From: Cyanophora paradoxa CCMP329
Taxonomy: Eukaryota > Plantae > Glaucophyta
Assembly (NCBI GenBank): GCA_004431415.1
Contig: QPMI01000129.1
Coordinates: 186,001-250,000, forward strand
Length of the DNA: 64,000 nt
Direction of reading: 5' to 3'
Numbering within the stretch: the stretch's first letter is position 1; the number at the start of each line of letters is the position of its first letter. The translations under genes were made by a program, and so were the position numbers. This document shows, in pieces, positions 1 through 64,000 of this stretch. The notes below the pieces were generated by a model, which was not told where the DNA came from, did not search any database, and saw nothing but the letters and a program-made list of their open reading frames with translations.

Positions 1-430
1 AGGCCGAGGCTGATGATGAGGAGGAGGAGGCCGAGGGCGAGGAGGCCGAGGCCGAGGAGGCCGCGACCGACGAGGAGGCGGACGCGACCGAGGAGGCCGC
101 CGAGGAGGACAAGGAGGAGGAGGCCGCCCCGGCTCCCGCGCCGGCTGGCACGCCCGCCTCGGAGGCCGACGCGCCGGCGTCGGAGGAGGAGGGCAAGGAG
201 GAGGAGGAGGAGGAGACCGAGGAGGTGGACATGTCCGAGCTCGCGTACGCCATCGGCGACGCCCCCGTCGAGTCCGGCGCCGGCTCCTCGTGCATCGTGC
301 GCCCCGCCCCGCCCCGCCCCGCCCCGCCCGCCAGCCCCGCCGACTCGCCGCCGTGCAGGAGGCGTCCGAGGAGGCGATCCCGGCCGAGGAGGTCGCCGAC
401 TTCGCCGATGACGGTTTCTCGTACCTGTAA
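1..430 (+). CDS. 3' end of an acidic (Glu/Ala-rich) hypothetical protein, partial
   Basis: Glu-rich open frame to 296, GT-AG intron 297-358, last exon EASEEAIPAEEVADFADDGFSYL* with TAA at 428-430. Confidence 0.6.
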
Positions 431-658
431 AGGTCTCGCGCCAGCCGCGCAGCGACGCGGCCCTCGACCCGCGTCAAAAACCCGTAGCTCCCGTCAGCCA
501 GTCAGCGCACTCTGTACACCGCAACGTACCAGTAATCTGCCTCTGGGAGAGCAGCTTGGTCGGGCTAAGCGTGATGCAGCGATTGTGCGCCGGACAACGA
601 GCCCGACTAGCCGGACAACGCAATTGCAAGAACATGGCAGGCGCGGGTGAATCGCTGA

Positions 659-2369
659 TTGCTCGCGCGACGCGTGCGCGGGGCTCTGGGCGGAGGAGCA
701 TGTAAACTGGCCGGATTCGACCCCTCGTCCCGGACTGCAGTCGTGTACGCTGGTTGGGGGGCCTGGGGCCAGAGGGCGCTGCTGCCGCGGCCGTTCGCAG
801 ATGCGCGCACCTTCGTTCGCAAATGCACGCGCCTTCGCTCGCAAGTGTACGTTCTTCGTTCGCCGATCACACTGGGGTCTGTGTACCCCCTTCTGGTCAA
901 AAGGCGCCGTCCCCGCTCCATAGCGACCGCGGTCAGGTGTCGCCGTCGGTTCCGAGCCGCCGTTCCGCGTTCGGCGGGGCCTTTTCTGACAGCGGTGACG
1001 TCGCCGCGCGCGGAGCTTTCCGGCCGCCGTCGGTGGCTGGTTAACGTTGCGGCTGTGGCCCGCGAATGATTCCTGTGGCGTTTCGGCAGCGCGGAGGCGC
1101 TTGCGTGTGCATATCCGTCGGTGTCGTTGTTTCGTACTTTTGAGCTGGTCCGGCGTTTCGAGCGCGGGTCTTATTCAGGTCAGGCGCTGCGGGCGGAGCC
1201 TCACCAGGGCGACCGCGCGCCAGTTGCTTGCGGGGGGGCACGGCGAGTGCGCCTGGGGGCCTTTCCTCGCCCCCCTCGCCCTCGTGCGCCTCTTGAGGGG
1301 TCCTCTCAGGTTCCGGCGCCGGCTGGAGGAGGCCGCCCGGCACGGAGAGTGCGAGGTCCACCTGGTCCTCGAGCACTACACCTCCAAGACGTGCGGCAAC
1401 TGCGGTCGGCTCAACGACCGGCTGCGCGGGAGCAAGACGTTCCGCTGCCCCCACTGCGGCGTCGTGATGGACCGCGACTGGAACGGGGCCAGGTGAGCCT
1501 TAGCTGCCAGGCTTAAAGGCCGATCGTAATTTCCCCGATCGTTACTCTAGCGATCGTAACTCGATCGTAACTCTAGCGATCGTAACTCGGGGGCTTGCCT
1601 CTAGATCTAGCCCGGGCTTTTGCCTCTAGCCATCGTAATTTTCCCGGTCGTTACTCTAGCGATCGTAACTCGATCGTAACTCTAGCGATCGTAACTCGGG
1701 GGCTTGCCTCTAGATCTAGCCCGGGCTTTTGCCTCTAGCCATCGTAATTTTCCCGGTCGTTACTCTAGCGATCGTAGCTCTAGCGATCGTAACTCGATCG
1801 TAACTCTAGCGATCGTAACTCCTCTCGCGATCGTAACTCCCGGCTTGCCTCTAGCGATCGTGACTCCTCCGGTCGTAACTCTAGCGATCGTAACTCCTCT
1901 AGCGATCGTAACTCTAGCGATCGTAACTCCTCTCGCGATCGTAACTCCCGGCTTGCCTCTAGCGATCGTGACTCCTCCGGTCGTAACTCTAGCGATCGTA
2001 ACTCCTCTAGCGATCGTAACTCTAGCGATCGTAGCGATCGTAACTCCTCTCTCTCGCGATCGTAACTCCTCTAGCGATCGTAACTCTAGCGATCGTAACT
2101 CCTCTCTCTCGCGATCGTAACTCCTCTAGCGATCGTAACTCTAGCGATCGTAACTCCTCTCGCGATCGTAACTCCCGGCTTGCCTCTGGCGATCGTAATT
2201 TTCCCCGTCGTAACTCTGCTGTCGTAATTCCACGCAATTCGCTATCTAGCAGCTTTGTCTAATCGAAATTCCCCGCAGGAACGTCCTCCTCCGCGTGGCC
2301 TCGGGAGTCGACGAGGCCCGGCGGCTGCCCCCGGAGGGTCCCCAGCAGCAGCAGCAGCAGCAGCAGTAG
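659..2369 (+). pseudogene. Degenerate, intron-containing Fanzor2/TnpB-like RuvC gene (C-terminal half only)
   Basis: RuvC-I-like LAGFDPSSRT (D 719-721); ARRRLRVHIRR helix; exon 1179-1246 VRRCGRSLTRATARQLLAGGHGE; exon 1310-1492 FRRRLEEAAR..VLEHYTSKTCGNCG..FRCPHCGVVMDRDWNGAR; exon 2279-2369 NVLLRVASGVD..polyQ*. No REC/WED region or clear ATG is seen, and the segment equivalent to 33450-33615 of the long copy is missing. Confidence 0.8.
1520..2230. repeat. Intronic minisatellite, 15/18-bp unit CTCTAGCGATCGTAA(CTC) with higher-order ~109-bp and ~108-bp blocks
   Basis: Dozens of CGATCGTAACT cores fill intron 1493-2278 (786 nt). Confidence 0.95.
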
Positions 2370-3314
2370 GTTAGAATAGCCCGTAGTATTCTTTCTTATT
2401 CATCGCGTAGGCCGCCTTCCCAGAGGATAGGCCTCGCAGACGGGGGTAGCCCGGTTCGCGCCTCGTTCTTCGGGGCTGGCGGAGCTTGGCACTGCTCTAC
2501 TATCCCCCTACGGGCCCGGCATCCCCCGGGTACCAGCACGTAGCATGTGGGCGTGTAGCTACCGTGTGAAGAGCAAGAACTGGCTATAGCTGCCGGACAC
2601 CGCGAGCTAGAGCGCCGCCCTCCAGAGCAGCTCAAGCCGAGGCACGCACATTTAAACGCTAGCCGCTCCATCAGCAAGAAAGCTTAAGCGTGCGCATGCT
2701 GGCCATGGCCAAGACAGCTGCGCATATGCATGCAGAGCAAGGCGACAGCGACGCGCAGTGCCAGAGACAGCGACGCGCAGCGACGCGCATGATAGCTCAC
2801 TGAGTCAGCGGCTAGCCGCTGAGCACCAGGCCATCAGCAAGGAAGCTAGCACTGCGCATGCAGAGCAAGGCGACAGCGACGCGCGGCGCCCGAGAACTCC
2901 TTGCATGGAGTGCATCAATGAGTCGCTGACTTCGACAAACCAAACTGCGCATGCGCGCGCAGCTGCAGCGCGTCGAAACCTGGCTTGGGGGGGGCGACCT
3001 TGTTGGGGGTACAGGTCTTTGCAAAGGAGCGCGGCGTAGCCCGGCCCCGCACCCGTAGCCCTCTTCCGTCGGCCCGTCGCTCGTCGGAGAATCCCGAGGG
3101 AGCCCATAAAGCGCGGGCACTCGGCAATTCAAACGGTCTGGTCGTGTCATTCGCGAATTCCTCGTGAGGTGCGTTCTCTCCGAAGTGCGTCGGAAAACCT
3201 GCCCGAAAAGCCGCCGCGGGCCTCCTCGTAGCTTTCACGAGTTGAAACTCATGCATTCTTCCCTTCCGCAGCCAGGGGAGCCCCCGCGCGACTCGGATTT
3301 CAAACACCGAGAAG

Positions 3315-4934
3315 ATGGAGGCGACGCTCGAGCAGCAGCAAATGGAAGCGCAGCAGATGCAGCAGATTCCGATTGAGCAGCAGCAAATGATGGAGCAGCA
3401 ACAGATGGAGCCGCAGCCCATAGGCGTAGACGTCATGGACCAGCAGGTCGTGGCGGCGGTAGTCCCGATGCAGGCGTCGCAGATGGACAAGGCCATGATG
3501 AGCCGGCCTTCCACTGGCAAGGGAGGCAAGTGGTACGCCATTCGGCATGGCCGGCAGACCGGCCTGTTCCAGAACTGGTATGTAGCGCCCTCCGGATTCT
3601 GTTGTCGCTGCCGCCACCAACTCGCCACGCAGGGATGAAGTCCGCGAGAACGTGTACGGTGTTCCTAAGGCTAGCTTTAAGAGTTTCAACACGCGGGAGG
3701 AGGCCGAGAACTGGCTGAAGGCAGCTCCGGCCGCCGCGACCGCCCCCACCGTTGCTCGCGCCTCTGGCAAGCGCTCCCGAAACCCGGATGGAGAAACAGA
3801 GACCACCAAGCGTTGGAGGCTCGCTTTGGACTCTATCAAGGTCACTGAGGATGAAGTCATCATTTACTCGTGCGCCCGACCAGCAATTTTCGCGCGCGCC
3901 CCGTAAACTTGTGTTGCTCTGCAGCGATGGCTCGTGCATTCGCAATCCCGGCCCCGGTGGTGCGCATAAATCCCCTATTCAAGTCTCTTGGCTTAGCGGG
4001 ATCGCGCAGGCTACGCCTACCTGGTCGTCTTCCAGCCGCTGTTCCTGGGACGGCCCGGCGCCTTCGAAATGATGGCTCGCAGTGGCTGCGAGGTGTCTAC
4101 GACGAACAATCGAATGGAGCTTCTGGGTTCGCACGCCCGCCTCCCCTCTTCCCGTCCGCCCGCCCCCCTAATCTATTCCCGCAGGTGTCACAACTGCGCT
4201 CCGCCAAATTAACCGCCACGGCGCCTCGTGCGTGCCCCGACCTGTGTAGTTCTCGTGCCCCTTTGACGTTAATTTCTGCACGGCGCGTAGTGTGCACGTT
4301 TTCATCGACTCTTCATGTGCGTAGGGGGGTCCTGCAGAGATTGCCCTGCAGCCCGCTGACGATCTTCGCGGGGCAGACATCAAGCGCGGCGTTAACGACT
4401 GGTTGAAGGGCTGGAAGGACAACGGCTGGCGTACGACGGAGGGCGCGCCCATCAAGAACAAGGAGCTGTGCGCCGGCCTTTCTCTCTGACTCGCGCGCGG
4501 AGGCCTGCTTTGACCGGCGCGCGCGCTTGGCAGCTGGGAAGACCTCGATCGCATGATGAACCTGCACACTGTCCAGTGGCACTGGGTCGAGGTGCGCGCC
4601 GCGGGCCCCGTCCCCTCCGCGCGCCGGGTGCTGACTTGCGCCGCAGCCGCACGCCGGCGTGCCCGGGAACAACCTGGTGGATGGTATGGCGCTGCGCGCC
4701 GCCACGACGCAGCAGCAGGAGGAGGCGAACGCGTCAGGCGAGCACGTTCTGCAGTTCGTGCCCGGCCGGCGCGTCCGGGGCTCGCTGGGCGGGATCCAGT
4801 TCATGACGCACTCGGCGTCGCCGCCGCCGGTGCTCCACCTCGGCCACGGCGACGGCCTCCCGCCCGCGGCGCACATGCCCGACTTCGGCGTCGTCAACCT
4901 CGACAATCTGCCCCCGCTCCCGCCCGTCCGGTGA
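3315..4934 (+). CDS. RNASEH1: Ribonuclease H1 (hybrid-binding domain + RNase H domain), spliced
   Basis: WYAIRHGRQTGLFQNW..SFKSFNTREEAENWL hybrid-binding domain; IYSDGSCIRNPGPGG, TTNNRMEL, WLKGWKDNGWRT..IKNKELW, VQWHWV, HAGVPGNNLVD. Confidence 0.9.
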
Positions 4935-5095
4935 AGTTGCCTCGCCGGCAGCCCCCTTTATCGCCTCCTCTTCGCTAGATAGTCAGTTCCAGAGTCACAG
5001 CGCCCCCGCCCTCCCCCCCGTTCGCCGTCTTCTCGCCCTAGCTGTTCAGCACACTCTTTTCCTAACACGGCACCGTTTTCCAACGTGAGCGCCAC

Positions 5096-6169
5096 TCATC
5101 GATCGTCCGCGGCCGGCGCCCCCTCTACGAGGGGGTCCTTCCGCCTCCTCCGGCTGCGGCCAGGCTTGTCCGACACGATTTCCGCACCGACGCCGCTGGC
5201 GTCGTAGAACTCCTGCGCGGGCATCGGCCTTGTGCGAGCAGCAGGCCCTCGGCGCTCACTCGCCTGCATGATCTGGCACGCGGCGATCGCGTCGATGTCC
5301 TGGTGCCTCGCCTGCGCCTTCCGGCCCGCCTCCCGCAGCTGCTCCTCGGCGATCACACTGCGATGGCACGGGAAGCTTTAAACAGAAAGGGCGAGATGAC
5401 GCAGAGAGTATTACCTCGAAAACCGCTCATCCCAAAGAAGCACGGGCGTGGGGGCGGCCGCGACAGCAAGCTGCCTGGCGAACGCGACGCAGCGGTTCGC
5501 TTGTACGCCCTCGCTGCCGTCCTTCATGAGTGCCAGACCAACGACGAGCCTCCCCACGCCGCGCGCTCGCGCCAGCTCGAGGATTTGATCTACGAGGTCC
5601 TGGTCGTTCTTGCCACGCTCCAGGACTGCGAGCGGCCGCGGCGCGAAGCCAAGGCCCGCCGCGATGCCCACCTGGCCACGGTGGGGGTCGGCATACGCGG
5701 AGACGAGCGGCAGGCATGTCACGCAACGCGCTTCAAACCGTAGTCAATGCACAGCATGTCCGCAGGCGGAAGCGGTTCTTGGTTCAGAACGCGCTTGCGC
5801 GGGGCGCGCTGGAAGCTAGATCTGGCCTCTCCTAGTGCCGTCGGGTCTTGCTTCAGGTCGCTGAGCTCTGCGCTCGGCTTACGGTTGCGGCATCTATCTG
5901 CAGGTCCTGCCCAAGCACGCACCAGATCGCGCCAGCCAGAACGTTTGTGCGGCTTTCCACGCTCTCTCGCTCTTCGTTATGCGGCTACACCATACCGGCT
6001 TGCTGCCCAGGGCCCAGCTCCTCGAGGTAGCGCGGCTGATCCAGCCCGATTCCGCGCGGCCGGGCGGGGCGCCGGCGCGCGGGCGAGCAGTCTCCGAATA
6101 CTTAGCTAAAATCGAGCATCGGAAGTGTGCGCCGATCAACGCCACGGTGGCGAAGCACGGGCCGTCCAT
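5096..6169 (-). CDS. yqgF: YqgF/RuvX-family nuclease (putative pre-16S rRNA nuclease), probably organelle-targeted
   Basis: MLCIDYGLKR|VGIA, LVVGL, LWDERFS, IDAIAACQIM motifs across introns; N-terminal MDGPCFAT.. presequence-like (start codon tentative). Confidence 0.8.
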
Positions 6170-6198
6170 CCGGGTACGCGTGGATTGTGACGAAAAGC

Positions 6199-7957
6199 AT
6201 GGCAGACCACGGCGGCCAGCCCGAGAGCCAGGAGGAGCACCGCGAGCATGATGCGAGCGCGAATGAACCGCGCCACGATGGCTCCGAGGGTGAGAAGAAC
6301 TCGTCCGGCAGCGCGCGCTGCGTGGGTAACGGGGCCGCGCAGACGTGCAAGAATCGGACTCGCGTGATCGAGAACGCGACGATGGGAGCGACGACGACCG
6401 TCGACGCCGGCGCGACGACAGTCCTCGGAAGCACGACGACAAGGACCGGGACAGGGATCGCCACGACGATCACGGCGGTAGCTCTCGCTCCGGAGGCGCG
6501 TTGCGTCGAACCAGAACTCGCCGCCTGCCTGAGTGGGCGCTCGCCGCAGATCGCGGAGGAAAGGGCCAAAGGTGCTGCCTAGCCTGCTCCGGCAAGTCTC
6601 GCGAGAATGGACGTTGCTGCGTATGCCTCGTTCCAACGCGCGAGCGCCGTATGCCACTCGGTGCGCTGGTCTTTCGACGCGGGCAGCGTCATCGTTCCCT
6701 GACGGCTGGTTCTCAGGCCCCGACGGCTGCAAGTCGTGCGGCTGCCAAGGATGCTTTCCGGACGATGTAGCGCAAGGCCTGGTGCCCCCGCCTAACGCGC
6801 GCTGGCGGTCCGTGGCTTCCTTGCTCGCAGCTGTGCCGCGGCGATAACCTCCTGTGTGAGCAGGCGGCCAGCATCGCCACCTCGCGGCGGCGGGCACTAC
6901 GCGCAGCCCATGATGCCTTTCCCTTTCTTTCCACCGTTCAGTATGGCTGCGGCGATGGGCGCATACGCTCCGTCTGCGGCACCCCCTCCTCCGCAACATA
7001 ACGAGCAGCTGAAGCACGGCTGCTGCAAGCCGTGCATGAAGAAGTTCTCGGAATCGGGGCGGGCCTGCCTGTGCCAGGTTCTTCTATTCCTTTTCCTGAT
7101 CTCATCGTTGGAGGGTGACGTTTCCATCAGGTCCCTAGTCAAGTCCGGCGCACCGAGATGCCCCCGCAGGGGTGCAAAGTCTGCGGATGCCGCGGTCCGT
7201 CCGCCCCACTTCTGCGCGCGCCTGCGCACCCGCGCCGCTCACGCTCCATTTGCAGGGTGCCACCCCGACGAGAAAGACAAGGACCAGGGCCGCGCCGCCG
7301 GTGAGGCCTGAAGCTTCATGACGCGAGCAAAGATTCAGCTCACCGTGCGGCAGACATGGGCGGGTACGGGTTCGACATGGGCGCGGGCGGCCTCCTCCCG
7401 TTCCCGCCGGGCGCCATGTGCGTTCGGCTCGCGGGGCACCCAGCCCCTTCCTTGTGCTCCGCGCTGAGCTGATTGATACTGCGGCGCAGGGACGCGAGGG
7501 GCGGCGGCGGCGGAGGCATGGGCGGGGGCAGGGGCGGCGGGGGCATGGGCCCGGGCGTGGGGGCGGGCGGGCCGGGCGGGGCGGCGGCCTTCGTCGCGCC
7601 GGCGATGATGCAGGCGATGATGGCCAACTTCGCCTACGACCGCCGCATGCTCCCCGGCGGCGGCGGCGGCGGCGGCGGCGGCTCCCGCGGCAGCCCCGGC
7701 GGGGGGCCCCCCATGGGTCCCATGTTCGGGGGCCCCGCGGACATGTTCGGCGGGGGCATGATGGGTCACGGCTACGACCCGTACGCGCAGTACGGCTACG
7801 GCATGGGCGCCCCCGTCGGCGGCAAGCGCGACCGTGTCCGCCCCTACCCCTCCCGACGCTCCCCTTTCCCCGTGCCCCGCCGACAGCCCTGCAGGATGCC
7901 GATTACGACTATGACGGGAAGCGTTACCGTCGTGACAGCCCTCCCCGCCGCCGCTGA
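6199..7957 (+). CDS. Hypothetical RD-rich / Gly-Met-rich protein with two Cys-rich modules
   Basis: Spliced ORF; CCLAC..CCVCLVP..GCKSCGCQGCFPDD and CCKPC..CLCQVP..GCKVCGC..GCHPDE; ends KRYRRDSPPRRR*. Confidence 0.6.
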
Positions 7958-8478
7958 CCTCCGCCCCTCTCCGCCGCCGCCTCCGTACGTCCCTTTCCGA
8001 CTTCCCCCTTCCCGCCCTCCGCGCCATCCGCCCTTCCTGTTCTCTGGAGCCCTGAATCTAGCACGGCCTTCCATCCTCCCGCTCTCTGACATCAAGCCCA
8101 TTCTGCCGCTCTAACTCCTGCCATTTCCCGCCGCGCCTCTCCCCCGAATGCCAAGTCATCGCCCCGCTCGCCCCCTCGTTCTCTATTCGCCGTCATCCAC
8201 TTCCCAATCCCCCTTCCCCCTCCACAGGTCCGGCGCCACCAGCCCCCTCCACCCTCCTCCGCCGAGCTCCATCTACTCCTGGCTTTGCCAAGTTGGTGGA
8301 GCGCCGAACGTGCTAGCTATAGTGCTGTTGTTGTGTCCCTCCGAAATGAGACTACTGACGTTGTTGGTAGCGGCTTCTGGCCGCGAGCCGGCGTCCGTGC
8401 GAGGGCATGTGCACAGGTATAAGGCGAGACTATATATTGCGAACTGGAAACAAAGTTACTCCACGAACTACGGTAGCC

Positions 8479-9142
8479 TCAAACACTCAAATAGCGCCTG
8501 AGCACAGTTCGTCAGCGGCGTCATGGGCCGGGCAGAGCGCGCCACTCACCGGCCCTTCTCCAACCTCCTCTTGAGCACCTTCCGCCCGTTCCTCGTCTTA
8601 AGACGGCGCAGAAAGCCGTGAGTGCGTTTCCGCTTCCGCAGGCTGGGCTGGAACGTGCGCTTGATGAGCGTTGGGGCAGCTGCGAGGATCGCAACGATGT
8701 CAAATCCACTGTCTCAAGTGATCAGGGAGGACAGGGTGCGGTGCGGCGCACTTGCGTGGAAGCCGCGACAGGCCACACTCGACGCGACTCCGATTCGCAG
8801 AGGAGCCAGCGATGCGCGCGAAAACACGCCGAGAGTGAAGTTCCCGAACGCTCGCTGTTGGATAGCCGCCGGGAGGGCGCGGCGGAGGCTGCTCAAAGTA
8901 GCCAGCGGAGTGGCACATGCAGCGGAGCTCGTCGAGGACGATGCAGAGGGGGCCGCCTTCGACGCAGTCGCTACATGCACGATGCCAGCGGCGGGATGCA
9001 GGCCACGGACAGCCACCGCCGGCGACCGAACCCAAGCGCTCGACGCCGCGTGCTGTCCGACCGCCGCAATCGACGCCGAGCTTGTTGAAACAATGCCCCG
9101 CGCAGGGGCCAGCACAGAGGGCCGCAACAGCCGGCCGAGCAT
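8479..9142 (-). CDS. MRPL34: Mitochondrial ribosomal protein bL34 with presequence
   Basis: Exon ~8550-8680 gives [38 protein letters not shown]|RYLSV*; N-terminal [16 protein letters not shown] Arg/Ser/Ala-rich leader. The L34 domain is not shown in the supplied ORF track. Confidence 0.88.
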
Positions 9143-9369
9143 TTCGCCTTCGGCGCGGGTGTACCCGTCTGCGGCTCCCTTGCAATTGCCCAGGCCTGCA
9201 GAAATTCGTCGCAAACGTATACGCAATCGCTCTTGATTAATTTTGCGTCGCATTCGTATCGATCATCAAAATTGAAGGAGTAGTGCAGAGGAGGCGGGGA
9301 CAACATGGAGGGGTAGCGCGGGGGGACTGCAGGCGCTCAGGCGCGAGCTAATGCAGGGGATCGCAATCA

Positions 9370-10562
<1,193 letters not shown>

Positions 10563-11153
10563 CTGCGCAAGCGGGAAAGCGGTTCAGAACTTCGCAGCTA
10601 GCGCCGCTCTGCTGACGCGGATTGCTCGCTCGGCGGGATCATCGCGAGCCCGCGAGTTGGGGGGTGTTCCACGCCCTTGCTGCGCGCTGCGCAGCGAACC
10701 TTGCCTCTGTCTTCGCGGGCCTGTGCTGGTCGTCGGTGGTCGATCGAACTTGCTCCGGGCGGGGTACGGGTCTCTTCAGCCTTGCGACGCCACCGCTCAG
10801 CATATAATTTCAACCCCCAGCTGACCCGGCCGGCGGTGTGGACGGGTTCCAGCGGCACTTGACATTCTGTAGTTGCGCGGCGGCGGCGTCGCGGCGGCGC
10901 TTGCCGGCGAACTTCCTCAGCACTGGGCAACCAGGCGCTCTCCGGTGGCCTGGGTCTCTCCCCGCGAGCCTCGTCGGCGTCTACTTCGGTAGTTGAACCT
11001 CCTTCGGAGGCGTCAGCGAGCCCGTCGCCCAAGGGCGTGGCCAAGTCGACGAGGCGGTCCCTCCAGGCGAGTTTACTGCCCAGAACGCCGCCTCACGGGA
11101 GGCGCACCGATCGGACCGATCGAGAGCCCGCGGAATTAGAAAACGACGTTGCC

Positions 11154-12259
11154 ATGAGCCCTTGCCTTCCTTGCCCTTATTGCCGGTGAGTGTTCGGTGG
11201 CCTGCGTCGCAGCGTTTCGTCTCTCAAGAGGCGGGCAGGCTGGTACCGGAGGGAGATTACTTGGATTTAGAGGCACATATCAGACGGCAAGTGACGTCGA
11301 TGGCGCTCGGATCAACCCTGCCGCCTTGAAACCTTATCCTATCGGCAGTTGTGTCGCGGAGCGCCGAGCGACTGTGCAGTCGGAGACGTATCCAAAGTCC
11401 GTAACGCTCTACAGACAGTGCATCTGCCTTTCTGATCGCCCGCCGCGCGCAGGTTCTGCAAGCACCCGCTCTTCCCTCTCCTGACGACGCCCCCCACGCC
11501 GGAGATTGCTCGCGGCTGTCCGGATGGTACGTTTTGGCCTCGAGCTCGCCGGATAGACTCCAGGACCGAACTTTGCGCAGCGACGGAGATTGCGGATGGG
11601 ATCTTCCTGGGCGGCGCGCGGAGCGCGAAGGACCACTCGTGGCTCTTCCGGGCGAAGATCAGGACGATCCTCAACATGGCGAACGACGTGAACAGCCCGC
11701 TGGACGTGTACTCGAAGCTCGGCATCTCCTTCAAGGCCCGCCCCGCCGCCGTCCCGCGCCGGCCGCCCCTCCGGCGCCGCTGATTCCCCCAGCAGCGGAT
11801 CCCGTGCGCGGACCACAGCTCCTTCAACATGCGGCCGATGTTCGAGGAGGCGTTTGCGTTCCTCGACACGGCGCCCCGGCCCGCCTACGTCCACTGCGCC
11901 GTCGGCGTCAGCCGCTCCGCCACAATCGTCATCGCGTACCTCGTGCGCCGTACCCCCACCGCGCCTTGCTACCCTGCACCCCCGCCCACGCCCCGCGCCC
12001 CGGGCAGATGGCGAAGAAGAAGCTGAGCCTCGTGGAGGCGTTCACGCTCGTGCGGGAGAAGCGGCCGATCGTGTACCCCAACAAGGGCCTCCTCCTCGCC
12101 CTCCTCCTCTTCGAGCGCGAGCTCGTCGGGGAGGACCGCGCCTCCGCGCCCCTCGACATCGTGCGGCCCTGTACCCCCGCCCCCGCCGAGCCCGCTCGCC
12201 CCGCCGACGCGCCGCCGCAGGTCGACCTGCACTTCGACCCCACGCCGATGCCCGTCTGA
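11154..12259 (+). CDS. Dual-specificity protein phosphatase
   Basis: EIADGIFLGG, IRTILNMA, VHCAVGVSRSATIVIAYL, VREKRPIVYPNKG; start uncertain. Confidence 0.88.
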
Positions 12260-12938
12260 AGGGCGGCGGGCGTGCGGCGCGGGCGGTGCGGCGCGTTGGC
12301 CTTTTCAGGCGCAGCAGCGGCGGCGCCAGCAGCAGGAGATTTCAAGGGGGGCTTCTCTCCCCCCCTGCCGTCGGAAGCGGCGGCAGCAGTAGCGGCCAGG
12401 GGAGGCTCGGGGATCTGCGGTGCATCAGAATAACAGCTTCTTCGTCTAGCTTCGTTGCCGTTCCAGTTTTTCTTCGCTTGCACTTCGCGGTTTGTGCTGT
12501 ACGTTTTCCCTTTTTGTCAGTATCGCTCATTAGATAGGCACATTTCATTAAACTCTCGATCCTTGTACGTAGACAGTTTTGCGCGGCGAGCTTTACTTGC
12601 TCGTCGATTGTTGTAGCTCCTCTTCAGAAGACTATACAGCCGTCCCTGTCATAATTCTTTACTCTCCTAGCTGCAGCTATAGACAGTATACGTACTAGTC
12701 GAGAGCCGCGCGCGAGATGGTTCGCCGCCCTCTGCGAGGCTCGAGTTGGCGAAAGTCGCTTATAGCGTTTCCCAGCGTTTTGGCCCTATGTTCTTGTGCA
12801 CAGGAAGCCGATGTTAGTTATGAACAATACAGATTTCGATACCTCGCTTGCATCGCTACGTTTACATTACGTCGCAGCACAGCTGCAGATTGCCATATGA
12901 TTGGCGCGGGGCGCTTGGAGCGTGGAGGCGGGGCGGGG

Positions 12939-15900
12939 CTAGTAGTTCTCGAAAACGCGGTCGGGGCGGCCGTTGGCGGCGGCGACGCGGGAGCCCCACT
13001 CGAGGAGCTCCTTGGAGCAGTCGTCGGGGTGGAGGGAGACCTCGATGAAGGCCAGCGCCTCCGGCTCCCCCTCCGCCCGCTTCAGCGCTGCCCCGCACCG
13101 CCCCCGCGCGTAAGAGGCGGAGCAGGGCAGCGCTGGCCGGCGGGTGTGGGGGGCGGACCCTCGACGAGCTCCTGCTCGGAAGAGACGCGGGCGCTCCACG
13201 CCTTCCCGCGCCGGGCCCCCGCGCCCTCCTCCTTGGGGCCCAGGAAGACGTCCACCAGGCCCTGCCCTCGCCCCGGCCCGGGCCTCAGGAGAGGAAGGAC
13301 GAGAGAGGGACAGGGCGGGCGGGGGGGCGGGCGGGCGGGCGGGCGGGCCTTGTAGTCCCAGTTCTGGATGCGGTTGTAGGGCCCGTCGTGGATCTCGACC
13401 TCGATGGTGTAGCCGCGGTTGTTCAGCAGGAAGATGATCGGGTTGAGCTCGTTCCTGCGCGCGCCCCGGCGCGTGTCAGCCCGGCCGTGCTCTGGACGCC
13501 GGGGCGTGGCGCGGCGCGTCGCTGCTCACCGGATCATAGTGGAGAGCTCCTGGCAGGTCATCTGCGCCGGCCCCGAGCGAGGTGAGGGGCCGGGTGGGAG
13601 GGGCCGGGGCGGGGCGGGGGGGCGGGCCTGGAAGGAGCCGTCGCCGATGAGGCCGATAGCGCGGCGGCCCTCCGCCCGCGTCGCCATCGCGTACCCCAGC
13701 ACCGCCCCCACCGACCACCTGCGGTCCGCGGGCGGGGCGACGCATTCGATGAAACGTAAGCCTTACGAAAGTTTCTGATCACGAAACGATTAACCGCGCG
13801 GACCCGATGGAGCCGTACTGCATCTGGAACTCGTACGTCGCCCCGTCGGGGAGCTTCAGCTTCTGGCCCCAGAACCAGGAGTCGCCCCTGCCCGCCCGAG
13901 CCCGACAATCAGCGCGGCGGGGGCGGCGGGGGCGACGGGGGCGGCGGGGGCGGCGGGGGCGGCGGGGGGCGGCGGGCGGACGTCTCGACGAGGAGGGAGT
14001 GGGAGGGCTTGAGGAGGTTCTGGATGTGCTTGTAAAGAACCTTGGTCTCCAGGGCGCCCTCGGCATTCGCGGGGGTGATGTCCCCGGGGGGGACGTGGAG
14101 GCGCTGCGCTCAGAGAGAAGCCGCTCAGCGGGACCGGCGAGGCCTGGGAAGCAGGCCTGGGAGTTCGAAACGGGCTCGCACGCGGTAGGCCACGAGGGAG
14201 GCGTCCTTGGGCTGGAAGGCCACCGAGGCCGCCAGCGCCGCCAGGAACTGCGCCATGTACACGCACCCGAACTGCCCGCCGCGGCGGCGACGCTCGGGAT
14301 TGGGGAGCTGGTGGCGGGGGCCGGGGCCGGGGCGGGGCGGGGGCGACCTCCTGGCCGCCGGGGAGGCGGACGCGGTCCTCGGAGACGAGCACCATCTTCT
14401 CCTTCGTGATCAGCGTCGAGTAGCTGCCCGCCGCTAGTTGAGCGCCGCGCGGGGAGGGGAGGGGAGGGGATGGGAGGCGGAGGGGCGGGCTCGCCCGACG
14501 GTCGTGTAGTCGTTGCTGCGGCCGGGCCCCGGAGGGTCGAGGTGAGGGGCGACGCGAAGCACAGCACAGCAGAGGGCGCGGACAAGATTGGTCCAACGAA
14601 GACGTAGAGATCGCAGCTCTCCACCACCTCGCACGTGAACGCTGCGAGGAGAAGTAACGCTACTGTCGGAGGCAGGAAAGAGCGGGCCGCCGCGGTGGAG
14701 CGGGTGCGCACGGGCGGAGGCCATGCCCCAGTAGGTGCCGATGAACTGCCCGTGGTTCTCGGGGAACATCCCTGCCGCGCCCCCGTGAGGCCGCGCGGGG
14801 GGTAGCAAGTGGCCGAGCGGGGCGCGCCCTTCGCGTCCGGCATCACTGCGCGGGAGGGGCCGCCGTGAGTTGGAGCCCCAAGCGGGGGCGGCGGCCGCGC
14901 GCGCACCGGCAACGGCGGAGGCGCCGCGCTCGGCGAGCTTGAGGAAGGTGGCGCGCGCCTCCGTGCCCCGCATGCGCGACCCCGCCACCAGCACCGGCTT
15001 CACCGCCCCGGACCAGAGCTGCCCGGGCGGAGGTCTTCGGGTGGCGGGCGGGCGGGCGGGCGGCTCCGCCAGGCAGACCTCGGCGACCCGCATGACGGCC
15101 TGCTCCTGCGACCACGGGTTGCCTGCGCGCGCCGCCGCCCGGCCGTCAGGTGCAGGCGGTATGGGTCCCGACCCAGCGCAGCGCACTCTTGGGGATCTTG
15201 TCGAGGCACATGGGGACCGGCGCGGGGCATTTCGCTCCAGACAGATTGCACGAGATCTGCCGCCCCGCTCAGCTGGCGGCCCGAGTGCGGCCTAGGGCGG
15301 GGGCCGCGGTCGCCTCGATGTAGACGGGCTTCTTCGCTGCGCAGATCGGAGCGTTTCAGTGTCACAGATGCGGAAGGTTATGTTCGGATTTGATTTCGGA
15401 TTTGAACCCGAGGCGCACTCTTGAGGGCGGCGGCGATGGCTTTGTCGATGAGGCGCGGCGCGTCGATGTTCGAGTTGACGACCACCGCCTCCGCCGTCAC
15501 CGTCTTGAACATCTCGTACTGCTGGTTCCGGTTCGGCAAGCCCGTCGTGTGGTGAATGATCCGGTTCGTGCTGAAGTCATTCGTGTTCGGGCCTCCCTGC
15601 ACGTGCACGACCGCGGCCGCAGGCGGGGTCTGTCAGCGCATGCGAGAACGGCGAGGCTGGCTAGGAAAACGCGCGCACGCTGATGCAGATGAGGGGAAGA
15701 TCCTCGCTGTACGCGCCCGCGACGGCATTGATAAGGCTCAGCCCGCCGACCGTAAAGGTGAACACGACAGCGCCAACGCCCTTAGCCCGCGCGTAGCCGT
15801 CCGCTGTAGGCGCGGCGGCTTTTAGAAGATGAGCGCAGCAACCATGAAAGATAGAGACCGCACCAGCGTAGCCCGCGTTGAGCTTGGGGAGAAAGGCGAG

Positions 15901-16553
15901 GCTCGCCTCAATTTGAGGAACTGCGCATGCAGGTCCAGCGAACCTCGTTGCAGCAGCCGATCATCTCCAGATTCTTATTCATGAGGAGCTGGTCCTGCAG
16001 GAAATTGATATGCGTCAGCGTTTATAATGAATAATAACTTCAGTGGGTGAGCGAAAAATATGACGCACCAGAAGGCCCAGGTTGTAGTCCTGGCTCAAGT
16101 TGAAATTAGATCTCGATCGCGAGTTTCAGCGAACCCAGCGCGTGCATTTAGCATGCGTAATTGCGCATGCATGTGCACGGCTCGCGCCATGAAAGCGACA
16201 GCACGCGGGGGGAGAGCGCACGCCGGGAACGGCGAAGTAGTGATGGACGCCGATCTGGGAAGAGCGCGCGTATAAAGCAAGGCGATTGAGATAATTCTCC
16301 GCGCACCTCCTCCAGCCGGCGCGAGAGATACGTCCCTGCGCGAGCGCGAGCGCGCGTCAGCGAGCTCGTGCGCATGCTACGTGGTGCGCGTGCGCGTGCG
16401 CAGCGCACCGATCGTTTCCGAGCCCAGCTGCAAGTCGCCGCCGAGCTCCGTGCCTCGACGCACATTCGCCGTCCTGCCGCCCGAGAAGCTTCGCTGGCAG
16501 CCAGCGTCCTCGCTCTCCACCTTGAGACGCTCGAGCTCCTTGGTGGCGGGCAT
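12939..16553 (-). CDS. PDC: Pyruvate decarboxylase (ThDP-dependent), many introns
   Basis: FAVPG|DYNL, GCCNE|LNAGYAA|[31 protein letters not shown]|[42 protein letters not shown]. Confidence 0.95.
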
Positions 16554-16999
16554 CGTCGTCGCTCTTGTGCGTATGCGAACTCGAGGCGCTTAGGTTGGAT
16601 CCCGGATCGTGGTGAGCGGATCACGACCGAAAGGTCAACTAGTTGGAGGGGGGGTCCGCGATCCCCTTCTTCCCCCTTCTTTGTCCTTCCTCTTCTCTAT
16701 CCCTCCTCTCCTCTAGATCTAGATCTGCGAGCTCCTCTAGATCTCCCCTCTGATTTCCTCCTCTCCTGTGGATACGGCGCCGGCGTGAGCTCGAGAGGCG
16801 AATCTCCAGGAACTTGGGAGGGAGTGATACCTTGGAAAGGGAAGGCGATGCACCCCGCTGTCCCTTCTGCCTCCGCCGACAAGACTCGCATACCGGGTGA
16901 CGGGCCGGGCGAAATGAAACGCAGAGATGAACAAAAAAAACCCACAAAATTGAAAGTTTCAAAGAAAGGTCGGGGTTGCTAACGGGTCGGAGGAGGGGG

Positions 17000-18670
17000 A
17001 GGGGACACGTGCACGGGCCTTCCCGTGGCGTCGCCCACGGCCCCACGCATCCACTCCGTGAGCTGCGGCGCGGCCCGGCTCAAAAAAGCGGGCGGCGGAA
17101 AGAGGAGAGGGGGGTACGCGCACCTCGGCGACGGAGGCGACGGTGCGGCGTATGTCGGCGACGTTGCGGTCGTCGAGGAGCACGGCCGCCTTCCGCGCCA
17201 CCCCCGCCACGTCCTCCACCGCCTGCGCCCCGCGGCCGCCCCGTCAGAGGCGCCGGCTGGCTGGCGCCACGGGGAGGCAGATCTAGAGCGGGCGGGGCGC
17301 GCCTTGTCGAGCTTGTCGGAGGCGACGGCGGCCCGCGCCGTGAGCGTCTCCAGGTCCTCGAAGAGCTGCGGGCGGCCCGAGTTAAACTCACCGGCGTCTT
17401 GGATCTAGGCAAGTGGATCTGCGGCACCTTCGCGCGGTCCAGGTGGTTCGCGACGCGGGTGCCCACCTGCGAGTGCAAGGCCGTCAGACGGCACTGGTGC
17501 GGGGCCGTGCGGGCCTGCAGGCTGCGGCGGGGCGCGCCCGAACGAAGTCGTCGTAGGAGGTGCCGCTGGTGCCCTTGACGCGGTCGCCGGCACAGAGGAC
17601 GATCGCCGGGTCGCACGTGCGGCTCCGCGCCCGCTGCACCCCGAGCGCCGCCGCCGCCGAGCCGCGCAGCGGCGGGCGCCGGGCGGGGGCCCCGCTCCCC
17701 GAGGTGGAGGCCTCGGGTGCGTCGAGGGCAGAGGCGGAGGCGAGGGCGAGGGGGCCGCGGGGGTCGGGCTTGATGTCGATGACCGTCTCGCTGATGAGGC
17801 CCGACTGGTTCGCCTCGAAGAGGGCGTCCTGGGGCCCCGCCCCCGCCTCAGGCAGGGCCCGAAGGCCGAGGTCTGGGAGGGGGTCCCGGGCGGCACCTTG
17901 GGGATGATGTTCGCGTCGTCGTCGAACTCGGCCGTGACGACCACCTCGGCGGCCGTCGGCGAGACCGAGACCACCTTCCCTGCGCGCCGCCCGCGGCGGG
18001 GCTTTCAGGCCGGCTGCAGGTCTACAGGCCGGGGCGGGGCCGGGACAGCCGCACCGACGGGGACGCCGCGTAAGCGGACGATGGTGCCGGCGTGGATGCC
18101 GCTTGCGTCGTCGAAGAGAAAGTGGGCGCGGTAGGAGCGCGAGTTGACGGAGAAGGAGCCGATCCACACGACGAGGCCCGAGAGCGCCATGAGCGCCACC
18201 GCCATTGTTGCGTACACAGACAGCCTGCACGGACCAGACATCAGGCCCTGCGGGGCGCCCTGGCGGCCTGCATGAAGTGTTCCAAGTGCCGCACCGCTTC
18301 GTCCCGTGCGCTTTCTTGGAGAAGAAGGAGACGCGCTCCCAGATCATAGCTATGAACTTCCTGAGCCAGCACGAAAACATCCGCCAGAGATAGCGGGGCC
18401 CTGCCGGCGGATCGCTGTTCACTGCAGCCGCGGAACGCGGCTGTTGTGTCGTCTTCGCCACCAAAGGCCTGGGCGACCGGGGCTCGGGCCCCGGATCTGG
18501 CTCGAAAGGCTGTGCGGCGTGCGAGGCACGCAGATCGGTGGCCGGCCTGCGTGTCGTTGGCGACCTGGCGTACGTATCCGGTTCAGATCAAACCAGGCGG
18601 ATGCAAGGGCGCTCCCGTTTCATTGTGGAAGGTGAGCGAACCTGCAAGGAACCAAACGGACCGCATGCTG
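17000..18670 (-). CDS. MlaD/MCE-domain lipid transport protein (TGD2/ycf22-like)
   Basis: TM helix, then FDDASGIHAGTIVRLRGVPVG|KVVSV..IIPK|..ANQSGLISETVIDIKP, followed by coiled coil; both ends approximate. Confidence 0.8.
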
Positions 18671-18851
18671 TAACCGTCGCGGCGGTGTCGAGCCCAGATC
18701 GAAACTCCGGCAAAGCCGAGCGGGCCGCGGGCCGCCAACGCAAAGACTAGCCGTGCTCGGTCGCACTGGTCTCCTGCAGGAGGCCCCGGGGGGGACCAGG
18801 CCGACCAAGACCCAGGCCATTGGAATCTGCGAGAGTACCCCCAACAAAAAA

Positions 18852-21276
18852 ATGTTCGCCTCAACCGCCTTTCCCGCCGCCGCGAGGCAGAGCGCCCTCG
18901 TGACGGAGTGGCGTGGAGTTTCTGTGCGGAATCCCAGCTCGTGCCAACCGCTGCGGGCGCGGGTTGCGGCCCGCCGGACGTTCAAGGCCCCCGGCGCCGT
19001 CCCGCAGTTTTTCTGCGAGGCACCGGCGGAGCAGGCGACCGCCGAGCGTGCCAACGGCTACGTGCCGCAGCCGGCCATCCGCTACGATTCCCGCTGCCCA
19101 GAAGAGAGCGCGATCCCGCCGGAAGAGCTGCCGCGTGCGTCACCCCAGTAGCTAGACACCCGCCATGTGCATGGCATGCTTTTTGCATGTCGTGACGCCG
19201 GCCCGCGCCCCCTCGTCTCCTTTTGCCTCCTTTCCGGCCGGCCGCGCGCCCGCTCGTCTCCTGATGCTTCCTTTCCGTCTACTAGACGACGAGTTCCACG
19301 TGCCACACCTCGAGGACTTTATTGAAGATCTGCAATGGCGGCCCAGCCCGCTTGACGGGGAGTTCAACTGCCGCCTCTCCGAGCTTGGTGCCCCCCAGTT
19401 TTCCTTCACGGGTCAGTTCATCACGGAGGACACGATGGTCAACTATGACATCGTTGAGCGGCCCAACCGCACGCGGGACCAGCGCAAGATGCTCCGCGCT
19501 GGACCCCGCAAGAACATCTGCTACGACCCTGCGTGCGTTCTGCACCCTCCGGCCGGCCGCGCGCCCGCTTGTCTCCTTATGCTTCCTTTCCGTCCTTTCA
19601 GCACCGTGAAGGCGGCCATCGTGACGTGCGGCGGCCTCTGCCCTGGGCTCAACGTCGTTGTCCGTGAGTTGGTGATGTGCCTGTGGCGCAACTACGGCGT
19701 GCGCGACATCTACGGCATCGCCTCCGGCTACCGTGCGCCAGTAGCGCTGCTATCTGATGCGGCGCGCGGCCCCGCTGAGCTCCTCACAGGCGGCTTCTAC
19801 GATCCGGAGACTCCTTTTATCAAGCTCGACCCCGAAGTTGTTGCGACCATTCACGAGCAGGTGCGCCCACCGGGAGCCGCCGCTCCCGTCCTTTCGCTCA
19901 GGCGCTCGCCGCGGGCAGGGCGGCACTTTCCTGGGCTCGTCGCGCGGCGGCTTCGACGGCGAGAAGATCTGCAAGGCGCTGGAAGAGCACGGCATCAACC
20001 ACGTGCGCTGCGCCCCGCAATTCGCGGCCGGCGGCTGTTCGTGACCCCGCGCCGGTGCAGGTCTACATCGTCGGCGGCGACGGCACGCACCGCGGCGCGA
20101 ACGCGATATACGAAGAGACCCGCAAGCGCGGCATGCACGTCTCCGTCGTTGGTCCGCGACTGCTCCGGCGCCGGCGCCCTCGCCCGCCGCTCGCGCCCCG
20201 CCGCTGAGCGCCGCCGGCCGGCACGGCGCGCGCAGGCGTCCCGAAGACGATTGACAACGACGTCGCGTTCATCGACAAGGTCCGGAGGGCCGCCCCGGCG
20301 CCCCGCCCCGCCCCTCCCCGCCCCGTCCCGCCCTAAGCCCCGCCCCCGCAGAGCTTCGGCTTCGACACGGCGGTCGCTGAGGCGACCAAGGCGATCGAGT
20401 CGGCTTTCGGTGCGCGGCGTAGCGGCAGCACGCCGGTGGCCTCGGCGGAGCGCGCGCGCCTGACCCGGCCCCGCGCGGCGGCGCAGTGGAGTCGCGGTGC
20501 TACCCGAACGGGATCGGCGTGGTGAAGCTGATGGGCCGCTCCTCGGGCTTCATCGCGATGCACGCGGCGATGGCGTCGCGCGTGGTGGACGTGTGCCTCA
20601 TCCCCGAGGTGCCGTTCGCGCTGGAGGGCGCCAAGGGCCTCCTCCGCTACCTCGAGGCGGTCGTCGCCGAGAAGGGCCAGGCCGTCATCGTCGTCGCCGA
20701 GGGCGCCGGCCAGGACCTCATCCCCGAGACCGGCGAGAAGGACAAGTCCGGCAACAAGAAGCTCGCCAACATCGGCGCCTTCCTCGTCGACCAGATCAAG
20801 GCCCACTTCGACAAGCGCGGCAAGGAGACCAACATCAAGTACATCGACCCCACCTACAGTCCGCCCCCGCTCCCCCGCGCCCCGCGCCCTCGGCCCCCCG
20901 CGCTCGCTGAGCGGGGCCGGGGGCAGTGATCCGCTCGGTGCCGGCGAACGCGGCGGACAGCCTGTACTGCACGATCCTGGCGCAGAACGCGGTGCACGGG
21001 GCCTTCGCGGGCCTCACCGGCTTCACCTGCGGCCGCGTCAACAACAAGCACGTCTACCTCCCCATGTCCGCCATCACCCACAAGGTGCGCCGGGGTGGGG
21101 AGAGGGGAGGGCAGGGCAGGAGACCGCCTGGGCCGAAGCTCACGGCCCTCGCCCCGCAGACGGCGCACGTGAACCCCGACTCGCGCATGTGGTACCGCCT
21201 CATGTTCTCGACGATGCAGCCCGAGTTCTCCACGCACATCCCCGTCGAGGAGCAGGACCCCAAGGACGACATCTAA
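18852..21276 (+). CDS. PFK: ATP-dependent 6-phosphofructokinase (plant/algal type) with plastid-like transit peptide
   Basis: [75 protein letters not shown]; leader [14 protein letters not shown]. Confidence 0.95.
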
Positions 21277-21700
21277 CTCGATCCGAGCCCGCCCGCCCGC
21301 TCGTTTCCGAGGGAGGTTTCCGCTCAGGCTCGCTTGTTTTCGCCGCATAATGACTTTGTCACCTTTCCATCTCCATCGCCGCTAGCTATAGTGCATTAGA
21401 TCGTGACGCGTGATGTTCGCGTGCTGTTCGCCTCGACCGCCCTTCCCCCCGCCGCGAGGCAGAGCGCCGCTAGTGTAGGCATCTGAACGCTCGTGTCGCC
21501 CCCAGCATGTTTTGATCAAGAGAGTTAGGCAGTCAGATATTTCAAGCAGGGCAGTCCCGTCCCCAGACAGTTTTTGATTGGTCCCCTCTTCTGGCGTCGT
21601 TCTAGTTTTATGTATATTCGTGAAGTGTCGTCAATTTATACAGCTCCCCGTCGGTCATTCAGGAGGGGATCATGTACAAGTGTGAGCATTGCGAGCTAGA

Positions 21701-23373
21701 TCAGAGGCGGGCGCGTTGCTGGAAGGCAGCGGTCATGATGGCGCCCTGGGTCATCCAGCAGCCGCCGTCGACGGGGAGGACGGCGCCGGTGACGTACGAG
21801 GCGCACTCCTCGGCGCAGAGGAAGAGCGCCGCCTGCTCCATCTCGTGGTTCGACGCCATCCGCTGCAGCGGGATCTGCCCATGCGCGCCCGCGCAGGCGT
21901 GCCGGGTGAGGCACACAGATCGAGGGGTGGTGCAGCGTCATACGAGCGCGCACCGACTTGGCGAGCTTGTCCTTGAAGGCGCCGGGGAGGAGCCGCCGGA
22001 AGCCCTCCGTGTCTGCCGGAGGGGGGAAAGGCGTGGGCCGGGGAGCGAGAGAGGGGGCGGGAGAGAGCGAGGGGCGGGCGCACCCTCGACTGGCCCGGGC
22101 CCGAGGGCGTTGACGCGGATGTTCTTGGGGCCCCACTCGACGGCCAGGTGCCTGCGCAGGGGATGAGGTGTACAGGCAGATTTGGAGCCCCGCAGGGGTG
22201 GAGCGGCGGCACCGGGTCATGGCGTCCACGGCGGCCTTGGCGGAGCCGGCGTGGACCTGCAGCGGGCTCGCGTTGTAGTGCAGCGTCATGCTGCGCCCCG
22301 CCCATTTGAGGCCGCCGAGAGCTGCATGCAGGTGCAGACGCGCGGAATCGGGACGGGTACCTGATGTTCAAGATGACGCCGCCGTGCTCGCCCATCCTGG
22401 TCAGGTGTCATCTGAAGAAATCTCGAGCGCAAGCGGAGGCCGGGCCGCACCAGGCGTGGTAGGCGGCCTTGGAGGCGTTGAAGGTCCCGATCGTGTCGAT
22501 CTCGACCACCGTCTTGAACGCGTTGTACGAGAGACGCTCCGCCTGCGCGCGCCGGCGACCCGCCCCGTCGATCGGCCGCCCAGTGGCGCGGCGCGGCGCG
22601 TCGGGGGCGAAGAGGGGGGCGGACCGCCGCCAGGAAGTTGCCGGCCGCCCCTGCACGTCGTGCCTCGTCAGCCGCCGGGCGCGCGGCGCGGCGGAAACAG
22701 AGCGCACCGTTGACGAGGATGTCCAGAGAGCCGAGCTCGTTGACGCAGGCCTTGCACGCCTTCTCGATCTGCGGCCGGCGGCGCTCGAGCGCACGAGGGG
22801 CTGGCGCGCGGGGCGCGGGGCAGGGCGGCACGCCTGCTCGGGGCTGCGGACGTCCGCAGCGAAAGACTTGACCACGCTGCCGGTTGCGAAGCTCATCTCC
22901 TCCGCCGCCTTCTTCAGCTTCTCGCCGCTCCGCGAGACAATCATCACCCGCGCGCCGTGCCGCGCGAACGCCTCGGCGATCCCTCGGCAGATGCCTGCGC
23001 GGCGCACGTTCAGAGCGCTGGAAACGCCGAACGAAGCGCACGGCAGCGGCGGTCACCGGAGCCGCCTCCCGTCACCAGAGCGACCTGGCCGGCAAGGAGG
23101 TCCTGTCGGAAGGCGCTACGCTTCGGGGCCGGCCGCGGCACGACGGCTCGAGGACCCTGCGTAACGTTCTGCGTAGGCGCGCGGCGAGGGCGTCAGCGAG
23201 CGCTTGCAAAACCGGTGCATCGCGCAGTTACGTACGCTGGGCCCCGCAGCGGAGGGGCGGGGGAGCGAGCCCTTGTTGAACAGCGGGTGGATCTTCGCCA
23301 CCAGATCCGCGTACGCGTGCGCCGCCTGCTCCTTGGTCAAGCCGCCTTTTGCCGAGGCCACGGGTTCCGTCAT
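21701..23373 (-). CDS. DECR2: Peroxisomal 2,4-dienoyl-CoA reductase (SDR) with residual ACBP C-terminal helix
   Basis: [25 protein letters not shown]..|[20 protein letters not shown]|[44 protein letters not shown]; C-terminal ARL* is a PTS1. Confidence 0.9.
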
Positions 23374-23930
23374 CTCGTAGAGGGCGGATTCACGTGAACT
23401 GTACATGTGGCGTTCTCGATGGCCAGGACCCCCGCCTAGCTATAGGCTAGTCGAATTCACGTGAACTGCGGCGTTTTATATCTCGAAAAGCAGTACAAAC
23501 GACGGCAGCCGAGTCGAATTCACGTGGCGTTCTCGAAAAGCAGAAAGCGAGGGCTAGGGGGGTACTCGGCCTGGCAGTACGGGTACTTGATCATGACTAG
23601 TACTCGCACGGCATACTCGACATGCATAAGGAGCCGAATCGCACGGAGCGCCGCGAACGAACGAATGTACTGGCGCGAGCCGCGGTCACGGTACTGGCCA
23701 ATGGCCATTTCAAGTTTCCGGCTTTAACTGTGAACCGAGAAGTCGGATCGGAGCGCTTAGAGCCTTCGAAACTTGCCAAGTTGCATGTTGAAATTCACGT
23801 GAGCCGCAAATCAACGTTCACGTGAACGTTAACGTGAACTGAGACGTCGACGCGCTTTTCACGTGAACGCGTACGTATACGTGAACTGAGACGTCGATCG
23901 CGACGCGCTTAGACTATGTATATAGCTAGC

Positions 23931-24014
23931 ACAGCGGTACGCGTTTGTATACCTCTGCGATCGCCAAATATTATTCTTCCAAGTCTATGGGCCCATACAA
24001 ACGCGTACCGCTGT
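23931..24014. repeat. Perfect 20-bp inverted repeat (mini-MITE or hairpin)
   Basis: ACAGCGGTACGCGTTTGTAT (23931-23950) / ATACAAACGCGTACCGCTGT (23995-24014); no TSD found. Confidence 0.8.
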
Positions 24015-24422
24015 CACGGCGCTGTGTAGCTCGTGCATATGATCATGATCACGTGAACGTGAACTGATCATGAGACGTCGACGTCGACGCTGGACGCACT
24101 AGCGCTTAAGCTTAGACGAACCTGCCCGTCTGCCTCATGATCATGATCATGAGCATGTGTCATGATCGATATCAGCGGACTCACGTGCACCCGGACGCGG
24201 CCCTGGCAGCTGCATGCGCAGACGTCGACGTCGACGTCGTCCCGGGTCCACAACCCGTGCCGCCCCGGGCGGGCGGAGGAGCGGGGAGGCCCGTCGACGT
24301 CAATGCATATGCGAGCCTCCAGCAGCGCGCGCTAGCAGCAGCTGCAGCATATGCATGGACTCCGGGACCGCCGCAAGCTAAGGTCAAGCTCGAGCACGGC
24401 CGGCGCCGGGCTGGACGTCGAC

Positions 24423-26873
24423 ACGACGGCGTCAACAAGAGGGCGCAAGCAGACCCACACGGGCCCGACCCTGGCGTACTTTGACCCCGGCCTGCTGGAC
24501 GAGTGGAAGCGCCAGCAGCTGCTCCTCCTCGCCCGAGTGAAAGCAGTCCAAGACGGAGATGAGCGGTTCCTCCGCCGCGCCCTACTCCCGGAGGCGGAGG
24601 CGGCGCTGCAAACAGCGCTCGAGATGGCGTTGGCGGCGGAGCCGAGGGCCGAACCGCTGGATGAAGCACCGCCCGTCTCAAACCCCCGCGAACTGAGAGA
24701 TCTGTATCAGGCGAGCTTCGGGCCTGAGACGTGGAGCGAGCAGGACGGCCAGTACTGGCAGCACGCACTCGCGCTCTGGGAGACGATCGAGAAGTACGAG
24801 CTCGAGAAGCACGGCAACGCGCATCCGAGGTTACTGAACATATGGACGGACGGGAGCCTATTCAAGGGTCAGACGGAAGGCGCGCACGCGGGCTACGGCG
24901 TGGTGGTACCTGCGACCGCTGCGGACGGCGAGCGGCTGAACCCGGACGAGGCTGCGACCGAATGCCTCGGCCGGCTTCGAGGGCTCCAGGAGATCAATAA
25001 AGCTGAACTCCAAGCGGCGATCGTGGCAGACGTACTCGCACCAAACGGGATGCGCCTGCACACGGACAGTCAGAACGTCTGCACGTGGTACCAGAAGTTC
25101 GTGCGGAACGCACACCAGCAGCACGCGCGCGACTATGTCAGACACCCCTGCAATGCAGAGCTGTATGCCTGGTCGCGCTTCCGAGCCCTGCTGCAGCAAC
25201 GAGAACACCGAAGAGCGGTGGCGCTCGTCAAGGTCAAAGCCCATAGCAAGAGGGAACCCCTCCATGAACTAAACGATGCGGCTGACAAGGCGGCCAAACG
25301 GGCGGCCAAGCTCGAGCCGCAGCCGCCAAACACGCTGACAGAGGACATCTTCCTCCCGCCCGCGTTCAGCATGCCGGCGGTGCTGACGATCCAAGGGCCA
25401 GACAGGATAGTGCGGCGGGTCGAAGGAGATCCCCGGCGGCATGCTGCTGTGCTGCACGCGCACCACACGCACTTCGCCTGGGAGAACCAGCTGAACGCGG
25501 GGGAATGGCTGCGAGCGCCGGTGGACCACGGCGCAGTGTACGATCAGATGGCAATGGGACCCCGCCGCGTCGGTGTGAGCCAAGAGAGCAACTGCTTCAG
25601 GGGTACTCACGCGAAGCTCGTGCTGGGTACGGTGGCTACAGCCTCGGTCCGCAAACGCGACGCGCCGGAGCTCTACAGTGAGATAAACCCCGGCGGGTTC
25701 TGCGCCCTCTGCAGCGTACGCCAGACAGATAACGAGGGCCGGCCCCGACTCGTTGCTGGCCCCGTGGAGACGCTCGAACACGTCCTCTCCTGCCCCAGCG
25801 CGCCAGCGGTAACGGCACGCGCGGAAGCAGAAGCCAAAATAGCAGAGGTAGTCGCCAGCGAGCTACCGGAGGCACTCAAGCGGTCGGTACCGCAGGCGCT
25901 TGCTACGTCTCTGAAGGTCACGCGCGTGGCTGACCCGACCCTCACACAGGCAGAGAGACAAACTCAGCTTTGGGTGCTGCGCGGGCTGCCACCAGCCGGC
26001 CTCACTGATCTGATTCGCGAGATCTAGACCGTCGAGGACGAGGTCCAGGCGGGCAAGATCGCCCGCAAGCTAACGAAAGCGATCGGTGAACAGGCGCACA
26101 AAACCTGGGCAGCACGATGCAAAGCGTACGCGGACTGGGAGAAGGAGTGCGGGATCACGAAGATGATGAAAGAGCGACGCGCGAAGCCCCCACGCGCCGA
26201 GCCGCGCCCCCGAGAGACGGCCGCGAAACCTGGCGGGCACCGACGCAAGCGCAGGAAACTCGCAATCGACGAGCCGGTACAGCCGCGCGTGAGTGCCATG
26301 CGCTTATGTCCAGGCACCGGGGTGGGGACGCCCTGGCCCTATCCTCACTGAGCTGCCCCCCAGACGATCACGGCTGGGTCCGGGCGGCGGAGGCAATGCA
26401 GGTGTACGACCACACCAACAGGTATGCATGGGGCGTGGGGACAGCAAGGACCAGACCACGTTAAACGCTGAGAGGGGGTGCTTTCTGGGGGGGGGCTTGG
26501 GGGGCACGGCGGGGACAACAACACGAGGAGGACGCAAACAGTGGAGCGGGAGCCAGTAGCCCACTAAACAGGGGCTGGCCAGCAACTTTTCTCTTTCACA
26601 CCTTTTCTTTCTCTAGCTGCGGCATGCTACGAGGATGGAGTAGGGCATTGCCGATAGAGATTAGGATCTTTGGACATTTAATTAGGCTTCCGTAGGACTT
26701 AGAAATGCAGCAAAGTAGACGTCACAGGAAAAGTAGAAACGCAGTTGTACTTAGAATGTTTAGGCACAGCACGCGAGAGTCCTCATATTCTCTTCCTGGA
26801 TACTGTTTTCAGTGAGGGTATGGTCGACGTTACGACTTCATTGTTGTATGGATGTGCTAATGCAAATCGACTA
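24423..26873 (+). mobile_element. 5'-truncated non-LTR retrotransposon (RNase H + C-terminal zinc finger), defective
   Basis: Intronless ORF: IWTDGS, NKAELQA, LHTDSQ, KVKAHS..NDAADKAAK, CALC..ETLEHVLSCP; in-frame TAG at 26025-26027; 19-bp TSD CGCCGGGCTGGACGTCGAC at 24404-24422 and 26874-26892. Confidence 0.92.
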
Positions 26874-27084
26874 CGCCGGGCTGGACGTCGACCCCGGTCC
26901 AGCGCTAGCGGATGACCGACGACGACCGTCGGACGAGTGGGATTATATTAGACTGAGATATAGATCTAGGGGATAGCTGCAGAGCTCGACACCGCTCAGG
27001 CGAGAGTGGGGTACGCCTGAGGGAGTCGCAGCTGCGGTGGGTGCGGAGCGAGGGGGGGGCGTTCGAGCGAGAGTGGGGTACGCC

Positions 27085-27769
27085 CAGTGTTGTCATCATG
27101 ATGCACACGGCCGTCCAGGCATCATGATGCGTCAATTATGATCCATCATGATCGATCATGACGTCTTCCCGCGGTCAGAATCGTTTCCCAGGGCATTTCC
27201 CACTCCTATTTCGCTGCGCGGGCTCTCTGCTGCGTTTCTAATGCATCGCGACGTGTTTAAGACTCATTTCTGACCAGTCTGGATAGATATTGGGCCCAGG
27301 GTTGGCCTGAAAGAGGTCCACACCCCCCTCTTCCCAAGATTTTTGAGGCAGAGGAGTGGTTGATCAACCTCCTTCAATGTCAAGATGGTGTGTTATGTGT
27401 TTTAAAAGCTGTGTTAAGCGTCTCCGCACCCATTCTCAAAGTGCGAATCGGTGCGATCTTGCATCGCCAGTGGCAAAGGGTGGTGCCCCCTGTACCCCCC
27501 ACGGCAACACAGCAGCCTTTCAGCATCGTCAGAATCGCTCCAAACCTCCTCTGACTAGCATATACGGTGTCGTTAAGTTGTTTAGATCGCATAAGAGGTC
27601 GTTAAAACAGCGCAGGCGACCAGAAATTAAACACGAGATTTGTGCACTGTACAGGTACCCCCCCTCACATCATGATGACGATCATCATAATCCGAGGTCA
27701 TCATGATGCGTTAATGACGTCTCATCATGATGGCGTCATCATGATGTGTGCATCATGATGACAGCACTG
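27085..27769. mobile_element. hAT-type MITE (685 bp)
   Basis: 24-bp TIR CAGTGTTGTCATCATGATGCACAC / GTGTGCATCATGATGACAGCACTG (1 mismatch); 8-bp TSD GGTACGCC at 27077-27084 and 27770-27777; an empty-site-like copy lies at 27000-27029. Confidence 0.92.
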
Positions 27770-28100
27770 GGTACGCCTGAGGGAGTCGCGGCCACGATCG
27801 GTATCGGCCGCGTCGCAACCGCGACGAACCTCGCGAGGGGTACCCGCGGAGGCATTCCACTTGGCACTGTGATCGACGCCTTTTGTCACTTGCATCCCGG
27901 GTGTGCGTTCGGGCGCGGCGCCTTGTTGCGCCGCGTTCATCACGGCTCTCTTCGCACCGCCGCCTCCGCGCGCGGTCCACCGGGATTCTCCCCCTGATTC
28001 CGCCCGGCGCACCGCCGCGCCTCGCGCGCGTTGCGACATTTTTATCTCTTCGGGTCCCCCGCGTCGCCCGTGACACCAGCGCGCGGCGCGCGGCGCGGGG

Positions 28101-29310
28101 ATGGGGCGCGGCCGCGGGCTCTGCCCCGTCTGTCTGCGCGCCCACGCGCCCGTCGACATGATCGGATGCGACAGGTGTGACGCATGGGTGCACTACAGGT
28201 GCGCGCGCCGCGCCCGCTTGTCGTCTGTTCTGTTCCCTCTGTTCCGCCCGTGTGCTCTAATTTTCCGACTGTTCCGGCGCCCCCCCGCGCAGGTGCGCCG
28301 GCGTCCGCGACGACGCGCACGCGGGTTCAATCGATTATTTGTGTCCGGCGTGCGCCGCCGGCGCGCGGCCCGCTCAAGTAGGCCCTCTCCCGCCCCGGTT
28401 GCCCGTGCCTTGCTTACCGCCCGGCCCAGCACGCCGAGGCTGCGCAGCCGCCCGACGCCCCCGTCGCCGGCGCCGAGAGAAAACGTGCTCCGGATCGGGC
28501 GTCGGACGAGGGCAGCGGGAGCGACGGCGGCGGCGCGCGCCGACGCGGTCGGAAGAAGCGGCGTCCGGGCGGCGCCGGTGATACCGGGGTGCGCGCGCGG
28601 TGGAGCGCGCCCCGTACCGTTTCGTTTTCCGTGCTCGCTGGACGTCGACCCTTCTTTCCTCGCAGGCGCCGGCTTCGGGGACGGGACGAGGGGGTGGCGT
28701 CGGTCGCGGCCACGGTCGGGGCAAGCCCGACGCCCCCGTCGTCGGCGCAGAGAGGAAGCGCCCCGCCCCCTCCGTTGGCGGGGGCGTCGAGGCGGGCTCG
28801 GTGCGGGCTCTTGTGTACTCCCGTCTTTTCGGCGCACTGGCACCCCTGACGTTCGTCTGTCGCTGCTACGCCAGGGTCCGGAGAAGAGGGGGCGCGGTGG
28901 CGGGGGTGGGGGCGGCCGTGGTGGCGGCGGTCGGCCGTGTGGCGGCGGTCGGGCGCGTGGGGCGGCGGCGGGCGGCGAGGCGGCGGCGGTCGGGGCGGGC
29001 GGGGCGGCGGGGCGGCGGCGGCGGGGCGGCGGGCATGGGCCCCCTCTCGTCCGTCCCCCGCCGCCCACGGCGTGCGGTGGGTGCTCCGCGGCGCTCGGCG
29101 GCCGCAGCCTTGCCGCTCTTGCTGCGGCGGGCGACATCGTGCGCTGCGCGAATCCGGCGTGCGGGGCCGCCTACCACGCCCCGTGCCGCGACACCTTCGA
29201 TGCCGGGCGCCTCGCGGGCGTCTTCGAGGCGGCGTCCCCGTCGCCGGGGTCCCGGGTCTCTCTACGGCGCCAAGTGGACATTCGAGGGCAGGATGTGCGT
29301 CGTGTTCTCG

Positions 29311-29341
<31 letters not shown>

Positions 29342-32300
29342 TGATCGTTTGCCGTTTGCGCAGTTCGAGACCCCCGCGGACTGCCCGTCCCCGTTCGCTG
29401 CCGGCAAGCGCGCCGACCGGCTGCGCCTCGCCCTGCACGGCGACGGGGCGCCCGCCAACTTCGGGCGGGCCGCCTACCGCCCCGAGCCCTACTTCGCGGG
29501 GCTCTTCGGGGCTGGTGGGGGGGGCTGGTCGCCCCCCGCCGACCTCGAGGCCGCCGGGGTGCGCCGTCGCCGCCGCCCCCCTCTTCCGCTCCGCCCCATC
29601 TCACCCGGCACCCTCCCGCCCCCGACAGAAGCGGGTGCGGGAGTGCCTCGATGCCGAGGCCGCGCTGGCGGCAGGGCGTGCAGAGGAGGAGGCGGTGGCG
29701 GCGGCGATGCGGGCGGCGGCAAGGCGGAAGGAGGGGAGGGAGCAGCTGCTCCGGGACCTGCGCCGTCGGCGGCCGCCGCGCGACCCCCCGGCGCTCGGCA
29801 GGTACAAGGGCGTCCGGCGCTGCATCGAGGTCAGGGACGTGTACTCGTGGGTCGCCGTGCACGAGTTCGCCGGCGTCAGGGTACCGTCGCTTCCCCCCCC
29901 CCCCCCCCCCCATCCCCGGGCCCGGTCGACGACCCCCGGGCTAACCCCCGCCCCCCTCAGGTGCACGTTGGCGTCTACGGTGCGCCGAAAAGCGCGGCCG
30001 AGGCCCACGACCGTGTGGCCATCGCCCTGCGCGGGCCCGACCGCGCGGCCGGCCGCACCAACTCGTCGCCCCCGGACCGCCCCGGGGAGCCCTTCTTCCG
30101 GCGGCTCCTGGGCTCGCGCCCCCCCGCCATCGGCTTCCGCGACCCCGTCCTCGCCGCGGCGGCGGCGGAGGGTCCCGTCGCCACCGTGGACGTGGCGCTC
30201 TGCCGCACGTGCGGCGCGTCGTTCCGGGGGCGCGACGCCCTCGCCAGGCTCGCCGAGCACGAGCTCCGTGCCCGCAGGACGTGGCTCGACGGCAGGGATG
30301 TGGTCGAACGCCAGGCCCACCTGCGCGTGCATCCCGCCGCGGTCCCTGCCGTGCCTCCTTCTGCCGGCGCGGCGCAGGCCGACGGCCCCTCCGAGGACGT
30401 TGTGGTGCGCCATGCCCTCCCCCCCGATGACTCCTCGTCCGTGACCGCTCGTCCCCCAGGGCGCGGTCCTACGGACCGTTGGCGCGCTCCTCGACGCCAA
30501 GGGGGCCGGCGGCGGGCCCCCTGGCTGCTGGTACTGCCCGCGCTGCCGGTTCACCGTCGGTGCGGGGGCCATCGCCGTGCGCATGGGCAGCAGGTTCAAA
30601 CAGTGCGTAGCGCCCTGTCGCGTCTTCTTCCTCGCGCGCACTGCGGCAGCGCGCTCACCTTTGCTGCCGTGTAGGGTGCTAGGCGCGAGTGACCTGCTGC
30701 CCCACCTGCTGGAGGTGGCGGGGCGCACGGGCTACTTCTGGAGGCAGTTCGACGCCGCGAAGCCGGGCATCCTGAAGTTCTACAACGGGCGGGCGGGCGA
30801 AGCGAGCAAGCGGGTGCATGCCCGCCCTCGCCGTCGGTCCCAGTTCCGGCTTGACGCGGTAGCCCCGTCGTCGCAGACCTGCGTCCCCGTGAAGGGCAGG
30901 GCCAAGGACACCAAGGGGACCAAGGAGATCGAACCCGATAAGTGGGGGCGCTTCCCGTGGGGGCGCTCCGCCAGGCGCCTCTTCGGCGATGGGCGGCGGG
31001 ACGGCTTCGTGGCGTCGCTGGCGGGCTGTGGGCCGTCGGACGGCTCCCCGGGCGGCAGCCTCGCCGACCTCCGGCGAGCGAGTGCGACCGTACCCCCTGC
31101 CCCCTGGGGTACGTCGGCGCCCTCCGACGCTCCCCTCAGTTGAGGAGGACGACGCGGTGGAGCTGGCCAAGGAGCGGGAGCGGGCGGCGGAGGCGGCGGC
31201 GGCGGTGGTTGTGCTCGGGGTTCCGGGCAGGATCGCGCTCCGTGCCGCGATCGACCGGCACCCGGACTTCGTCGGCCGGCGGCGGGAGGGGCTCCTTGGT
31301 ACCGTCAAGGGCGGCAAACGCAGGGCCCTCCACCAGCTCGGTGTCGGGCGCCTCCTCGAGGTCGCGGCCGAGCTCGGCGTCGACACGGCCACCTACGCAG
31401 AGCCGTCGGCCGTGCCGGCGCCGGTGCCCGTGGCGGCGGCCCCGGCCCCGCGTCCGGTGACGCTCGTCCACCACGTGCACCACTCCGGCCTCCGTGGCGA
31501 GGGAATTGCCACGGTGCGGCGCGCCGCCATCGGGTGCTGCATCGCCTACAACGCGTGCAAGAACCTCCTGGCCCGCAACCCATGGGTCCGTGCGGGGGTT
31601 TTGTGCGGGCGCGCCGCGGGGCTGCGAACGTTAACTGCCGGCCGCAGATCTTGAAGAGGAAATCTGGCCGCGAGAAGATGCTGTACGCCGCCATCGTCGC
31701 ACGCGACCACCCTCGGCCCGCGCCGCGCGCGGCGCGGGCGCCGCGTGACTCGGCCCGGCGCACGCACGAGCCTCCAACGGAGGCGGCGGTCGGCGAGGGC
31801 GCGGAGGTGGTGGTCAGCGAGGGCGACGACGGGGAGCCGGAGAGCGACGAAGATCGTCCCGCAGCGCGCCCCCTTTCCCCCCTCCCCGCTCTCCCTTCTC
31901 GGTTGACCGTGGGCTCTTTTTTGCCGCTGCGGCAGAGAGAGGGGTGGGGCCACGAGCTCGCCTGCAGAGTGCGCGATGCCATGCTGGCGGAGATGCGGAC
32001 CCACCACGACGCGCATCTCTACCTCCTGGAGACCTCCACACATACGCTGGAGGGCGCGGTGCGCGATGCGCTTCGGGCGGTCGACCAGCAGGTCGAGCGG
32101 GGGGCCCCGCTGAGGAACATCCGGTACCCGTCCTCTCCCCCCCCCCCCAAGGGGCCGCCGAGGCGCCATCTGACCGCCCTCTCCAACCGCACAGGGACCG
32201 CAGCCTCCGGGGCGGGCAGGTCGCGATCGTCGTGGCCTCGCAAGACTACAACGCGGAGGCCGGCTTCTGGTCCTTCCTCCACGGCCTGCCGACGCACGTC

Positions 32301-34823
32301 GGTACGCTCCCGCTCCGGATCGATCACGACGCGCGGCTCGTCCTGGCGCAGCGGGGCCGGGTCCGGTGCGCGCGGGGGGTGTGGGCGCTCGGCTTGGCGG
32401 CCCCGCTGAGTGGGACTGGGCAGGCTGTGCGAGACCGTCGCAGCTGAGAGGGCGCGCGCCGTGACCACCCTGGGGCTGCACACCCCGGCGGACGAGAGGC
32501 CGCTGCGGGTGAGGGAGCTCCGCACCGCGATCACGCAGCACGCAGACTTCGTCGGTGAGCGTCGGAAGAAGCTTATGGGCAAGTACCACCCGTTCATCAA
32601 GCATGTCCCTGTGGAGCGCCTCCGGGAGATCGCGGAGGAGCTGGGGGTGGTGCAGCCGACGTCGGACGGCTCAGACGCCTTCAAGGGCTTCAGGGCCGCC
32701 CCGCCCCCGGCGCCCGCCCCACCGGAGGAGGGCTGGGACCGGTCCTTCCGCAGGGGCTACCACCGTCGCCCGTCGGGTTCGGCGGAGGCGGCGCTCGAGG
32801 CGTACCGTGCCGGCGATGCGAAGCGGCGCGAGGAGGCTGAGCGCGCGCGACTCGATGTCGAGCACGGTCGGCTCGACCCCGAGCGGCACAGGGTCGAGCA
32901 GGAGCGGCTCGATGTCGAACGGGGGCTCTACGGGCTCCTCGCGGACCTCGTCGAGGGCCGCGAGGCGTGGATCGCCCTCGACGGGGGGCTGCGGAAGTTC
33001 CTCACGGGCCTCTGCAGCGACGGGCACCTCTTCGAGGTGCGCGCCATTCTCTTTCTTAAGCCTGCGAGCGCCGATTCAATGGTTGTCTGTTTCAGTTCGG
33101 GAAGGGCCTGGGGCCCGAGCGGGATCACGTGCTGAAGAAGCTGGCGGAGCTCAAGGCCTTGTGCGAGCGGAAGGCTACGTGCGCTATATGCGCCTCGGTT
33201 GTGGTCACCACTCGCGTGCACTGACCGTTCGTGTGCCACGGTGTACAGTGACCCCGCGACGTCCTCGGGTGTCGCTGGTGGTGCTCCGCGTGCGGAGGGT
33301 GCGGAGGGCGCCCCGCGTACACGTACGATGTCCCTTGCCCCTTTTAACATCGGGGGTTAGGATTCTCTCTGATTCCATGCTTCACAGTGAACGCGCGCGC
33401 ACGGCGGAAGCTCCGGAAGAGGGTGCTCCGGGGGCACGAGCACGAGCGAAACGTGGGGACGGACATCCTCCGTCGCATTGCCGAGTACGTATACATGCAT
33501 ATATGTGGCCTCGACGGGTTCTCGTTTTCCTGATCTGTGCGCACCGGTACCCCCCAGCTTCCTCGTCGAGAACTTCACATACGTCATCTACTCGCCCCTG
33601 TGCACGAGCGAGATGGTCCGATCCGATGTGCGTACCCAGTGTGAGAGCGCACCCTGATCCCCCCTGGCCCGTCCTGCCTGCGCAGGTACGCCGCAAGGGG
33701 AGGGTGCTCGGGCCCGCGGCGGCGCGGCAGCTGCTCTACTGTCGCCACCACGAGTCGGCCCCCCCCCCCCCCCCGCCCCCCCCCCCCCCCCCCCCCCCCC
33801 CCCCGCCTTCTCGAGCTCCACGCGACAGATTCCCTCCTCTAGATCTTACGGACCCGCAGGTTCACCGAGATCCTGCAGGAGGCCGCCCTGCGCCGGAAGG
33901 GTTGCACCGTCCTCCTCGTCGACGAGCACTACACCACCAAGACGTGCAGCGAGTGTGGCTGTGTCAACTCGGAGGTTGGCTCGAGCGAGACCTTCCACTG
34001 TGTCAACCCCGGTTGCGGCGCGGTGATGGACCGGGACTTCAACGCCGCCCGGTGCGCGCCCTAGGTCTAGGTCTAGGTCTAGGGGTGTTCGCCGCGGGGC
34101 GCCGTGACGCAAAGCTAGAAATCTCACGTACCTAGAATTCACGTGAATTCGACTCTCAGACTTAGCTCCGACCCGCGCAACCAGAGTTCACGTGAATGCG
34201 TGCTCTCGAACCTAGCCCCGCGAGCGTTCACGTGAAGCTAGAGGGCTCAAAGCTAGAAACCTCGCGCAACCAGAGTTCACGTGAATGCGTGCACTCGAAC
34301 CTAGCCCCGCGAGCGTTCACGTGAAGCTAGAGGGCTCAAAGCTAGAAACCTCGCGCAACTAGAGTTAATGCGTGCTCTCGAACCTAGCCCCGCGAGCGTT
34401 CACGTGAAGCTAGAGGGCTCAAAGCTAGAAACCTCGCGCAACTAGAGTTCACGTGATCATGAATGCGTGCTCTCGAACCTAGCCCCGCGAGCGTTCACGT
34501 GAAGCTAGAGGGCTCAAAGCTAGAAACCTCGCGCAACTAGAGTTCACGTGAATGCGTGCTCTCGAAACTCAGCTCCGTCCCGCAGGAACATCTTCCTGCG
34601 GCTGGTCTCCGGCGTGGACGCGGGGCGCCGGCTGAAGCCCCTCCGATTGGCCGCCCTCGGCCTGGCGTCGCCGACGGCGGCCGAGTACGCCGCCGCCGCC
34701 GTGCGCGCGGCCACCGCCGCTGCTTCGGCCGGCGCTCCGGCTTCACACGACCCGGCCATGGCCGGCTGCAGCGCCCCCGACCCGGCCGCCCCCCGGCCGG
34801 CCGCATCCGTCGTCGATCAGTAG
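28101..34823 (+). CDS. Giant Fanzor2/TnpB-family RNA-guided nuclease fused to PHD x2, AP2-like x2 and zinc fingers (~1,596 aa, 22 exons)
   Basis: Manual GT-AG model, phases all compatible: 28101-28198, 28293-28377, 28430-28588, 28666-28800, 28875-29294, 29364-29558, 29629-29880, 29961-30404, 30460-30602, 30675-30813, 30877-31081, 31140-31585, 31648-32123, 32195-32365, 32424-33036, 33096-33178, 33249-33322, 33388-33484, 33558-33615, 33686-33753, 33860-34051, 34586-34823 (4,791 nt). Motifs: IAYNAC, LLETSTHTLEGAVRDA, IDHDARL, IALDGGLRKFLTG (D 32980), VIYSPL, VDEHYTTKTCSECG (E 33924), C..C, MDRDFNAAR|NIFL (D 34035). Confidence 0.85.
34174..34566. repeat. Intronic ~89-bp tandem repeat, ~4.4 copies
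   Basis: Unit CGCGCAACYAGAGTTCACGTGAATGCGTGCTCTCGAACCTAGCCCCGCGAGCGTTCACGTGAAGCTAGAGGGCTCAAAGCTAGAAACCT in intron 34052-34585. Confidence 0.95.
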
Positions 34824-35010
34824 GGGGACCGCTCACCCCCCGTCAGCGGGCTCTGCTGCGAAAAGCGTTTTACGCGACACCCGCGGCTTAGCGCCTTGTA
34901 GGAACAGCGCCCCTCTCCCTTCGGGGGGGGGGACCCAGTAGCTGCGCGCGACAAGTAGACCCGCGCTGCAGCTGTCCCTGTTTCCGTAGAGCCCTTTGCC
35001 TTCCACCAAT
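34824..35010 (+). ncRNA. Candidate Fanzor omegaRNA scaffold plus flank-derived guide
   Basis: Lies between the Fanzor stop and the return to host sequence; hairpins CCCCTCTCCC-TTCG-GGGGGGGGG (~34910-34932) and AGCTGCGCGCG..CGCGCTGCAGCT (~34940-34973). The position matches the known TnpB/Fanzor layout. No transcript evidence. Confidence 0.5.
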
Positions 35011-35241
35011 TATACCGCCCGATTTTGATGGGATCGTCGCTTGCGCTGGGAATCTTTGCATTCGAGCTCGCCGGGCCCACCTGTGAAGGATCGGGACGCG
35101 CGGCGAGCGGATCGGCGGGGTTCTGACCGTCGCCTGCTTGTAAAGAGCGTACAACTCCAGGCACGCGTCGTCGCTGACTTGCAGGCCCCGATCCAGCGCG
35201 TCCTTCAGCGCAGCAGCGGCAGAGGCCACGGGTTCCGTCAT
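34991..35241 (-). pseudogene. Orphaned 5' part of acyl-CoA-binding protein (ACBP) domain
   Basis: [38 protein letters not shown]|VGP..RYNWWKAKG with intron 35081-35127; homology stops at the insertion boundary. Confidence 0.8.
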
Positions 35242-35409
35242 CTCGTACGTATATACGCGTAGATCTAGAGGGCGCTGAAGTCAGCGACGCACTGTACCCT
35301 CGAGCCACTTCGCCCTCCCCCCCTCCCAAATTTGATCGCAGCAAGCGCACGGAGTTCTGCGGCCTGAAGCTTCAAATTTAGCGTTGCATTTAACGTTGCC
35401 GACCTCGCA

Positions 35410-38120
35410 CTAGGCGGAGTTGGGGCGGAGGGGTGAGAGGCCCAGCTCATGATCAAGGGGCGCGCCAGGGATCGAGGCGGAGCTGGCGGCGCTGCCCCTC
35501 TGCCCCCGCTGCCGGCTGTGGGCACGCGGAGCGGCGGCCGCGGATCCATCACGGTGCGGGCGCGGGCGGCGCGGCTTTGGCGGCTCCGGCACGCCGCCGG
35601 CCCCTGCGTAGGGCCCCGGGACGACGGCGGGCAGAGAGCCCCGCCGCCCGCGGGCGTGTGGCGGCCGCGGCCGTGGCGGCAGCTCCCGGGGCGGGGACTC
35701 CGGTCGCGGTGGGGGAGACGAGATTCCCGGCGGAATGTGCATGCCCGGGCCTCCGGGCCCCGGGGAGGGAAGCCGCGCGGCCGCTGCGGCCGGCATCGGC
35801 GCTGGGGCTGCCGCGGCCGGAGGCGCGTGCACTGGGGGCGCCGCGTGCTCGTGGAAGGCCGCTGCGGGGAGCCCGGCATCGTCCGCGAGCGCCGGCGCCG
35901 CCTCCTTGCAGCCGCCTGCCCTCAGGCTGCGGCTGTCAGCGGCAGAAACCAAGGCGGGCGGCACTGCCGCGCGCGGGTCGTGGCGGGGGCGCACGCATTT
36001 CGTGGAGGAGCCCGCCCAGGAGCTGGGGGCACACGAAAAGATGAAGGCGTCGGGGGCGGAAGCCGGGCGGGCGGGCGGGGCAGGGCGGGCAGGGCGGCGC
36101 GGGGCGGGTGGGGCGGGGCAGACCTCGTCGATGACGACGGAGAGGCGCATGGCGAGGCGGCGCAGGTCCACCCGCACGAACGGCTGACGCCGCGGATGAG
36201 CCGAGGCCGCGAAGCCGAGCGCAACGAGCGGCGGGGGCGCACCTGCTCCTCCACGCTCTCGTACGGCTCCTGCGATCTCGCCTATGAGCAAAGAGAGCAC
36301 GAGGAGGGGCGCCGAGCGGGCCGGGGAGCCGGCGCCGGCGCCGGAGGCGCGCCTTGACGCGCTCGGCGACGACGACGACGCCGAGGACCAGGTACGAGTA
36401 CACGAAGCTCGCCCCGAACGTCAGGTACCCTGCCGGCAAAGGGGGGGTACGTCAGGGGTGCCAGGGCGGGCCGGGCGTACCCGCACCCCAGGAGGGCCAC
36501 ATGGCGAGGGGGAAGAAGAGGAGGTAGAGGAAGCTGCAGACGTAGAGGTAGTCTCGGAAGACCCTGCGCGCCGGCGTCGTCATCGGCGAGGGGGGGCTGG
36601 AGGCTCGGGAGCAGGCTGGGGCGGCGCAGCCTCGCACCCCGGGGCGGGGCAGCGGCGGACGGCCGCGATGCGGCCCAGGTGCGCGAAGATCTGGAAGACG
36701 AGATTCTGCGGGGGACGGTCGGCCTGCGGGCGGAGAGACTCGGCGGCGGGGCGGGTGCGGGCGGCGCGCGTGGAGGGCGTTGGCGGCGGATGCCGGGTAG
36801 AGGCCGAAGCGCAGCAGGAGGGCCAGGCGTCTGCGCGCGGGGCGGGGCGGGGCGGGGCGGTCGGCGCTGGAAACGCTGAGGGCGGCGCCGAGCGGCGGGC
36901 CGCTGGATGGCGACGTTGAAGGCGGCGATGGGCTCGAAGCGGAAGGCGGCGAGCTCCTCGCAGAGCGCCTGCGCCCGGCTCAGAGGCGCAAGCGGCGCCT
37001 GGCGAGAGGCCAAGAGGAGGGCCGCACGACGGGGGCGCCGAGGGCGGAGTAGTCGACGGAGCCGTCCCCCGTGAAGCGCTCCAGCGCCGCGTGCGGCAGG
37101 ATCCGCAGCAGGTGGCCCAGGTCGTCCACGATCTGAGAGGGGCAGGCGCTGAGGGGCGCGGGGGCGCCGTGCGCGCGGGCCCGCGGCCAGCGGCGCGCCT
37201 CCTCGGCGGTCGGCGTCCCGTGCGGGTGGTTCGCGAGGGGCAGGTGCTGCAGCGAGCCGCCCTGCGCCGTCGAGCGCTCCGTGAGCCCCGCAAGGTTCCC
37301 CGCCAGCGTCTGCGCGTGCAGCCCCGCCCCCTCAGCGCCGCCGTGCAGGCCCGGCGCGGCGCGGGGGGGGCGCGGGGGCGCCTGCGTCGCGAAGCCCATC
37401 TGCGGCGGCCCCTCGTTTAGCGCTTTGGGACGCATATAGAGACGTAAACAGCGAGCCTCAATGAAACTCTGCACGCCGTGCCTGTAGCGATCCAGGGAGA
37501 AGCTCATCTTCGGGCGGTGAGGCTGGGCACGGCGCGCGGCTCGCGCGGCGGCCCGGGCACCCGCGTTGAGAGAAGGAAAGCTATCACAAATGTTATGCTC
37601 GTGAAGATGTACGGCTGCGCGGGCCGGTGGGCGTCAGGGGATCAGGAGTGCACAGCTGCTGGGCGTCGGCGCCGAGCGCGCTCACGTTGAAGTCGGGCAA
37701 GCCCCCCTCGTGCAGGAGCTCGTAGATGAGGTAGCAGCCCGTCGCAATCTGAATGACTACAGGGCACGCGTTAGGATGCGCGCGCCCAAGCGAGGCGCGC
37801 AAAAGAGCTCAGAGCGCGACCGCAAGCACGCGCAGCGGCCGCGGGCCGACCGAGGAGATCGATAGCGAGCAGCCTGAAGAGTCTCCAGGCGCTCAGCACG
37901 ACATGCTTGAACGAGGTGCCTGCTCGTGAATTATGGATTTCAGTATATATCATGATCAAGCGGCGCCAGATCGGCGAGCGGAGAACCCCAAGGAGGAAGC
38001 GGAGCGATGCCGTAGGGTGCAATGTCTGCAAAAGCATCGGCACGCGCGATTGGCAGAGGCGCTAGCGGCATCTCGAACCTATTACGCCCTCGGCATCGGT
38101 GACCCGGCCGCTGGCGATCA
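35410..38120 (-). CDS. Multi-pass membrane protein, bestrophin/UPF0187-like (tentative)
   Basis: FTSITFVIAFLL..SLDRY; YLLFFPLAMWPSWG|YLTFGASFVYSYLVLGVVVVAER..QPF; ends approximate. Confidence 0.5.
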
Positions 38121-38472
38121 TTGTGCGTACGCGGCCGCGGCGACGAGCGGCGGTGCTTCAAGCCGGAATTCAAGCCGTCGAAACGGGTACCGCACCTTGC
38201 AGCCAGTCGCTGCCAGAGGCAGCAAGAGCGCCTGACCAGAAGTAGCTAGCTTGGCAGCCGACAGCCTGCAACCGGCCAGCAGCGTCGACTTTTCTCTGGC
38301 CCGGGCGGCCCTGACAACTTCGCCAGCACAGCGGCAGAGGAACCTCAGCGCCGAGCACCGTTTGGGTCGCAGCTGCAGACGCCTCCTGCTCGGGCGCTGG
38401 CCGCAGCGGGGCAAGTCCTCAGCGCGGGAATCTGGCGGGAGGCTCTGAGCCGCTGTCTCCCGCCTCGCGGCT

Positions 38473-41400
38473 ATGCGGCGGAATCCCTTCCTGGAGAGGG
38501 ACCGGGATGAGGCGGTGGCCGGCTTCGGGGAAGCGGCCATGCCAAATGTGCCGGCGCGGGAGGCCGTAGAGTCCATCTATCTCGCGCCGCCGCGCGGCAG
38601 GAACAGCCTCCCCTCCAACTCCTACGGCGGGCGGCACTTGCGTGCGCCCCGCCCGCCCGCCTGGCCCGCGCGCCGCTCAAGCTGAATGCGGTGCGGCAGG
38701 CTCCGGGCTGGGATACCAGGGGCCGGCGCCGCGGCGGCGCCCGTCGGGGGCGTCGGCGGTGACGCCGATGAGCGGGGAGGCGGGGGCGGCGTTCGCGCCG
38801 GCGGCGGCGGCGGAGGCGGGCGGCGAGCTGCGGCGGCGGCGGGGGACGCAGCGGATGGTGGAGGCGGACGAGGAGCTGGAGGACGGCGCTGCGTTCTTCA
38901 TCCCGCCGGAGGGGCGGGCGCGGCGGGGCGTCCTCGAGGGCTTCCTCCGCAGCGCCGCCGAGGACGACGAGCTCCTCGACGAGCGCGAGTGCGCGCGCCG
39001 CGCCCGCTTGCTTAGGCAAGACCCGCTCTGGTCCGGTCTGAGGCGGGCGCCGCGCAGCGTGGCCTTCGTGAGGCAGAGCGAGATCGACCTCGAGCGGGCC
39101 AACGGCGCGCCGGGCCGCCCCCCGGGCTCGCCTGAGCTCCCGCGCGGCTGACGGCGGCGGGCGGGGCGCGCAGAGCGGCTGCGCGAGCGGCTGAAAGAGA
39201 TGCGGCGCATCGCGATCGAGTTCCGGGAGCGCAAGCGCGGGGCCGAGGCCTCCTCCCGGACCTTCCAGCGCAAATACGGTGCCCCGCCCCCTTCCGAGAC
39301 GAGGTCGGTCAGGCGAGCCGGCGCGCTGCGCAGAGGAGCTGCAGCGGGAGCGGGAGGAGCTCGAGCAGCGGCTCAAGAGCAGCGAGGCGGCCGCGAACCG
39401 GCTCCTGACGCGCTCGAAGGAGGCGGAGGAGCGGCGGCGCCAGATCGAGCGGCAGCAGCGGCGCCTCGGCTACGAGGACGCCGACGCCGAGGAGGCCGAG
39501 CCCGAGGCCGTCGACGCGAACCTCCCCGCCTGGCGGCGGGCGCTGGAGCGGGGCCGGCTGCTGCTGCGGCGCGTGAAGCGCTGGTGGTTCCTGCACGCGC
39601 CGCTGCTCGAGGACGTGCGGTACATCGAGGCGCGCTACGGGCAGGTGCACGCGCGACGCCTTCCAGGGGGCGGGTGCACCCCGGGCAGCCTCCACTCAAT
39701 CACGCGGGGAGGCAGGGCCTGGGGGTCTACTTCTCGTTCTTCCGCTTCATCGTGTACTCCTCCTCGGCGCTCGCCCTCCTCTGGCTCGCCCTCCAGGCCG
39801 CCCACTGGGCCGACCTCGCCCGCGGCGACGTGCGCCCCCGCCCCCGCCCCCCGGGCTGCGCGAGGCGGCGGGGTGAGGGGGCGGGCAGCTGGGGCCGGGG
39901 GCGACGGCGCTGTCGTCGTTCGTGCCGGTGTGGGCCCTCTACAGCTCCTTCCCCGCCAAGGAGGGCGTCCTCTACGCCGCCACCGTCTTCCTCACCGCCG
40001 CCGTCGTCGGTCCGCCCCGCCCCGCCCCGCCCCGCCCCGCCCCGCCCCGCCGCCTCGGGTGACGCTGGCGGGGCGGGGGCGGCAGTGGCGGCGGCGTTCG
40101 CGCGGCAGGTGCGGGAGAGCCGCTTCAAGCGGGCCTCGGACCTGCACGAGGCCTCCTCCCAGAACTTCAAGCGCGCGCGCCCTCCGCGCCCGCCCGCACC
40201 CCCGCCCCGCCGCCGCTGACGGCCCGGCAGGGTGGCCCGCGTCGGCCTCTCCCTGCTCGAGGTCTCGAGCGACACCGTCGGCGAGTTCGACAACGCGCGC
40301 CAGGCCACCGCCGAGCACTTCCGGCGCCGCCCCAGCCCGCCCCGCCCCGCCCCGCCCGCGCGGGGCCGCTGACCTCGCGGCGCCCGCCTCGCAGGCTGGT
40401 GCTCAACAACTCGCAGCTGGAGGCGCGCATCGCGGCGCGCACCCGCGAGGAGCGCACACGCCTCTTCGCCCGCAAGGTGAGCGCACGCGCGCGCGCACGC
40501 GCCCCGGCCGCCTCGGGTGAGCGGGGGCGGGGCAAGGTGGTGGGGAGCCTGCTGGTGGGGGTCCTCATCCTGCTCGGCTCCGGCCTCGTGCTCCTGCTCA
40601 CCATCTTCAACACGCGCATCACGGCGAGCCTCGCCGCCAGCTCCCTCCCCTCCGGCGTCGCCTCCTTCGTCACCGTCCGCCCCGCCCGCCCCGCCCCGCC
40701 CCGCCCGCCCTCGTCGCTGGGGCCGGGAAGAGCGGGGCGTGGGAGGCAGCCGGTGGTGGTGAACATCGTGAACGCCATCGTCCCCTTCCTCATCGTCCAG
40801 ATCACCAAGTACGAGCAGGCGCGCCCCGCCCCGCCCCGCCCCGCCCCCCCGCCCCCCGGCCCTCTTCCTCTCCAGGGCGCAGTGATGCCGCCGCTCACCC
40901 CCGGCCTCGCTCGGGCGCAGTGGGACCGGCACGAGACGCGGGTGAAGATGCTGCTCATCCGCCTCTTCACCGTCAAAGCCTTCAACATCGTCGTCCAGGC
41001 CCGCCCGCCCGCCCCGCCCGCCCCGCCCCTCCATCCCCTAGAGCCCGGCCTCCTAGCTTGGATGGGCCGGCCCCGGGGCCGCGGGGCCGCCCCCCCCCCC
41101 GCGTGGGCTGAGGCGGGGGCAGGTGCTGACGTACTTCGACGTGCGCTCGGGCAAGTATGTCGTCTCCAGCCAGGCCGAGACCGAGGCCGGAGCCGTGCGC
41201 CCGCCCCGCCCGCCCCCACCCCAACACCAGCGCCTTCGACACGGCCCTCGAGCGCCCCGTGGGAACCCCAACGAAATTCATGCTCTAGTGGCCATGGCGC
41301 CTCGCCGCGCCCCCTAAGCCGACCCCATCGAGGCGCCCCAGGCGCCCCGCCGCGCCCCGCCCCGCCCCGCCACGCCCCGCCGCGCCCCGCCGCGCCCGCC

Positions 41401-42654
41401 GCCGCGCCCGACGCGCTGGCAGGGCTCCTCGGGGGTCTTCTGCCCGGAGGACTTCGTGGGGCAGAAGCTCTTTGTCAACGTCCTCTCCGACTACTTCGTC
41501 AACAGGTCCCCCCCGCCCCCGCCCGCATCGCCCCCGCGGGGCTGCAGCGGGGCGGGGCGGGGCAGGGCGTTCTTCGCGGCGGTGGTGTGGAAGGACCTGC
41601 ACTTCACCCGCGCCCGCGCCGCCTTCTTCGACCTCCCCAACCAGATCACCGACCGCGCGCCCGCGCCCGCGCCCGGCCCCCCTGCGGCCCCCGCTGAAGC
41701 CCGCACCGCAACAGTGCTGATCACGGCGTCGATCTTCTGGGTGGCGGTGCCCTACTTCCCCTACCTCGCCCTCCTCGAGGCGCCCCTCCTCTACGCCGCC
41801 TTCAAGTTCGAGAAGTTCATGCTGCTGCGGTACATGAGCAAGCCGGCGACGCCGTGGAGCGCGTCGGACACGGGCGTCTTCCTCGTCTGGCTCACCGATG
41901 CCTCCGCCGCCATGTCCGTCGCCTGCTTCTACTACTTCCTCTCCCAGGCCCGCCCCGCCAGCGCCCCCGCCCCTGCCGCTGCCGCCCCCCCGCCCCTCGC
42001 CCCTCGCCCACGCCCCTCGTCCCGCTCCCGCGCAGGCAGGGCGGACGAACTGCGGGCCGTTCTTCGCGGTCTCGGCCTACGACGAGCTCTACGCCTGGCT
42101 CGCCGTGCGCCCCGCGCGCGCCAACAGCGGCCCGCAGCCGAGCGCCTCGCCTCGCCCGGCAGGAGCGGTCGGTGTTCTTCGAGGTGGTGCTGGCGGTGCT
42201 GACGCACCCGCTCTTCGTGTGGGGCCTGGCCGTCCTCTTCGCCATCCGCGCCCTTGTCCTGAAGGACTCCATCGAGGTCGTCCAGGTGCCCGCCGGCGGC
42301 CCGGCGCGGGGCTTGAGGCGCGCCCCTCCGCTGAGGCCGGGCGGCGGGGGGCGGGGGGCAGCTGGACTGGGAGGACAAGCAGTACCAGCTGGCCAAGCAG
42401 GTTTCGCTGCTCTCGGCCACCATCCGCCGCCTCCGCACCGAGCTCGACTTCCACCGCAAGCAGGCGAGCCGGCCCGAGCGAGCGCGCGCCCCTCCAGAGC
42501 GGGGCGGCGGGGGCGGGGCCGGGGCTGAGGGCGGGGCGGGCAGGCGCAGGGGCTGGCGGAGGAGGCGGGGGCGCTGGCCTCGGACGAGGACGAGGAGGAG
42601 AGCGCCCTCGGCGAGGACGGCAAGCCCGAGCCCGCCGCCACCATCGCCACCTAG
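38473..42654 (+). CDS. Transmembrane channel-like (TMC family) protein
   Basis: IEARYGQ|GLGVYFSFFRFI, multiple TM helices, YFPYLALL..FKFEKFMLL, NCGPFF. Confidence 0.75.
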
Positions 42655-44464
42655 CCCGCCCCCGCCCCCGCTCCAGCCTCTGCACTCTATGTAGCTATAC
42701 ACCGTGGCACGTTATTGTAGCCTGCACCTGTCGCCGTCAGCGCTAGCAGGCTGCAGGTAGCGCTGCGCATGCGCGTTCGCGCGGGGCCCGGCCGCTGGCC
42801 GCGCCGCACCGTTGGGCTCGCACGCTAGCGCTATGTGCTAGCGGCCCCCACGGGTCGCCACTGACTCGCCCGCTGCAGCGCGCGCGCGCGCGCGCGCTAA
42901 CCGTTGAACGCTCTTGCCAGGCCACTAGTACTGCAGCTGCCGGCTTCGATCCTCAGCATCTGTACCCCTCCAAGACGAGCTCGAGTCTCGAGCCGTCACT
43001 GGCCCGTCAGCGCTGCTCTTCTTGTTGGAAACGGGGTAGGGCCCCCGTTTTCGGTAACTTGCAAAATGACGAGTCTGCTCATCTTCCGATCCAGCTCTGA
43101 GCTCTTAACCAAGTGTTAGTGCATGCATGAGAGCCCGGAATTCGTTGTCAGAACCCGGAAAGAGCGGAATGCTGCGCGGAAAAAAGGACCGGACCCTTTC
43201 CTGGACTATCCCTTGCAGCGCCTGATCCTGTAGTCGCATAGGGGCCGGACCAAGTGCATAAGAAAGCTCTTGCGATGCTCTGCAAAGTTTGTCATACATG
43301 CCAGCGCTCGGGAAGCAGCGCGTGGCGCGCTAGGCCGCATCAAGTACCTGTTGTACCGGATGCCGGAAAAAAGCGCTCCAGAGAGTCTGGAGCCGCATCG
43401 AGACTCGAGCTTTTTGGGTACAGCATTCTGAAGCATTTTTTGCTGGGTACAATGGCACGATTTAGCCGGCAAGCTAGCCGACAGGCTCGCTAGCTGGCCA
43501 GCGCTAGCGTCGCCGGCGGCTAGCGGCTTGCTGGACTTGCAATTGCAATCGGCCGCGGCCGCGCGCGAGCGCCGGCGCCGGCGCGCGCTGGCGCCGGCGC
43601 CGGTCCGGCCCGGCGGCGCCGCGCCGCGGCCGGCCCGGCGGCGCCGCGCGCACCGCGCGCCAGCGCTAGCACTGCGGCAGTCACACTGAGTGCGCGCAGG
43701 CGCCGGCGCCGCAGCGCCGGCAGCTTGCAGTGCGGGCCGGGCGCGCCGCGGGCAGTCACTGAGTGCATGCGCAGCCTGGCAGCCGCCGGGCCGGCGCGGC
43801 GCCATCATACAGGCGCGGCGCTTGCATATGCATATGCATGCGCATGCGCATGCCATGCTAGCGCTGGCCCAGTGCTAGTGGCCCATGCCGCATGCGCGCA
43901 GTGCAAGCTTAAGCGCAGTGCGCATGCGCATGCGCACGCATGCGCAGCTGCAGGCGCCTACCCCGTTTCCAACCGGCGGCCGGCCCAGTCAGAGCCCGAG
44001 CAGAGCTCGAGGCCGCCGGCGTGCTAGTTAGGGTTGGGGCTATAGCTAGCGGCGAACTTGGGGCGGCAGTCACGTCGACCCCCAAGGGCGGCTAACGTTC
44101 GAGGAGCTACGCAGGCTTGTAATCGTGGCGTCTTTGAGGTGCTTTCCCTGCTGGGATCGTTTTAGGAGCGCTCCCCGCATCCGCAGCCGCTGATCGCGCT
44201 TTCCAGCTGGGTTCGGAGGTCCTCCGAGCGAGCACCGCCCTCCAGCTCGCCTCCGATCCGCAGTTGCTCTCAGTCGGCCAGCAGGCGTCGTCATTGCCGG
44301 CTTGTCCAGCAGCCAGAGCCCCGCGCGCCGGCCGATCCCCGGGCCGATTCCCCGTCGATATCGATCCGCGGCCCGCTCACAGCGGCGTGTTTGCAATTGC
44401 GGCCACGCCGTTCTTGCGACGTGCCATTAGGAGAGCACCGTTCATCGTTTGACACAGGAGCACG

Positions 44465-47400
44465 ATGGGAGCAGGGTGTAGCAACGCGAACGCCGGCGTC
44501 CAGGCCCCGCGGCCGCAGCCGCAGAGCGCGCGGCCCGTGGAGAACCGCTTGAACACGCACCGGTACTGGCAGAAGGCAGCCATCGAGAGCAGCGAGTTCC
44601 AGCCGGTGGGGATCGTCGCGCCGGGGGCGTGCCACCCGGAGGCGGACCGGAGCTCGCCGGGGGCCTCGACGCCCGACGGGGACATCATCCAGGTGAAGGA
44701 CGGCCCCGGCCCGCACAGCAAGCGCGACCATGGCGAAGCCGTCGTCATCTCCAGCGACGACCTCGGCGCCAAGCCCTCCCGCAAGTCCTCCTTCCAGAAC
44801 CTCGCCCCCCGCCAGGTGACACCGGCCGCCCCATGCCCGGCCTCGCAACGCCCGTTTAATTTTATTGACGCGTCGGCCGCGGCCCGTCTGTCTGCTCGAC
44901 TGCGCCCGAGCAGAAGACGTTCGTGGGGGCCCCCGCCTTCAAGGTTCGCTCTGCAGCTGCCTCTGAGAACGACATCGGCCCCTGCTGATCATGACCGCCG
45001 CGGCCGCGCAGGAGCCGGAGGCGCCCATCTTCGACCACGGCAAGGGCCTCCACCCGCAGTTCAAGGCGCGCCCCGCGCCCCGCTGGGATGGATATTGGAT
45101 CCGGTGCCCGGTCGCGATCGCATGCAGCTGACGCCGGCGCCGAGCAGGCGCTGACGGAGGACGAGGACTACAAGGCGGCGAGCCCGCTGGACCGCCTGAA
45201 GGCTACCAACTACACCCAGCTCCACGTGCGTCTAGATCTGCGATCGAATCTGCGGCCCCGCGCTCGTCCGGGTGCAGGTCTGCGCTGAGGCGCTGGGGGC
45301 GTGGGGCGGGCAGGCGCAGGCGCACACGTACCTGGACTTCACGGGGGGCGGCCTGGCGTGCCAGTGCCAGCTCAAGCGCCTCTTCGAGTTCCTCCAGGGG
45401 CACGTCCTCGGCAACCCCCACAGGTCCGCCCCGGCCCCGCGCCCGAGCTCGCGAGCTCGGGGGCTCGCGCTTCGAATTCTCGCCCGCTGCGCCGCAGTCC
45501 ACGCCACCGTCTGGCCATCGCTCACGCCGGCCGGGGCCCCCGCAGCATGAACCCCACGTCCAACTTCGCCTCGTCCCTCGAGGCGGACGCCCGCAAGGCC
45601 GTCCGCACCTTCTTCAACGTGCCCCAGGTCCGATTCGACCTCGACTCGCGATCGATATGTCCAAGTCGCAAAGAAAGCGATATCGATCGCGATGCATATG
45701 GCCGATTTTTTTAATTTCGCCGGCAGGACTACGCGGTGATCTTCACGGCGAACGCGTCGGGGGCGCTGCGCATCGTGGGCGAGTGCTACACGTTCGGCCC
45801 CGACGCCCCGTACCTCCTCTCCGCCGACAACCACAACTCCGTCGGCGGCATCCGCGAGGTCCGGATCCGCATCGGTCGCGAGCTCGCCCGATCGCGAGTC
45901 GCGATCGCTTCCGCTGGCGCCGACGTGCGCGCGGCTCTGGCGCGCAGTTCGCGCGGGCGAAGGGCGCGAGCGTCACGTACGTGCCCCTCAACGACGAGCT
46001 CTTCATGGACGAGGACTTCCTCGACGTGCGCCCCATGCCAGTCCCAATCTCCTGTTTGCAATTGCCCGCCCTGGGGCCGCGGGCCGGGGCGAGGGCCGCC
46101 GGGCTCCCCGCCCTCTTCGAATCCGGCTGATCACGATGCCCCCCTCCGTTTGCAGCACGCCCTGCACGAGAAGCCGGCGGGGCAGAGGGGCCTCTTCGCG
46201 TACCCCGCGCAGTCGAACGTGAGCGGGGTGAAGCACCCGCTGGCGTACATCACGGCGGCGCGCGAGGCCGGCTGGGACGTGCTCCTCGACGCCTCCGCCT
46301 TCGTGCCCACCAGCAGCCTCGACGTCTCCAAGTGGCGCCCCGACTTCGTCTGCATGTCCTTCTACAAGGCGAGCCGGCGCGGCCCGCGTTGAATTCGGGA
46401 AGGGCCAGATCTAGATTCGAGCGGGGCTGGCGCCGGCGCAGATGTTCGGTTTTCCGACGGGGATCGGGTGCCTGCTGCTGCGGCACGGGGCGGCGCAGCG
46501 GCTGCGCAAGCCCTACTTCGCCGGCGGCACGGTGGCGCTCGTGACGCAGCAGACGAACTTCCACATCCTCCGCCCCGAGCCCGAGAAGCTCCACGCCGTG
46601 TACGAGGTGAGCGGGGGTCCCGATCGCTCGCGGCGCCAGCGCCGTCTAGATCTCGCGGTCGCCGCTCACGGTGCGGGGCGGCTCGTGGGCAGGACGGGAC
46701 GATCAGCTACCAGATGCTGCCGGGGATCACCATCGGCCTCGAGTTCCTCTCCCACCACCTCCCCTCCGTCAAGCACCGCGTCCGCCCGACTCGCCCCGCA
46801 AAATTAAATTCGCATCGCGCGCGCCGCGAAAACCGCCGCTGACTCGAGCCCGCTCCGGATCCGCCCCCGCTCCCACCCACAGCTCTTCGCGATCATGCGG
46901 CACGTGATGCCGGCGATGGCGGCGCTGCGGCACCCGCGCACGGGGCGGCCGCTGGTGAAGATGTTCGGCCCCGGGCCGGACCCCGACATGGAGGCGCGGC
47001 GGCGCGGGGCGACCATCGTCTTCAACCTCTTCGACGCGGACGGGAGGGGCATCTACTTCGGCCTCGTCGAGCGCCTCGCCGCCGAGCGCGGCATCTCCCT
47101 CCGCACCGGCTGCTTCTGCAACCCCGGTGCTTGAAGCTGGGTTGATCATGAAATACTGTTTCGATCGCGAACATGACCGGCGGCGCCGCAGGCTGCATGG
47201 AGAAGGTGCTGGGGCGGACGAAGGAGGTGCTGCTGGAGCAGGAGCGGCGCTGGGCGCGGATCAAGGAGGCCGGCGACGAGACGGGCGTGTACCACCTGGA
47301 GGAGCTGGCGAGCGGCCTGATCCCGCCCGAGGAGCAGGGCGGCGTGCGCATCTCCTTCGGGATCACGAGCACGGCGATGGACGCCTCGCGCCTCCTCCAC

Positions 47401-47481
47401 TTCCTCGAGGAGTTCCTCGACGAGGCCTTTGTCGCCGAGGAGCGCCGCAAGCTCGCAGAGGGCGGCGCGCCAGCCCACTAG
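44465..47481 (+). CDS. Molybdenum cofactor sulfurase-like PLP enzyme (class V aminotransferase fold, no MOSC domain)
   Basis: YLDFTGGG, GNPH, IFTANASGAL, DNHNSV, AYPAQSNVSG, LLDASAF, SFYK|MFGFPTGIG, LRTGCFCNPG, VRISFG. Confidence 0.88.
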
Positions 47482-48478
47482 GCCATGGCCATGGCCAGCT
47501 GCAGGCTGTACATGGAGCCGGGGCCTCCCCACTGACTTCGATTTCGAATTCGAGTTCCAGCCTTAAGCTTGCAATGCGCAGCCGCAGCTCGTTTGTAATT
47601 AATTTCCGCCGCCCCGTTCAAATCCGTCCTAGCTTGGCACATCGGTATCGCAACCCGTAGTTCAGTGTGCGCATGCTTGCAGTTGTCGAGTCTATGTACA
47701 TCATATGGATACTTGTGCACAAGAAGATGGGCACTCGCCGATGGCTCGAACTCATGATCGATATCACCTGCAGCTGTACATGATCACGACTCGGCGAGTC
47801 GGCAACGCATTCGAATATTTCGCAAATATAGATAAATATGAATATAAAGAGATAAATATGCCATCGATTTCGGGGTTCATGTTAGAGTGATCATGATGCG
47901 AAAAACACTCTGTGTACGTGACTAATACTGTGACAGCATTCCAGGCAATACTCAGTGACTCTTAAGCTTTACTCTTAAGCAACTGTAACGCCAGATGACC
48001 CCCAAAATACGTCACTTCCTATGTCACTCCCAAATACGAATACGTATATGGCCATGGTAGAAAAACGCTGCGGGGAATCATTGAATGGCCGTATGGAATA
48101 CAGGGCCCCGATGCCTATGGAATACAGGGCGCGCTCACACTCACACTGCAGCTGACTATAACTAGATCTGAATTCGAACTATAGACGCTAAAAGCCACAT
48201 GTACAAACGCGTGACTAAGTCAACGTTGCACGGTGTGTTACGAAGTTACTAAGTTATGAAAGAGAAACGCGAATTCGAAACGAAAGGGCGGGATCGCGAC
48301 GTGGAAATGGAAATTTGTATACTGAATGCTAGATATCAAATACGATCAAAAATGTGAAACTGACAGGACGCACTGCACTGTACAGAGCCGAAACAGAAAA
48401 TTCAGCGCGCGCAAATGTACATGTACAAAGCCTGCAAATTAGCTCGGCTATAGCTACAAACGACTTACACACTGAAAA

Positions 48479-51400
48479 CTAATTAGATGAAGAATTCAAA
48501 ATAGAGCGCAAATACGCGAAGAAGACGGAATAAAAGAATGCGAAGGGGGTGTCGATCAATCCGCGAAGAAGGCGGGGTGGGCGTGGAGAGGCCCCGCGGG
48601 GGAGCAGGGGAGGGACTGCGCGGGGGTACCGGCGCCGGTGATCCGGAAGGAGCCCGGGCGGGACCCCGTGGGCGTCCCCGCGCGCTCCCGCTCGGAGCCG
48701 GCGCCGGAGCCGGCGCCGGCGCCGGCGAGCTGCCGCGCGAGCCGCAGGGCGAACCGCTCCTCGCCGCCAGCCCCGAAGGAGCCCGAGGCGGGGGCGGGGG
48801 CCGGGGCGGGGCCCGGGCCCCGGGGCGAGGTGCTTGGCGAGGACGTGGGCGAGGCGCGGGCGCGCCACGGGCTTCACCACCTGCGCCGCGCGCCGGGCCC
48901 GGGCGGGGTCGCGGTCAGCCGTGTGGGGCGACGCTGCGCGCTGTTCACGCGGGGCGAGGGGCGTGCACGGACCCAGTCGTCCATCCCGGCGCTCCGCATC
49001 TCCTCGCGGTCTGCGGGGGGCCGTCGAGGTTGAGCGCAGGCGGGGCGGGCTGGGCTGGAGGGGCGGGGCGGGCCCTTGGAGGTGGAGAGGGCGGTGCAGG
49101 CGATGACGGGGGTCGGGGCGGCCACGCCGTGCGCCCGCTCGAGGTGCCGGATCTGCCGCGTCGCCGCGTACCCGTCCAGCACCGGCATCGACACTGCGCA
49201 GCGCGCGGGGGGCGGGGCGCGGTGGGCGGGGCGCGGGGGGCCTCGGGGGGGCGGGGGTACACGCATCGCGCGCACCGTCCATGAAGACGGCGGCGAAGAC
49301 GGGCCCGGCGGGGGCGCCGGGGGCGAGGGCGGCGCAGCGGCGGCGGAAGGCGTCGACGGCCTCCTGGCCGTCGCGGGCGGGGAGGCAGCGGAAGCCCTCG
49401 CGGGCGAGCAGCGCGCAGAGCACCCGCCGGTTCACCTCGACCTGAGGTGGAGTGAGACAGACGCCCCCGACCGGGGCCCGGGGGCGGGGCGGGGGCGGGG
49501 CGGACGTCGTCGGCGACGAGGACGTCGCGGGGGCCCGGGGGCGCGCCCTCGTCCCCGCCGGCGCCGCCCTCGCCCCGCAGCGACGAGGCCGCGCTCGGCG
49601 AGCCGGAGCGCGAGGCCGCCGCCCGCCCCGGCCTCCCGCGAGCCCTGCGAGGCCCACGAGCGCCCGCTCCCGCCCCCGCTCTCCGCGCTCCCCCGCGGGC
49701 CCCCCAGGCCCAGCGGCGCAAAGACCGTCCCGGGCCCCGGCGCCAGGTGATCCGCCATCCCCATGCCCGGGTGCCGCCGCGCGCGACCCGAGCGGGAGGA
49801 GGGCGAGTCGAGGGCGCCGGGGAGGCCGGCGGGGAGCCCGAGCGGCCGCGCCCCGGCGACTCCCCGTCGCCCTCGCGCTCGTCGCTGCCGGCGGTACCGG
49901 TGCTGTAGAGCGAGATGCGGCCGTGTGCGCTGAGGCCGGCCGCGCTGCGCGCGCTGGACCGCGCGCTCGAGCGGCGCGGGGCCTCGAGCAGCAGCGAGGG
50001 CCGCCCCTCGCCGCCCTGCTCCTCGCGCAGGGGTGCCCCGCCCTCCTCGAGGCGCGCCGGCGCCGCCTCGGGCTGTGGCGTGCCTGCCAACTCGCCTTCG
50101 GGCTCGCGCTGGGCCGCCGCCGCCGGCTCGGAGGCGGCGAGGTACTCCTCGATCTGGGGCGGGAAGGAGAGTCGGGGAGTTGCGGGGGCGGGGGGCGGGG
50201 GTGCGCGGCGGGCGCACGAGGGCGCTGAGCATGGGCCGCCGCACGGGCTTCGGCAGGAAGCCTGCGCGGGGCCACTCAGCTCGGCCAGAGGCGCGGGGCG
50301 GCTGCTGGGGCGGGGCGGGCGGGCGGAGCGGACCGTCCATGCCGGCGGCGCGGCACTCGGCCTCGTCCTCGGCGGCCGCCTTGGCCTGCGTGCGGCGGGG
50401 CCCGTCAGGGGCCCCCCCGGGCCGGCGGGGGCGGGGCGGGGCGGACGGTGAGGGCGACGATGAGGTGGCGCGCGAGGCCGCGCTCCGCCTCCAGCGCCCG
50501 GATCGCCCCCGTCGCCTCGTACCCCGTCATCGCCGGCATCAGGCAGTCCCTGCCCCGCGAGGGCGGCCCCTCGTGGTCAGCGAGGGACACTGCCCCGGCG
50601 CGGGCGCAGGGCCCCGGGGGCCCGGGCGCGAGCCCAGGGGGGGGCTCACATGAAGATGACGTCGAAGGCGCGGCGGGGGCCGGCCCCGTCCCCCGCCGGC
50701 AGCGCCTCCACCGCCTCCCGGAACCGCTCGACGGCCTGTGGCACGAGGGGGGGTAGGGGGGTGAGGGGGCGGGGCGGGGCGGGGCGCGGGGCCCCGGGGA
50801 CCTGGGCGCCGTCGGAGGCGACGGTGACGGCGTGGCCCTCCTTCTGCAGCATCGACACGATCACCCGCGCCGACACCGCGTTGTCTGCCCGCCCCGTCAG
50901 CCGGGGGAGGAGGCGGGGGGGGGGGGGGGGAGGGGGGGGGGGGGGGCGCCTTCTGCGACGAGGATGGCGCAGGGGCGCGCCGGGGGCCGCTCGGGGCGCT
51001 CGGAGCCGGCGTTGGGGGCGGCGAGGGCGGCGCCCGAGCTCGAGGCGTCGGACGCGAGGCCGGAGAGGGACTGCCGGCGCGAGCGCGAGGGCTCCCGGCA
51101 CACCATCCGCGTCGAGCGCGGCGCTGAGCCGGCGGCCGGCGTCGCCTCGCCGCCGGCCTCGGGGCGGGGGCCGGCGCCGGTGGCGAGGAGGGCGGCGACG
51201 CCGGTGGAGGCGTGCTGGAGGGCGCTCGCCGAGCTGGGCGAGCGCCCCCCGGCCGCCCCCTCCTCCCCTTCCTCCTCCTCGTCGCCCTCCCCGTCCCCGC
51301 CCTCTGCGGCGGCACGCTCGGGGGCCTGCTCGGGGCGGGGCGGGGCGGGGTGCGGGGCGGGGGGGACCGTGGAGGACGGGGATCTCGAACCAGAAGGTGC

Positions 51401-54400
51401 TCCCCTGCCCCGTCTGAGGCGGGCGCCCCGTCAGCCAGCACCCGCATCCACGCGCGGGGCGGCGGATCCAGGGCGCACGTCCGAAATGCAGCCGATGCGC
51501 CCGCCCGCCTTCTCCACGATCTCCCGGCTGATCGCCAGCCCTGCCGGCGGCGAAGTGGCGCATAAGGCCTAGGTGAGGGGCCGGACGGGGCGCAGGGTGC
51601 CGGGAGGGGCGAGGGCGGACCGAGGCCGGTGCCGCCGGGGTCGGGCGCGCCGCCGAGGAGCGGGTGGACGCGGTAGAAGCGGGTGAAGAGGTGCGCCTGG
51701 TGCTCCTTCGCGATGCCCGGGCCCGAGTCGCGCACCTCTGCGACGTTCCGGCCCCGCTCAGAGGGGGCGGCAGGGGCGGGGAGAAGAGGAGAGGCGGACC
51801 GAAGCGGAGGAGGAGGCGCTCGAGGGCGCCGGGCGGGGCGGGGCCGGCCGCCGGGGCCCCCGCCTCGGGGGCGTCGGACTCGAGGGGGCGCGCGGTGACG
51901 AGGAGCTGCGCAAGGGCGGGGCGCTCGCTCGCTCGGGGGCTCGATGCCCGCCCCCGGCATGGCCTCCCCCCGGGCCCCCCGCGGACCTCGACGGAGCCCT
52001 TGTCGCTGTACTTGACGGCGTTGCTCACGAGGTTCAGCTGCTCACGAGGTTAGGCTCAGCTGCTCTGCTGGGGAGATGAAGCGGGGCGGGGCGGGGGCGG
52101 GGCGGGGGCGGACGAGGACTTGGCGGAGGCGGTCGGGGTCGGCGAGGACGAGGTCCGGCACCGCCTCCGCCACCTCCACCCGCAGCTCCAGCCCCTGCCG
52201 CACCCCCACGCCTCGACCCCGCACCCCACTGCCATCGCAGCGCGTCCAGGGCGCGCGCGCACCTTCTCGTCGGCCTTGCGGCGCACGATGCGCGCGGCGG
52301 CGACCGCCGCGTGCCGCACGTCCACAGGCACCGCCTGCCCGCGCCCCGGCGGTCAGGGCCCGACGCGCGGGGCGCGGGGGGCGGGGGGCGGCGGGGGCGG
52401 GCCTGGAGGTCGATGAGGCCGGCCTCGATCTTCTGGAGGTCGAGGATGTCGCTGCGGGGGCGGGGCGGGGCAGGGCCGGGGTGAGCTCGGGGCCGGGGCG
52501 GGAGGGAGGTGGAGGGGCGGGGCGGGCACTTGACGAGGGAGAGGAGGTGGTCCCCGAGAGCGCCGCCTGCGCCCCGGCGTCAGCGAGGGAGGGGCGCGGG
52601 GAGCGGGGGCGGGGGCGGGGGCGGGGCCGGGCGCACGGCGTCGATGTACTCCTGCACCTCCCGCGCGTCCGTCGCCTCGCGCGCCAGGTCGAGCATCCCC
52701 AGGATCCTGCCCCCGGCCCCCGCCACCTCACCTCGCCTCTTGCGGACCGGGAGGCGCGGGGCCGGCGCGCGCGCACCCGTTGAGGGGCGTCTGCGGAGGC
52801 GCGCGCGCCGGGGGGCGCCGGGCGAGAGGTCAGCTCGAGGGCGCCGCCGTCGCGGGGCGGGGCGCGGCGGGGGCCCACCCGCATCTCGTGGGAGACCGTT
52901 TGGAGGAACTGGGTGCGGGGCGGGGTGAGGGTGCGGGAGGGGCGGGGCCCCGGGGCGGGGCGGGGGGGGCACCTTGCGGGTCTCGGCGGAGCGGACCTCG
53001 GCCTCGATCTTGGTCTTCGCCTCCGCCGAGACCGCCTCCTGGAACGACACGAACCGCGCGTGCATGTCCTGCCCCCCGCCCCCGCCCCCGCCACGTCACG
53101 CCCCGCCCGGCCCTCTGGCAGCGAGAGGGAAGAAGAGAGGAGCGCGGAGGAGAGAGAATGAAGGAAAAGGCCGGATCCCAACGAGATCGGAAGGGAGCAG
53201 CGGGGTGAGGTCGCCTGGATCTCGCGAGGGCTACATGTACACGCCAGGCCCAGAGCTCCGGAAGGGAAAGAAGGAGGAGCGATTGTGGAAAGAAAGAGAC
53301 GAGTGTGCAAAGAAAGAGAGACGAGTCTGGAAAGAAAGAGACGAATGCGGAAAGAAAGAGACGAGTGTGGAAAGAAAGAGACGAGTGTGGATGTGTGGAA
53401 AGCAAGAGACGAGAGTGGATGTAAGAGGGAGGAGCGTGGAAAGAGAGGGCGGGGCGGGGCGCGGGGCGCGGGGGCGCACGGCCATGATGGACTCGAAGTC
53501 GGAGAGCTCGCGCAGGCCCCGCCCCGCCCGCCCCCGCCCCCCCGCGTTCTTCTCCTCCGCCCCCGCCTCGGGCGTGGCGGGGCGCGGCGGGCTCGCCGCG
53601 GGGGAGCCCGGGGCGGTGGTCGGGGCGACGACGCTCCTGGTGGAGGGGGCCGCCGAGCCGCGCCGCCCCGGGAGGCTCGCCTTGCGGACGCTCCCCTCGG
53701 GGCCCGGCGCCCGCACGTGGAGCCGCAGCTCCGCGGAGACGCGCGTCATGGTCTGCGGCCGGGGGCGTCTGGAGGGCGAAGGCGGGGGGGAGGAGGGGGC
53801 GGGGCCCTGCACCTCGAGGAGGATGGACATGGAGGCGCGCAGCTTCTCGATGGGGCGGGTGATGCGCCAGCCGAGCCCCGCCGCCGCCGCCACGCACAGC
53901 ACCAGCCACGCCGCCGCGAACGCCGTGTTGAGGGTCGCCGCGCGCCCCATCCCCGCCGCCACCCCGTCCTTGGGCACCGCCGCCCAGAGGCGCCACTCGA
54001 GGCCGGGCGCGGGGGCGCGGACGGGGGCGGAGTGGGCCCAGTAGGCGCGCCCCGCGCTGTGGACGACGCGGACCTCGTCGGGCGCCGCCGCCGCGCCCTC
54101 GCCCCAGCAGAGCTCCCGCACCAGCCCCTCCCCGCTGCGCCCGTGCGCCGTCAGCAGGCGCCGGCCGGCGGGCGGGGGGCGGGGCGCCTCTGCGGGGCGG
54201 GGAGCGGGGCGGCGAGGCCGGAGGAGGATGCGACGAGGCGGCCGGCGGAGTCGGTGAGGACGAGCAGGGAGCCGGGGACGGAGACGGCCGCCGCGAGCCG
54301 CGCCGCCACGGCCGCCAGCGGCACCCGCACGGCCGCCGCCGCCGCCACCGCGCCCGCGCCGCCGCCCGCCTCGCCCGCCGCCGCCTGGAAGAAGCCCTCG

Positions 54401-55819
54401 GGCGTGCCGGCCGCCCCGGGCCCCGGCGTCGCCTCCGCCGGCCCCGCCCCGCCGCCGCCGCTCCCGCCGAGGAGGTGGGAGAGGGGCGTGCCCCCGCGGG
54501 CGGCGGCGAGGTAGGTGAGGGAGGGGCCGCCGGGGCCGCCGAGGTCGAGGGGCGCCCAGAGGTCCCCCGAGACGCTCCCGCCGCCGCCGCGAGCCAGCGG
54601 GCGGCCGCGGACGGCAGGGCGGGGGCCGCGAGGGGCCCCCGCGGCTGCCCGCGGGCCCCCGCCTCGAAGGCCCAGGCCGCGGTGCCGTTGGCGAAGAGCG
54701 CGCGGGCGCCCCCGCCGCACGCCTCGCACCGCTCCCACGCCACCAGCGCCCCCTCGGGGAAGAGCGCCCCGCCCAGGCTCACCTGCGCAGCCGCCCGTCA
54801 GCAGCAGCGCGGGGGTGCGGAGGGACGGGGCGGGGACCTGCGGGGCGGCGAGGGCGGCGGAGGAGAGGAGCTCGAGGAGGGGCCGCCAGCGGTCGCGGGT
54901 GGCGCGGCCGGCGGCGAGCTCGGCGGCGACGCGGCGGGCGGCGGCGGCGGCCTCGGCGAGGAAATGCTCGGTGGCGGCCACGCTCTCCCGCTCCAGCGCC
55001 CGCACGTGCGCCCCCGAGAGCTCCTCCACGCTCCTGGCCTCCAGGCTCGTGACTTTATTTCTGAAGGCAGGGGTGGGGGAGGCGGGCCGGGGGCGGCAGC
55101 GCACCGCTCGCCGAAGTAGTACGCGATGCCCCAGGAGAAGGCGATGGCGCCGGCCACCTGCCCCGACGCATTCGAAATCGCGCCGCGCGGCGGGGGGCGG
55201 GGCGGGGGGCGGGGCGGGCCTGGAGGACGGCGGAGAGGACGAAGAGGGCGCGGATGGAGACGAGGGGGGCGAGGAGCCGCCCGAGGCGCCCCGCCAGCCG
55301 CTTTCGCAGCGGGGGGCGGCCCCGCCGGAGGGCCCCCGGGGCGAGGCCGAGGCGGGGGCCCCCGGAGAAGGGCCCCAGGGCGGGGTCCCAGGGGCCGCCG
55401 CCGGCGGCGGGGGCGTGCGGGTGGCCGTGGAGGGGCTCCTCGCTCACGGCGAGGACGGTCGCGTACCCGTCCTCCCGCCCCGCCCCCTCCAGCCCGTACG
55501 CCGCCCCCGCCCCCTTCACCACCACTGCCCCGGCCCCGCGCGTCAGAAACATTTGATCGCCCGTGGGCCGCGACTCGGGGATTCGGGGCGGACCGGAGGA
55601 GGGCCGCCCCCGGGCGCTCTTCTTGCCCTCGGGGACCCCCGTGTCGGAGGCCCTGCGCGAGGGCGGCGCCGTCTCGGGTCCCGCCTCGGGCCCGCCCGAG
55701 GTCGTCGTCGAGGGCGCCGAGGGCGAGTCGTCGCTCGAGCCGGCCGGCCCCCGCAGCGCCCCCGGCCGCATGATCACCCCCGGCGACGCCCGCGGCGCGC
55801 CGAGCAGCCCCTGCCGCAT
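48479..55819 (-). CDS. Membrane hybrid histidine kinase (sensor, TM, HAMP-like, HisKA, HATPase, two receiver domains)
   Basis: SHEMR|TPLN H-box, DILDLQKIEAG, DPDRLRQVL|LNLVSNAVKY, VRDSGPGI, GGTGLG, GQGSTFWF; receivers ILVAE|DN..VIFMD..MPAMTGYEAT and VLVADD..VFMD|VSMPVLDGYAAT. Confidence 0.9.
53287..53447. repeat. Purine-rich ~20-21-bp minisatellite in a histidine kinase intron
   Basis: About 6-7 copies of GGAAAGAAAGAGACGAGTGT-like units. Confidence 0.85.
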
Positions 55820-56370
55820 CGCTGGGCCCGCTGCTGACGCTCGTGCTGCTATCGCCCCGCGCGCATCGATTTCTCAGGGGCGCTGCTCTTGAGCCGGGCA
55901 CTCCTCAAGCTGGGCCGAGCCTCGGAGAGCTCAAGACAGCCTGCTGGGAAGCTCTCCGGCCTCCCCCTGCTGCCGTTACGTGTCGCTGAATTAACGAAGC
56001 TCCGTCCGCGTCCGTCCGCCGAGATCCGCCGATCTCCAGCAGCGTCTCGGACTCCCCTGCAGCCCTTTTACGATCAGGACAGCTTCTTACTGCGCACGTG
56101 TCATGCGGGGGCTGCGTACGTTCCACGGACGTCGCGACGTCGTCAAAGCTAGAGCAGCGCCGAAGCGTACGTGCAAGCTAAGCTAGCGCTCCGTCACCGA
56201 GCGCGCGGATGCACTTCTGCAGCTGCTGATCGATGTCGCTGCTGCGCTAGATATCGATCTAGATCCACTACGCGCTGATGAGCGACCATGAGCGCGCGCG
56301 GTGCTCAGTGCAGTGACAGTGCTCACAGCCCGAGTCACAGGAGTGAGCTCCGATCCCGCTATAGGCTACT

Positions 56371-56594
56371 GTAGGCGTAGTTTTTTAGCCGTGGTAAATA
56401 ATTGCCGTAAATTGCCGAGAGGCCGAATTCGAATTCGGCAATTTAGCAACACGGCAATTGCTTTGGGGGTAGGTATTTGCTTAGCCCGCCATAGAGCAGA
56501 AACCTGGATTCGGTAATTTATTGCCACGCGTACGGCAATTCCGGTTTCGGACTAATTCGGCAATTTTACTACGCGGCAATTTAACTACGCCTAC
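56371..56594. mobile_element. Small MITE-like element
   Basis: TIR GTAGGCGTAGTT / AACTACGCCTAC flanked by ACT on both sides; many internal CGGCAATT/AATTGCCG motifs; AT-rich relative to surroundings. Confidence 0.6.
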
Positions 56595-57438
56595 ACTGCC
56601 CTACAGTATAGCTAGCCCTACACGGAGGGAATTCCGGAGGCTACATGATCCGATGATCTCCAGTGATTCTCCACACGCGTACGTATATATATACGTATAC
56701 GGGAGCGAGCAGTCGGATCTTCTGACTCGCCGAGTCGGAAGTTGACTCGCGATCGGGAACGTTCGAAACTCAGACCGTGGTTCAACGGTTGGCGTTCGCG
56801 CTCAGCTGAGGCGATCGCGACCCGACCAGCGGCGACCACCGTTCGTCTCTCGATCGCGCTTTTTCGCGGGGGCTACCGTGCATTTCGTTCGCGAATCGCG
56901 AGAACCAAAATCAGGTTGCGCGGGTTTGAACCCGAATTCTCATCGAGCCGAGAATTCGGCACAAGCAAAAACCCGTCCGCCGTCCGGGAGCAAGTGTCCG
57001 GGGCTGGCGGGCGGCAACAGCACGCTTGCGCAAGCTTTTCAAGCGCGGATTAAGAGCGCGGGGAGCGCGCGGCGTGTGGCCGGTCCAAACCTCTGCCCGA
57101 GTCCGGTCGTTTGACGTCGGTTAGGGCGTGCACGTCGGCCTTGCAGCTGCCGCTAAGAGCTCTCCCTTGTAAGACCAGTTGAGAGTTCAAGGGACGCGCT
57201 CCCCGCCCGGCTGACGAGGCCCGGCTGACGAGGCCCGGCGGTCACTGGCGCGCCTTCAACCAGCCAGCGGCGGCTTCGAGATCGTGCGGGGAGCGAGAGC
57301 GTCGGGCAGGAGAAGCGTCTTGCGGCGGACGCGCGACTCGGAGCTCGGAGGCAACCAAGCGCTCCTGCGAGGCCCGGCCGCGGCGCGGGGCTCCGATCGT
57401 GCAGCAAGCGTCAGGTTCTCGCCAATCGGCGTGCGAAG

Positions 57439-57655
57439 ATGCCTCCGGAGGCGGACGATGCGGGGCGGCCGCCCTCCGACTCGCGGCGCCCGTCCTCCTT
57501 CCGCTCGGGGGCCGGCTCCTCGCACGGGTCGGGCTCGGCGCCCGTCTCGCGGCAGGGCTCCTTCAGCCGCTCCGGCTCCTTCAGCAAGAGCGGCAACTAC
57601 GCCCCGCTCGCCGTCCTCCCCTCCGCCCAGGCCCGCCCCGCCCCGCACCCCCGCC

Positions 57656-57703
<48 letters not shown>

Positions 57704-59099
57704 AGCCGGGCACCGGTGCGCAGGTGGAGGCCAAGCCGATAGCGCGGCGGCGCGCCCGCTCCATCGACAGCAGTGCGCCCGCCCCGCCGCCTCGGCCGCC
57801 TCCGCCGCGGCCGGTGCCGACGCGGGGGCGCGCAGTGGTGACGCTGCCGCCGCACGCGGAGGAGGGGTCGGGGAGCGGCCCGGGGCCCGAGCACGGGCCC
57901 TGCACCGCCCGCGTCCTCACGTAGTGCGCCCCGCCCCTTCCGCCCCCGCCCCAGGCCCCGGCGGGGGCGAGCGGGGGGGCCGGCGGGGCGCAGCAACGTG
58001 AAGGGGCTGCCGCCGTACCGGTACAACCTGAAGGACGTGCTCCTCGCCGAGCTCGACCCCGCCCTCGCCTCCGCCTCCGCCTTCGCCGACCCGTGCGCCC
58101 CCGCGGGCCCCCCTCTCCGCCCCGGCGGCGCGCCTCCTCCTGCTCGAGCGGGGCCCGCGGGTTGGCAGGGGGGCGTGGCGGGAGGTGGCGCGGGAGGGCC
58201 CCGACCTCCTCTGCGTCGGCCTCCAGGAGATCGTGCCCCTCAAAGTGGTGCCCCCGCCCCGCCCCGCGCCCCCCCCTCCCCGAGATCCCTCCCCTCTTAG
58301 CGCGCGCAGACGAACGTGGTGAACGCGGGGGACGCGAGCCGCCAGGGGGACCTCTGGGAGTACTCGTGCGGCCCCGCTCGCTCGCCCCCCGCGAGACCCC
58401 CTCCCGCGACTCCTGCTGGGCTGAGGGGGGCGCGCAGGCTGGACCTGGCGGTGAGCGAGCTGACGATCGGGGGCGAGAAGTACGCCAAGATCGGCTCCCG
58501 CCAGATGGCCCGCCCCGCCCCGCCCCGCCCCCCCGGGGGCGGCCCTGGGCGCGGCTGACGCGGCGCTCGCCCCCGCGCAGGTCGGCCTCCTCATGGCCCT
58601 CTACGTCAAGGCCCGCCCCGCCCGCCCCCGCCCCCGCCGCAGCACCGACCCGGGGCGGGGCGGGGCGGGCAGGAGCGGGTGGCGGGGCAGCTCTCGGGGG
58701 TCCAGACGGGGGCCGTCCCCACGGGCTTCGGCGGCATGTTCAAGAACAAGGGCGCCGTCTGCCTCCGCTTCGACCTCCACGAGGCCCGCCCGCCCCCGCC
58801 CCGGCCGCCCCCCGCCCGGCCCCCTGGCCCCCGCCGAGGCGGCGGGGCGGGCAGTCGAGCTTCTGCTTCGTGTGCGCGCACCTGGCGCCCCACGACAAGA
58901 ACGTCGCCATCCGCAACAAGGAGTACTTTGAGATCCTCCAGCGCACCCAGGCCCGCCCCCGGCCCCTCCCAGCGCCCCCGCACCCCCGCCCCGGGGCCGC
59001 TGAGGGGGCGCGGGGCGGGGCGGGCAGTTCCCCGCGGCGCCGGGGATCCTCGCCCACGAGTTCGTCGTCTTCTTCGGGGACCTCAACTACCGGTGCCCG

Positions 59100-59141
<42 letters not shown>

Positions 59142-60431
59142 GGCTGAGGGCGGGGCGGGGGCAGGGTGGTGGGAGAGGCGGGCCCCGTGGGGCGGCAGGC
59201 GCTGGCGGGGACCTGGCGCCCCTCCTCGCCGCCGACCAGCTCGCCGCCGCCCGCGCCTCCGCCGCCGCCTTCCACGTGCGGCCCCCCCCGCCGTGGAGGC
59301 CGAGGGGGCGCCGCTGAGGCCGCGGGGCGGGCGGGGGGCAGCACTTCCGGGAGGCGGCGATCCGCTTCGGGCCGACGTTCAAGTACGAGGTCGGCGGGGC
59401 CGACTTCTGCCCCGAGTCCAAGAAGCGGACGCCCAGCTGGACCGACCGCGTCCTCTTCGCCGGGCCCGGCCCCCTCGCCGAGTGCCTCTGGTGCCCCCGC
59501 CCCCGCCCCCGCCCCCGCGCCCCCTCCTGCCCCCGCCCCCTCCCCTCCTCACGCCGCGGCAGGTACGGCTCGTTCCCCCGGTTCGTGGCGTCGGACCACA
59601 AGCCCGTCGCCGCCCTCCTGCGCTTCCACGTCCGCGGCGCCGGGCGCGCCGAGGCGGCCCCGGGGCCCCGGCCCTCGCCCTCGGGCCGGCCGCCCCCTCG
59701 GCCCGCGCCAGCCTCTCCGAGCACCCCGCCTCCGCCTCGGCCTTCGCCCCGCCGGCCGCCTCGGAGGGCGCCGGCGGGCCCCGCCGCGCCCCCCGCGCCC
59801 CGCTCTTCCGCTCGTCGACGCAGCCGGAGATGAACCTTGCGTCGGTCTTCTCCCCGTCGCAGCTGCCCTCGCCCGACTCGTCCCAGCTGCCCCTCGAGCC
59901 GTCGGGCCGCATCGCCTCCTCCGGCGGCTTCGCCTTCAGCGCGGCCCCCGCCCAGCGCTGGGGCGCCCCCGCCCCGCTCTCCCCGCCCCTGCGCACCAAC
60001 GCCTCCGAGTCCGTCACGCCCCCGCCCGAGGCCGGAGGCCTCGAGCTCGAGCAGGAGGCCCCCTGGTGGTCCCGCCTCGTCCCCTGGTGCCCTGCCCCCC
60101 GCCCCGCAGCGCAGCGCGCGCCCCGCCGCGCCGCTGACGGTCGGCGGCGCCCGCGCGCAGCTGCCTGCGGGTGGAGGAGCCGAGGCCGCCGCGGCGCGCG
60201 ATGACGCCCCGCGCGGCGGCGGCGGCAGCCGGCGGGCAGCTGCTCGACGAGGGGCACGCGCCCTGGGGCATCCCCCTCAACGCCCCCGCCCCGCCCCCGC
60301 CCGCCGCCTTCTCCTACGGCGTGCCCTCCGCGAACCCCTTCGGGGGGTACAGGTTCCCCTCGCCGCAGCCGCCGGAGCCCTCGGAGCCGCTCGACCCGTC
60401 CCGCCGGCGCTCCTCCTCCTTCCGCGTCTAG
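57439..60431 (+). CDS. Inositol polyphosphate 5-phosphatase
   Basis: VGLQEIV, KNKGAV, FVCAHLAPH, FFGDLNYR, DQL, FGPTFKY, RTPSWTDRVLF, SDHKPV. Confidence 0.92.
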
Positions 60432-61237
60432 ACGGCAGCAGCAGCCCGCGCGGCCCCCGCACCAGAGGGGCCTCCTCGAAGCAGCAGTCCCGCAGAGCTC
60501 GCCTAGTCTTGTGTTTTTACGGATATGATGTCGATATCAATGTAAATGTATTATCGCACTACGTACACGTGTAATTTCGCCAGGCTATTGCATTAGTACG
60601 AGTCTATAGCTAGCGTTATATATATTGTACGAGCGTCGGAGGCTCAGCGGCTGCGCCGGACCAGGGGGCTCATGACCAGGAGTCATGATCAGGACTCAGG
60701 AGTCGTGATCAGGACCCGGATCCCGCCGCCTCTATCGATATCCGACCCTCCGGATCATGATCCAACTTGCAACTTGGCAATCGCGGCTCCGAGGCTCGGC
60801 GGCCCGTCAAAGCGTTGCGTCATGCCATGATGTGTAGACTCTGAGATCTACAGACCGTCGGACTCTGGGAGATGCTCATTTTCGATGCTGCTTCACGAAG
60901 TTCGCTTCAAAAAACGGCCTTCGAATTCTGTCCTGTGTATCCCAATTGTTCTTCGATAAAAAATACGACTATCTGCAATCTCATAACACTGCAAGACCGA
61001 AAGATCTAGAGGCAAAATCATTGGATCGGCAGGCCTGTGAAATCTCCCGCGGCTGCCAATCGCACGCCGAACGGAATTCGAAATGGACGAAAGCACCACA
61101 CGCACTCTGGTCACGGTGACTCGGAAAGCGGCGCGGAGCCACAGCTACAGACCCTACTTACAAAATTGATAGAAAGATGTCCTTGGCAGCGGCAAAGGCA
61201 TCGGAGAGAGCGCGGACGGCGCCGCCTCGCGGGTCCC

Positions 61238-64000
61238 TCAAAAGAACCCCTTCTTGCCGTTGGAGGGGGAGGGCGTGGCCTGCTTGGCGCCGGCGAGGGG
61301 CGAGGCCGTGGCGGCGCCGCCGCCGGCGGCCGCCGGGGCGGTGGAGGAGTGCGGGAGGCTGCTGCGCTTGCCGACAACGCTGTCCCAGCAGGCGGCGACG
61401 CGCGGCGTGCGCCCGTGGCACGCCTGCGAGGCCCCGATCGAGTCGCCGAGGGACCAGATCTGGCCCGTCAGCTCCGTGTTCTCCGCCGTCTTCGCCTGCA
61501 GCGCGCGCTCCCGCTCCCGGGCGACTCGCTCCACGTTCTCGATCTGGTGCGCCGACGCCGTCTTGACGCCTGCCGGGGCGGGTCAGAGGGGTCGGACGGG
61601 GGCGCGCGGGGGGCGTCGAGGGGGCGCGGGGGGCGGACGGTCGAGGTCGGCCTTCCAGTAGTCGCGCTCCTCCTCGGCGCGGCGGGCCTTGGAGAGGGCC
61701 TCCTCCAGGCTCTTCTCCGCCTTCTTCGCCCGCTCCAGCGCCGCCTTCTCCCGCTTCTCCCCCTCCTTCACCTGGGGGCAGGGTCGGACCGGATGAGGCC
61801 AGATCGCACGGGAGCCCGGCGCGGGCGCGGGCGGGCGCGCGCGGGCGCTCGCCTTCTCCTGGACGGCGTTGACGCGGTCGGAGGTCTGCCTGTCGGAGCC
61901 CGCGAGCTCGCCCTTGAGGCGCTCGACCTCGCGCTGCGCGGCCGCCAGCTCCGCGGCGCGCTCCTCCAGCAGCGCGTCGAGGACGCCGATGTGCCGGTCC
62001 TTGACCTTCACCTCCGCCGCCGCCTTCAGCGCCGCCTCCCGCAGGCCCGCCATCTCCTCCCCGGCGCTCGCCAGGCGCGCCTCGGTCGCCCGGTGCGCCG
62101 AGGCCGAGGCCGAGGCCGAGGCGCGGGCCTCGCGGAGCTGGCGCTCGGCCTCGGCGAGGTCCTTGGGGGGGGCCTGCGGGGGGGCCCCGGCGGCCCGCCA
62201 GTCGGCCTTGGGGGCGCCCCCGAGCTCGGCGAGCTTGCCCTCCAACGCCGCCACGTCGGCGTCGCGGCGGGCGAGGCGCTCGCGGGCGTCGGACTCGGCG
62301 TTGCGGAGCTGCAGGAGGGCCTCCTTCAGCATCTCCACCTCGTGGACGAGGGCGACGACGGCCGGGTCGCGCTTGTTCCGCAGCTCGGTGATCCGCGCCG
62401 CCGTCTCCTTGTCGCAGTCCAGCACGAACGGGTCCAGCTTCCGCTCGCTCTCCATCCGCTCCACGCTCCCCGGGGAGCCCTTGCCGGACCCGAGGCTGCT
62501 GACCCAGCCGAAGATGCCGCCCCCGGCCTTCTCGGCGCGGGCGGCCTGTGAGGTCTTGAAGGAGGTGGGCGTCGTCGGGCGCGCGGGGGGGGCCTCGGAG
62601 GAGAGCGAGCTGGGCGAGCCGCCCAGCGTTGGCTGCGCGCTCGAGCTCCGGTGCGCCGAGAAGGCGCTCTTCGCCGCCGAGTTCGGCGACGCCACACCCG
62701 CCCGCGGGCCCGCTGCACCCCCGCCCCCGCTCGCCTCGGCTCGCGCGGGGCGGGGCGGGCGGGGCGGGGCGCACAGGGGGAGAGGGTCCGCTCGCTCTGC
62801 GTCCCGGTGAAGTCCAGCTGCCTCCGCGCGTCCGGCGCGCTCACAGCCAGCGGCGGCAGCTGCCCCCGCGTCAGTCGCGCCCGCAGGGGGCGGGCGGGGA
62901 GGCGGGCGGACGTCGTTGATCGGGGGCGGCTGGGCGCCGGCGCGCGGGGAGGCGGTGGGGGTCGTGGGGCGGCTGCCGGAGCGGCCCTCGAGCTTGGGGG
63001 TGAGGGGCCGCATGACGGCCTCGGCGGCTGCCGCGAAGATGCGGATGACGGGGTTGCTCGACTTCTCCTCCCCCTCGGCCTCGCTCCCCGGCGTCGAGTC
63101 CGAGCGTCCGCGCTCCTCGCTGATCGTGTCCAGCCCCGCCGTCCCCGCGCTGCCCCCGCATAAGAAGAAGGAAGGAAGGAAGGAAGGAAGGAGAAGGGGC
63201 GGGGGCGCGAGTACTTGAGGTTGCGGACGACGGGGACGAGGCGGGAGGTGCGGGGGAGGAGGCGCCCCTCCTCGGGCACCAGGATGCCGTCCTGCAGGCA
63301 CATCGCCCGGAAGCGGTCGAAGGGCACCCGCAGGCAGTTCAGCATGTGGTAGCGCCACCGGCACAGCGCCATCGCGTCCTGCCCCCGCCCCTCAGCCCCC
63401 GCCCTAGCTCAGCCGAGCGAGGCACGAGCTACCTTGACCGTCGAGACCTCGATGAGGACGTGCACCGGGTCCTTGTTCCGCAGCGCCCACTGCCCCCCGC
63501 CCCGCCCGTGAGCCGCCGCCGGGGCGGGGCGGGGCGGGGCAGGGCGGGGCAGGGGCGGGGCAGGGGGCGGGGCGGGGCAGGGGGCTGGGCGGGGCGGCGC
63601 GCACGTCGTAGTTGGGGCCCCAGGAGTAGTCCCCGTTGAGGATGGGCCGCTTCTCGATGTCCGTCACTGCGCGCCGGCCGCGTCGGCCCGGGCCGCCGGC
63701 GGGCGAGGGCGGGGCGGGGCGCGGACCCTCGCCGAGGAAGAAGGAGACGTCCATGGTGCGGCGGAAGGGCGCGGCCTGGATCTGGATGTCCTGCCCCTGG
63801 TGCCTGCCCCGCAGCAGGCGTCACGCAGGGCGCCGGATGAGCAGCACCTCCCGGGCCCGCGCGCCGGCGCACCAGATGACGGAGTTGGGGCGGCGGATGA
63901 CGAACTTGAAGCGCATCGGGAAGTCCTCCTTCGACACGTGCACGAAGACCACGCCGTCCCCTGGCGCACGCCAGCCGTCGGGCCGCCGCCGGAGGAACGG
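61238..64000 (-). CDS. Hypothetical protein with C-terminal coiled coil, 5' partial
   Basis: Spliced exons GVVFVHVSKEDFPMRFKF..WRYHMLNCLRVPFDRF.., long heptad-rich region, ends GKKGFF*. Confidence 0.65.

Follow-up and report, generated by a model that had tools for sequence, protein, structure and literature searches.

The Fanzor elements of Chlamydomonas described by Bao and Jurka in 2013 are flanked by duplications of 7-19 bp, rarely of 44-443 bp; their 5' ends are clipped, and a short stretch of additional sequence follows the 5' duplication (PMC3627910). TnpB maintains IS605/IS607 elements by a cut-and-copy process (PMC10690162). Canonical IS607/Fanzor2 elements are without duplications. 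In the literature, we found neither a description of a natural Fanzor self-cleavage scar nor a paper on the Fanzors of Cyanophora.

The locus reported here belongs to the glaucophyte alga Cyanophora paradoxa, where an 11.6-kb Fanzor-bearing insert interrupts an ACBP-DECR2 fusion gene at the residues AKG. All positions refer to the window, that is, to the whole stretch of 64,000 nucleotides that was analyzed; they are collected in Table 1.

Table 1. Features of the locus and their positions in the window.
Feature	Position	Strand	Remarks
DECR2 (peroxisomal 2,4-dienoyl-CoA reductase) coding region	21701..23406	-	11 exons; 345 aa
First exon of the rescued transcript	23236..23563	-	starts inside the insert, crosses the three joints, ends at intron 23235-23169; 5' end is the contig end
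ACBP helix-4 remnant fused to DECR2	23272..23353	-	helix 4 in register
Short direct repeat TTTGCC, left copy	23348..23353	+	6 nt exact; 10 nt with one mismatch from 23344
Exact 26-nt copy of 35222-35247	23354..23379	+	blastn E 8e-9 within the window
7-nt copy (GAGGGCG) of 35268-35274	23380..23386	+	follows the 20-nt gap; 9 nt including the shared TA microhomology
Left part of the insert with TTCACGTGAA repeats	23387..23870		supplies the 5' leader of DECR2
Insert-derived in-frame AUG	23404..23406	-	precedes the copied ATG by 11 codons and is the first AUG in the major transcript
High-copy MITE-like element, nested	23931..24014		inverted repeats of about 20 bp
Nested RNase H retroelement fragment	24423..26873	+	Pfam RNase_H, E 2e-11
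Fanzor gene, intron-containing	28101 (candidate start)..34823	+	Pfam Cas12f1-like_TNB, E 4e-16
Candidate omegaRNA scaffold and right end	34824..34994	+	closing stem 34848-34856 / 34986-34994; boundary predicted
Orphaned ACBP 5' half	34991..35241	-	exon 1, 35241-35128; intron, 35127-35081; exon 2, 35080 to about 34995
Predicted guide	34995..35012	+	host flank, antisense to ACBP exon 2; only the first 6 nt match the left junction
Palindrome-rich 20-nt 5' leader piece missing from the left copy	35248..35267		in-frame stop for the 23406 AUG

Results

The split ACBP-DECR2 gene

The gene on the left of the insert is annotated (EukProt EP00741 tig00000498_g1645.t1). Its reductase domain was recognized by Pfam (adh_short_C2, E 1e-51) and its product ends in ARL, a PTS1-like C-terminus. 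The DECR2 exons were joined for comparison with P0001, and the matches obtained support the coding region. For ACBP, the pieces were searched exon by exon, each separately, and exon 1 of the orphan half matched the Pfam ACBP domain with an E value of 3.7e-5.

The left piece and the right-hand read-through were scored separately against four ACBP domains. The piece past the left junction fits ACBP helix 4 (p 0.0005), but the right-hand read-through does not (p 0.39). The residues AKG, common to both sides, fall at an identical position of the ACBP profile on the left and on the right. Furthermore, the RNA-supported frame that leads from helix 4 into DECR2 is open, with 0 stops and no other early methionine, the next one being residue 112. 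The ACBP register of both halves, together with the in-frame passage from helix 4 to DECR2, indicates that the ancestral gene was an ACBP-DECR2 fusion, which was split at AKG. Two old ACBP paralogues in place of one split gene were considered and rejected, as the right-hand read-through misfits helix 4. A search for an intact fusion in relatives, which covered the best 120 homologues, the Atlas and the literature and is weakened by length limits, found none; the domain fusion may be lineage-specific. A candidate 51-nt GC-AG intron (34942-34992), antisense to the stem of the omegaRNA, is present on the minus strand directly after the AKG of the orphan ACBP half.

The left junction is a gapped copy of the right flank

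The left junction consists of a collinear copy of the approximately 280 bp that lie beyond the right end of the insert, interrupted by two gaps of 221 and 20 nt. If the intact host sequence is written a-b-c-d-e-f-g, the present layout is a-b-d-f-(element)-b-c-d-e-f-g. The 10-mer at 23344-23353 is the same as that at 34991-35000 except for T23347 versus C34994 (9/10), and the upstream bases are CCGCCT. All the bases copied at 23354-23386 are identical to their source (33/33), and the 26-nt part of this copy carries the native ATG of the gene (23373-23371, minus strand) and 7 codons. The segment 35001-35221, absent on the left, is made of a 47-nt GT-AG intron (35127-35081) and of 174 nt (58 codons), so that the reading frame is kept.

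The sequence-only reading had described this junction as a deleted duplicate of 34991-35274 which had lost the intron and 58 codons in frame. Sequence comparison confirmed all these coordinates and the composition of the gap; only the view of a single deletion has to be amended, as a second gap of 20 nt separates the 26-mer from GAGGGCG. Flanking anchors that match in register have a low probability of arising by chance: about 0.004 in the case of the 7-mer, about 0.001 for the 6-mer TTTGCC and 5e-5 for the 10-mer with its one mismatch. The three joints are located within 33 nt, the first being blunt and the two others showing 2-nt microhomology (TA and CG). Beyond GAGGGCG (past 23386/35274), no significant alignment was obtained, and the similarity was not above that of shuffled sequences. 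The possibilities that the gaps are introns or that they reflect a cDNA copy were rejected: their ends on the coding strand are TG..AA and TA..CG, and a one-base shift to GC..AG mismatches the observed bases.

The sequence-only reading had itself raised the objection of an assembly artefact. The left junction was checked in DNA runs and in contigs. All the sampled words from 21800-23700 (100%) were contained in 14 DNA runs, which come from the same organism and possibly from one strain, and one DNA contig covers 21650-23472, crossing the junction with 0 differences. DNA and RNA contigs from three studies traverse the left junction without differences, at a depth which corresponds to a single contig. 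The left junction is real, not an assembly error. The suspicion of an artefact or of collapsed haplotypes could be fed by the possible origin of the DNA runs from one strain, by the loss of rare variants in contigs and by read and contig support that covers the left junction, not the right one; against the agreement of the contigs and the 14 runs, we consider it extremely improbable.

Expression of DECR2 from the insert

In two studies, RNA contigs with a depth of about 140 extend unbroken from 23563 or 23472 over all the joints to 23236, with 0 differences, and the ten DECR2 introns were all seen in RNA contigs as GT/GC-AG joints. The rescued allele is spliced and transcribed across the junction. 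Since the RNA depth falls to 7-17 beyond 23563, the main transcript probably starts inside the insert.

The claim that the reductase keeps its ATG holds for the native ATG, which was copied (23373), but the first AUG of the transcript is the insert-derived one at 23406. It is the 20-nt gap that places this AUG in frame with DECR2; restoring the missing piece would turn it into a 9-codon upstream ORF. Each of the two gaps thus favours translation. Irrespective of how they arose, this points to selection for the reductase.

No contig joining the right ACBP half to the left half was seen among the RNA contigs. Splicing across the whole insert and the presence of an intact allele were rejected: among those listed, there is no loose end or joint at 23353, and the RNA and DNA depth there is that of one contig. 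Contigs drop rare forms, which bears on the absence of intact or intermediate alleles. A low-depth, spliced minus-strand RNA (23533-24480, three GT-AG introns) was also observed; it starts in or near the retroelement, overlaps the DECR2 leader and contains many upstream AUGs. The MITE-like element is mostly included in the intron 24008-23955 of this minor RNA.

Composition of the insert

In the window, TTCACGTGAA is present in 12 copies where 0 are expected, all of them inside 23389-34552. The sites are found near the left end and in the array of the last Fanzor intron, and a longer composite motif is spread likewise. Tied together by TTCACGTGAA and the composite motif, 23387-34994 would constitute one element. 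At the junction (23387, CG microhomology), its first repeat unit appears to be clipped.

Depth indicates that 23450-23995 is single-copy and that the sequence becomes multicopy from 24423, with the RNase H fragment, of which there are about 5-8 near-identical copies. This fragment contains an in-frame stop at 26025-26027 and is bracketed by a 19-bp direct repeat whose two copies (24404-24422 and 26874-26892) match perfectly. The segment 23391-23562 has one paralogous block elsewhere in the genome (depth about 98), which is present in an RNA run too and may be another left end. No transposase was found, and no serine recombinase TnpA among the ORFs scanned, which cover part of the spliced exons of the insert.

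Fanzor gene, candidate omegaRNA and predicted guide

The Fanzor gene is located at the right end of the element and its RuvC catalytic triad is intact (D at 32980, E at 33924 and D at 34035). Its last intron holds a repeat array (about 34110-34577), whose motif reappears at the left end of the element. Such a tandem array with a palindromic core is present in both Fanzor genes of the window (34110-34577 and 1500-2270); in each of them it occupies the last intron, by which the RuvC-III motif is split.

The 170 nt that follow the Fanzor stop fold better than shuffled sequences (z -2.6 and -3.0); the candidate omegaRNA scaffold gave no match in Rfam. According to the folding, the scaffold probably ends at 34994, in which case the guide would start at TTTGCC (34995) and the direct repeat would count 6 nt, beginning at the predicted right junction. 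Thus, the difference at 23347/34994, which had been taken for a synonymous mismatch near the TAM-proximal end, is likely to oppose element to host sequence and not to be a mutation, since the predicted stem closes at 34994.

If the scaffold ends at 34993-34994, as predicted, the match of the guide to the reconstructed intact site follows by construction. The expected cut site, at 15-21 nt, lies inside the 221-nt gap, and the match is destroyed by it, which is necessary but not sufficient for a cleavage scar. The proposal that the deletion begins 10 nt into the protospacer can be kept in the form of a gap starting 6-10 nt in, but this length is about that of ordinary Fanzor duplications (7-19 bp) and is not diagnostic of a second cut. 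The present allele is predicted to be immune, as had been proposed, matching the predicted guide over only 6-10 nt.

No second copy of the element was obtained; both ends are thus predicted, not deduced from a comparison of flanks. Other copies of the right end were sought and discarded, as the metagenome and viral pattern matches were due to chance and the viral Fanzor relatives are too distant; P0001 and the RNase H ORF led to no contigs either. The tail of the second Fanzor in the window was rejected as a guide to the boundary, the alignment not being significant. This remnant tail (2370-2620) shares a terminal TAGAGC preceded by a complementary GCTCT, an observation made post hoc which concerns only 2 of the 9 TAGAGC sites in the window.

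Discussion

Origin of the left junction

The reading to which we lean, with a confidence slightly below even, is that a single error-prone event of break repair gave rise to the left junction when the element inserted or re-inserted. The left broken end would have kept 6-10 nt of the target, equivalent to an ordinary short duplication, and would have been lengthened along the host strand past the right end, skipping ahead twice, first by 221 nt and then over the 20-nt hairpin, before being joined to a clipped left end of the element. The cell would then have kept a product that restored the reductase, the insert giving the promoter and the first AUG, the copied piece giving the native ATG and the gaps being in frame. 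Devoid of a full match to the predicted guide, such a product would be stable beside an intact Fanzor. Fanzor may also have caused the initial break, by cutting the empty site (cut-and-copy), and the chances that it cleaved at some step are about even. Because the copied bases are identical, the event would be young and no second step is needed. With a left part of the insert that is single-copy, there is no evident separate donor, and a donor at the same locus or cut-and-paste would fit.

This single repair event is in keeping with three joints crowded within 33 nt, with their TA and CG microhomology, with the hairpin in the 20-nt gap and with the apparently clipped first repeat unit, as well as with an RNA that traverses the junction and gaps that both favour translation. 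Chlamydomonas Fanzor elements bear a like signature (PMC3627910), and repair commonly yields templated inserts that were primed repeatedly from one flank (PMC5068794). However, priming takes place at 10 bp or less from the break in about 85% of polymerase-theta inserts (PMC5068794), and here the template would lie at a distance of 221-284 bp. Moreover, the pieces are collinear from the right junction of the element, as a long duplication would give, strong selection is required to reach the gene's own ATG in frame, and no second copy of the element was obtained by which its two ends could be set from their flanks.

The collinearity is what would be expected if, as the sequence-only reading supposed, a full duplication of about 280 bp had created an intact ACBP-DECR2 gene together with a perfect self-target, which Fanzor then cut and repair closed with the loss of 221 nt in frame. 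This sequence of events would account for the loss of a working ACBP domain, the catalytic residues of Fanzor are intact, and the gap extends in the direction opposite to the target motif, as would be expected of a nuclease which, like Cas12 enzymes, remains on the target-motif end. Duplications of 242 and 443 bp do exist for Fanzor elements (PMC3627910), and the gap takes out the expected cut site, ApmFNuc nicking at 15-21 (PMC10530073). Yet the reported Fanzor indels are of 2-35 bp (PMC10530073), a separate second gap of 20 nt is required 26 nt away, and the mismatch called in support is probably the border between element and host. Long duplications survive uncut in Chlamydomonas, no intermediate allele was found among the DNA or RNA contigs, and guide, target motif and activity are all predicted. 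We therefore regard a duplication cut afterwards as rather unlikely. The same doubtful standing is given to the wider proposal that the locus is a natural record of a Fanzor cutting the chromosome of its own host, in which the guide would have targeted the restored gene, and repair and selection would have left an immune, in-frame, expressed allele minus a domain. One repair event explains the junction as well as does a full duplication later cut by Fanzor, and by both routes the present allele would end up immune.

A long duplication at insertion might also have suffered two spontaneous deletions, kept as they were in frame, with Fanzor uninvolved. Spontaneous deletions with a median of about 225 bp arise in Chlamydomonas (PMC9977147), and the 20-nt gap, by removing the upstream ORF, is selectable by itself. 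But the 221-nt gap is blunt and starts at most 10 nt from the edge of the duplication, a small share of the open positions; the loss of ACBP brings no evident benefit and the undiverged copies leave little time, so that this course of events appears improbable. Slightly more improbable still is that the 11.6 kb are not one element and owe their layout to a rearrangement of unrelated origin or else to the RNase H retroelement, in the manner of the long duplications of Dualen. The insert is indeed a patchwork (single-copy left part, MITE, retroelement fragment) in which no transposase was found, and Dualen LINEs make duplications with a median of 900 bp (PMC9977147). Nevertheless, the retroelement fragment is nested and has its own 19-bp direct repeat, TTCACGTGAA and the longer composite motif are found only near the two ends of the insert, and the right junction coincides with the end of the predicted scaffold.

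Significance of the locus

What stands firm is that a Fanzor element has split a host gene, which is still expressed thanks to element sequence. The kind of junction has been known since 2013; here it is rebuilt from the gene's own start. The locus would link the variable duplications reported in 2013, and left unexplained, to guide-directed cutting. Should it be a self-cleavage scar, the genome would here provide direct evidence that host genes are reshaped when Fanzor targets its own locus, and that such self-targeting sets a limit to how long target duplications can be. It may be such a scar; this is a single locus for which ordinary repair offers an explanation, and sequence cannot prove the point. 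As one intact nuclease, a predicted guide, a reconstructed target and a predicted immune allele are brought together in a cultured alga, it provides a concrete test and is a good locus for testing native Fanzor activity, not yet evidence of such activity.

Comparison with known systems

Chlamydomonas reinhardtii Fanzor1 elements CRe-1, -2 and -3 share with the Cyanophora element an intact right end, an apparently clipped left end and a duplication that starts from the right junction (PMC3627910). In both cases, extra sequence follows the left duplicate, here the 33 nt at 23354-23386. However, CRe elements are Fanzor1 with Helitron2 ends and a TTTT target, whereas the present element has a Fanzor2-like look, a GC-rich target (upstream CCGCCT) and repeat arrays; it behaves like CRe and is not a member of the CRe family. 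In addition, the extra sequence is here a gapped copy of the local host flank that rebuilds an expressed gene, and no such rescue was described for CRe (PMC3627910).

The short insert, which would derive from a single flank by two rounds of copying primed by 1-2 nt, resembles the templated insertions of polymerase theta, but the latter use a template within about 10 bp, compared with 221-284 bp here (PMC5068794). As for IS605/IS607 TnpB, a guide from the right flank would cut the rejoined empty site and repair from a donor would restore the element (PMC10690162). In IS605/IS607, excision is scarless and repair exact, with no duplication; here a patchwork junction is observed, with no serine recombinase among the ORFs scanned. 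Likewise, IS607/Fanzor2 elements have no duplication and show matching dinucleotide cores at both ends, whereas a direct repeat and a patchwork left junction are found here.

Transposons are known to donate promoters and start codons to host genes, and in Cyanophora too the element gives the 5' leader and the first AUG. The difference is that the donated start rescues the very gene broken by the element, and a two-domain fusion is turned into a near single-domain enzyme.

Follow-up and report, generated by a model that had tools for sequence, protein, structure and literature searches.

In the parts of the literature available, Fanzors are nucleases of 500–700 aa whose insertions or N-terminal extensions, if any, are small. 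Fanzors and TnpBs have in common the motif D-X(125,275)-[TS]-[TS]-X-X-C4 zinc finger-X(5,50)-RD (PMC3627910), and a DPG motif at RuvC-I is a Fanzor feature (Yoon et al.). Restorative homing has been reported for OMEGA systems (PMC13565253), and CRe elements have variable or long target site duplications (TSDs) and extra sequence past the 5′ copy (PMC3627910). In the window, the whole 64,000-nt stretch of Cyanophora paradoxa DNA that was analysed, one gene predicts a protein in which PHD fingers very probably precede a Fanzor2-type nuclease. The literature search found no described PHD-Fanzor fusion and no paper that mentions both Fanzor and Cyanophora. The representative and 5.8-billion sequence sets gave no homologue of this architecture, although three of these searches were blinded by the length window of the latter set. 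The remark in the initial annotation that no described Fanzor of this architecture was known agrees with the literature search. The balance of evidence leans towards one expressed Fanzor2-type protein with an N-terminal extension, carried by a non-autonomous mobile element in an ACBP-reductase gene, with inferred functional steps.

The initial annotation joined 22 exons through GT-AG introns into a frame of ~1,596 aa. The frame is indeed free of stops, but that model gives 1,600 aa, with 21 GT-AG introns, all of 52–106 nt except one of 534 nt, and an alternative with an extra intron (23 exons, 1,576 aa) is favoured by the RNA contigs. RNA pieces in X17 and X18 start exactly at 31936, which sets only the acceptor of this intron, the GC-AG donor being modelled. 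Every motif quoted from the original model is present in the spliced frame, which was used for the stop check and position counts; the queries for the searches were single exons or natural frames without stops. In DNA of 75% GC, absence of stops is by itself weak evidence for a gene. The GC3 of the model frame is 0.85–0.95 and the highest of the three frames in exons 1 and 6–22 save exon 17, and the model frame is not the highest in the low-complexity exons 2–5. Coding differences in exons 2–6 carry a purifying signal: 10 of the 18 are synonymous, where ~30% would be expected (p ~0.02), and the indels are net in frame. All runs covering 29252–29285 have three extra G, also net in frame, so the end of exon 5 in the window is either misassembled or a private allele.

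Table 1. Features of the locus, in window positions
Feature	Position	Strand	Evidence or remark
Left junction	23344–23379	+	10-bp near-duplicate of 34991–35000 (1 mismatch), then exact 26-bp copy of 35222–35247
Spliced gene	28101–34823	+	~1,576 aa: PHD, low complexity, PHD-like, AP2-like, unknown globular, helical repeat, Fanzor2-like core
PHD finger 1, exons 1–2 (intron 28199–28292)	28101–28377	+	Pfam PHD E 3e-6; best PDB match TAF3 PHD, E 0.005
PHD-like finger 2, exon 5	29067–29195	+	PHD_NSD E 5e-4, under cut-off; RING-like models score equally
AP2-like region 1, across intron 5	29250–29470	+	Putative, by-eye resemblance; three-G difference from all covering runs
AP2-like region 2, split by intron 7 (29881–29960)	29797–30068	+	Lead only
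Exons 9–11, CxxC motif and globular-looking region	30460–31081	+	GC3 0.89–0.93; exon 11 RNA-joined to exon 12
Helical repeat copy 1, 5′ of Fanzor core	31229–31384	+	46% identity to copy 2 over 48 aa, E 1.5e-6
Putative WED/REC start	31451–32121	+	By eye, a degenerate G..YN motif; weak match of one REC helix
Extra intron, inside exon 13, absent from the initial model	31864–31935	+	Probably GC-AG; pyrimidine-rich, frame-neutral
Helical repeat copy 2, in core between REC and RuvC-I	32509–32652	+	Pair of copy 1
RuvC-I	32971–33036	+	Catalytic Asp codon 32980; hhalign to Fanzor2 profile E 3e-4
RuvC-II	33559–33627	+	Pro codon 33595 at canonical Glu position; hhalign E 0.0012
Shifted catalytic Glu (33924), TNB zinc finger, RuvC-III Asp (34035)	33861–34049	+	Pfam Cas12f1-like_TNB E 1e-15
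Last intron	34052–34585	+	89-nt tandem repeat fills 34174–34566; RNA pieces end at 34052
Candidate omegaRNA scaffold and right end (~34990)	34824–35010	+	By position; putative guide follows in host ACBP exon
Host ACBP-reductase gene, 5′ part severed by right end of element	34991–35247	-	Pfam ACBP E 9e-5

The N-terminal PHD described as canonical passes the Pfam cut-off from exon 1 alone (PF00628, 27.6 bits against 24) and, judged by this score and its C4-H-C3 pattern, is a bona fide PHD finger. When aligned with TAF3, the Met and Trp match and a Gly replaces the first Trp, positions that form the aromatic cage in H3K4me3-reading PHD fingers. A second PHD finger, also proposed at the outset, is likely from its PHD_NSD match, although this falls short of the cut-off and RING-like models do as well. 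Labels given to two AP2-like domains and a C2H2-like finger are not established; the AP2 and C2H2 pieces had no Pfam match exon by exon. Both AP2 candidates are split by introns and were searched as halves, which had no phage tblastn match either. AP2-like region 1 also had no match in the phage AP2 profile comparison. The sole Pfam-labelled Atlas neighbour of region 2 is AP2 (0.86), and the start of exon 8 aligns where expected on the phage AP2 profile, a weak alignment equalled by 8 of 1000 shuffles; as an AP2 domain, region 2 is only a lead. A PHROGs search gave no result. Exons 9–11 had no homologue in Pfam or in sequence searches, and neither they nor exon 8 and the PHD start gave a result against the 5.8-billion set, which sees 0.55–1.75 times the query length up to ~1,500 aa, with the full-length model beyond its reach. 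The 48-aa helical repeat, found both before and within the core, had only a Pfam match to Rho_N (E 0.15), and fold searches gave no match (best Z 3.9).

A complete Fanzor2-like core had been claimed, and the nuclease lobe of it stands. In Fanzors, Pro or Gly replaces the canonical RuvC-II Glu and an alternative Glu precedes the zinc finger by six residues. The RuvC D-E-D residues are intact with the Fanzor rearrangement; the Pro at RuvC-II and the alternative Glu, six residues ahead of the zinc finger, fall where the initial annotation had put them when aligned to the Fanzor2 profile. The Fanzor/TnpB motif is present, with a D-to-TT spacing of 173 and TTKTC..C..C..C followed by DRD. Matches were found to the Pfam TNB model and, as top PDB hit, to 9b0l (mimivirus ApmFz2), with no chain labelled Fanzor1 at E<=1. 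Exon 21 scores 74 bits to the Fanzor2 profile and 44 bits to that of TnpB and, on similarity scores rather than a tree, the nuclease lobe is closest to the Fanzor2 clade. Of the N-terminal HTH/WED-REC recognition lobe of Fanzor2 proteins little was detected: exon 12 had no match in hhalign to the Fanzor2 profile, and an Atlas search with it was without result, leaving a single weakly matching helix in exon 13 (hhalign E 0.035). RuvC-I keeps its Asp but reads DGG, not DPG. Exon 15 had 0 matches against 1.84 billion representatives, and its single-sequence fold (pLDDT 60) has RuvC-I mis-folded. Activity may be lost, because the recognition lobe is nearly unrecognisable, DGG replaces DPG, the zinc finger has C-x4-C, and the core carries large insertions.

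The gene is expressed and spliced across most exons, at a low level, and its transcription was detected in two RNA studies. RNA contigs show splicing of exons 5–7 and 10–23, at modelled sites for introns 11, 13 and 14 and at the acceptor of intron 5. They join exon 11 to 12 and extend 5′ of exon 11, and link exons 13b-14-15 and both sides of exon 21; in them the Fanzor frame reaches 200 aa or more 5′ of the core. Most RNA joints listed were GC-repeat artefacts common to the DNA run and were left out. Exons 1–4 were not seen spliced in the RNA contigs, no contig among those listed crosses exons 7-8-9, and depth is near zero at 29901–30100. This gap at exons 8–9 suits an arrangement of two adjacent genes in the element, a PHD/AP2-like gene (exons 1–8, with read-through to the stop at 30674) and an extended Fanzor starting from ATG 30583, as do the existence of that in-frame ATG and natural stop and the double DNA depth of the PHD1 region, which is thus also present elsewhere. 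It is the alternative that survives best, though an unlikely one. The two genes would overlap without intergenic space, exon 9 upstream of ATG 30583 has coding GC3 in the fusion frame (0.90 versus 0.75), intron 8 is normal in donor, size and acceptor, and the gap lies in sequence of 76–80% GC at 3–7x depth, where drop-out is expected. If the genes were separate, a transcript would end or begin in the interval named in the initial annotation, ~30400 to 31460; the RNA contigs exclude this for ~30830–31585, and it is unlikely in the remainder because coding-type GC3 continues (through exons 6–16) without an AT-rich gap. Codon bias, gene structure and the internal repeat argue that the PHD and RuvC parts are probably linked in one protein.

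The gene forms the right end of an ~11.6-kb insertion (about 23,380–34,990) in the ACBP-reductase gene. The 26-bp copy at the left junction includes the start codon of the host gene and is in frame with the remainder of that gene, which continues below 23353 with an ACBP match by eye and a reductase exon (22837–22995) matching adh_short. The left end of the element is placed from this one locus. Between 23380 and 34990 there is no TnpA-like or transposase ORF, the other long ORF being LINE RNase H only, and comparison of the left end with the right one revealed no terminal inverted repeat (TIR) or shared inverted match. The LINE and a MITE are nested in the insertion and appear to have inserted later than the element itself. 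Assignment to IS607 was rejected because there is no TnpA, the serine recombinase next to the nuclease in IS607, and a duplication is present (IS607 has no TSD), assignment to a Fanzor2* cut-and-paste element because TIRs with a 4–5-bp TSD are missing, and assignment to Replitrons because the group is undetected in glaucophytes. Non-autonomous Helitron2 elements have asymmetric TIRs and hairpins at both ends, and insert after a T-rich tetranucleotide; at this locus a 3′ hairpin ends ~15 nt ahead of the junction. A 5′-truncated Fanzor remnant in the window is 54% identical and has its last two intron positions in common with the gene, and the genome contains many truncated Fanzor remnants. In DNA run X2 only one copy of the core is present at >=90% identity, with no sign of recent spread, and the gene was found in the 16 DNA runs of a selected list at 0.86–0.89 of words.

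Fanzors bind a structured omegaRNA expressed from the right end, and their DNA cleavage depends on a TAM and the guide. The candidate omegaRNA has a folding z of -1.7 (not significant), no meaningful Rfam match and little similarity to the 3′ end of the Fanzor remnant. The predicted guide target is absent from the left duplicate, circumstantially in line with a past cut by the nuclease. The gene product is best read as a selfish nuclease of Fanzor2 type, serving homing or maintenance, to which chromatin-binding modules were added, possibly by capture of the N-terminal exons within the element. The transcript 3′ end would be processed into omegaRNA with host sequence to the right of ~34990 as guide, and the complex, by analogy with TnpB, could cut the empty site and so favour the element's restoration or homing. 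Tethering of the complex to nucleosomal, probably H3K4-methylated DNA would fall to the PHD finger(s) and possibly an AP2-like domain, and may help it to work in this genome, where young transposons are methylated.

The initial annotation left open a programmable nuclease or a domesticated regulator, and of its elements the Fanzor2-like lobe with D-E-D, the PHD and spliced expression are retained. An element-borne nuclease is likelier than a domesticated regulator because the insertion that ends with this gene on the right interrupts a host gene, and because the gene shares two intron positions with the Fanzor remnant. Domestication, complete or nearly so, would make the fusion an RNA-guided chromatin-binding regulator or host-used nuclease with targets picked jointly by PHD/AP2 and guide. 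This would accord with the single copy, presence in the 16 runs of the selected list, transcription in both RNA studies, the purifying signal in the N-terminal exons and 22 introns, and TnpB-derived regulators such as TldR are a precedent (PMC13565253). It is nevertheless quite improbable, as the catalytic triad is intact while TldR and Cas12m lost cleavage, the insertion disrupts a host gene and has a LINE and MITE nested in it, the sole obvious guide is the flank of the element, and no orthologue was found elsewhere. The least probable reading, a transcribed but non-functional relic of captured exons and a decaying Fanzor with an inactive nuclease, draws on the degenerate recognition lobe, the long inserts of low complexity, the low expression, the single copy and the many truncated Fanzors in the genome, but is at odds with a ~4.7 kb frame over 22 introns without a stop, retained catalytic and zinc residues, synonymous excess and frame-preserving indels.

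How Fanzors handle chromatin and what role they have in hosts could both be tested in a culturable alga with a natural PHD-Fanzor fusion that has an intact active site, a putative target of its own and what may be a scar of cleavage. More speculatively, and with little probability, glaucophyte Fanzor2s may have been repeatedly fused to chromatin readers or modifiers, giving natural RNA-guided chromatin-sensing enzymes that would cut or bind only where a histone mark coincides with a guide match and were possibly recruited by the host. If true, such an enzyme would parallel, in eukaryotes, the engineered Cas-chromatin fusions. The PHD-Fanzor may also suggest compact chromatin-aware editor designs.

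The locus resembles Fanzor2 (mimivirus ApmFz2, PDB 9B0L; giant viruses) in the shifted Glu, RuvC-II Pro, D-E-D and TNB finger, and Fanzor2 proteins of giant viruses are the best sequence matches of exon 21. It differs in size (~1,576 aa against 520–776 aa in the relatives compared, about three times the usual), in carrying PHD within an N-terminal extension of ~870 aa, in reading DGG instead of DPG, in its large insertions and its 22 introns, and in the lack of an IS607 TnpA. Fanzor2* elements of Chloropicon primus and molluscs, as far as the available part of their description goes (bioRxiv 10.1101/2023.08.09.552727), are likewise eukaryotic and non-autonomous, carry Fanzor2 by itself and show a target duplication, but have TIRs and 4–5-bp TSDs, whereas here there are 10 bp and a 26-bp distal piece without TIR, and that part mentions no fused reader domains. 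Like CRe-1/2/3 of Chlamydomonas Helitron2 (PMC3627910), the gene is an intron-rich Fanzor in a non-autonomous algal element with 5′-truncated relatives, and the CRe TSD pattern resembles the duplication at this insertion; CRe elements, however, carry Fanzor1 with Helitron2 terminal hairpins and ATIRs and no chromatin domains described, in contrast to a Fanzor2-like protein with PHD. HNH-AP2 phage homing endonucleases (PMC2248197) are a precedent for an AP2 domain joined to a selfish nuclease, though theirs is a small protein-guided HNH nuclease without PHD, and AP2 is a lead only in the present gene. TldR and Cas12m (PMC13565253) share the TnpB-family scaffold that could here also regulate genes, but are nuclease-dead and prokaryotic, whereas the Cyanophora protein keeps D-E-D and adds eukaryotic reader domains.

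On the plus strand, the gene at 28101-34823, modelled as joining an N-terminal PHD/AP2-like part to a C-terminal Fanzor2-like core, was rebuilt from the sequence as 22 exons linked through 21 GT-AG introns, giving 1,600 codons with the sole stop at the end. All motifs quoted in the initial annotation are present in this frame. Twenty introns are 52-106 nt and the last, which contains an 89-nt tandem repeat, is 534 nt; donors start GTGCG in 13 of the 21. As the DNA is 75% GC and a stop-free thread is easily found, independent tests of the frame matter. GC3 in the model frame is 0.85-0.95, the highest of the frames, in exon 1 and, exon 17 aside, in exons 6-22; it is non-discriminating in exons 2-5. 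Exon 17 (33250-33321) is a low-complexity insert with a GC3 of 0.62, higher in other frames, and the model may have its borders or frame wrong.

The stretch is present in 20 public runs: 16 of DNA and 4, from two studies, that are probably RNA. Three of the RNA runs, along with one of the DNA runs (X2), were examined over 28101-34100. RNA contigs link exon 5 to 29364 (intron 5) and splice 31081 to 31140 (intron 11), 32122 to 32194 (intron 13) and 32364 to 32423 (intron 14). RNA pieces also end at exon borders 29558, 30876, 31585, 33036, 33860 and 34052 while their records run on, which implies splicing there, with the continuing pieces outside the contigs listed. Because pieces from two RNA runs start exactly at 31936, exon 13 most simply includes a further frame-neutral GC-AG intron (31864-31935); the single stop-free frame originally described is retained, with 23 exons rather than 22 and a product of 1,576 aa. 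These joins and ends carry the Fanzor frame, on a single transcript, as far upstream as exons 10-11 or beyond, >200 aa from the core. The RNA check of the proposed junctions bears out introns 11, 13 and 14 at the modelled sites and intron 5 at its acceptor; none of the RNA contigs listed crosses exons 7-8-9, read depth is near zero at 29901-30100, and splicing of exons 1-4 was not seen in the RNA runs compared. One contig from RNA run X19 extends unspliced into the last intron.

At the end of exon 5 (29252-29285), all covering runs carry three more G than the window, a net in-frame difference that alters about 12 residues and probably reflects either a private allele or errors in the long-read assembly. 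Reads over the exons of the first PHD finger, PHD1 (28227-29600), form two haplotypes at about double depth in X2, and a second locus bearing PHD1 probably exists. Reads over 29638-33749 show almost no variation. The Fanzor core in X2 forms a single contig of 4.1 kb at background depth and is therefore single-copy at at least 90% identity.

The full PHD-to-Fanzor fusion is very probably one gene. Two genes, one a PHD gene terminating at the natural stop 30674 and the other a Fanzor gene starting at ATG 30583, are unlikely: they would overlap, GC3 in the part of exon 9 before that ATG is 0.90 in the fusion frame versus 0.75 in the read-through frame, and GC holds at 0.71-0.80 with no AT-rich gap. 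A 48-aa helical repeat with one copy upstream of the core and one within it (E 1.5e-6 at 46% identity) also speaks against two genes, but it binds exon 12 to the core, not to the PHD exons. Since 10 of the 18 coding differences between window and reads in exons 2-6 are synonymous (about 30% expected; p 0.02-0.03), some constraint seems, in this small sample, to act on the N-terminal part.

In Pfam, exon 21 hits Cas12f1-like_TNB (E 1e-15), and its top PDB match is 9b0l, the mimivirus Fanzor2. Giant-virus proteins sharing the VDEHYTTKTC motif are among its best database relatives, and exon 21, scored against profiles assembled from retrieved relatives, reaches 74 bits with the Fanzor2 type versus 44 bits with canonical TnpB. 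Exons 13, 15, 19, 20 and 21 are collinear with the relatives' profile (RuvC-I, E 3e-4; RuvC-II Pro segment, E 0.001), and reversed controls gave no match. The annotated D-E-D triad (Asp 32980, Glu 33924, Asp 34035) and RuvC-II Pro are upheld. RuvC-I reads DGG, not DPG, the Fanzor signature; the second zinc pair is C-x4-C, about 150 extra residues separate REC from RuvC-I, and the WED/REC lobe is scarcely detected by profiles. Given these departures, the 'complete' Fanzor2-like core holds for the nuclease lobe only. DPG excepted, the gene carries the motifs that test for a Fanzor, and it is Fanzor2-like with a function predicted from sequence.

Each exon of the spliced model was searched separately, and homologue searches covered proteins up to about 1,500 aa. 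PHD1 exceeds the Pfam cut-off with exon 1 alone, in agreement with the canonical PHD annotated there. It is nearest to the TAF3 PHD, retaining Met and Trp and having Gly at the first aromatic position, which we take to be the H3K4me3 cage residues. The second PHD-like finger was matched below the cut-off. Both AP2 candidates are intron-split and hence were searched as halves. No. 1 (across intron 5) gained no database support in this form. No. 2 (split by intron 7) looks plant-AP2-like by eye, aligns weakly but in the right register with a phage AP2 profile (equalled in 8 of 1000 shuffles), and has AP2 as its sole Pfam-labelled Atlas neighbour (0.86), a lead. The C2H2-like finger and exons 9-11 found no database support in the exon-by-exon searches.

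The 3' end of the gene adjoins a minus-strand host ACBP gene at its 5' part (34991-35247); left of 23353 come the remaining ACBP, recognised by eye, and a short-chain reductase. At the left junction (23344-23379), a 10-bp near-duplicate of 34991-35000 precedes an exact 26-bp copy of 35222-35247, the host start-codon region, and an open frame is thereby restored. Within the window, the sequence directly right of the element end occurs only once. The arrangement suggests an insertion of ~11.6 kb, accompanied either by a long duplication that has lost the would-be target from its left copy or by a short duplication and a templated patch. Similar junction signatures are described for Chlamydomonas Fanzor elements (PMC3627910). 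The left copy of the host gene has an in-frame start patch; the predicted guide target and the bulk of ACBP are missing from it, possibly a cleavage scar or templated repair. Neither a transposase ORF nor TIR was found in the block, and an IS607 or TIR-type element was rejected on this basis. Folding of the candidate omegaRNA is modest (z -1.7).

Repeats and a Fanzor remnant in the window
Feature	Position	Characteristics
Nested LINE, 5'-truncated non-LTR retrotransposon	24404-26892	RNase H ORF 24351-26027
MITE, hAT-like	27086-27768	~24-bp terminal inverted repeats, 8-bp target duplication
Second Fanzor, a 5'-truncated remnant	1310-2620 (Fanzor at 1310-2370)	exon 21 54% identical to the gene

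The LINE is flanked by 19-bp direct repeats (24404-24422 and 26874-26892), and its ORF falls in a EukProt cluster of Cyanophora paradoxa proteins, confirming this species as the host; the family is multi-copy in the proteome. The MITE, also nested in the block, sits 330 bp before the start codon. The remnant shares its last two intron positions with the gene, and its last intron is likewise filled with a tandem repeat, different from that of the gene. Short palindromic motifs are common to the left part of the element (23380-24300) and the last intron (34130-34570), including a CACGTG-rich 17-bp inverted match (23449-23465 and 34138-34154); these may be binding sites for proteins or a small nested repeat.

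We lean towards a selfish, element-borne nuclease that would be RNA-guided and would cut the empty ACBP site, restoring or spreading the element, with captured PHD, and perhaps AP2, modules that may aid chromatin engagement through histone binding. Cutting of the empty site is reviewed as restoring or spreading TnpB elements (PMC13565253), and young transposons are methylated in C. paradoxa (10.1101/2025.04.15.648976). A domesticated regulator is improbable, and a relic slightly more so. No paper naming Fanzor together with Cyanophora was found. The passages searched in the main Fanzor papers describe HTH domains, N-terminal extensions and one 100-aa insertion, and no PHD or AP2 fusion to Fanzor was found in them. 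Phage HNH-AP2 proteins provide a precedent for AP2 joined to a selfish nuclease (PMC2248197), although AP2 in this gene is only a candidate.
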